Shown: positions 1 through 64,000, numbered from the stretch's first letter. The stretch: DNA of 64,000 bases from Bacteroidales bacterium (GCA_034370405.1 JAXMKY010000161.1:28955-92954); one strand, 5' to 3'. Notes: a model not told the origin generated them from the sequence alone. Program-made: numbers and translations.

Positions 1-19554: not shown

Positions 19555-20139
19555 ATGTTGACCAGCAGACAGCTCGAAATCATTCACGCATCACACGAAA
19601 TCATAGCCGGGCAAGGCATACAAGGGCTAACCATAAAGAACCTTTCACGCAGTATTGGCATTTCCGAACCGGCAATTTACCGTCATTACGACAATAAAAT
19701 CAGTATCCTGCTTGCATTGCTTGAATATTTTAAAAGTAACATGGAGAATGTCCTAAAGAATGAGATTCGAAAAAAAGGTAGCTCATTTGATAAAATGAAA
19801 GGCGTTTTTACTAGCCATTTTAAAGCGTTTTCGGCGACCCCTTCAATGGTGGCGGTTGTATTCGCTGAAGAAATCTTTCGTAACGAACCAATACTTCACA
19901 AAAAACTCCATGATATCATGGAGTTTAATGATCGTATATTAACTGACTTGATAACCGAAGGACAAAAAAACAACGAGATCAGAACCGATGTGGAGCCTAA
20001 ATATATTTCAATTATATTAATGGGCTCATTGAGATTGCTGGTAAAAAAATGGCAAAATACTGAATACTCGTTTAACTTAACTGAAGAAGGAACGAAACTT
20101 TATACTACACTTAAAACACTGATAATTAACAACCAATGA
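19555..20139 (+). CDS. TetR/AcrR family transcriptional regulator
   Basis: N-terminal HTH region GIQGLTIKNLSRSIGISEPAIYRHYDNK. Confidence 0.88.
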   Translation: MLTSRQLEIIHASHEIIAGQGIQGLTIKNLSRSIGISEPAIYRHYDNKISILLALLEYFKSNMENVLKNEIRKKGSSFDKMKGVFTSHFKAFSATPSMVAVVFAEEIFRNEPILHKKLHDIMEFNDRILTDLITEGQKNNEIRTDVEPKYISIILMGSLRLLVKKWQNTEYSFNLTEEGTKLYTTLKTLIINNQ

Positions 20140-20480
20140 TTATGAAAATTATAAATTGGAGAGAACAGCAAATAAAAGAGAATCCACACGAGGTAGATGT
20201 GCGCTTGCTTTATGATAAACCAGAAGCCCAGGCCTTGCAAGTTACCTTGCATCCCGGTGAGCACCTGAAACCGCATATTACACCGGTTGATGTTTTTTTC
20301 CTTGTGATAGAAGGAACGCCCAGCATTCAGATTGGTGAAGAAAAACAAGTTACAGAGCCCAATATGCTCATCGAAAGCCCAATGAATATCGTTCATTGTA
20401 TTTTTAATGAATCCGAAAGTATTGCAAAGGTTTTAGTGGTTAAGGCACCAAAGCCATTGGTAAAAGCCAGGCTTTTATAA
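20136..20480 (+). CDS. cupin domain protein
   Basis: 114 aa with cupin-like HPGEHLKPHITPVDVFFLVIEG. The start overlaps the TetR stop (ATGA). Confidence 0.65.
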   Translation: MIMKIINWREQQIKENPHEVDVRLLYDKPEAQALQVTLHPGEHLKPHITPVDVFFLVIEGTPSIQIGEEKQVTEPNMLIESPMNIVHCIFNESESIAKVLVVKAPKPLVKARLL

Positions 20481-20488
20481 TTGAAAAA

Positions 20489-20513
20489 CCCACTGATCAA
20501 AGTGGGGTTTTTT
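20489..20513 (+). terminator. rho-independent terminator
   Basis: cccact-gatcaa-agtggg hairpin followed by a T6 run. Confidence 0.6.
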
Positions 20514-20525
20514 AGATACAATAAG

Positions 20526-20543
20526 TTAGTTAGTATTAACTAA
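20526..20543. promoter_or_regulatory. candidate TetR operator TTAGTTAGTATTAACTAA
   Basis: Near-perfect 18-nt palindrome with 7-nt arms. It shares the TAGTTAGT...ATTAACTA half-sites with 19479-19498. Confidence 0.45.
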
Positions 20544-20553
20544 TCGCACTGAA

Positions 20554-20754
20554 ATGAAAACTAAATTTGTAAGTAAAAGATTATTATACTGTGCTAAAAT
20601 TATTACCGAGTCGGGTATTAACTCGCTTTCCACCAATAAACTGACAGAAAAAATGAGGGTTGAGGAATCGGTTATTTACCACCCATTTAACAAAAGTGAA
20701 GGACTCATACTCAGCATGCTTTTATTTTCAATGCCTGGCCGAAGACATGAATGA
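20554..20754 (+). pseudogene. truncated TetR-family paralog (HTH region only)
   Basis: 66 aa. GINSLSTNKLTEKMRVEESVIYHPFNKSEGLILSML aligns by eye with the HTH of the 19555 TetR, but the ORF stops before any ligand-binding domain. Confidence 0.5.
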
Positions 20755-20830
20755 CTGATTATCAAAGCGAGGAGACAACTTGACCACGAAACTATCTACA
20801 GCTAAAAACTATAAACAAACTGAAATACTT

Positions 20831-21232
20831 ATGAAAAAACACACATTGAAAATCGCAGCGGCTCTTATCGCTTTACTTGGTTTGATGACTGTATTTATGA
20901 GTGGCTCTGTAATATTCGATATATTCGGTATCAGGGCTAAAGAAGGCAATTATGTTCCATTTATTGTTATTGCAAATTTTGTAAGCAGCTTTCTCTATCT
21001 ATTTGCTGCTTATGGATTTTTCTTTAAAAAAAAGTGGACAACGCAATTGCTGACAATTACCATGGGCATCCTAATAATAAGTTTTATAGGACTATTGTGG
21101 CATATCAGTGCCGGAGGCATTTTCGAAACAAAAACAGTAAATGCTATGGTTCTTCGTATTGTTATTACATTAATATTTACGGGGGTATCCTGGTTCTTTA
21201 TTTACAAAAAGCCCAAATTAAAAACTAAATAA
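20831..21232 (+). CDS. small integral membrane protein (4 predicted TM segments)
   Basis: Start at MKKHTLKIAAALIALLG, with hydrophobic segments throughout. Confidence 0.55.
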   Translation: MKKHTLKIAAALIALLGLMTVFMSGSVIFDIFGIRAKEGNYVPFIVIANFVSSFLYLFAAYGFFFKKKWTTQLLTITMGILIISFIGLLWHISAGGIFETKTVNAMVLRIVITLIFTGVSWFFIYKKPKLKTK

Positions 21233-21242
21233 AAATTGTAAA

Positions 21243-23543
21243 ATGCAAACAAAAGAACAGAGATTTAAATTGTTTTCCTGGCTGGTAATACTTGTTGTAA
21301 TCGCCATAAGTGTAATATTTATTAACGTGATGCGTAGGAATTCCCGCATGGAAACCAACCTCGATGAATATATGCCAAAGCAGCATCCAGCTTTCCTTTA
21401 CAGCGATCAGGCCGAAGAATGGTTTAATATTAAAGACGGTATTCTTATTGCCATTGAAAACCAGGGTGGCATCTACAACACACAAACGCTTCAAAAGATA
21501 AAGGATATAACCATTCAGTTACAGGACATGGATGAGTTTGATGACAATGATGTAATTTCTCTTTACACGGCTGATAACATTACAGGATCTGACGATGGCC
21601 TCGAGGTAAGAGCATTCTATACTATTGTACCGGACGACAAGGAGAGATTAGATGACCTGAAAAAAAGTATCCGGACTAACGACATGGTTTATAGGCGATT
21701 AGTATCTATGGACGAAACAGTTGGCCTAATCGTCGCGGGAATGAATGATGAACCCTTTACCCCTGAGTTTTATAAGAAGATTCTATCTTTTGCCAAATCA
21801 TTCGAAAGCGATTCGGATAAGATTTACGTCGCTGGCCGCCCTATAGTTGAGGGAACCATGGCATTGCTGGGCCCGGCTGACATGAAAAAGATGGTGCCTA
21901 TTGTATTGGTGGTTATCGCTTTAGTGCTTTACCTTTTACTTGGCAGCGTGAGGGCTTCATCAGCAACTTTGATCAGTGTTTTTGTGAGTTCTATTTATGC
22001 CTTTGGGCTTATGGCATTACTGAAAATACCCATATATTCTGTTTCTACAATGATTCCTGTTATGCTTATTGCCATAGGGGTGGCTTACGGAATATACTTT
22101 TATAATCACCTGGAACAATATTTCGCGAAGAACCCCGGCACAAACCGATCTGATGCCGTGTTGCATGTATTGAAAATACTCTGGAAACCTCTGGCTATGG
22201 CTGCTTTTACTACGATGATAGGATTTGCTTCCTTGCTTACATCACAGGTTTACCCAATCAAGTATTTCGGTGTGTTCACTGCTTTTGGAATTTTTATGGC
22301 ATTCGTTCTTGCTCTTTTGTTTTTACCGGCCACTGTGATGGTTACCGGTTATCGCCCTAAACAACAAAAGACAAAATTCAAGAACATACAATTGCCGGTT
22401 TTACTGAGAATTACCGACAAACTATTGGCTTATAAAAAGCTTGTCATCATCACTACAATCTTAATAGTGTTGTTGTCAATCATTGGTATTCAACGGGTAT
22501 GGATAAATTCAAGTTTTCTGGATAATTTCGAAAAAAACAGTGAAATCGTTAAAACCGATGCATTTGTAAACAGCAAATTCGGCGGCACTTCTACGCTCAA
22601 TGTTGTGTTGGAAAGTAAAGAAAGTGATGTTTTTAAGCATCCCGAAAACCTGCGCCTGATTGACCGTATGCAGAAACAAACGCAACAACTGGCCAAAGTT
22701 GGTAATTCGTTTTCGCTGGCCGATTACCTGAAACGCATGAATATGGTAATGAATGCCGACGACCCCGATTTTTATACAATTCCCGAAACCAGCGACCATG
22801 TGGCTCAATACCTTTTACTTTACGAAATGTCGGGGGATCCTGAAAACCTGACAAGAGTTATTAATTATGACTATTCGCAAACCAACATTACGTTTCAACT
22901 CAAGGGAGATGATTCAAAAACGATTAAAGAAGCACTGAATGAGATTGAAAAATTTAAGGGAGATTTTTGGAAGCAAGGCATTACAGTCAACTATGCAGGC
23001 TCAGGCTATAAAGCTTTAGTGTTTACCGGATTAATCCTTGAGGGACAGATTAAAAGCATTCTCATATCATTGCTGATGGTGCTGGTGCTGCTAACCCTGA
23101 TGTTCCGTAGTTTGAAAGCCGGATTGATTGGCTCTGCACCTATTATTATTACTGCTTTCATCAGTTTTGGTGTAATGGGGCTATTTAATATCCCGTTAAA
23201 CACTGCAACCGCTTTGCTCTCAAGTATAGCCATTGGTATTGGCATTGACTATGCCATTCATTTTATTGAAAATTACCGGGGCAACCTGGCAAAAAGTGGT
23301 GACAAGTTACAAGCCCTGTATGATACAATGATTCAAAAAGGAAAGGCTATCCTTTTTAATGCCGTGGTGGTGATATCAGGATTTCTGGTTTTACTCTTTT
23401 CTGTTTTTCCACCCAACCGAACACTGGGGGCCTTGGTCTCGATGAATATGTTTACCAGTTTATTAGGTACGCTGAGTATCATGATGGTACTGATATTCAC
23501 CATGAATGTATTTGTTAAAAGAAACAAAGCAACAAAAAGATGA
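21243..23543 (+). CDS. MMPL/RND-superfamily transporter
   Basis: 766 aa with two blocks of about 5-6 TM helices separated by periplasmic domains, which is the MMPL-like organisation. Confidence 0.8.
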   Translation: MQTKEQRFKLFSWLVILVVIAISVIFINVMRRNSRMETNLDEYMPKQHPAFLYSDQAEEWFNIKDGILIAIENQGGIYNTQTLQKIKDITIQLQDMDEFDDNDVISLYTADNITGSDDGLEVRAFYTIVPDDKERLDDLKKSIRTNDMVYRRLVSMDETVGLIVAGMNDEPFTPEFYKKILSFAKSFESDSDKIYVAGRPIVEGTMALLGPADMKKMVPIVLVVIALVLYLLLGSVRASSATLISVFVSSIYAFGLMALLKIPIYSVSTMIPVMLIAIGVAYGIYFYNHLEQYFAKNPGTNRSDAVLHVLKILWKPLAMAAFTTMIGFASLLTSQVYPIKYFGVFTAFGIFMAFVLALLFLPATVMVTGYRPKQQKTKFKNIQLPVLLRITDKLLAYKKLVIITTILIVLLSIIGIQRVWINSSFLDNFEKNSEIVKTDAFVNSKFGGTSTLNVVLESKESDVFKHPENLRLIDRMQKQTQQLAKVGNSFSLADYLKRMNMVMNADDPDFYTIPETSDHVAQYLLLYEMSGDPENLTRVINYDYSQTNITFQLKGDDSKTIKEALNEIEKFKGDFWKQGITVNYAGSGYKALVFTGLILEGQIKSILISLLMVLVLLTLMFRSLKAGLIGSAPIIITAFISFGVMGLFNIPLNTATALLSSIAIGIGIDYAIHFIENYRGNLAKSGDKLQALYDTMIQKGKAILFNAVVVISGFLVLLFSVFPPNRTLGALVSMNMFTSLLGTLSIMMVLIFTMNVFVKRNKATKR

Positions 23544-24490
23544 TAGACTATAAAAAAGTTGCTTGTTTTGCCGGGATATTATTTTTCACTTTTATCAGGA
23601 TTCAATTTGCTTATTCACAGCCGTGGGATTCCGAAGAAATAGAAAGCAGTTTTTTTCGATCAATCCGTGCCAATCAAAAGGATGGTTATGTCACTTTTTC
23701 GCAGGGAATCGGGAATATGGAACCTTTGATTTTCGAAGGATTATTAGCTCCATATTACCTGTTAAGAACAAGTAAGGATGCGCGGTGGGGGGCAACCATT
23801 TCTCCGGCGATTCTCCTAAGAATGCGGGCCGATTTGTCATTCCCTGTTCGCACTCCGAGCTATATGCCAAATATAACCTTTTACCACTCTCTTAAAGAAT
23901 TATCAGACAAGAGGGAAAACTCAGCCTACCTTTTTCTTATGTTGTCTCATCATTCTAATGGCCAGGATGGCAGCTTTTATAACGAAGATGGTTCTGTTAA
24001 CACCCGCAATGGTGATTTCTCAACTGATTTCCTCGAATTTGGGATATTCTTAAGCCAGAAGTTCATTCCATTTGCCGGAACCAACGAGTTTTTCAGGACA
24101 TCGCTTGAAATCCATACTAACCTTAGCCGTAGCAAAGAACTGGAAGGAAGGTACAGCTTTGTCAGATGGCATAACAGTTTTAGAATATTCAGGTTCCCTT
24201 TTATGAATTCCAACACTGCCTCAGGTTATAAACAGGCCGACTATAAAAAAATTCCACGGGTTCAAACAAAGATAGAAACTACTTGGTTGTTTGGCAATAT
24301 TGATGGTGCTACATTCTTTAATGCCGAAGAACGATTTAACTTTTCGGTTACCATGTCCGTCAGACCAAAGTTTCTGAGCGATGTAAGCCTGTTTGCCAAT
24401 TTTTATACTGGCGAAGACTATTACAATATGTTTTTCTATCGCAGAATTACTGTGCTTAGATTTGGAATACAAGCCTATTCTTTCAAATAA
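23540..24490 (+). CDS. outer-membrane protein with a phospholipase A1-like HxSNG motif (putative)
   Basis: Signal peptide, LSHHSNGQDG (compare OMPLA HDSNG, recalled from memory) and a beta-strand-like alternating C-terminus. Confidence 0.4.
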   Translation: MIDYKKVACFAGILFFTFIRIQFAYSQPWDSEEIESSFFRSIRANQKDGYVTFSQGIGNMEPLIFEGLLAPYYLLRTSKDARWGATISPAILLRMRADLSFPVRTPSYMPNITFYHSLKELSDKRENSAYLFLMLSHHSNGQDGSFYNEDGSVNTRNGDFSTDFLEFGIFLSQKFIPFAGTNEFFRTSLEIHTNLSRSKELEGRYSFVRWHNSFRIFRFPFMNSNTASGYKQADYKKIPRVQTKIETTWLFGNIDGATFFNAEERFNFSVTMSVRPKFLSDVSLFANFYTGEDYYNMFFYRRITVLRFGIQAYSFK

Positions 24491-24536
24491 AAAGTTAGTG
24501 AACATTAATCAATAATAAATTTAAAGAACTCAAAAA

Positions 24537-25316
24537 ATGAAAACAATCAAATTAAGTGTAGCAATTACAATCCTGATTTTGTTATCAGGCGCACAAAAAT
24601 CGTTTGCCCAAATGACAGGGCAACAAATCATGGAAAAAGTGTACAACAATCCTTCCGGTGATGACATAGAGGGGGAATTGACCATGACCCTGGTAGATGC
24701 CAGAGGTCAGGAGCGTGTTCGACAATTGAAACAATTCACCAAAGATTATAAAGGAGCAGAAAAGAAAATCATGTTTTTCATCTCACCGGCCGATGTAAGA
24801 AATACATCGTTTATGAACTGGAGTTATACCGATGGACGTGATGATGACCAGTGGATATATCTGCCTGCATTGAACCGTGTAAGGCGTATTTCGAGTGAGG
24901 GTAAAAGCGATTATTTCATGGGTTCTGATTTTACCTATGACGATTTGGGCGATCGCAACCCCAGTGAAGACAATCACAAACTTCTTCGCGAGGAAAACAT
25001 TGACGGAAAAGTTTGTTATGTGATAGAAAGCACCCCCAAAAATCCCGGCTACATGTATTCAAAAACCCATACATGGGTGATGAAGGATAATTTTCTGGGA
25101 TTGAAACGTGAATTTTACGACAACAAGGGAAAACAACTTAAAACGCTTACAATCAATAAATATGATAAAATAACCGGGTATTGGATAATTCTTGAAACAG
25201 AAATGAAAAATGTACAAAAAAATCATAAAACCCACATGAAATTCAACAACGTGAAAATCAACCAGGGAATTTCCGATAGCCGGTTCACCGAACGTAGCAT
25301 GGCACTGGGGTTATAG
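24537..25316 (+). CDS. outer membrane lipoprotein-sorting (LolA-like) protein
   Basis: Signal peptide. This family is commonly adjacent to MMPL transporters, and the protein is 259 aa. Confidence 0.6.
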   Translation: MKTIKLSVAITILILLSGAQKSFAQMTGQQIMEKVYNNPSGDDIEGELTMTLVDARGQERVRQLKQFTKDYKGAEKKIMFFISPADVRNTSFMNWSYTDGRDDDQWIYLPALNRVRRISSEGKSDYFMGSDFTYDDLGDRNPSEDNHKLLREENIDGKVCYVIESTPKNPGYMYSKTHTWVMKDNFLGLKREFYDNKGKQLKTLTINKYDKITGYWIILETEMKNVQKNHKTHMKFNNVKINQGISDSRFTERSMALGL

Positions 25317-25470
25317 GTGCTTAACATCAAGCTCTGTCTCGAAGAATGAACTGTTGGGGAATCTGAGATGAGAAATTGCATCCATAACAGATAGAATTTT
25401 AGATATTCCAATCCCATTCAATCAAGAAAGGCCTATTCTGATTTATCCATTCAAATAAAATCATAAACTA

Positions 25471-26727
25471 ATGTTTAAAAGAATTTTAATGAAAACCAAA
25501 ATTTTGCTTTTAGCACTTTTTACTTTGTTTTTTTTGCAACAAAGTATTGCACAGGAGAATATCCGGTTTAAAGGATATGTACGCAATTATTCGGGCGTTT
25601 TGATGAGCGACAACCACGATTTTTCGATTATGCAAAATACCTTTAACCTGGAAATAGAGAAACGAGCGGAAAAAATAGGTTTCAAAGTAAACCCCTATTT
25701 ATACCATTTTTTCGATAAAGAACTGGAATTGGGTTTGCGGGAAGCGTATCTCGACATGTACTTCGGCAAGTTTGATTTACGGGTGGGTAAACAACAAATC
25801 ATTTATGGTAAAGCAGATGGGGTGTTTATTACCGATGTTGTTTCACCCAAGGATCTGCGGGAGTTTCTTTTGCCGGATTTCGAGGAAATTCGCATCGGCG
25901 TAACGTCGGCCAAATTAAACTATTACATCGGTAATAATACTTTCGAGTTTGTTTGGATCCCTGTTTTTACTCCTACTCATCTGCCCGATTCGGGTTCAAT
26001 CTGGCGTCCCAAAATGAATTTTCCCATCACCCCAACATTTGATAACTCCACATCTGGGATCAAACCACGCCTGGAAAATAGTGAACTATTTTTTCGCTAT
26101 TCTGCCATGACTTCTAAAATTGATTTTGAATTGGTTGGGGGGTATTTCTTTAACGATGACCCGGCAATGCATTTAACAAAGTATATTGACCCTGTCAATA
26201 TGCAACTCATCGCCCTGACAGCCCGTCCCCAATACCACCGGCTGACAATGGGGGGAGGGAGCTTTAGTACACCACTTAACGGCTTTGTAATAAGGGGCGA
26301 GGGAGGATATTACTCGGGTAAGTATTTCCAAACACAAAACCCTGCCATACCCGATGCCACTATCAAAAAAAATTATTTGCATTACATGGCAGGCCTGGAT
26401 TACACCATTGCAGGGGTGAGGCTTAGCGCTCAATTTATACAGGAATATATTCTTAATTATGAAAATGGAATCTGGAATGATGAATTTGAAAACACCATGA
26501 CTTTTTTGGCGAAAAAAGACTTTTTACGAGAGAAGCTCTGGCTTGAATTGTTTACCTACATCGGGCTGAACAAAGAAGATGCCTTGATCCGTCCTAAAAT
26601 AAGCTATTCCTTTGCCGATGGTTTTGATATGCAGTTTGGTGCAAATATTTTTACCGGAACAGAGGGGCGCTTTGGGCAATACAACAACAATGACATGCTC
26701 TATTTAAAACTAAAATATAGCTTTTAA
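25471..26727 (+). CDS. outer-membrane beta-barrel protein (porin-like)
   Basis: Signal peptide, alternating beta pattern and a C-terminal ...YLKLKYSF with terminal aromatic residue. Confidence 0.55.
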   Translation: MFKRILMKTKILLLALFTLFFLQQSIAQENIRFKGYVRNYSGVLMSDNHDFSIMQNTFNLEIEKRAEKIGFKVNPYLYHFFDKELELGLREAYLDMYFGKFDLRVGKQQIIYGKADGVFITDVVSPKDLREFLLPDFEEIRIGVTSAKLNYYIGNNTFEFVWIPVFTPTHLPDSGSIWRPKMNFPITPTFDNSTSGIKPRLENSELFFRYSAMTSKIDFELVGGYFFNDDPAMHLTKYIDPVNMQLIALTARPQYHRLTMGGGSFSTPLNGFVIRGEGGYYSGKYFQTQNPAIPDATIKKNYLHYMAGLDYTIAGVRLSAQFIQEYILNYENGIWNDEFENTMTFLAKKDFLREKLWLELFTYIGLNKEDALIRPKISYSFADGFDMQFGANIFTGTEGRFGQYNNNDMLYLKLKYSF

Positions 26728-26804
26728 AACTTTTTGAAAGTTGTACGGAAATGATTATTTTAAACAAACTCAAAACCTAAATAAATAATTCAAATTTTAA
26801 CAAA

Positions 26805-27035
26805 ATGGAAATAACTGAAAAAACTCGTGTGTCGGTGCTTCTAAACGAATACGGAGATATAGCAGAGGTCATGGAAATACTCGGAATAAAACGTGTTGGC
26901 GGTTTCTCTCTCAGAAAAATAATTGCCCGTTTTATTACTGTAAAAACCGCAGCAAAAATCCATCGTGTGCCACTTGATGATTTTTTAACTATTGTAAACC
27001 GTGCTATTAAACTGAAGGAGAGCGGCAATCATTAA
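26805..27035 (+). CDS. DUF1858 domain protein
   Basis: 76 aa; ITEKTRVSVLLNEYGDIAEVMEILGI resembles DUF1858. Confidence 0.55.
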   Translation: MEITEKTRVSVLLNEYGDIAEVMEILGIKRVGGFSLRKIIARFITVKTAAKIHRVPLDDFLTIVNRAIKLKESGNH

Positions 27036-27163
27036 CAAAATCAATCGTTCGATTCCAAAACCTGTATCCGACTGATATGTCGGAGAAATGAGTTCCACTG
27101 CATGCATAAAAATGCCTGAAACAATTATGGTGTATTTTTGTATAAAATTTGCAGGTTTTCCTT

Positions 27164-27736
27164 ATGATACCAGTTGGAGCAACCCTTGTTTCGGACGATG
27201 TACGCGATATACATTTTTCATGTGATATAGCGCGATGTAAAGGGGCCTGTTGTGTGGCCGGCGATGCAGGCGCACCGCTTGACCTTGAAGAAATTGAAAT
27301 CCTGCAGGAAAACCTGGAAGAATTTATGCATTTCATGACCCCTCAGGGAATTGAAGTGGTAAACGAAGGAGGAGTGTTTGATTATGACCTTTCAGGAAAA
27401 TACGTTACCCCACTGGTGAATGGCTGCGAATGTGCATTTGCTTTTTTTACCGGTGGAATGGCGCGGTGTGCCATAGAAAAAGCCTGGGAGCAAGGAAAGA
27501 GCTTGTTCCGCAAACCGGTTTCGTGTCACTTGTATCCAATTCGTATCAGCCAATACAATGGTTTTGATGCCTTAAACTATCATAAATGGTCGGTGTGCCA
27601 TAAAGCGCTGGTAAAAGGCAAAAACGAAAATATGCCGCTTTTCCGTTTCCTGCGCGAACCCTTAATACGTAGATACAGTGAAGAATGGTACCACGAGTTG
27701 GCTAACACCTTCCTTGAAATAAATAATAAACCCTGA
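27164..27736 (+). CDS. DUF3109 family Cys-rich protein
   Basis: CDIARCKGACCVAGDAGAPLDLEEIEIL motif. ATG at 27164 preferred over the tracked TTG. Confidence 0.6.
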   Translation: MIPVGATLVSDDVRDIHFSCDIARCKGACCVAGDAGAPLDLEEIEILQENLEEFMHFMTPQGIEVVNEGGVFDYDLSGKYVTPLVNGCECAFAFFTGGMARCAIEKAWEQGKSLFRKPVSCHLYPIRISQYNGFDALNYHKWSVCHKALVKGKNENMPLFRFLREPLIRRYSEEWYHELANTFLEINNKP

Positions 27737-27813
27737 GTCTCAAGCCGACACGTAGGGTTTTTATAGGTTCCTTGCAGGATAAATCCTGAGTTAAAGCAGT
27801 TTGGATATGCAAT

Positions 27814-28329
27814 TTATGCTGCCCCGCTTCCGGAAGGAGTGGCTGCCTTAGCAGCAAGTTCTTTATCAATATGAAAGAGGCCGCCTTTTGCATCGCCCGC
27901 CAGGTTAAGCTGGTCAATAACGCCTTTCACAAGGCTTTCTTCTTCAATCTGCTCGGTTACAAACCATTGCAGAAAATTCAAAGTGGTGTAATCACGTTCT
28001 TCCATGCAAAGGTGAACAATGTTATTGATGCTTTTTGTTACATGAATTTCGTGCTTCAACACTATATCAAAAAGGGCTTTAACGGTGCCGAATTCAAGCT
28101 CGGGTTGTTCGAGTTTTTGCAATTTAGCATGTCCACCACGGTCGTTCAGGTACTTTAAGAATTTCAACTGGTGCATGCGTTCTTCATCTGAATGCTTGTA
28201 AAGAAAAGCGGCGGCACCGGGATAACCCTGCACTTCGCACCATGAGGCCATGGATAGGTAGATTCTCGACGAATGCTCTTCGAGCATGATCTGATCATTA
28301 ATAGCTTTGCTAACTTTTTCAGAAATCAT
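27814..28329 (-). CDS. ftnA: ferritin
   Basis: 171 aa with four-helix ferritin motifs (EEHSSRIYLSMASW...DEERMHQLKF). Confidence 0.88.
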   Translation of the reverse strand: MISEKVSKAINDQIMLEEHSSRIYLSMASWCEVQGYPGAAAFLYKHSDEERMHQLKFLKYLNDRGGHAKLQKLEQPELEFGTVKALFDIVLKHEIHVTKSINNIVHLCMEERDYTTLNFLQWFVTEQIEEESLVKGVIDQLNLAGDAKGGLFHIDKELAAKAATPSGSGAA

Positions 28330-28455
28330 AGTATATTATTTTTAAGGTTAATTTGTTTTGAAGCATGGGCTTGTTAATTTTAACAATCCAACTGCTGGTT
28401 TGTTTCACGGTCTGATATTAAATGTGTAGGTTTGAACTTCAAAATTACAAAGCTT

Positions 28456-28902
28456 ATGGCATTAGCAATATATTCTGACGAAAGTTTTATGAAAGAGGCC
28501 CTGAAAGAAGCTCAGAAAGCTTTTGAATTGGATGAGGTGCCGATAGGAGCTGTAGTGGTGTGTGAGAACCATATCATTGCCCGCGCCCACAATCTTACTG
28601 AGCGCCTCAACGATGTTACTGCCCATGCCGAAATGCAGGCCATCACTGCAGCAGCCAATCATTTGGGGGGGAAATATTTGGATCAATGCACTTTGTATGT
28701 TACGCTTGAACCGTGTGTGATGTGTGCCGGGGCCATATTTTGGGCACAACTCGGCAAACTGGTGTATGGAGCCAGCGACAAAAAGCGAGGATATACCATC
28801 ATACATCCAAGCATCTTACATCCGGCCACTACCATTTCAAAAGGAATAATGCAGCACGAGTGTGCCGCACCATTGAAAGAATTTTTTAAAAAGAAAAGGT
28901 AA
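28456..28902 (+). CDS. tadA: tRNA adenosine(34) deaminase
   Basis: HAEMQAI and PCVMCAGA zinc-binding motifs. Confidence 0.9.
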   Translation: MALAIYSDESFMKEALKEAQKAFELDEVPIGAVVVCENHIIARAHNLTERLNDVTAHAEMQAITAAANHLGGKYLDQCTLYVTLEPCVMCAGAIFWAQLGKLVYGASDKKRGYTIIHPSILHPATTISKGIMQHECAAPLKEFFKKKR

Positions 28903-28917
28903 TAGCTTACGGCTATT

Positions 28918-30045
28918 CTATTTCCCGGCCATTGAGGCACTGAATAGTTCTTCAAGCTTTTCGTGCAAGGCCTGTTCGCGCAAGTTACGGCCAATAATCA
29001 CCCCTTGTGGATCAAGCAGTACGCTGGCAGGAATTGAATTAACGGCATATAGTTTTGCGGCTTCGTTGCTCCAGCCTTTGAGATCCGAAATATGGTGCCA
29101 GGTAAGCTGGTCGTCATGTATGGCCTTGATCCAGCGGTCGCGGTCGTTGTCGAGCGAAACGCCAAGGATATCGAATCCTTTTTCATGATATTTCTGGTAA
29201 GCTGCTACCACATTGGGGTTTTCTACACGGCAGGGTCCACACCACGCTGCCCAGAAATCAATCAGCAGGTAGCTCCCACGAAGCGAAGATAAACTAACTG
29301 GGTTACCGATAGAGTCGTTCATCGTAAATTCAGGGGCTGTTTTGCCAATTTGTACGCCATGTAACAGCTCAATTTTTTCTTTTAGTTGAACCACATATTC
29401 CGATCCGGCCAACGTAGGATCCAGGTTTTTGGCCACTGTTTCCATATCAGCAAGTTCGAGCCTATAAATGTTGCGCAATGTCAGTTGAGCGGCAACTACC
29501 GATTTGGTGTTTGCGTTGACAAAACCCAGCAGATGTTCAACTTCTTGTTTACCAATGGATTCATGCTCTTTTGTGAGTTCTTTAATCTTATCATTATCGC
29601 CTGCTTTCTTAGCTTCCTCATACTCTTTATATAACTCCTGAGCGCGATCGGTATAAACCTTGTTTTCATCCATGTACTTCTTATAAATGTCATGGGGTGG
29701 CGATCCGGTAATCCGTGCATCGGCAATCTGGTCGGACGATGCAGCTATATGAATGTTGCCAGCGTCGAGAAAAAAGCTAATGGGGCGGTTCACACCCTCT
29801 AGCCTGATATAAGCAAGTTTGGGATAAGTGATTTCACTTTTAAACAGGAAATTTCCATCGGTCGAATGCAGCGAATCAATAGTGATAAATTGCCCCTGCT
29901 CGCGAAATTGAAGATAAATCCAACCCGAATCCCAGGAAGCAATACTTCCTTCAACAACATAGGGTCTGGACTTGGAATAGGGATTGGAAGAACAAGCTGC
30001 CATTAAAGCAATAATAGCCAAAAGCGTAAAGAAATGATTTTTCAT
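28918..30045 (-). CDS. TlpA-like thiol:disulfide oxidoreductase lipoprotein
   Basis: Lipobox LMAAC, WAAWCGPC thioredoxin motif, and an N-terminal DUF4369-like domain. Confidence 0.8.
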   Translation of the reverse strand: MKNHFFTLLAIIALMAACSSNPYSKSRPYVVEGSIASWDSGWIYLQFREQGQFITIDSLHSTDGNFLFKSEITYPKLAYIRLEGVNRPISFFLDAGNIHIAASSDQIADARITGSPPHDIYKKYMDENKVYTDRAQELYKEYEEAKKAGDNDKIKELTKEHESIGKQEVEHLLGFVNANTKSVVAAQLTLRNIYRLELADMETVAKNLDPTLAGSEYVVQLKEKIELLHGVQIGKTAPEFTMNDSIGNPVSLSSLRGSYLLIDFWAAWCGPCRVENPNVVAAYQKYHEKGFDILGVSLDNDRDRWIKAIHDDQLTWHHISDLKGWSNEAAKLYAVNSIPASVLLDPQGVIIGRNLREQALHEKLEELFSASMAGK

Positions 30046-30203
30046 AGAGGTTTGGTTTTGATGGAATATTAAATTCAAAGCTAACTACCTGTCACCATAT
30101 TATTTCATTACTGAACGATGGAACGGAATGCAAAGTTATCAATAAGAAGCTATTACTCATTCGGGTTTAACATTTCTTCAACAACCTATTAAGTCTGAAT
30201 AAC

Positions 30204-30244
30204 TTCAGACCTAACAGGTTTTGAAAACCTGTTAGGTCTGAAGG
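30204..30244. repeat. REP-like perfect palindrome CTTCAGACCTAACAGGTTTT-G-AAAACCTGTTAGGTCTGAAG
   Basis: 20-nt arms. It lies between convergent genes. Related copies are at 36921-36979 and 58329-58356. Confidence 0.8.
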
Positions 30245-30268
30245 TGAGGTAATAGCGATAAACATGTG

Positions 30269-30775
30269 TTATTTCTTCACATAGAAAAGGTATTGTGATA
30301 TAATAATGATTAGAAGTGTGAGTGCTATGCTTAGCAAAGCACGCAGAAAGGTGAATCCGAACTCGGAAAAGCGAAAAACTTCGAGAGAGAAAAGCGCCAG
30401 GTGATGAATAGAAACAAGTACCAGGGAGTATCCTAAAAAGTATTGAAACCCCATGTATTTTAGGCTTGGAGAGGCATTAGGTTCAAAATCCTCCTTCGAG
30501 TAATACAATTTAACCAGGTTCGGCCTGAAAAGAGCCATCAGCACCGTGGCAGCGGCATGGATACCACCTGTGTTTGAGAAAACATCTACAGTAAATCCCA
30601 GGAAAAAGGACAACATCAGCAATGCCCAGCCTGAAATAGAGAATGGCAATAGCAAAACAAAAAGCACATAGAGGTAGGGATTCATATATCCCCCCAAGCG
30701 CACATGGTTCAAAACCAAGACCTGGAGAAGCACCAGCACCACAAAACGGATGACTAAGCGTATTGTGCTGTTCAT
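30269..30775 (-). CDS. mreD: rod shape-determining protein MreD
   Basis: 168-aa polytopic membrane protein, overlapping the mreC stop. Confidence 0.75.
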   Translation of the reverse strand: MNSTIRLVIRFVVLVLLQVLVLNHVRLGGYMNPYLYVLFVLLLPFSISGWALLMLSFFLGFTVDVFSNTGGIHAAATVLMALFRPNLVKLYYSKEDFEPNASPSLKYMGFQYFLGYSLVLVSIHHLALFSLEVFRFSEFGFTFLRALLSIALTLLIIIISQYLFYVKK

Positions 30776-31593
30776 AGGTGTTTCATTACCGAAATTTGTT
30801 CCTTGCGCATGAGGTTTTTTACCACATAAACATACCTGAGGTTATTGTAGTCAACCGAAAAGTGCACTTTGATGGTATAGAAATGATCTCCTTTGCCAAT
30901 ATTGAAATCTTCGATGGTTCCGATCATAATTCCTTCGGGAAACAACAAAGAGTAGCCACTGGTTACAATTGTATCGCCTTGTGCCAGCCCAACATGTGCC
31001 GGAAGGTCGCTGAGGGTACCAGTCCGATAGTTTCCGCCATCCCAGGTCAACGACCCCTGATAATTGTCTTTCAGGAGTTTGCCGTTTATTTTGGTGTTAT
31101 CGTTCAATACCGACATCACCCAACTGAAATTATTTGAGGCATTGATCACAATACCTACAATACCATTCGAGGATATCACAGCCATATCCTTATCCACGCC
31201 ATGACGCTTCCCTTTGTTTAGCATCAGGTAGTTGTTGCGAAGGGTAACCGTGTTGCTGATTACTTTTGCATCAATATATTGATATTGAGAGGGATATGGC
31301 AATGAGTCTTTTCCAAATGGTTTTTCATCATGCCTGTATGTTGGATGCTGAAGGGCCTGGTGCAGGAGTGCATTTTCGCGGGCCAGGATCTGGTTGGTAT
31401 TCCTGAGGTTGAAATACTCCTGCAGGTTAGCATAAACCGAATATACCGATCCTGTAATTTTTTGGGTTGAATTAACAAAAACCCATCGCTGATAAACTGT
31501 GCTGTTGATAATCAAAGCAAATGCAATTACCTCAAGAAGGGCAAAGAGGAAATAAAAGTGATTTCTCCAGATAAACGTAAACAGGTTCCGCAT
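30772..31593 (-). CDS. mreC: rod shape-determining protein MreC
   Basis: 273 aa with an N-terminal TM segment, located between mreB and mreD. Confidence 0.8.
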   Translation of the reverse strand: MRNLFTFIWRNHFYFLFALLEVIAFALIINSTVYQRWVFVNSTQKITGSVYSVYANLQEYFNLRNTNQILARENALLHQALQHPTYRHDEKPFGKDSLPYPSQYQYIDAKVISNTVTLRNNYLMLNKGKRHGVDKDMAVISSNGIVGIVINASNNFSWVMSVLNDNTKINGKLLKDNYQGSLTWDGGNYRTGTLSDLPAHVGLAQGDTIVTSGYSLLFPEGIMIGTIEDFNIGKGDHFYTIKVHFSVDYNNLRYVYVVKNLMRKEQISVMKHL

Positions 31594-31637
31594 ACCGGCT
31601 TTGTGAGCTTCTGCTTTGGATTAAGTATAAAAATTTT

Positions 31638-32660
31638 TTATTTGATCAGGAAGTTGAATTTATGGAAATTTTTGAGAGCAATTCCTGTGCCACGCGCCAC
31701 AGCGCGCAAAGGATCTTCGGCCACATGAACCGGTAATTTGGTTTTGAGCGAGATGCGTTTATCCAAACCGCGTAACAATGAACCGCCCCCGACCAAATAG
31801 ATGCCCGTTTTATAAATATCTGCTGCCAGTTCAGGAGGGGTCATTTCAAGTGCATTCAATACCGCTGCTTCAATTTTTGAGATGGATTTATCTAAGCAAT
31901 GGGCTATTTCGGCATAGTTTACGTAAATCTCCTTGGGTATACCGGTCAGCAGGTCTCTTCCATGCACTGCATAATCGGATGGTGGGTTATCAATTTCGGA
32001 TATCGCGGCCCCTACTTCTATTTTGATAAATTCAGAGGTACGTTCACCAATGACAATATTGTGCTGTTTACGCATATATTCCTCGATATCAGCGTTTAAC
32101 TCGTCGCCGGCAATACGGATTGATTTGTTATTGACAATACCGCCCAGGGCAATTACGGCAATTTCGGTGGTACCCCCTCCTATATCAATAACCATGGTTC
32201 CGTTGGGTTCCATCACATCAATGCCAATGCCAATAGCTGCAGCCATGGGTTCGTGAATTAAGCGCACCTCCTTGGCTCCGGCTTGTTCGGCCGAGTCTTT
32301 AACAGCACGCTCTTCTACCTCGGTGATACCCGATGGTATGCAAATTACCATTTTAAGGGCAGGAGGAAACAGTGACTTTTTGTGGTTGATCATTTTTATC
32401 ATTTCCCTAAGCATATGCTCGGCTGCCTGAAAATCGGCAATCACCCCATCACGCAAGGGGCGGATAGTCTTAATATTGTCATGGGTTTTGCCATGCATCA
32501 TCTGTGCACGCTTTCCAACGGCGATGATTTTTCCTGAACTACGTTCGATGGCTACGATGGATGGTTCATCAACCACCACTTTATCATTAAAGATTATTAC
32601 AGTATTGGCTGTGCCAAGATCAATGGCTATTTCGCGTGTCAAGAAAGAAAAAAGTCCCAT
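31638..32660 (-). CDS. mreB: rod shape-determining protein MreB
   Basis: Actin-like ATPase motifs DLGTANT and DIGGGTTE. Confidence 0.95.
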   Translation of the reverse strand: MGLFSFLTREIAIDLGTANTVIIFNDKVVVDEPSIVAIERSSGKIIAVGKRAQMMHGKTHDNIKTIRPLRDGVIADFQAAEHMLREMIKMINHKKSLFPPALKMVICIPSGITEVEERAVKDSAEQAGAKEVRLIHEPMAAAIGIGIDVMEPNGTMVIDIGGGTTEIAVIALGGIVNNKSIRIAGDELNADIEEYMRKQHNIVIGERTSEFIKIEVGAAISEIDNPPSDYAVHGRDLLTGIPKEIYVNYAEIAHCLDKSISKIEAAVLNALEMTPPELAADIYKTGIYLVGGGSLLRGLDKRISLKTKLPVHVAEDPLRAVARGTGIALKNFHKFNFLIK

Positions 32661-32705
32661 ATTCGATTTCTATATTATATCTGTTATTGTTTGTTTTGCA
32701 GTTTA

Positions 32706-34223
32706 TTAGTGCCTAAAATGGCGGTGTCCTGTAAATACCATGACTAAGTTGTGTTCATTACAAAAGTCAATGCTCTCCTGATCCCTTACCGATCCTCCCG
32801 GTTGAATTACTGCTGTAATGCCGGACTTATAGGCCAGCTCAATGGAGTCGGTAAAAGGGAAAAAAGCATCCGACGCCATCACAGCACCGTGCAGGTTGAA
32901 TGCAAAAGATTTAGCCTTCCCGATGGCATGGATGGTGGCATCCACACGCGATGTTTGCCCTGTGCCACTGCCGAATAATTGCTTGTTTTTGGCAAGCACA
33001 ATGGCATTCGATTTTGTGTGTTTTACCACCTTATTGGCCCATAATAAATCAGCCACCTCTTCGTCAGAGGGGCTCTTGTGAGTAACCAACTTCAAATCCC
33101 CAATGGATTCTGATCTCATATCTTTCTCTTGCCACAAAACTCCATTCAACGCCGATTTAAACTGTACCGACTTGAAATTAAAAGATTTCTGCCGCAAAAT
33201 TATTCTATTTTTTTTGAATTTCAGCAAGTTAAGTCCCTCTTCTGCATATCCGGGGGCTAAAATTACCTCAAAAAAGAGCGAATTGATTTCCTGAGCTGTT
33301 TCGGTATCTACGATTTGGTTGGTGATCAGCACGCCACCAAAAGCTGAAATTGGGTCGCAAGCCAGGGCATCTTTCCAGGCAGCAATCAGTTTATCGCGCG
33401 TGGCCAACCCGCAGGCATTCGTGTGCTTGATGATGGCAAAAGTTGGTTCATCAAACTCTTGTACCAAGGCAATGGCTGCATCCAGGTCGGCCAGATTGTT
33501 GTATGAAATTTCCTTGCCATGCAGTTGCTCAAATACCTCTTTCAGATTACCAAAGAAAACTCCTTGTTGGTGAGGATTTTCGCCATAACGCATGGGCTGA
33601 AGACCCGAAAAGCTCTCTTTGAAGACAGGGATATAGCTATCCTTGTTGAAATAATTAAAAATAGCAGTATCGTAATGAGAACTAATATTATAGGCTTCTG
33701 CTGCAAGATTTTTACGATCTTCAAGGTTAGAAACCCCATTTTTATTATCGAGCAGATCAAGCAGTTGAGTATATAAATGGCGGCCGGCAATAACAACTAC
33801 ATCATTGAAGTTCTTGGCAGCGGCCCTGATGAGAGAAATACCTCCGATATCAATCTTTTCGATGATTTGCTGCTCATCGTTTGTATTTTCAACAGTTTCT
33901 CCGAAAGGATATAGGTCAACAATTACAAGATCGAATTCAAGAATATTGTGTTCGATAAGTTGTTGTTTGTCAGAATCTTGATCGCGACGTGCCAGGATGC
34001 CACCAAAAATGCTTGGATGAAGGGTTTTAACACGGCCTCCTAATATTGACGGGTAATCGGTCAGCGATTCAATAGTGAAGGCCCTTATGCCCAGTTGCCT
34101 GATAAAATTAAAAGTACCCCCGGTAGAATAAATCTCAACACCTAACTCGTTAAGCTTTCTCAAAATAGGTTCAAGCCCATCTTTATAATAAACCGAAATC
34201 AAAGCTCGTTTTATTTTTTTCAT
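32706..34223 (-). CDS. purH: bifunctional AICAR transformylase / IMP cyclohydrolase
   Basis: Start at MKKIKRALISVYYKDG, with full-length PurH similarity. Confidence 0.92.
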   Translation of the reverse strand: MKKIKRALISVYYKDGLEPILRKLNELGVEIYSTGGTFNFIRQLGIRAFTIESLTDYPSILGGRVKTLHPSIFGGILARRDQDSDKQQLIEHNILEFDLVIVDLYPFGETVENTNDEQQIIEKIDIGGISLIRAAAKNFNDVVVIAGRHLYTQLLDLLDNKNGVSNLEDRKNLAAEAYNISSHYDTAIFNYFNKDSYIPVFKESFSGLQPMRYGENPHQQGVFFGNLKEVFEQLHGKEISYNNLADLDAAIALVQEFDEPTFAIIKHTNACGLATRDKLIAAWKDALACDPISAFGGVLITNQIVDTETAQEINSLFFEVILAPGYAEEGLNLLKFKKNRIILRQKSFNFKSVQFKSALNGVLWQEKDMRSESIGDLKLVTHKSPSDEEVADLLWANKVVKHTKSNAIVLAKNKQLFGSGTGQTSRVDATIHAIGKAKSFAFNLHGAVMASDAFFPFTDSIELAYKSGITAVIQPGGSVRDQESIDFCNEHNLVMVFTGHRHFRH

Positions 34224-34453
34224 CTGTTGAAAACTATTGAGGTTTATACCCGGAACACAGAAATCTCCTGATTTTAACATGGCAGAATGTTGCTTTTCAG
34301 GCAATTAATACATTGAGTATGGGTTTGCAAGTATATTAAAAATAGCCGAGGCAACACAGTGATCAGCTTACTTTTTTAAATTAATTTTACCCCATTGTTT
34401 TTTTAATGGACAAACAGTTAAATCACTTTTAGCAGCAATTAAACCTTGAGACG

Positions 34454-35704
34454 ATGCTTTTTGTAAAACTTATTGGCGAAAGCTTGCTATTCTCTATCCA
34501 GGCAGTTGCGGCAAACAAAACCCGCACAGTGCTTTCATTGTTGGGCATCACCATTGGAATCTTCTGTATTATCTCGGTATTTACGGTATTCGATAGCATC
34601 GAACGCACCATCCGTGGCAGCATCGAATCGTTGGGGAGTAACGTGCTTTATGTCCAGAAATGGCGTTGGGCCATGGGTGAGAGCGATTATCCCTGGTGGA
34701 AATACATGAAGCGCCCCGAGCCTAAATTATCGGAGTTGGATGAAATTTCACACCGCAGCCAGGCTGCCGAAGCAAGTGCTTTTTTTGTTGGCACCTCCCG
34801 AAATGTTGGACATAGAGGTAATGTAGTTGAAAAAGCCTCGATTGTAGGTGTTTCGCATGATTATTTCAAAGTGATGTATTTCGAGCTTGATCAGGGCCGG
34901 TACTTTACTCCTATCGAATCGGCGGCGGGCCGCAATGTAGCCATCATCGGAAACACTATTGCAAAGAACTTGTATCCAAACACTATTCCACTTGGAAAAA
35001 CCATCTCCATCTGGGGCCGGAAATTAGAAGTTATTGGCCTACTGAAGCGCGAAGGACAGAGCACTTTTGGCAATTCAGCTGATAACCAGGTGCTGGTTCC
35101 TATTAATTTCGCCAGGACCTTTATTGACCTTAATAGCGGGAATGTCGGCACAACCATTGCCATAAAAGGCAAGCCTTTTGTGACAAACGAAGAGCTTTCG
35201 GATGAACTCCGGGGAATCATGCGCTCGATCAGAAGGCTGAAACCCGCTGCTGAAGATGATTTTGCCATTAATGAAACCAGTGTCATCACAAAGGGTTTCG
35301 ACAGTCTTTTTAAGGTAATATCCATTGTTGGATGGATCATTGGTGGATTTTCGTTATTAGTTGGTGGTTTTGGCATCGCTAACATCATGTTTGTATCAGT
35401 CAAAGAAAGAACCGGTATTATCGGTATCCAGAAATCAGTAGGTGCAAAAAACTATTTTATACTGTTCCAATTCCTGTTCGAGGCCATCTTTCTTTCTGTC
35501 ATCGGTGGCATTATTGGATTAGTCATTATTTTTATCGGAACCTTGGTGGCTAGTTATGTTTTTGAAATGACGCTGGTGCTTACGGCTGGGAACATTATCC
35601 TAGGTGTAACGGTTTCTGCCATAATTGGCCTCGTATCGGGATTTGTACCAGCTTGGTCGGCAGCTCGCCTCGACCCTGTAGAGGCTATGCGGTCAACCTT
35701 TTGA
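34454..35704 (+). CDS. ABC transporter permease (FtsX/MacB-like)
   Basis: N-terminal TM segment, a large periplasmic domain and a C-terminal FtsX 3-TM bundle. Confidence 0.8.
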   Translation: MLFVKLIGESLLFSIQAVAANKTRTVLSLLGITIGIFCIISVFTVFDSIERTIRGSIESLGSNVLYVQKWRWAMGESDYPWWKYMKRPEPKLSELDEISHRSQAAEASAFFVGTSRNVGHRGNVVEKASIVGVSHDYFKVMYFELDQGRYFTPIESAAGRNVAIIGNTIAKNLYPNTIPLGKTISIWGRKLEVIGLLKREGQSTFGNSADNQVLVPINFARTFIDLNSGNVGTTIAIKGKPFVTNEELSDELRGIMRSIRRLKPAAEDDFAINETSVITKGFDSLFKVISIVGWIIGGFSLLVGGFGIANIMFVSVKERTGIIGIQKSVGAKNYFILFQFLFEAIFLSVIGGIIGLVIIFIGTLVASYVFEMTLVLTAGNIILGVTVSAIIGLVSGFVPAWSAARLDPVEAMRSTF

Positions 35705-35785
35705 TATTCAATTTTATACAAAACGAGATATCTCATTTAAAGCCTAAACATCTTTTAACTTTCCTCGCTTTCAAAAGCATATGCT

Positions 35786-36928
35786 ATGGAGAATTTTATC
35801 ATGCATAACCCCACCACCCTGCATTTTGGCAGGAGTGTTGTCGAAAAACTCGCACCCATTGCCAGCAGCTACGGTCGCCGTGTGTTGTTGGTCTATGGCA
35901 AAGGCTCCGCGAAAAGGAGTGGTGCTTATGTTGATGTGCTCAGGCAATTAAAAAACATTAATGCTGAGGTTTTTGAATTTTCGGGCATACAAAGCAACCC
36001 ACTCATCGAAGATGTGGATGCCGCTGCACAACTTGGCCGCGAAAAACAGGTGGATATGATTATTGCCATTGGCGGAGGCAGTGTGATTGATTCAGCCAAA
36101 GCCATATCCATCACAATGCCGGTAATCCATTCGGGGTGGGTTTTTTATGCAGGGAAAGCAAAACCATCAAAAGCCATTCCACTTATCGCTGTGCTCACAC
36201 TGGCAGCCACTGGCAGCGAAATGAATCAGTTTTCGGTAGTTCAGAACCATGCTGCTGGTATGAAAAACGGCTTCGGACACCCTTTGATGTATCCTGTCCA
36301 TTCATTCCTCGATCCCTCTTATACGCTCAGCGTTCCCAGAGATTACACCGCTTTTGGCATTGCCGACCTGATGGCGCATTGCCTCGAAAATTATTTTGGA
36401 CTAGGACATGCTCCACTTACCGACCACTTTATTTTTTCTATCCTTACTGAAGCCCTGGAAGCCGGCCCGCAATTACTCAACGACCTGGACAATTACGATC
36501 TCCGTGCCCGCATTATGTATGCTGCCACCATGGCACTAAACGGTTTGACTACATTTGGTAAAGGCATGGGCGACTGGGGGGTGCATAGCATCGGGCATCA
36601 CCTGTCGCTACTTTATGGATTGCCCCACGGTGCCACACTCACGGTTATGTATCCTGCCTGGATGAAATTATATCAGAGCGCCCTTGAACCTCAGCTGCTA
36701 AAATTAGGGAAGCACTTGTTTGGCCTTGAGGATGCGGGAGAAACCATCCAGCGGCTTGAATCGTTTTTCATTTCAATTGGCTGCCCTGTGCGCATAACCA
36801 ACAGCCTACCCGAAGGCATAGACCCCAAACCACTCATTGATCTAATGATACGTAATAGGGCGGGTGGCAATCATTATAAATTCTCGCCACTACAGCTGGA
36901 AAAGCTGATTGATCTAGCCCAGATCTAA
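35786..36928 (+). CDS. iron-containing alcohol dehydrogenase
   Basis: GGGSVIDSAKAI and the His-rich metal site of Fe-ADH. Confidence 0.85.
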   Translation: MENFIMHNPTTLHFGRSVVEKLAPIASSYGRRVLLVYGKGSAKRSGAYVDVLRQLKNINAEVFEFSGIQSNPLIEDVDAAAQLGREKQVDMIIAIGGGSVIDSAKAISITMPVIHSGWVFYAGKAKPSKAIPLIAVLTLAATGSEMNQFSVVQNHAAGMKNGFGHPLMYPVHSFLDPSYTLSVPRDYTAFGIADLMAHCLENYFGLGHAPLTDHFIFSILTEALEAGPQLLNDLDNYDLRARIMYAATMALNGLTTFGKGMGDWGVHSIGHHLSLLYGLPHGATLTVMYPAWMKLYQSALEPQLLKLGKHLFGLEDAGETIQRLESFFISIGCPVRITNSLPEGIDPKPLIDLMIRNRAGGNHYKFSPLQLEKLIDLAQI

Positions 36929-36979
36929 CAGGTTTCAAAAACCTGTTAGGTCTTGTGGTTTTTGAAACCTGTTAGGTCT
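36921..36979. terminator. REP-like palindrome plus an extra half-copy, acting as a bidirectional terminator
   Basis: agatctaacaggtttcaaaaacctgttaggtct is followed by ggtttttgaaacctgttaggtct. It sits between convergent genes whose stop codons lie at 36928 and 36985. Confidence 0.7.
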
Positions 36980-36984
36980 TGGGT

Positions 36985-39120
36985 CTAGTCTTCCTCGCCT
37001 TCCTGCTCTTCGTAGGCTTTGAGTAGCGCAGTCTGAACATCAGGTGGCACTTGCGAGTACTCGGCAAACCTGAGGCTATAGGTGGCCCGGCCGCTGGTGA
37101 TTGAACTGAGTGAGGTAGAGTAGCGGTTCATCTCGGCCAAAGGCACTTTTGCCTTGATTTTCTGATAATTGCCTTCGCTATCCATGCCCATGATCACGGC
37201 ACGGCGGCCCTGCAGGTCGGTCATCACATCGCCCATCTTTTCTTCAGGAACAATAACTTCTACGTCGTAAATTGGTTCGAGAATTTTTGGGCCGGCATTT
37301 TTAAATGCTTCCTTGAATGCACTACGTCCGGCGAGCTTGAATGAGATTTCGTTCGAGTCAACCGGATGCATTTTGCCATCATAAACATAAACGGCAATGT
37401 CGCGGGCGTAGGAACCAGTAAGGGGACCCTGCTCCAGTTTTTCCATGATCCCTTTGAGGATGGCTGGCATGAAGCGTGCGTCAATCGCACCGCCTACAAT
37501 ACAATTGTTGAAGCACAATTTTCCGCCCCATGGCAACACATGCTCTTCGGTGCCGCGAACCGGAAAATCGGTTGGTTTGGACATATCCTCAGAATAGGGC
37601 TGGATGAGCATGTGTACTTCGCCAAACTGCCCTGCACCACCTGATTGTTTTTTGTGGCGATACATGGACCGGGATTGTTTGGTGATGGTTTCGCGATAAG
37701 GGATCTTGGGTGCAATGAAATCAATGGCAATTTTATCAATAGTTTCGATATGCCATTTGGCAATATTCAAATGTAGTTCACCTTGACCCTCAACGATCAA
37801 CTGACGCAATTCTTTCGATTGTTGGGCAATGAGCGTAGGATCCATCTTGTTCATTTCATTAAGGATGCCACCTAATTTTTCGTCATCGGTTGAGTTCTTG
37901 GCTTTCGCAGCCATCCTGATCTTCGGTTCGGGGAACACAATGGGAGTAACTACATCGTCGGAGTTTTTTGGCGAGTTCAGAGTTTGATTGGTACGAACAT
38001 TTTTAAGTTTGATGGTGGCGCCAATATCTCCCGCAACAATTTTTTCGATTTTCTCGCGGCTTTTACCAGCCACCACAAAAAGTTGAGTAAATCTTTCTTT
38101 GTTACCTGTGACTCCGTTCACCATGTCTGAGCCTTCAGTTAGTTCGCCGGCATACACTTTAAAGAAGGATACCTCACCCAAATGGGGTTCGATAGATGTC
38201 TTAAATATAAAAGCTGAGATAGGGTCGGCCACGTTACAATTCAGAGCTTTGCCCGATGTGGTGGTGATGGCCGGAACCTCGGTGGGGTTGGGCAATGTGC
38301 TGATGATAAATTCCATCAGTCTTCCGATACCCTTGAACGGCTTAGCAGCGATGCAAAACACCGGGAATAAACCACGATTGATGATACCCAGTTTTAATCC
38401 TTTTTGGATTTCTTCTTCGTTGAGGGTGCCATTTTCGAAAAAGACTTCCATCAGGGCTTCGTCGTTTTCTGCTGCGTTTTCTATCAAGATTGCGTGCAAC
38501 TCGTCGGCCCTGGCTTTTTCTGATGCAGGAATATCGAGAATTTCAGGTTTTCCGACACTATCGGAATATTTATACATCTTCATCTTCAACAGATCAATGA
38601 TGCTATTGAAACTTAAACCTTCATTCACGGGATATTGAACCACCGTAACACTGTTGCCGAATTGCTGCTTCAGTTGGCGAAGAGTTTCATCGAAATTCGA
38701 TTTTTCATGTTCCAGGTGATTGATAGCAAAAATTAACGGGGTTTGGTTCCTGACAGTGTGCCTCCAGTTGATTTCTGTTCCTACCTCAATTCCATTTTGG
38801 GCGTTCACTACCATGATGGCTGAGTCGGCAACACGCAATGCAGCAACAACTTCACCAACAAAGTCATCAAAACCAGGGGTGTCAATGATATTGATCTTGT
38901 GTCCTTGGTATTCGGCATATAGCACTGTTGACGAAACTGAATTTTGACGTTCGAGTTCTATATCACGGTAGTCGGAAACGGTGTTTTTGTCATCAACACT
39001 TCCGCGACGGTTGATTAAGCCACCTTCGAAAAGCATGGATTCTGCCAGGGTGGTTTTGCCCGACTTGGCACTACCGATCAAGGCAATATTTCTCACCTCG
39101 TTAGTTTTGTAAACCTTCAT
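36985..39120 (-). CDS. elongation factor G paralog
   Basis: G1 motif GSAKSGKTT, DTPGF, and EF-G domains II-V. 711 aa. Confidence 0.85.
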   Translation of the reverse strand: MKVYKTNEVRNIALIGSAKSGKTTLAESMLFEGGLINRRGSVDDKNTVSDYRDIELERQNSVSSTVLYAEYQGHKINIIDTPGFDDFVGEVVAALRVADSAIMVVNAQNGIEVGTEINWRHTVRNQTPLIFAINHLEHEKSNFDETLRQLKQQFGNSVTVVQYPVNEGLSFNSIIDLLKMKMYKYSDSVGKPEILDIPASEKARADELHAILIENAAENDEALMEVFFENGTLNEEEIQKGLKLGIINRGLFPVFCIAAKPFKGIGRLMEFIISTLPNPTEVPAITTTSGKALNCNVADPISAFIFKTSIEPHLGEVSFFKVYAGELTEGSDMVNGVTGNKERFTQLFVVAGKSREKIEKIVAGDIGATIKLKNVRTNQTLNSPKNSDDVVTPIVFPEPKIRMAAKAKNSTDDEKLGGILNEMNKMDPTLIAQQSKELRQLIVEGQGELHLNIAKWHIETIDKIAIDFIAPKIPYRETITKQSRSMYRHKKQSGGAGQFGEVHMLIQPYSEDMSKPTDFPVRGTEEHVLPWGGKLCFNNCIVGGAIDARFMPAILKGIMEKLEQGPLTGSYARDIAVYVYDGKMHPVDSNEISFKLAGRSAFKEAFKNAGPKILEPIYDVEVIVPEEKMGDVMTDLQGRRAVIMGMDSEGNYQKIKAKVPLAEMNRYSTSLSSITSGRATYSLRFAEYSQVPPDVQTALLKAYEEQEGEED

Positions 39121-39336
39121 TATCGTTCGGAATTAATTATTTGATTTGTCAGAAAGGGCTGCAAAATTAGAAAAAAGTGCTTAATCTGCAAACCATGACC
39201 GGAATAACTTAACGCAAAACAGTGAAACGTGGGCTGTGTATATTGCTCAGAGTCCTGTAGAAGATGACCCAACCATGTGCCAGGATACAAAGCTGTGAAA
39301 TCAATGAAACAATCTCAAATTGATCACCCTTGCCGC

Positions 39337-40029
39337 CTAACCGTTTTTGCTGATGGTCTCCAGCAAAAAGGGATTCAGGATTTCTATGTTGTTACCTTTA
39401 AGCGAGATGATCTGATCCTCTTTGAATTTCTTCATGGCCCTAATGGCGCTTTCCTTTGTCATTCCTGAGAAATCAGCAAGATCCTGACGCGATAAAGTGA
39501 GCGTGAAAGAATCCTGGAAGTATATGTTTTTTGATAAATAAATCAATACATCCGCCATCCTACCAAAAACCTGTTTTTGTGTGATGCTCGAAATCTTGTC
39601 GATCAGTTCTATGGATTGCAAACTCATCTTGCGAATGAAATCATTGGCAAAATTCGGATTTGTTTTTATCAGGTCGTGCCATATATCAGATTCGATAAGA
39701 CAAGCAGTAGTATCTTCACAAGCAACGGCAGTAAATTGGTGCCGATAATTCACATAAGCGCCCGGCATGAAAATATAATCAACCGGCCGCGCCAAGCCAA
39801 TTATTATATTGTGGCTATTTTCATTTTCAAGATAGAGCTTGACCAAGCCAGAGGTAATGCAAACAAAATAATAGCATGGTGTCCCCTGTTTAAAAATCAC
39901 TTCCCCGGCATTATAATGAACACTAATTCGCTGACAATTAACCGCTTCGAGTTCCTCCGGCCCGAGTGAATTAAAAATATCAGAGCGGTTCTGACACACA
40001 ATACAAGAAGTGCTTATGATTTTTGCCAT
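39337..40029 (-). CDS. Crp/Fnr family transcriptional regulator
   Basis: cNMP-binding-like barrel plus a C-terminal HTH (SRQDLADFSGMTKESAIRAMKKF). Several Cys residues, including an N-terminal CxxC. Confidence 0.85.
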   Translation of the reverse strand: MAKIISTSCIVCQNRSDIFNSLGPEELEAVNCQRISVHYNAGEVIFKQGTPCYYFVCITSGLVKLYLENENSHNIIIGLARPVDYIFMPGAYVNYRHQFTAVACEDTTACLIESDIWHDLIKTNPNFANDFIRKMSLQSIELIDKISSITQKQVFGRMADVLIYLSKNIYFQDSFTLTLSRQDLADFSGMTKESAIRAMKKFKEDQIISLKGNNIEILNPFLLETISKNG

Positions 40030-40109
40030 GAATCTCTGTTACAATTCGTTCTTTTTTTGAATTAATTATCGAGCACAAAAGTAAGGAAAAGAATAGATGC
40101 TTGTTTCTA

Positions 40110-40123
40110 TTGATATGGATCAA
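40110..40123. promoter_or_regulatory. FNR/CRP-type box TTGATatggATCAA
   Basis: Perfect TTGAT-N4-ATCAA palindrome in the divergent intergenic region between the regulator and the cytochrome cluster. Confidence 0.65.
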
Positions 40124-40235
40124 TAAATATTTGACAATTATCATTACAAACGACTTTTTATTTCACCACCCCTTCATTTTATCATATATAGATTATTGTT
40201 TGCTTTGCACACTCTGAAAAAACCTTGAGTAAAGA

Positions 40236-40607
40236 ATGGGAATCCGAAAATTTCTAACCCTGATTATTGCAGGCCTGGTTCTAACTTTGGTTGCCTGCGA
40301 ATACGAATTTATTGAACCGGACAATACGCTGGTGCCTGAAGATGTGCGTTTTGCCAAGGACATCATTCCAATTTTCAATGCAAGTTGTAATATGATTGGT
40401 TGCCATGCACCTGGTGCAAAATCTCCTGATTTATCAGCGGCAAATGCTTATAATGACTTGATTCAAAAAAATATGATTAATACCGGCAGCCCTGCTCAAA
40501 GCAAACTTTATAAATCAATCACAACCGGCAGTATGAAGAACTTTGCCTCAACTGCCCAGGCAAAAATAATCCTCGCCTGGATTGAACAGGGTGCATTGAA
40601 TAATTAG
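40236..40607 (+). CDS. small lipoprotein with a cytochrome-c-like CX4CH motif
   Basis: Lipobox LTLVAC. IIPIFNASCNMIGCHAPG resembles PSCyt-type haem sites but has four residues between the cysteines. Confidence 0.5.
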   Translation: MGIRKFLTLIIAGLVLTLVACEYEFIEPDNTLVPEDVRFAKDIIPIFNASCNMIGCHAPGAKSPDLSAANAYNDLIQKNMINTGSPAQSKLYKSITTGSMKNFASTAQAKIILAWIEQGALNN

Positions 40608-40668
40608 CTGCAAAATCAAGGCTTAAGGAACTATTTCACGAAAACAACCAATCTTTCAATATCTCAAT

Positions 40669-41583
40669 ATGAAAGCACGCCTCATAAGTAGTTTAGTAAC
40701 TTTAGGAAGATTTATGCTTGTGTTAATATTTTTGATACCATTTGCGACAGCTTTGGCACAAGAATCAGCAGAGCAGGCTAAAACAGAAAAAGATAAACGT
40801 CCGGTCAGGCGCCCCTTTGAAGGCAGTACGCTGATAGACAATCAAACCCCGGTCATTTATCCCAAAAATACTCTTGAGATGATTATTCATCACCGTTTTG
40901 GCCCGGTCAAGAATGGGGTTTCTGATCTTTATGGTATCTATGGCCCTTCAAATATTCGGCTGGGGCTAAACTATAGCATTACTAATAAAATAATGTTAGG
41001 CCTTGGTACCACCAAGAATAAAAAATACCAGGATCTGCAATGGAAATACAACATTTTACAACAAACCCGCTCAAACAGCATTCCGGTAGGTCTAGCATAT
41101 TATGGCAACATATCGCTCGATGCCCGCAATAAAGACTACTTCGGGGCTCAATATCAATTCACAAACAGGTTTTCTTACTTTTCGCAACTGATTATCTGGC
41201 ACAGGATTAATGATAAAATCAGTGTGCAGGTTGCGCCAAGTTTCTCGCACATTAACAGTGTTGATTCGGCCTACGAGCACGATAAAGTTGCAGTGTCATT
41301 CGGAGGGAAATTCAGATTCAGTAATCAAATGGCTTTTATTGTCAATTACGATCTGCCTTTACATCTTCAAGGAATTCAGGAGCATCTTCCGCTTAACATC
41401 AAACCCAGTCCCAATCTCGGTCTTGGTATTGAAATATCAACCAGTACCCATGTTTTTCAGATTTTCATAGCCAATGCGCAAGGTATATTGCCCCACGACA
41501 ATGTCATGTGGAACACAAATCCAATTGGCAAAATAGAAGGATACATGATTGGCTTCAATTTGACCCGAATGTGGGGATTTTAG
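40669..41583 (+). CDS. outer-membrane beta-barrel protein (small, DUF5777-like)
   Basis: Signal peptide ending in ALAQ, alternating beta pattern and a C-terminal ...LTRMWGF. Confidence 0.5.
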   Translation: MKARLISSLVTLGRFMLVLIFLIPFATALAQESAEQAKTEKDKRPVRRPFEGSTLIDNQTPVIYPKNTLEMIIHHRFGPVKNGVSDLYGIYGPSNIRLGLNYSITNKIMLGLGTTKNKKYQDLQWKYNILQQTRSNSIPVGLAYYGNISLDARNKDYFGAQYQFTNRFSYFSQLIIWHRINDKISVQVAPSFSHINSVDSAYEHDKVAVSFGGKFRFSNQMAFIVNYDLPLHLQGIQEHLPLNIKPSPNLGLGIEISTSTHVFQIFIANAQGILPHDNVMWNTNPIGKIEGYMIGFNLTRMWGF

Positions 41584-41614
41584 CTAATGTTTAACTCAAT
41601 AAATTTAAATAATT

Positions 41615-42040
41615 ATGAAAACTAAAAGTATGATTTTCTTTTTCGGGATATGCATTATGGGCATTAGTATGATTGGTCTCACTGTTCCCCAGGCTCAGCA
41701 ACAAATTCCGGAACCGTGGCCTGTGCCTGAAAATTTCAAAAAAATGAAAAATCCGGTTGATCCCGCCAACAAAGAAATGGCCACACTTGGAAGGAATGCA
41801 TACAATAAGCATTGCCGGTCATGCCATGGAAATAAGGGCTTAGGCGATGGACCCAGGGCAGCAAGTTTGAAGACCTTCCCCGGTGATTTTTCATCGGCCG
41901 AATTCCAGAAGTTCCCCGATGGCGAACATTTTTACAGAACAAATGTAGGAAGAGGCGAAATGCCCGCTTATGAAAAAACAATCCCTGATGTAGAGGAAAG
42001 ATGGGCAATTGTAAATTTCATGCGAACATTTAAAAAGTAA
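41615..42040 (+). CDS. class I monohaem cytochrome c
   Basis: Signal peptide, a single CRSCHG motif and a distal Met region (GRGEMPAY). Confidence 0.8.
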   Translation: MKTKSMIFFFGICIMGISMIGLTVPQAQQQIPEPWPVPENFKKMKNPVDPANKEMATLGRNAYNKHCRSCHGNKGLGDGPRAASLKTFPGDFSSAEFQKFPDGEHFYRTNVGRGEMPAYEKTIPDVEERWAIVNFMRTFKK

Positions 42041-42045
42041 GGACT

Positions 42046-42090
42046 AGAACCGTGCCCCTATGCTTTACCAATGCACGGTTCTTATATTTT
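42046..42090 (+). terminator. hairpin terminator after the monohaem cytochrome
   Basis: agaaccgtgc ... gcacggttct stem followed by a T-rich tract. Confidence 0.5.
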
Positions 42091-42106
42091 TATCTAAGAT
42101 TATTTC

Positions 42107-43105
42107 ATGTTGAAACAGCGGCTAGGAAAAAGAATGCGATTGTGGGTTAAATGGGTTATTTTGATTGCTCCGGTATTTGCCGGATGTTTAATTTCTAATG
42201 CAACCGAAAACATTGATCCTCAATTAGATGTTTCGCATCATGAATGCCTGCGATGCCATGGCTCTAACAGATATAATTTTGTGGATCCAACGAGCGGCGA
42301 ATCCGTTTCATTAAAAATGTACGAGGAATTGCGAATTGACCCTATGCAATATTCCAAAGCTACCCATGGTCATTTTGGGTGCACCGATTGCCATTCGCTC
42401 GATTATGAAATTCACCCGCATCCTATCAGCGTAAAGTTCGAACCCACATATTTATGTATGGATTGTCATGGCAATGATGAACGTTTTGTATCATTTAACT
42501 TTGAAACCATTGAAAACGAGTTTAATGCAAGCATTCATGCCGAACATCTAATTGAGCGGTTTAGTTGTTGGAGTTGCCATAACCCACACACTTACAAATC
42601 AATAGCGCGCAAGGCGGAAAATATATCCGGTACTGTTGCATATGACAATTCAATGTGTCTGGGTTGTCATGGCGACATAAGCCATTATGCCGTGCTTGTG
42701 GATCGGCAGCCCACCAATATGCTTTCAAAGCATGACTGGTTACCCAATCAGAGCCTCCATTTCAGAAAGGTGAGATGTATTGATTGTCACGCGCAAACAA
42801 ATGATGAATTATTGGTAGCACATCATGTTTTACCAGCCAGTAAGGCTGTCCGAAAGTGCGTGGAATGCCACTCTACCAATTCTATCCTGATGGCTTCGCT
42901 TTACAAGCATCTAAGTGTTGAACGGAGAAACGAATATGGTTTTTTCAATGCGGCAGTCACTAACGAGGCTTATATCATCGGTGCCAACAGAAATTATTAC
43001 TTTAATTTGATAAGCGTCATTTTATTTGTTCTTGTTTTAACAGCCATTTCAATTCATGCATCACTCAGGTATGTGCAATACAGAAGACGAAAAAATGAAA
43101 ATTAA
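42107..43105 (+). CDS. heptahaem c-type cytochrome with a C-terminal membrane anchor
   Basis: Seven CxxCH motifs (CLRCH, CTDCH, CMDCH, CWSCH, CLGCH, CIDCH, CVECH) and a C-terminal TM helix LISVILFVLVLTAISI. Confidence 0.85.
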   Translation: MLKQRLGKRMRLWVKWVILIAPVFAGCLISNATENIDPQLDVSHHECLRCHGSNRYNFVDPTSGESVSLKMYEELRIDPMQYSKATHGHFGCTDCHSLDYEIHPHPISVKFEPTYLCMDCHGNDERFVSFNFETIENEFNASIHAEHLIERFSCWSCHNPHTYKSIARKAENISGTVAYDNSMCLGCHGDISHYAVLVDRQPTNMLSKHDWLPNQSLHFRKVRCIDCHAQTNDELLVAHHVLPASKAVRKCVECHSTNSILMASLYKHLSVERRNEYGFFNAAVTNEAYIIGANRNYYFNLISVILFVLVLTAISIHASLRYVQYRRRKNEN

Positions 43106-43718
43106 AAAATTATATCTGTATCCGCTGTGGTTAAGAATCTGGCATCATGTCAATGCCGTATTAATGATTTTATTAATTGCTACCGGATTAAGCATGCAAT
43201 ATTCAGATCCAGCTTATCCGCTCATTCGTTTTGATATTGCTGTTAAAATACACAACATTGCCGGTATCTCGCTGACCGCCTCCTATTTTGTATTTCTTGC
43301 CGGGGTACTTTTTTCATCAATAGGCAGGTATTATGTGGTCAGAACCGAGGGTTTTCTAACGGCTTTTATTAATCATTTGCGTTATTACCTGTTTGGTATC
43401 TTCCGCGGAGAAAAAAGCCCGTTTAAAGTTTCAGAAGAAAATAAGTTTAACCCCGTTCAACTCATTACTTACAATGTAATTATGCATGCCATCGCACCAG
43501 TATCTTTTTTAACAGGATGGGCATTGATTTTTCCCGAAACAATTGTTCTGAACGTTTTTGGGTATAGTGGTATTATGCTTACCAGCCTGGTGCATTCCAT
43601 TGCAGGGTTTTTCATATCCATATTTCTGCTCATACATCTTTATGTTATTACCATTGGTGGGAATCCAACCAGTAATTTTAAGAGTATCGTAACAGGGTAT
43701 CACGAAGATCATTCATGA
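43095..43718 (+). CDS. membrane dihaem b-type cytochrome (HydC/FdnI/PhsC-like)
   Basis: Start at MKIKKLYLYPLWLRIWHHVNA. Four TM helices with conserved His residues. It overlaps the upstream gene by 11 nt. Confidence 0.75.
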   Translation: MKIKKLYLYPLWLRIWHHVNAVLMILLIATGLSMQYSDPAYPLIRFDIAVKIHNIAGISLTASYFVFLAGVLFSSIGRYYVVRTEGFLTAFINHLRYYLFGIFRGEKSPFKVSEENKFNPVQLITYNVIMHAIAPVSFLTGWALIFPETIVLNVFGYSGIMLTSLVHSIAGFFISIFLLIHLYVITIGGNPTSNFKSIVTGYHEDHS

Positions 43719-43788
43719 CATTTACCATATATTATATTGTATTTAAACAAACATTAAAAATCGAAGTAAAACCAAAAACCAAAGCATT

Positions 43789-44829
43789 ATGGAAAGAAAA
43801 CGCGCACTTTTAACTTTTGCAAGCTTGTTTCTTATGCTGTTTGCGAGCATAATGATATCCAGTTGTACGAAAGAAGGCCCCGAAGGAAAACCGGGGCTTG
43901 ATGGAATTGATGGTAAGGATGGCGCAGAGAGCTGCAGCGCTTGCCATAACCTGTCGGAAGTTTTACAAGCTAAACTTAGCCAGTATTCCAATTCAACACA
44001 TGCCAGCGGCGATAATGTGCACCGGAATAGTTCAACTTGCGCACGATGCCACACCAGTATGGGTTTCAGGAATTATATCAAAGATGGCACAATGGCTACA
44101 GTTGATAACCCCACACCCATCAATTGCCGCACCTGTCACCCTATTCACGAAACATATACTCCAAATGATTATAGTATAAGAAAAGCCACTCCGGTTACAT
44201 TAGCTGTTGGGGTAGGTACATATAATTATGGCAATTCCAATCTTTGCGCCAATTGCCATGAGGCCCGCACTGTAACTCCTTATCCGGTACTTGGAGGTAC
44301 AGATGTAACCATTACAAGCTCGTCTTATGGCGCGCACTATGGACCCCAATCCAATATGCTGGCCGGTATAGGGCCTATTCAGATTCCGGGGAGTATGACA
44401 TATATGAATTCTGCCCATACAACCCTTGTTACCGGTGGCTGTGTAACTTGCCATATGTCGCCAGCCACGGGAAACAGAGGTGGGGGACACACCTGGGCTG
44501 TGAAGTACTTATCTGCCAGTGGTACCGAATCTTATCAATACACCGGTTGTTTGAGCACGGGTTGCCACGCTTCTACATCTATTGTCACGGCTTTAATTAA
44601 CCCTAACCGGACAGAAATTACAGCTCTCATGGACCAATTATTGGCTAAACTGCAGGTAAAAGGCTTGTTGAATTCTTCTGCAAGCGTAACTACGCCTAAA
44701 ACCATGACCGCATTGCAAGCCGCTGCTGTTTTGAACTATAAATTTGTGTATGGTGACCATAGCTATGGCGCTCATAATTACCGTTTTTCTAAAGCGCTGT
44801 TGGTAAACTCTATTGAATCGCTCAATTAG
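43789..44829 (+). CDS. multihaem cytochrome c lipoprotein with a short collagen-like G-X-Y stretch
   Basis: Lipobox MISSC, GPEGKPGLDGIDGKDG, five CxxCH motifs (CSACH, CARCH, CRTCH, CANCH, CVTCH) plus CLSTGCH. Confidence 0.8.
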   Translation: MERKRALLTFASLFLMLFASIMISSCTKEGPEGKPGLDGIDGKDGAESCSACHNLSEVLQAKLSQYSNSTHASGDNVHRNSSTCARCHTSMGFRNYIKDGTMATVDNPTPINCRTCHPIHETYTPNDYSIRKATPVTLAVGVGTYNYGNSNLCANCHEARTVTPYPVLGGTDVTITSSSYGAHYGPQSNMLAGIGPIQIPGSMTYMNSAHTTLVTGGCVTCHMSPATGNRGGGHTWAVKYLSASGTESYQYTGCLSTGCHASTSIVTALINPNRTEITALMDQLLAKLQVKGLLNSSASVTTPKTMTALQAAAVLNYKFVYGDHSYGAHNYRFSKALLVNSIESLN

Positions 44830-44854
44830 TCATAAGGCTAACTAACCCTATGTA

Positions 44855-44888
44855 AAAAGCCGCCCAATGAAAATCGAGGGTGGCTTTT
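44855..44888 (+). terminator. rho-independent terminator
   Basis: aaaagccgccc ... gggtggctttt hairpin with flanking A/T runs. Confidence 0.6.
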
Positions 44889-45084
44889 AATTTATAGGTT
44901 TGTATAAATTATCTCAAAATACTGTTGCTGGATATAAACTCCTCTTGAAAGAAGGATAAGGTAATGAAGGTCTGTTTGATGAAGCATTGAAAGCGCTTCG
45001 AGCGCTTATATATGAGACTAAGTATTTGTTCAGCAACCAAGGCGGAGTGCATTTTAATTAAATCATCTCTAACATTATGGAGTC

Positions 45085-46587
45085 ATGAAATTACCACAAT
45101 CTGTTCGAAACTGGACATCATTACTTGGGGTTGTAATGGCCCTGTTGAGCCTCTCAAGTATTTTCTTCCTTTTTCTGATAACTATGCTTTTCGACAGAGG
45201 CAGCTCGTATCTTGGAATCTTTATATACATAATTCTTCCTGTTTTCCTGGTTATTGGATTATTGCTAATTCCAATCGGAATCTGGAGGGCTCATCGCCGG
45301 AGCCGGGAAAGCACCCTGAAAGACAAACCCTTGAAGTGGCCAGTTATTGATTTAAATGCCAAGAGCATACGTAATGCAACATTCATTTTTTTCTTTGGCT
45401 CTGTTGTCTTCCTGCTTTTAACAGGACTTGGCAGCTATGAGGCTTTTCACTATACCGAGTCCGTTGAATTTTGTGGTAAACTCTGCCATACTGTGATGGA
45501 ACCGGAATATGTTGCCTATCATAACTCCTCACATGAACGGGTTAAATGTGTCGAATGCCACGTGGGGTCAGGTGCCAGTTGGTATGTTAAGAGTAAATTA
45601 TCCGGCTTATACCAGGTTTACTCTGTAACTTTCAATAAATACCCGAGGCCAATTCCTGTACCTATTCACAACTTGCGGCCAGCAAGAGAAACATGTGAAA
45701 AGTGCCATTGGCCCGAAAAATTTTACGATCACAAAGTCAGAATGAAACGCTCCTACCTTGCTGATTATGAAAATACTGAGTGGGATATAAACTTGCTTAT
45801 GAAAACAAATGCCACCTACAGCGCATTGGGTCTTCAGGAGGGAATTCACTGGCACATTAACCCCGATGTAAAGATCGAATATGTGTTGGATCCGAATGAC
45901 GCGGGCAATATTCCTTGGGTGAGATATACGAACCGCAATACAGGTGAAGTACATGTTTACAACGACCCTGAATATACAGGAGGTGTTTTTGAAAAAGATT
46001 CTAAGAATGTGAGGATAATGGACTGCATGGAATGCCACAACCGGCCTTCGCACAATTACCAGGTGCCTCAGAATTTTATAGACAATCTCATCACTTCAGG
46101 CGCTATTTCGCGTGATTTGCCCGACATAAAATATCTTGCCATGGAAATTCTCAACCAGGAGTATGCTTTCAAAGACAGTGCATTTATCACAATTGATACC
46201 AAGGTAAGAGAATATTATTTGAGTATGTATGAGGAAATTCTCGAAACGCATGAAAAGGAAATAAACAAAGCCATTGCAGCTATACAACAAGGCTACAGCC
46301 GTAACATTTTCCCATACATGAAGGTGAATTGGAGCAATTACCCATCACATATGGGTCATATGGAAACCAACGGATGCTATCGCTGCCACAATGATCGCCA
46401 CAAGAGTAGCACCGGAAGAACCATCTCGCGCGATTGTAAACTTTGTCATAATATTCTGGCCCAGGGCCGGCCTGGAGAGATGAAATACGCAAATTCAAAT
46501 GAATCATTAGAATTCGAACACCCTATTGATATTGGAGAAGCCTGGAAGTCAACATTTTGCTCTGAGTGTCATTTTCGGTTATACTGA
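45085..46587 (+). CDS. membrane-anchored NapC/NirT-like heptahaem cytochrome (ImcH-like architecture)
   Basis: Two N-terminal TM helices. The NapC/NirT-type FCGKLCH...H....CVECH pair is followed by CEKCH, CMECH, CYRCH, CKLCH and CSECH. Confidence 0.75.
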   Translation: MKLPQSVRNWTSLLGVVMALLSLSSIFFLFLITMLFDRGSSYLGIFIYIILPVFLVIGLLLIPIGIWRAHRRSRESTLKDKPLKWPVIDLNAKSIRNATFIFFFGSVVFLLLTGLGSYEAFHYTESVEFCGKLCHTVMEPEYVAYHNSSHERVKCVECHVGSGASWYVKSKLSGLYQVYSVTFNKYPRPIPVPIHNLRPARETCEKCHWPEKFYDHKVRMKRSYLADYENTEWDINLLMKTNATYSALGLQEGIHWHINPDVKIEYVLDPNDAGNIPWVRYTNRNTGEVHVYNDPEYTGGVFEKDSKNVRIMDCMECHNRPSHNYQVPQNFIDNLITSGAISRDLPDIKYLAMEILNQEYAFKDSAFITIDTKVREYYLSMYEEILETHEKEINKAIAAIQQGYSRNIFPYMKVNWSNYPSHMGHMETNGCYRCHNDRHKSSTGRTISRDCKLCHNILAQGRPGEMKYANSNESLEFEHPIDIGEAWKSTFCSECHFRLY

Positions 46588-46792
46588 ACTCCATTCAAAT
46601 CAACCTTATTAAACCAGGAATTTAGAAATAATACAGAAATCATGCGAAGGAATGTCATGCCAACCTTTTGCCGATGGATGATTTACTTTGTATGAAGTTC
46701 TTCAGTACCATTTCCATATCCAAACAATAACCACCAACTTTTGTTAATAATTACCCAGATTATCTCTTTACTAATAAACATTTAATTTTCGG

Positions 46793-49700
46793 ATGAAAAA
46801 AATTGTCGAAGTATTCTTCTCTATGCTTACAACTGGTGTTTTGCTGGTTGTTTTCGCCTTTGGTATTGGCTATGCCACTTTCATCGAAAATGATTATGGC
46901 GCTCTTACAGCTAAAGTGTTGGTATACAACTCCTGGTGGTTCGAGGTTTTGTTGGTTTTATTAGTAGTGAACCTGATTGGCAGTATTCTCTTTAATAAAT
47001 TAATTTCCGGGAAACGGTGGGCTATTTTCCTTTTCCATTTTGCCTTCATCGTAATCCTTGCAGGCGCAGCCATTACCAGGTATTTTAGTTTCGAAGGAAC
47101 TATGCACATCAGGGAAGGTGAGCAAACCAACCATTTAATAACTGAGGCAACCTACATCAACATCACCACGACCCTTGGAGATGATGTTCACAGTTACTAT
47201 AAAGAAGTCAAATTTACTCCATATACAAAAACCCGTTTTAGCAAATCAATTTCTGTGGGTGGTAAGGAAATAAAGGTAACCAGCCTGCAATTTGTTCCGG
47301 CTGCTATCGAAACACTGGTTGATGATCCTGCCGGTGAACCTATCCTGGATTTTATGGCCGTAGATGCATTTGGTACACGTTACGACAATATCCTGAAAAT
47401 GAATGAAAGCAAGACCATTGGTTCGCAAACATTCAATTTTGGAGTAAGCAGTAATAGTGCTGTCTTAATGATTTTCGAAAATGAAGGAAATTTGTTTTTT
47501 AACAGTCCCGACACTGTGGCGCTCATCAGCATGGGACACGAGGAGATGCGGGTATTGGCGCCATCCCAAAATCATCCACTGATTGAAAAAACGATATACA
47601 GGACTGGAGAAATAACTTTTGTTATCAAACGCTATTCTCCCAAAGCAAAAGCACGCCTAATAAGTGTGCCACAGCATGGGGGCTCTATGGGAAGCAATGC
47701 ACTACATATGCGTGTTCAAAGCAATGGGCTTAGCAAAGACTTGTTTGTATATAAAAATCAAGGTGCTGAAGTTAAATCGGCCACCACTGAAATTGATGGT
47801 GTGAAAGTGATGGTTACTTATGGACCAATGATTCTGGAGCTTCCGGTAAGTTTGAGATTGAATGATTTTGTGCTCGAACGCTACCCCGGGTCGAACAGCC
47901 CATCGTCGTTTGCCAGTGAAGTAACATTGATTGACGAGGTTCATCAGGTAGAAAAACCTTATCGTATTTACATGAATAACATATTGAAATACAGGGGATA
48001 CAGGTTTTTTCAATCTTCCTATGATCAGGACGAATTGGGTACTATACTGTCAGTTAACTATGACTCAGTCGGTACCGCAGTAACATATTTCGGATACTTT
48101 ATTATGACTATGGGTATGATCTTCACTTTTTTCAGCCGCAGTTCACGTTTCAGAAGGCTGGTACGGTCTTCGGCAAAATTGCGGCTTAAACGCGAACAAA
48201 TATTTGCCCCACTCCTAATTTTAGGCCTGTTTCTTTCGGTTACACAATTAAGTGCCCAAACTTCCGCAAATGTTGTTTCAAAGGAGCATGCCCGCGAATT
48301 TGGTAAGCTTCAGGTCCAGAATATTGATGGAAGGATTGAGCCTGTAAATACCCTGGCTTCGGAATTTTTAAGAAAAGTGGCCAAAAAAAACAGCTATGAA
48401 GGGCTTACACCCGTTCAGTTATTTCTCGAAATGACCATTGAGCCTAAGGCCTGGTTGAGCGCTCCACTGATCAAGGTTTCCCATCCTGATATGAAAAAGT
48501 TGTTGGGCGTAGGTGGCGATTTTGCTTCATTGCACAACTTTTTTGGATCCAACCACGATAACAGTTATAAGCTGGGCACGTTGGTGGAACAAACTTTTGA
48601 GAAAAAACCGGTTCAGCGAACAAAATTCGACAAGGAAATTATAACTGTGGATGAGCGGGTAAACCTCCTTTATCAGATGTTAAACGGAACCCTCCTGAGA
48701 GTTTTTCCGGCTCCAGGCGATGACAATCAGAAGTGGGCTGATCTGACCGGAATATTGATGCAGGACGACCATACCATGTCTGACTTTGCATCTTCGACTA
48801 TGCGTGGTTATTCCACAGCGTTAATAACAGCCAGACAAACGGCTGATTACTCTGCCGCTTTAGAATACCTGAACCAACTTAAGTCAAAACAAGCAGATTT
48901 GGGAGCGGCAATTTATCCGTCTTCCTTTAAAACGGCACTTGAAGTTTTTTATATCAATTTCAATCTTTACAGCAAGCTTTCAAAGTTTTATGTACTCGCT
49001 GGTTTAATCTTGCTCGTGTTGCATATTCTTGTGCTGTTAAAACCTACGCTTAAGGTAAAGACATTTACCAAAACGGGGTTTTGGGTTGTGATGGCCTTGT
49101 TTTTGGTTCACACCGCAGGGCTAGGGATTCGTTGGTATATTTCGGGGCATGCACCATGGAGCAATGGTTATGAAACCCTTTTATATATCAGTTGGTCAAC
49201 GTGTCTTGCGGGGTTGATTTTTGCAAAACGCTCACCAATCACCTTGTCCGTAACTGCAATCCTCTCAGCGATAACACTGTTTGTGGCCGGGATGAGTTGG
49301 ATGAATCCGGAACTCACCAACCTGGTTCCCGTGCTGAAATCATTTTGGCTGATCATACATGTTGCAATTATCACAGCCAGCTATGGTTTCCTCGGAATGA
49401 CTGCATTGCTGGGCCTTGTAAACCTAATGGTGATGATCATACGAAACCCGCTCAACAGCACCCGTATTAACCTCACCATCAAAGAGTTGGGATTTATAAT
49501 CGAGATTGCCCTTATTGTTGGTTTGTTTTTATTAACCATCGGTTCTTTTCTGGGAGGTGTATGGGCCAACGAGTCTTGGGGTCGCTATTGGGGATGGGAT
49601 CCGAAAGAAACCTGGGCCATGGTCACTATCCTCGTATATGCATTTATAGTTCACACGCACAAAATACCGGGTTTCAGGGGTTCATTTGCGCTGAGTGCTT

Positions 49701-49915
49701 TTGCTCTAATTGGTTTTTCGTCAGTGTTGATGACATTTTTTGGCGTGAACTATTATCTCTCGGGCCTCCACTCCTATGCCCAGGGCGATCCCCCTCCTGT
49801 TCCGGCGGGAGTTTATATTACTGCGGTGATGGTTTTGTTTATCGTGGCAATGGCATATCTGTCGCAACGAAACCAGCAACGCACGGGCATAGAAATGTTA
49901 AATGGCGAAGATTAA
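46793..49915 (+). CDS. ccsBA: fused system II cytochrome c synthase CcsBA (ResB-CcsA)
   Basis: 1040 aa. The N-terminal half is ResB-like and the C-terminal half is CcsA-like, with the WWD motif WGRYWGWDPKETWA. Confidence 0.88.
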   Translation: MKKIVEVFFSMLTTGVLLVVFAFGIGYATFIENDYGALTAKVLVYNSWWFEVLLVLLVVNLIGSILFNKLISGKRWAIFLFHFAFIVILAGAAITRYFSFEGTMHIREGEQTNHLITEATYINITTTLGDDVHSYYKEVKFTPYTKTRFSKSISVGGKEIKVTSLQFVPAAIETLVDDPAGEPILDFMAVDAFGTRYDNILKMNESKTIGSQTFNFGVSSNSAVLMIFENEGNLFFNSPDTVALISMGHEEMRVLAPSQNHPLIEKTIYRTGEITFVIKRYSPKAKARLISVPQHGGSMGSNALHMRVQSNGLSKDLFVYKNQGAEVKSATTEIDGVKVMVTYGPMILELPVSLRLNDFVLERYPGSNSPSSFASEVTLIDEVHQVEKPYRIYMNNILKYRGYRFFQSSYDQDELGTILSVNYDSVGTAVTYFGYFIMTMGMIFTFFSRSSRFRRLVRSSAKLRLKREQIFAPLLILGLFLSVTQLSAQTSANVVSKEHAREFGKLQVQNIDGRIEPVNTLASEFLRKVAKKNSYEGLTPVQLFLEMTIEPKAWLSAPLIKVSHPDMKKLLGVGGDFASLHNFFGSNHDNSYKLGTLVEQTFEKKPVQRTKFDKEIITVDERVNLLYQMLNGTLLRVFPAPGDDNQKWADLTGILMQDDHTMSDFASSTMRGYSTALITARQTADYSAALEYLNQLKSKQADLGAAIYPSSFKTALEVFYINFNLYSKLSKFYVLAGLILLVLHILVLLKPTLKVKTFTKTGFWVVMALFLVHTAGLGIRWYISGHAPWSNGYETLLYISWSTCLAGLIFAKRSPITLSVTAILSAITLFVAGMSWMNPELTNLVPVLKSFWLIIHVAIITASYGFLGMTALLGLVNLMVMIIRNPLNSTRINLTIKELGFIIEIALIVGLFLLTIGSFLGGVWANESWGRYWGWDPKETWAMVTILVYAFIVHTHKIPGFRGSFALSAFALIGFSSVLMTFFGVNYYLSGLHSYAQGDPPPVPAGVYITAVMVLFIVAMAYLSQRNQQRTGIEMLNGED

Positions 49916-50027
49916 GAGAGAAATTGAAAGCCGCTTAAATGAACAACCCAACTAGCGCTGGTGCTGGCTAAAGAGGCGAACCGCATAAAAATTTCAGGAA
50001 TTAGATTGTGAATTTATTAAAAAGCTG

Positions 50028-50035
50028 TAATTTTG
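50028..50035 (+). promoter_or_regulatory. -7 promoter box TAATTTTG upstream of tRNA-Asn
   Basis: Matches TAnnTTTG and ends 16 nt before the tRNA 5' end. Confidence 0.5.
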
Positions 50036-50050
50036 CAGCCCGAAATAAAT

Positions 50051-50124
50051 TCCTCCTTAGCTCAGTTGGTTAGAGCATCTGACTGTTAATCAGAGGGTCG
50101 CTGGTTCAAGTCCAGCAGGGGGAG
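50051..50124 (+). tRNA. tRNA-Asn (anticodon GTT)
   Basis: The cloverleaf was read by hand. Acceptor stem is TCCTCCT/AGGGGGA, the D-arm is AGCTCAGTTGGTTAGAGC, the anticodon loop is CTGTTAA and the T-arm is GCTGGTTCAAGTCCAGC. Confidence 0.9.
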
Positions 50125-50132
50125 CAAACAAG

Positions 50133-50157
50133 GGAGGTCTAGATGGCCTCTTTTTTT
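50133..50157 (+). terminator. tRNA terminator hairpin (GAGGTC-taga-tGGCCTC) plus T7
   Basis: Hairpin followed by a T-run. The same module recurs at 50565-50590 and 54476-54503. Confidence 0.7.
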
Positions 50158-50454
50158 ATGTATTACATCTACATCCTAAAATCGGAATCTGCAGGGAGTT
50201 ATTACGTTGGCCACACCGACGACCCTGTCCGGCGTTTGGCTGAGCACAACCATAGCGTACATCTTACTTTTACTTCTAAATATCGTCCCTGGATTATGGT
50301 TGCACTTTTTGAGTGCTCCGAAGATAGAAGAACTGCCCAAAAACTTGAAAACTTCATTAAACACCAGAAAAGTAAATCGTTTCTGGAGAAAATGATCCAT
50401 AGCGAAAAGTTCTCCGGAATATTAGCTCAGTTGGCTAAAGTCCCGAGAGCATAG
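50158..50454 (+). CDS. GIY-YIG nuclease family protein
   Basis: MYYIYILKSESAGSYYVGHTDDPVRRLAEHN is the GIY-YIG signature. The ATG at 50143 lies inside the terminator hairpin, so 50158 is preferred. Confidence 0.8.
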   Translation: MYYIYILKSESAGSYYVGHTDDPVRRLAEHNHSVHLTFTSKYRPWIMVALFECSEDRRTAQKLENFIKHQKSKSFLEKMIHSEKFSGILAQLAKVPRA

Positions 50455-50557
50455 CGATTCGGGGTTAATCAGAGGGTCGTCCCGAGAGCGTAGCGACAAT
50501 GTCCCGAGAATCCCGCACGTGCGAGATGATTCGGGATTCGGGATCCAGCAGGGGGAG
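50413..50557 (+). pseudogene. decayed tRNA-Asn-like copy with hairpin insertions
   Basis: It retains TTAGCTCAGTTGG, TTAATCAGAGGGTCG and TCCAGCAGGGGGAGCA. The anticodon-stem and T-arm segments are replaced by TCCCGAGAGC(A/G)TAGCGA..TTCGGG hairpins, and the 5' acceptor strand is not complementary. Confidence 0.7.
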
Positions 50558-50828
50558 CAAACAAGGGAGGCCTAGATGGCCTCTTTTTTTGGTTCTACCA
50601 CGAATTTACTGGAAATAGCGTATCTAATAGCTGGAAGACGGAAGTCGGAAGACCGAAGTAAATGCGATCGAGAAGTAATTACCATGATGTATAGAATCTA
50701 TTCTGAAAAGAAACTAAAGAAGTTTAATTTACTGACAAAGAACTATATAGATAGAAGAAAGAAGGTTATGTTGGGAATCTCCCGACTTCCGACTTCGGAC
50801 TTATAGCTGCATTAGAGTCTCACTCAAA

Positions 50829-50969
50829 TTATGGTAGAGCCTTTTTATTAAAGTAATAGATGTTTTCTTTTATCCAATGAATATAAGATTCTTCTGTTCT
50901 GTGGCTGTAATGACGTAATTCTATTTGGTCGTGAACCAGCTCTAACAATTTTTTTGGCTGTTGTATCAT
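50829..50969 (-). pseudogene. intI: integron-type tyrosine recombinase, N-terminal 46-codon remnant
   Basis: MIQQPKKLLELVHDQIELRHYSHRTEESYIHWIKENIYYFNKKALP-stop matches the N-terminal SAM-like domain pattern of IntI (L..VR..IR..HYS.RTE.AYV.W...FI.FH, recalled from memory). No catalytic domain follows. Confidence 0.6.
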
Positions 50970-51082
50970 TGTTTCATTTTTTTACTTAATTTAGCTGTAT
51001 AAATTTACAGAAAAATATGTTTGACAGTGTTTGCATAGCATATTTTTTATATAATAATTTGGAAATCAATTATTAAACAAAA

Positions 51083-51131
51083 GCCTAACGAGTGATAGAC
51101 TGCAAAATTGCAGTCTATTTAGTAGTTAGAC
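51083..51131 (+). other. attC-like site 0 (GCCTAAC ... GTTAGAC)
   Basis: The arms gcctaacgagtgatagactgc / gcagtctatttagtagttagac pair imperfectly. It lies between the intI remnant and the first cassette ORF. Confidence 0.6.
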
Positions 51132-51155
51132 TCATGGAATAGAAGGAGGTATTAC

Positions 51156-52760
51156 ATGGGATCACTCTACTTGAACCGACTTTCGGGAGGGGAGCGAGAG
51201 TCACTGATCGAGAAACTCCACCAGTCACAGAAAGGTTTCTGCTTCATCTGTGAGGAAGCAATAGACCTTATCTTGCACAAAGACGCCATTGACATTGACC
51301 ATGTCGTTCCAATAACAGTTGGGGGAAAAGACGATCCTGTCAACTTTGCCCTGGCTCACTCCAGTTGTAATCGGTCTAAGCAGGCTTCAAATCTCGAAGT
51401 GTCCAGGATCCTACGCCGGTTTGGCAAGTTAAAGGAGAAGACCGGACTGGAGAATCGCAACCCGAACCTAGATGATGTGCTATGCCTTTATGGTGGATCC
51501 AAGTATGAGATGTCTTTGAGCGTGGAGGACGAATTAATAAAGGTGTCTCTATCCGAAATGGGTCGAAATGCAGTCTTTACTTCCTCCCTGTATGCAGATG
51601 ATCTCAGCGGATTCACATACTTTTTTGCAAAGCTCCCGATTGAATACTTACATCACGACGAGAAGATAAATCCCCGATCCATCGGTCAGAATATCTCCAA
51701 GTTGATCGAAGAGTTTTACCAGAAGCGCCCGCAGCTTCATGTATCACTTGGTTGGATAACCCTGCCAGATAACGGTAAGTGTCGAGTACGCATTTTTGAT
51801 GGACAACACAAGGCGGCTGCTCAAGTGCTTCTTGGTGTCAAAGAATTGCCTGTCAGAATTTTCGTGAACCCAGATGCGGATACCCTCCTTACAACGAATA
51901 CAAATGCCGGAACCACCCTGCGGCAAGTGGCTTTCGACAAGTCTGTTCAGCGACGTCTTGGTAGTGCTTTATATGGCGACAGAGTTGACCGTTACAAGGG
52001 AGAATTGGGACTGTCGGAAGACGATTTCAGTTTCTCTGAACGAGACCTGGTCAAGTTCTTCAAGGGCGAGTCCCGTGAGATGAAGAAGTACATCCTTGAT
52101 GATGTGAGGAATAGCATAACTCACAATCCGGAAAACAAGCTAAAGGATTACATTGATTTTGGAGGAAGAGGGAAAGAGAAACCCTTGTCCTATTCATCAA
52201 TCGAGAAAACCTTTTACTCGTTCTTCATATACCAAGAGGTGCTTGATACGTCCATAAATTACCAACTTGAAAGTGGTGAAAATCCGCGGGAGCTTGAGAA
52301 ACAGCAAATTTTGGAACTCATAAACGTAATTGCTGAAGAAATCTATATGGGAAAATTCGACAGCGACATAGGAACATACAGAATTGAGAACCGCCTACAG
52401 GCGGGAGAATCATTGCCACTGGATCATGTCCGAGCATTTCGCATGAGCAAAGAAGAGATTCTGTGGAACTGGCTGAAGTATATATCGCAGATTATCCGCA
52501 ACTATTTCATCATGCAGGGTATCCCGATAGATGAAAACAAGTTGTTTCAGTACAAATTTCCTCTGCCACTGTGGGAGCGACTACGCATGTTCGTTCGCAA
52601 TTTCCGCAATCTTCCCCTGTGGTCAAACATTGCTCTTTCCTCTACTGTTTTTGGTGGAAAGCAAAACTATGATTTTTGGCAGTATGTCTTTGAGAAGGGC
52701 AAGACACAACAGGGACAACAGGTTTTGCCAGAGCCGATCAACTTGATGAAGATGATTTGA
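51156..52760 (+). CDS. HNH endonuclease fused to a DGQHR/DndB-like (ParB-fold) domain, cassette 1
   Basis: The N-terminus [10 protein letters not shown]...[30 protein letters not shown] is an HNH motif. The mid-region [13 protein letters not shown] is a DGQHR-type motif. A strong SD AAGGAGGT lies 5 nt upstream. Confidence 0.7.
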
Positions 52761-52800
52761 GCCCAAGAAGAAATGAAAAAGATGGCGGTGTGGAGCCTTT

Positions 52801-52861
52801 GTCTAACCAGTCGCTACAGCCGACCTCGCTATCGCTCGGCGGCTTAGCTCAATCGTTAGGC
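52801..52861 (+). other. attC-like site 1 (GTCTAAC ... GTTAGGC)
   Basis: 61 bp. The ends match RYYYAAC and GTTRRRY, and the internal arms pair with bulged bases. Confidence 0.7.
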
Positions 52862-52899
52862 TACATGAATTAGTAACAATATTTATAGGAGAAGGAACT

Positions 52900-53091
52900 A
52901 TGGGGACAAAAATGACTATGATTTACTGGAAAGGTGAGAAATTTTGGCTTGGGAAGCTTCTTGAGCATCCAGAAATCATGACACAGGGGAAAACTCTTGA
53001 GGAATTGGAGGAAAATATTAAGGATGCATATCTCTTGATGGCTATGGATGAGGTTCCAGAAGAACATCAAGTGAAAGAAATTGCTATATGA
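52900..53091 (+). CDS. hicB: HicB-family antitoxin, cassette 2
   Basis: 63 aa; YWKGEKFWLGKLLEHPEIMTQGKTLEELEENIKDA is HicB/UPF0150-like. Confidence 0.7.
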   Translation: MGTKMTMIYWKGEKFWLGKLLEHPEIMTQGKTLEELEENIKDAYLLMAMDEVPEEHQVKEIAI

Positions 53092-53267
53092 AGCGGAAAG
53101 AATTTGTCCGTCAACTCGTAAAAGATGGCTGTGTTTTTTTGAGACCAGGAGCTAATCACGACCTTTACATGAATCCTGTTACTGGCAAGAAACAACCTGT
53201 TCCAAGGCACACAGAGATTGATAACAGTTTAGCAAAACATATCAGAAAATATTTGGGGTTGAAGTAG
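53088..53267 (+). CDS. hicA: HicA-family mRNA interferase toxin (59 aa, below the ORF-track cutoff)
   Basis: My own translation is MKRKEFVRQLVKDGCVFLRPGANHDLYMNPVTGKKQPVPRHTEIDNSLAKHIRKYLGLK. The start overlaps the hicB stop (ATATGA). Confidence 0.75.
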   Translation: MKRKEFVRQLVKDGCVFLRPGANHDLYMNPVTGKKQPVPRHTEIDNSLAKHIRKYLGLK

Positions 53268-53336
53268 CCTTCTTCTAAGTAAGGGAAATTGCAGGAATTG
53301 TTGGGTCAAACCTAGAATATACATTTTACAAACAAA

Positions 53337-53395
53337 GCCTAACCATTCATTCGGGCCGACCGCTTTACAGCGGCGGCTGAATTCAGTCGTTAGGC
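53337..53395 (+). other. attC-like site 2 (GCCTAAC ... GTTAGGC)
   Basis: 59 bp. It shares the internal GCCGACC / CGGCGGC arms with site 1. Confidence 0.7.
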
Positions 53396-53436
53396 GCAGT
53401 TTTCACACGAACCATTCAAGAGAAAGGAGATTTAGC

Positions 53437-54003
53437 ATGAACCGCAAAACACTGTTCGCACTCATCGTTGTCCCGCTACTCGTCGGGCTACTCCTGTACG
53501 CATTCTGTGGCCTCGGGCACCTTCTCGGGAGTGCATTGGGGATCCCTGCCAGGCTTGGTCTGCCGCTGGCGTTCCGGTTCACAGGCCTCCTTGCGCTGGC
53601 TGTCGGGTTCGGCATACTTGCCTGGCTCTTTAAGCATCGCAGTCCATTCGATGTCATCGTCTCGACTTACATCACGCTGACCAAGAGCCTGACCAAGGTG
53701 GGTCTCGACGAGCACGCAGTCAGATCAGAGCATCTCGTCATCACCGGTCCGCATCGCTTCGTCCGGCACCCCCTTTACTCGGCGGTAATCATTCTCGTCG
53801 CAGGTTGGTGGCTTGTCTTGGACTACACCTTCCTGCTCTTCTGCGTCGGTTTTCTCACTGTGTGGTTCAACCTCGTCGTCGCACCGTTCGAGGAGCGAGA
53901 ACTGCGAGCTCTCTTCGGCGCCCAGTATGAGGCCTACGCACGGGCAACCCCACGCTTCCTTCCTTCGATCCGACGGCGTGGGAATGCGATTACCGACAAA
54001 TGA
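53437..54003 (+). CDS. isoprenylcysteine carboxyl methyltransferase (ICMT/PEMT) family membrane protein, cassette 3
   Basis: VITGPHRFVRHPLYSAVIIL...FEERELRALFGAQYEAYARATPRF. GC-rich relative to its surroundings. Confidence 0.75.
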   Translation: MNRKTLFALIVVPLLVGLLLYAFCGLGHLLGSALGIPARLGLPLAFRFTGLLALAVGFGILAWLFKHRSPFDVIVSTYITLTKSLTKVGLDEHAVRSEHLVITGPHRFVRHPLYSAVIILVAGWWLVLDYTFLLFCVGFLTVWFNLVVAPFEERELRALFGAQYEAYARATPRFLPSIRRRGNAITDK

Positions 54004-54054
54004 TGAGTTCTACGGATCTCCCCCAAGACGACGCACTCGCACCGCCCCTGCAAT

Positions 54055-54180
54055 ACCTAACAACTCGCTGCAGACCCGGCTGGCGTGCGGAAACGCAGGC
54101 GTGCCTTGCCCGCCGGAATGCGCGAGAATGGGTGGGCCGTTGCTTGAGCCGCCGGGCAGCTGAGCTCGGGGCCGTTAATA
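54055..54180 (+). other. attC-like site 3 (ACCTAAC ... GTTAATA), long and GC-rich
   Basis: 126 bp. The arms acctaacaactcgctgcagacccggc / gccgggcagctgagctcggggccgttaat pair imperfectly. It is the last site before the GIY-YIG fragment. Confidence 0.5.
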
Positions 54181-54221
54181 CTGAAATTATTACTGTCTTT
54201 TATTCATGGCAATTGGGCATA

Positions 54222-54395
54222 ACTTCTAAATCTCGCCCCTGGATAATGGTTGCACTTTTTGAATGTTCCGAAGATAGAGGAACTGCCCAAAAACTTGAAA
54301 ACTTCATTAAACACCAGAAAAGTAAATCGTTTCTGGAGAAGATGATCAATAGCGAAAAGTTCTCCGGAATATTAGCTCAATCGGTTATCCCGTAA
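54222..54395 (+). pseudogene. GIY-YIG nuclease, 3' fragment (second copy, 5' half missing)
   Basis: TSKSRPWIMVALFECSEDRGTAQKLENFIKHQKSKSFLEKMINSEKFSGILAQ is near-identical to residues of the 50158 gene. There is no GIY-YIG motif region upstream. Confidence 0.8.
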
Positions 54396-54469
54396 GTGCG
54401 AGACGAAGTCTCGGGATTAACCAGAGGGTCGTCCCGAGAGCGTAGCGATTCGGGATGCAGCAGGGGAAG
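54363..54469 (+). pseudogene. second decayed tRNA-Asn-like copy
   Basis: TTAGCTCAATCGG, an ATCCCG...CGGGAT hairpin, TTAACCAGAGGGTCG, a TCCCGAGAGCGTAGCGATTCGGGA hairpin, then GCAGCAGGGGAAGCA and the terminator module. Confidence 0.65.
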
Positions 54470-54580
54470 CAATCAAGGGAGGTTTAGATGGCCTCCTTTT
54501 TTTATGTGCTATATTTGTGTTCTTCTTTCCCCAATTATCATTACAATAAACTTAACTTTGTTTTTTCTGAAACAAGGTCT

Positions 54581-64000: not shown

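Follow-up and report, generated by a model that had tools for sequence, protein, structure and literature searches.

The window, by which we mean the whole stretch of 64 kb (64,000 nucleotides) that was analysed, carries at 50829-54223 a short minus-strand gene remnant assigned by homology to an integron integrase gene (intI), followed by a conserved intergenic region and, on the plus strand, by three gene cassettes and four sites with attC-like ends. The features of this locus are as follows (bit scores and E values of the sites refer to the covariance model R1, described below):

50591..50841, no strand assigned: left junction DNA, between a tRNA-like repeat and the intI breakpoint (context, outside the integron)
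50829..50969, minus: intI 5' remnant, a 46-codon ORF, of which codons 1-43 (50842-50969) are homologous to intI
50970..51082, no strand assigned: conserved region between intI and the putative attI, with a promoter-like block at 51025-51062
51083..51131, plus: site 1, putative attI-type platform site, conserved beside the intI start; probable crossover G51125|T51126
51126..52855, plus: cassette 1 (1730 bp), ORF 51156-52760 (534 aa) with an N-terminal HNH nuclease domain
52801..52861, plus: site 2, attC of cassette 1 (R1 52.0 bits, E 3.9e-10, full length)
52856..53389, plus: cassette 2 (534 bp), toxin-antitoxin pair
52900-53091, plus: HicB-like ORF of 63 aa, upstream of and overlapping HicA (53088-53267)
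53337..53395, plus: site 3, attC of cassette 2 (R1 58.8 bits, E 8.3e-12)
53390..54174, plus: cassette 3 (785 bp), ORF 53437-54003 (188 aa), membrane methyltransferase of the PEMT/ICMT type
54055..54180, plus: site 4, long degenerate attC of cassette 3, with R'' ACCTAAC and a non-consensus R' (GTTAATA)
54175..54223, plus: 49 bp left from a fourth unit, or else the conserved right terminus of the array, ending in an R''-like box (GCATAAC)

The 46-codon ORF was recovered with the position, strand and translation given in the first-pass annotation, and its reading as the N terminus of an integron integrase (IntI) is supported by both profile and DNA comparisons. The stub matched Pfam PF13495 (E 2e-7) and, within NCBIfam, exclusively integron integrase models (TIGR02249, E 4e-6, positions 2-36 of 315), with no match to the Xer models; its score on TIGR02249 was 26 bits against a cut-off of 265, which a fragment cannot reach. 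All ten stub-profile matches examined, including the longest, scored best on TIGR02249. Bases 50842-51129 are 93% identical to a metagenome contig (L095) that carries the start of a full-length intI together with its upstream region, and the stub shows 95% identity with the IntI of L095 over amino acids 1-43 (tblastn). This homology stops at 50842, and the last three codons of the stub, as well as its stop codon, derive from unrelated DNA past the breakpoint. The L095 gene comprises 321 codons with one TAA; its repaired product, which contains the RRHH-containing additional segment, reached 442.9 bits on TIGR02249 (cut-off 265), whereas it scored 152 and 140 bits on XerC and XerD, respectively (cut-offs about 330). 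Neither the stub nor this homologue fits Xer or phage integrases better than IntI, which was the comparison proposed at the outset. Judged by its L095 homologue, the parent gene of the stub belongs to IntI (TIGR02249).

Every assessable close copy of this intI is broken by its own lesion: a nonsense codon in L095, a frameshift in three samples (L168-L170) and an internal deletion in L128. Additional frameshifts or stubs were observed among other relatives. The search with the stub, which returned truncated ORFs only, had suggested that the whole integrase family is dead; this idea was abandoned when a search with the long L095 ORF found an intact sister lineage at 80% identity, in which (L161/L162) site 1 is also present upstream of intI. 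The loss of intI in the window is one of repeated, independent inactivations within this integrase clade.

The four sites were all found at the coordinates and with the end motifs first reported. Sites 1, 2 and 3 have exact R'' (RYYYAAC) and R' (GTTRRRY) boxes; in site 4 R'' is exact and R' reads GTTAATA. Rfam contains no attC family (tRNA was the only match), and a covariance model (R1) was therefore made, solely from seed attC sites of two class 1 integron plasmids, and used to search both strands of the 64 kb. It took the place of a strict motif-plus-fold regular expression, which caught sites 1-3 but also REP-like palindromes, and missed most attC in related contigs. R1 matched sites 3 and 2 (E 8e-12 and 4e-10), on the plus strand only and exactly at the positions first reported, and gave no other match below E 0.5 on either strand of the 64 kb; sites 1 and 4 were thus without a significant score. 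On the bottom strand, sites 2 and 3 each form an R box, an unpaired spacer of 6+5 nt and an L stem, with two single-base bulges (T and G) in site 2 and comparable bulges in site 3. The extrahelical bases claimed for all four sites are therefore present in these two, absent from site 1, and possible in site 4 only in a suboptimal fold. Likewise, sites 2, 3 and 4 begin 40, 69 and 51 nt past the stop codons of plus-strand ORFs, as had been described for every site, but site 1 is not 3' of any plus-strand ORF. Sites 2 and 3 are attC sites, both in the plus orientation.

The GCCGACC/CGGCGGC arms were previously attributed to sites 1 and 2, a mis-numbering, since the pair that has them is sites 2 and 3. 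Clinical class 1 integrons carry attC with identical arms, which are therefore not evidence for the homogeneity of a chromosomal array that had been read from them. Almost from end to end, site 3 can be aligned in the same orientation, at 75-78% identity, with the inter-cassette attC of the class 1 integrons of pNECK1 and pYKBP039.

These results also bear on a reading that takes the stub for part of a generic tyrosine recombinase (Xer or phage) and the four palindromes for intergenic REP-type repeats or terminators. PF13495 is indeed common to several recombinase families, and the window holds REP-like palindromes with CTAAC/GTTAG ends (30165-30237 and 36923-36977). However, the latter score below 11 bits on the attC model, compared with 52-59 bits for sites 2 and 3, the stub matches no Xer model, its ten examined profile relatives are integron integrases, and the full-length homologue lies far above the IntI cut-off and far below those of Xer. 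We consider this reading refuted, with practically no probability left to it.

Site 4 is a weak attC. It was not detected by R1, and its fold is no better than that of shuffled sequence (z -0.4). The canonical fold, in which a bulged L''/L' stem of 15 bp may form, costs 6-9 kcal/mol relative to the optimum (-18.7/-20.6 versus -27.8/-26.7 kcal/mol). Site 4 is similar to the attC of a blaOXA cassette at its 5' end (CTAACAACTCGCTGCAG) and in the CTGAGCTC segment, and the two have 5' and 3' arm sequence in common, but unlike class 1 attC it has an extended central part, which favours a different fold. Its G|TT junction is nevertheless supported by the 49-bp segment downstream: in L128 these 49 bp (87% identity to L128 2825-2879) come after the GTTAATT end of another cassette's attC (R1 35.3 bits). 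A 3' end of the site at 54139 (GTTGCTT) was rejected, as the homology to L128 begins at the GTT at 54174. The proposed position and R'' box of site 4 are thus upheld, together with a junction backed by L128, but not by R1 score or fold. In L128 the right-end sequence runs on into an attC-like site, whereas in the window the 49-bp segment abuts the interior of a GIY-YIG gene copy; in a three-way alignment, the window switches from homology with L128 to homology with the GIY-YIG copy at 54222-54224. The window and L128 have the right-hand junction of the array in common.

Site 1 differs from the other sites. It consists of GCCTAAC, 5 nt, a perfect 10-bp palindrome with a 4-nt loop, 6 nt and GTTAGAC; its stem contains no bulges, and on R1 it scored 14.2 bits (E 0.56), with 12 bits on the opposite strand. 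Some 110 bp, without any ORF, separate it from the intI start codon, and its conservation next to that start was seen about 27 times, in unrelated contigs. In most, the identity ends just past the site 1 GTT and a different first cassette follows each; the sequences to the right usually have an RBS and ATG, and co-oriented R1 matches are present downstream in eight of the contigs. Cassette variation among relatives, named in the first-pass annotation as a check, is hence observed at the same site 1, and many contigs show the site conserved with variable cassettes to its right. We regard site 1 as most probably the platform's own attI-type site and not a cassette attC. Of the four attC thought to bound three cassettes, the cassettes remain three, one site passes to the attI type and one (site 4) is a weak attC.

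Classical attI sites share with site 1 the location beside the intI start, a crossover at the G|TT of a GTTRRRY box, conservation with their own integrase lineage and a AAACAAAAG run before the left box. The attI1 site has simple-site L and R boxes and direct repeats DR1/DR2, but no long palindrome. Site 1, unlike attI1, has two inverted boxes 35 bp apart around its perfect 10-bp palindrome, which gives it the look of a bulge-free miniature attC, and no direct repeats were identified in it. This outline (RYYYAAC, 5 nt, palindrome, 6 nt, GTTRRRY) would also suit a fourth attC, i.e. that of an empty or promoter-bearing cassette, the true attI having been lost with the rest of the platform. Moreover, site 1 occurs three times inside one array in L139, as three modules of stub, promoter and site 1 that each follow an attC and so stand in cassette position, for which a simple attI reading does not account, and some contigs keep site 1 with little or no platform to its left. 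We nevertheless judge a fourth attC improbable: site 1 is without extrahelical bases and scores much alike on the two strands, the intI start and the intergenic region are conserved along with it while the cassette attC of the same arrays are heterogeneous, the site is placed where integrons have attI, and the same arrangement adjoins intact intI. Returning to the attI-type reading, there is a slim chance that site 1 is an attI of hairpin type, a miniature attC without bulges which the integrases of this clade could also treat as a cassette-type site, in which case a promoter-attI module with a dead stub could excise and re-insert like a cassette. Such a mobile module would explain (i) the three tandem modules in the L139 array, (ii) the occurrence of a 290-bp module, conserved at roughly 90%, in contexts that are not otherwise related, and (iii) the continued turnover of cassettes around broken integrases.

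The blocks of the intergenic region are kept across about 25 contigs. One of them, at 51025-51062 (CAGTGTTTGCA ... TATAAT/TAATTTGG), could serve as the cassette promoter (Pc), as the intI promoter or as both, and matches the Bacteroidetes consensus (-33 TTTG / -7 TAnnTTTG). A sigma-70 scan, which does not cover promoters of the Bacteroidetes type, returned TTTGCA-17-AATAAT at 51030-51058, a match not above chance.

The product of cassette 1, whose ATG is preceded by an RBS (GAAGGAGG), matched the Pfam HNH domain (E 1.6e-7) and, in PADLOC, a PtuB-like HNH protein (E 3e-6); its C-terminal region is uncharacterised and contains a DGQHK motif, with a weak DGQHR match (E 0.036), and no function past the HNH domain could be assigned. 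Cassette 2 combines a HicA domain (HicA_toxin PF07927, 33.8 bits versus a cut-off of 27) with an adjacent small antitoxin gene, the arrangement of HicAB systems; the similarity of the 63-aa partner to HicB is weak, and its only two matches among PDB sequences were both HicB antitoxins (E 0.2). The protein of cassette 3 matched Pfam PEMT (E 2.8e-8) and the NCBIfam isoprenylcysteine methyltransferase (E 2.6e-11). The G+C content of this cassette (0.56-0.61) is foreign to its surroundings (about 0.43).

A 180-bp element (50629-50808) with 30-nt imperfect terminal inverted repeats, for which neither the window nor any of the loci compared showed a second copy, lies 33 bp from the left breakpoint, the right junction lies inside the second of two copies of a GIY-YIG plus tRNA-like unit (88-93% identity) that bracket the segment, and a MmeI-type restriction-modification gene follows. 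The remnant might accordingly have been carried along in a hotspot of rearrangements that lies downstream of tRNA-Asn, with both ends cut by events of the duplicated unit and not by integron-specific processes, a view that would complement the main one. We consider it possible but rather doubtful: the mechanism is not demonstrated, no second example of this junction was found, and the same intI is truncated in unrelated contexts that are without the GIY-YIG/tRNA-like repeats.

Taken together, the locus is very probably a decayed chromosomal integron in a Bacteroidia chromosome, with a truncated intI, an attI-type site and three cassettes. The earlier picture of a deleted integrase with an N-terminal stub and a co-oriented array is borne out, three cassettes following the stub. 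A complete integron would have an intact intI with the IntI-specific additional domain, and only codons 1-43 are present here; an attI adjoining intI with a G|TT insertion point is indicated by sequence conservation; and the co-oriented cassettes each end in an attC, for site 4 by motif and junction only. On this reading a deletion removed all of intI past codon 43, so that no integrase can be produced from this locus, and spared the conserved upstream region of the platform and site 1 in the role of attI. The three cassettes, terminating in sites 2, 3 and 4, respectively, would once have been inserted at G51125|T51126 by an IntI of this lineage, and a 49-bp stump of a fourth unit may also be left. 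The cassettes may be read from a promoter within the 51025-51062 block, and the toxin-antitoxin cassette may aid the retention of the array, which, barring an integrase acting in trans, would now be frozen.

An intact integrase elsewhere in the genome could shuffle the cassettes, making the locus a living satellite array. The first cassettes differ in nearly every contig even though all assessable close intI copies are broken, a site of this kind also serves the intact sister integrase, and the attC of cassettes 1 and 2 have retained the canonical form. We think this unlikely, as no second intI was found elsewhere within the 64-kb window, the cassette order is identical in two other contigs of the same sequence, and turnover before each independent inactivation equally explains the different lesions. 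No relatives with the same chromosomal flanks were found, so that cassette variation is seen at site 1 of other contigs and not at this exact locus: exact-protein look-ups gave either nothing or contigs that have the same sequence (L001, L002, L159), and among the matches listed for the neighbouring CcsBA protein in the genome collection, relatives were all at most 52% identical. The platform module was absent from the viral contigs and the plasmid collection searched.

The loss of intI described here is a well-documented, ordinary case of known integron decay, and the results leave the understanding of integrons unchanged. They add a clearly resolved integron remnant to a phylum with almost none from complete genomes (PMC9024848). 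The sparse documentation suspected at first applies to complete genomes, where Bacteroidota integrons are rare (PMC9024848), but Bacteroidota had already been named among integron hosts (PMC8618304, PMC9668308). The many lesions in one integrase clade are a data point for repeated selection against active integrases (PMC2426708). The site 1 sequence is also a practical probe: one scan with a 17-mer led to about 25 related arrays with different cassettes, which opens access to the cassette pool of this lineage.

Compared with mobile class 1 cassettes (the ester-cyclase cassette of pNECK1, the hypothetical cassette of pYKBP039 and the blaOXA cassette), sites 2 and 3 share the R''/L''/L'/R' layout of attC, the AGCCGAC...GCGGCT arms and the two extrahelical positions, whereas the cassettes described here are without resistance genes, chromosomal, and located beside a different integrase lineage. 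Chromosomal 'pseudo-integrons' with an inactivated intI have been described in Xanthomonas (Nemergut et al. 2008, PMC2426708). These share with our locus a disabled intI with a persisting attI and cassette array, independent lesions in one integrase clade, and toxin-antitoxin cassettes in the arrays. The Xanthomonas integron locus is reportedly fixed at ilvD, whereas the host here is a Bacteroidia MAG and the locus differs between contigs; furthermore, 43 codons of intI are left here, compared with a frameshifted or nonsense-mutated full-length gene.

A further close category is the CALIN, a cluster of attC sites lacking an integron integrase, operationally at least two attC within 4 kb with no integron integrase nearby (Cury et al. 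2016, PMC4889954). Our locus shares the attC spacing and the lack of an intact integrase: two attC that are significant on R1, the surrogate used in place of IntegronFinder, lie 476 bp apart, and no C-terminal IntI sequence is present in the window. Software that seeks the IntI C-terminal domain would call the locus a CALIN. A recognisable intI pseudogene was present near just 15 of 279 CALIN, detection relying on a C-terminal profile (PMC4889954). Unlike a typical CALIN, the locus still has the N-terminal stub and the putative attI attached, because of which its origin by loss of intI is directly visible; a locus that software would label an orphan attC cluster can thus be traced to the decay of an integron.

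The 46-codon ORF at 50829-50969 on the minus strand, which the first-pass annotation had linked to integron integrases (IntI), is present as described. Pfam assigned this stub to the N-terminal SAM-like integrase domain, while its sole matches in NCBIfam were two integron integrase models (aligned at positions 2-36 of 315); none of the Xer models matched it in the latter search. When a profile built from the stub together with its close relatives was run against 1.8 billion representative proteins, the integron integrase model TIGR02249 scored best for all ten of the matches examined, including the longest, with XerC/D far behind. We consider the decisive evidence on the identity of this intI remnant to be its DNA-level match to the metagenome contig L095 (93% identity with 50842-51129 of the window). 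The reading frame of L095 runs on to 321 codons, with one TAA, at codon 21. With this codon restored, the product reached 442.9 bits on TIGR02249 (cut-off 265), compared with 152 bits for XerC and 140 bits for XerD. Thus, the NCBIfam matches, the ranking of TIGR02249 and the match to L095 bear out the earlier identification as IntI. The window parts from the L095-type intI past codon 43, at 50842, and no further integrase sequence was found across its 64 kb.

Close relatives of the stub came first from a protein search, and more were obtained by a metagenome scan with a single 17-mer of site 1 (described below), filtered by BLAST. Every assessable close relative of this intI is broken, by differing lesions (L, fetched contigs or loci; P, related proteins):

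L095: nonsense codon
L168-L170: one frameshift, seen in three samples
P0155/P0156: C-terminal frameshift
L110: deletion and frameshifts
L085, P0006: frameshifts
L128: internal deletion that fuses codon ~33 to the final ~18 codons
The window, L083, L084, L086, L126, L115: 5' stubs of varying length

This matches the pattern reported previously, i.e. an excess of intI pseudogenes with independent lesions within one clade (PMC2426708). The idea that the whole integrase family is dead was overturned by an intact sister lineage. The broken intI is directly followed at its 3' end, on the opposite strand, by a reverse transcriptase/maturase gene of a group II intron (TIGR04416, 373 bits) in both L095 (4186-5502, minus strand) and L168 (10772-12088, minus strand).

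Four attC-like sites had been proposed next to the stub:

51083-51131, plus strand: site 1
52801-52861, plus strand: site 2
53337-53395, plus strand: site 3
54055-54180, plus strand: site 4

All of them start with RYYYAAC and three end with the expected GTTRRRY, site 4 ending with GTTAATA instead. Their location 3' of plus-strand ORFs was found for sites 2, 3 and 4 (the stop codons precede them by 40, 69 and 51 nt, respectively), but not for site 1. The GCCGACC/CGGCGGC arms, attributed earlier to sites 1 and 2, are in fact those of sites 2 and 3.

Since Rfam holds no attC family, an independent attC test was built. BLAST comparison of site 3 with plasmids revealed two clinical class 1 integrons (97-100% of the site, 75-78% identity), in which the matches fall exactly between cassettes, in cassette orientation. 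Nine inter-cassette sites of these two arrays, trimmed of long central regions and then aligned, served as seeds for the covariance model R1, which includes no sequence from the window; 82% of the cells in the seed alignment were paired, compared with 25-42% with the partner columns shifted. The entire window was scanned with R1 on both strands, with filters off. Site 3 (58.8 bits, E 8e-12) and site 2 (52.0 bits, E 4e-10) were detected at full length on the plus strand, at exactly the coordinates read originally, and the next match was site 1 (E 0.56). With this surrogate model, sites 2 and 3 are therefore significant as attC. Their bottom-strand folds have the R box, a 6/5-nt unpaired spacer and the L stem, with two single-base bulges (T and G) in site 2 and comparable ones in site 3, in agreement with the predicted spacer and bulges. 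REP-like palindromes at 30165-30237 and 36923-36977 (CCTAACAGGTTT...AAACCTGTTAGG) resemble attC end boxes; they scored <11 bits with R1, and a motif-only attC search would call them as false positives.

Site 1 is of a different nature. Instead of a bulged attC 3' of an ORF, it is a perfect 10-bp palindrome devoid of bulges, flanked by two inverted boxes 35 bp apart, with no plus-strand ORF before it. Conservation of the intergenic region and site 1 as far as GTT was seen in about 27 instances, most of which diverge just past GTT into differing sequence, usually with an RBS and start codon; GTT itself is missing in a few (L128, L149/L141, L153/L134). In eight of these contigs, R1 detected attC sites that lie downstream of site 1 in a common orientation. 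In L161 and L162, a site of the same type is situated upstream of the intact integrase (319 aa) of the sister lineage, which is 80% identical to L095. Site 1 is most probably the attI, i.e. the primary insertion site of the integron, because it is conserved with the integrase, has its crossover at G|TT and carries variable cassettes to its right; the crossover in the window would lie at G51125|T51126. A wide variety of cassettes has been inserted at this same attI. Its shape is unusual for an attI, and resembles an attC minus the extrahelical bases. The intact IntI P0152, identical as a protein, has two upstream versions: one (L161, L162) bears the site-1-type attI, and in the other (L160, L163, L167), which diverges ~37 bp from the start codon, this attI is missing.

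Within one cassette array of L139 (Ga0265292_1006422, 452-3259) we observed three tandem modules composed of an intI stub, the promoter region and site 1. The modules are mutually divergent, different cassettes follow each, and an attC precedes two of them; the first intI remnant is interrupted by a small inverted-repeat insertion. Given the palindromic attI and these modules, a hairpin-type, cassette-like attI may be considered as a reading, albeit an improbable one.

For site 4, the R'' box is exact and the arms resemble the attC of a blaOXA cassette. The claim that these arms pair in attC fashion did not hold, since the default fold is not attC-like (z -0.4); a bulged 15-bp L''/L' stem is possible at a cost of 6-9 kcal/mol relative to an internal alternative fold. 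Site 4 was undetected in the R1 scan. In L128, a different (rhodanese) cassette ends in an R1-detected attC (35.3 bits), which closes with GTTAATT; the 49 bp after it are shared with the window (54175-54223). The presence of this segment behind another cassette supports the site 4 boundary. The segment ends with GCATAAC, a box which starts another attC-like site in L128; in the window, the homology switches at 54222-54224 from L128 to the interior of a GIY-YIG gene copy. These sites and junctions define an array consisting of attI, cassettes 1-3 and the stump of a fourth unit:

51126-52855, plus strand: cassette 1, protein of 534 aa, HNH domain at the N terminus, the rest uncharacterised and containing a DGQHK motif
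52856-53389, plus strand: cassette 2, HicA (exceeding the Pfam threshold) and an overlapping upstream 63-aa ORF
53390-54174, plus strand: cassette 3, PEMT/ICMT-type membrane methyltransferase
54175-54223, plus strand: stump of the fourth unit, 49 bp

The only PDB sequence matches of the 63-aa ORF were two HicB antitoxins, both weak. Toxin-antitoxin cassettes are known from chromosomal arrays (PMC13108822). The G+C content of cassette 3 is 0.56-0.61, compared with ~0.43 in its surroundings.

The integron remnant lies downstream of a real tRNA-Asn (50051-50125) and is bracketed by two copies of a repeat unit (88-93% identical):

50126-50590: GIY-YIG/tRNA-like unit
54222-54502: GIY-YIG/tRNA-like unit, 5'-truncated

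The unit comprises a small GIY-YIG ORF, a degenerate tRNA-Asn-like sequence with CCCGAGA...TCGGG hairpins in place of the anticodon stem and T arm, and the terminator hairpin of the tRNA. It could represent a mobile or duplicating element linked to the tRNA. A distant GIY-YIG ORF (33% identity to that of the window) was noted in L144 (1628-1885, minus strand), just past the first cassette of another array of this integron family; this may reflect an association of GIY-YIG genes with these arrays or mere coincidence. A 180-bp element (50629-50808), whose imperfect terminal inverted repeats span 30 nt and are rich in GGAAGTCGGAAG motifs, is located 33 bp from the intI breakpoint, and no second copy was found in the window or the fetched loci. 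Directly past the second tRNA-like repeat begins a complete MmeI-family (type IIL) restriction-modification gene (54488-57388, plus strand) in which the five MmeI domains are all present. The host belongs to the Bacteroidia; among the matches listed, the best for the neighbouring CcsBA were from Draconibacterium, Prolixibacteraceae, Maribellus and other Bacteroidota (≤52% identity). The same sequence also occurs in the MAG contig JAUXXY010000009.1 and in one Logan assembly contig.

The analysis thus demonstrates a locus from which the integrase is absent, and in which a conserved attI and two canonical attC sites are left, with co-oriented cassettes. Transcription of the cassettes would start in the conserved 51025-51062 block, a candidate promoter, which is the weakest step of the proposed mechanism. 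Short of an integrase acting in trans, the array presumably no longer changes, and its loss might be disfavoured by the HicAB-like pair.

Integrons are rare in complete Bacteroidetes genomes (PMC9024848). The sole unusual features are the palindromic attI and, in L139, the three stub-promoter-attI modules arranged in tandem. There are earlier records of integrons whose integrase is dead, of CALIN elements and of integrons in Bacteroidota (PMC2426708, PMC4889954, PMC8618304, PMC9668308), and the locus therefore adds one case of a known type.
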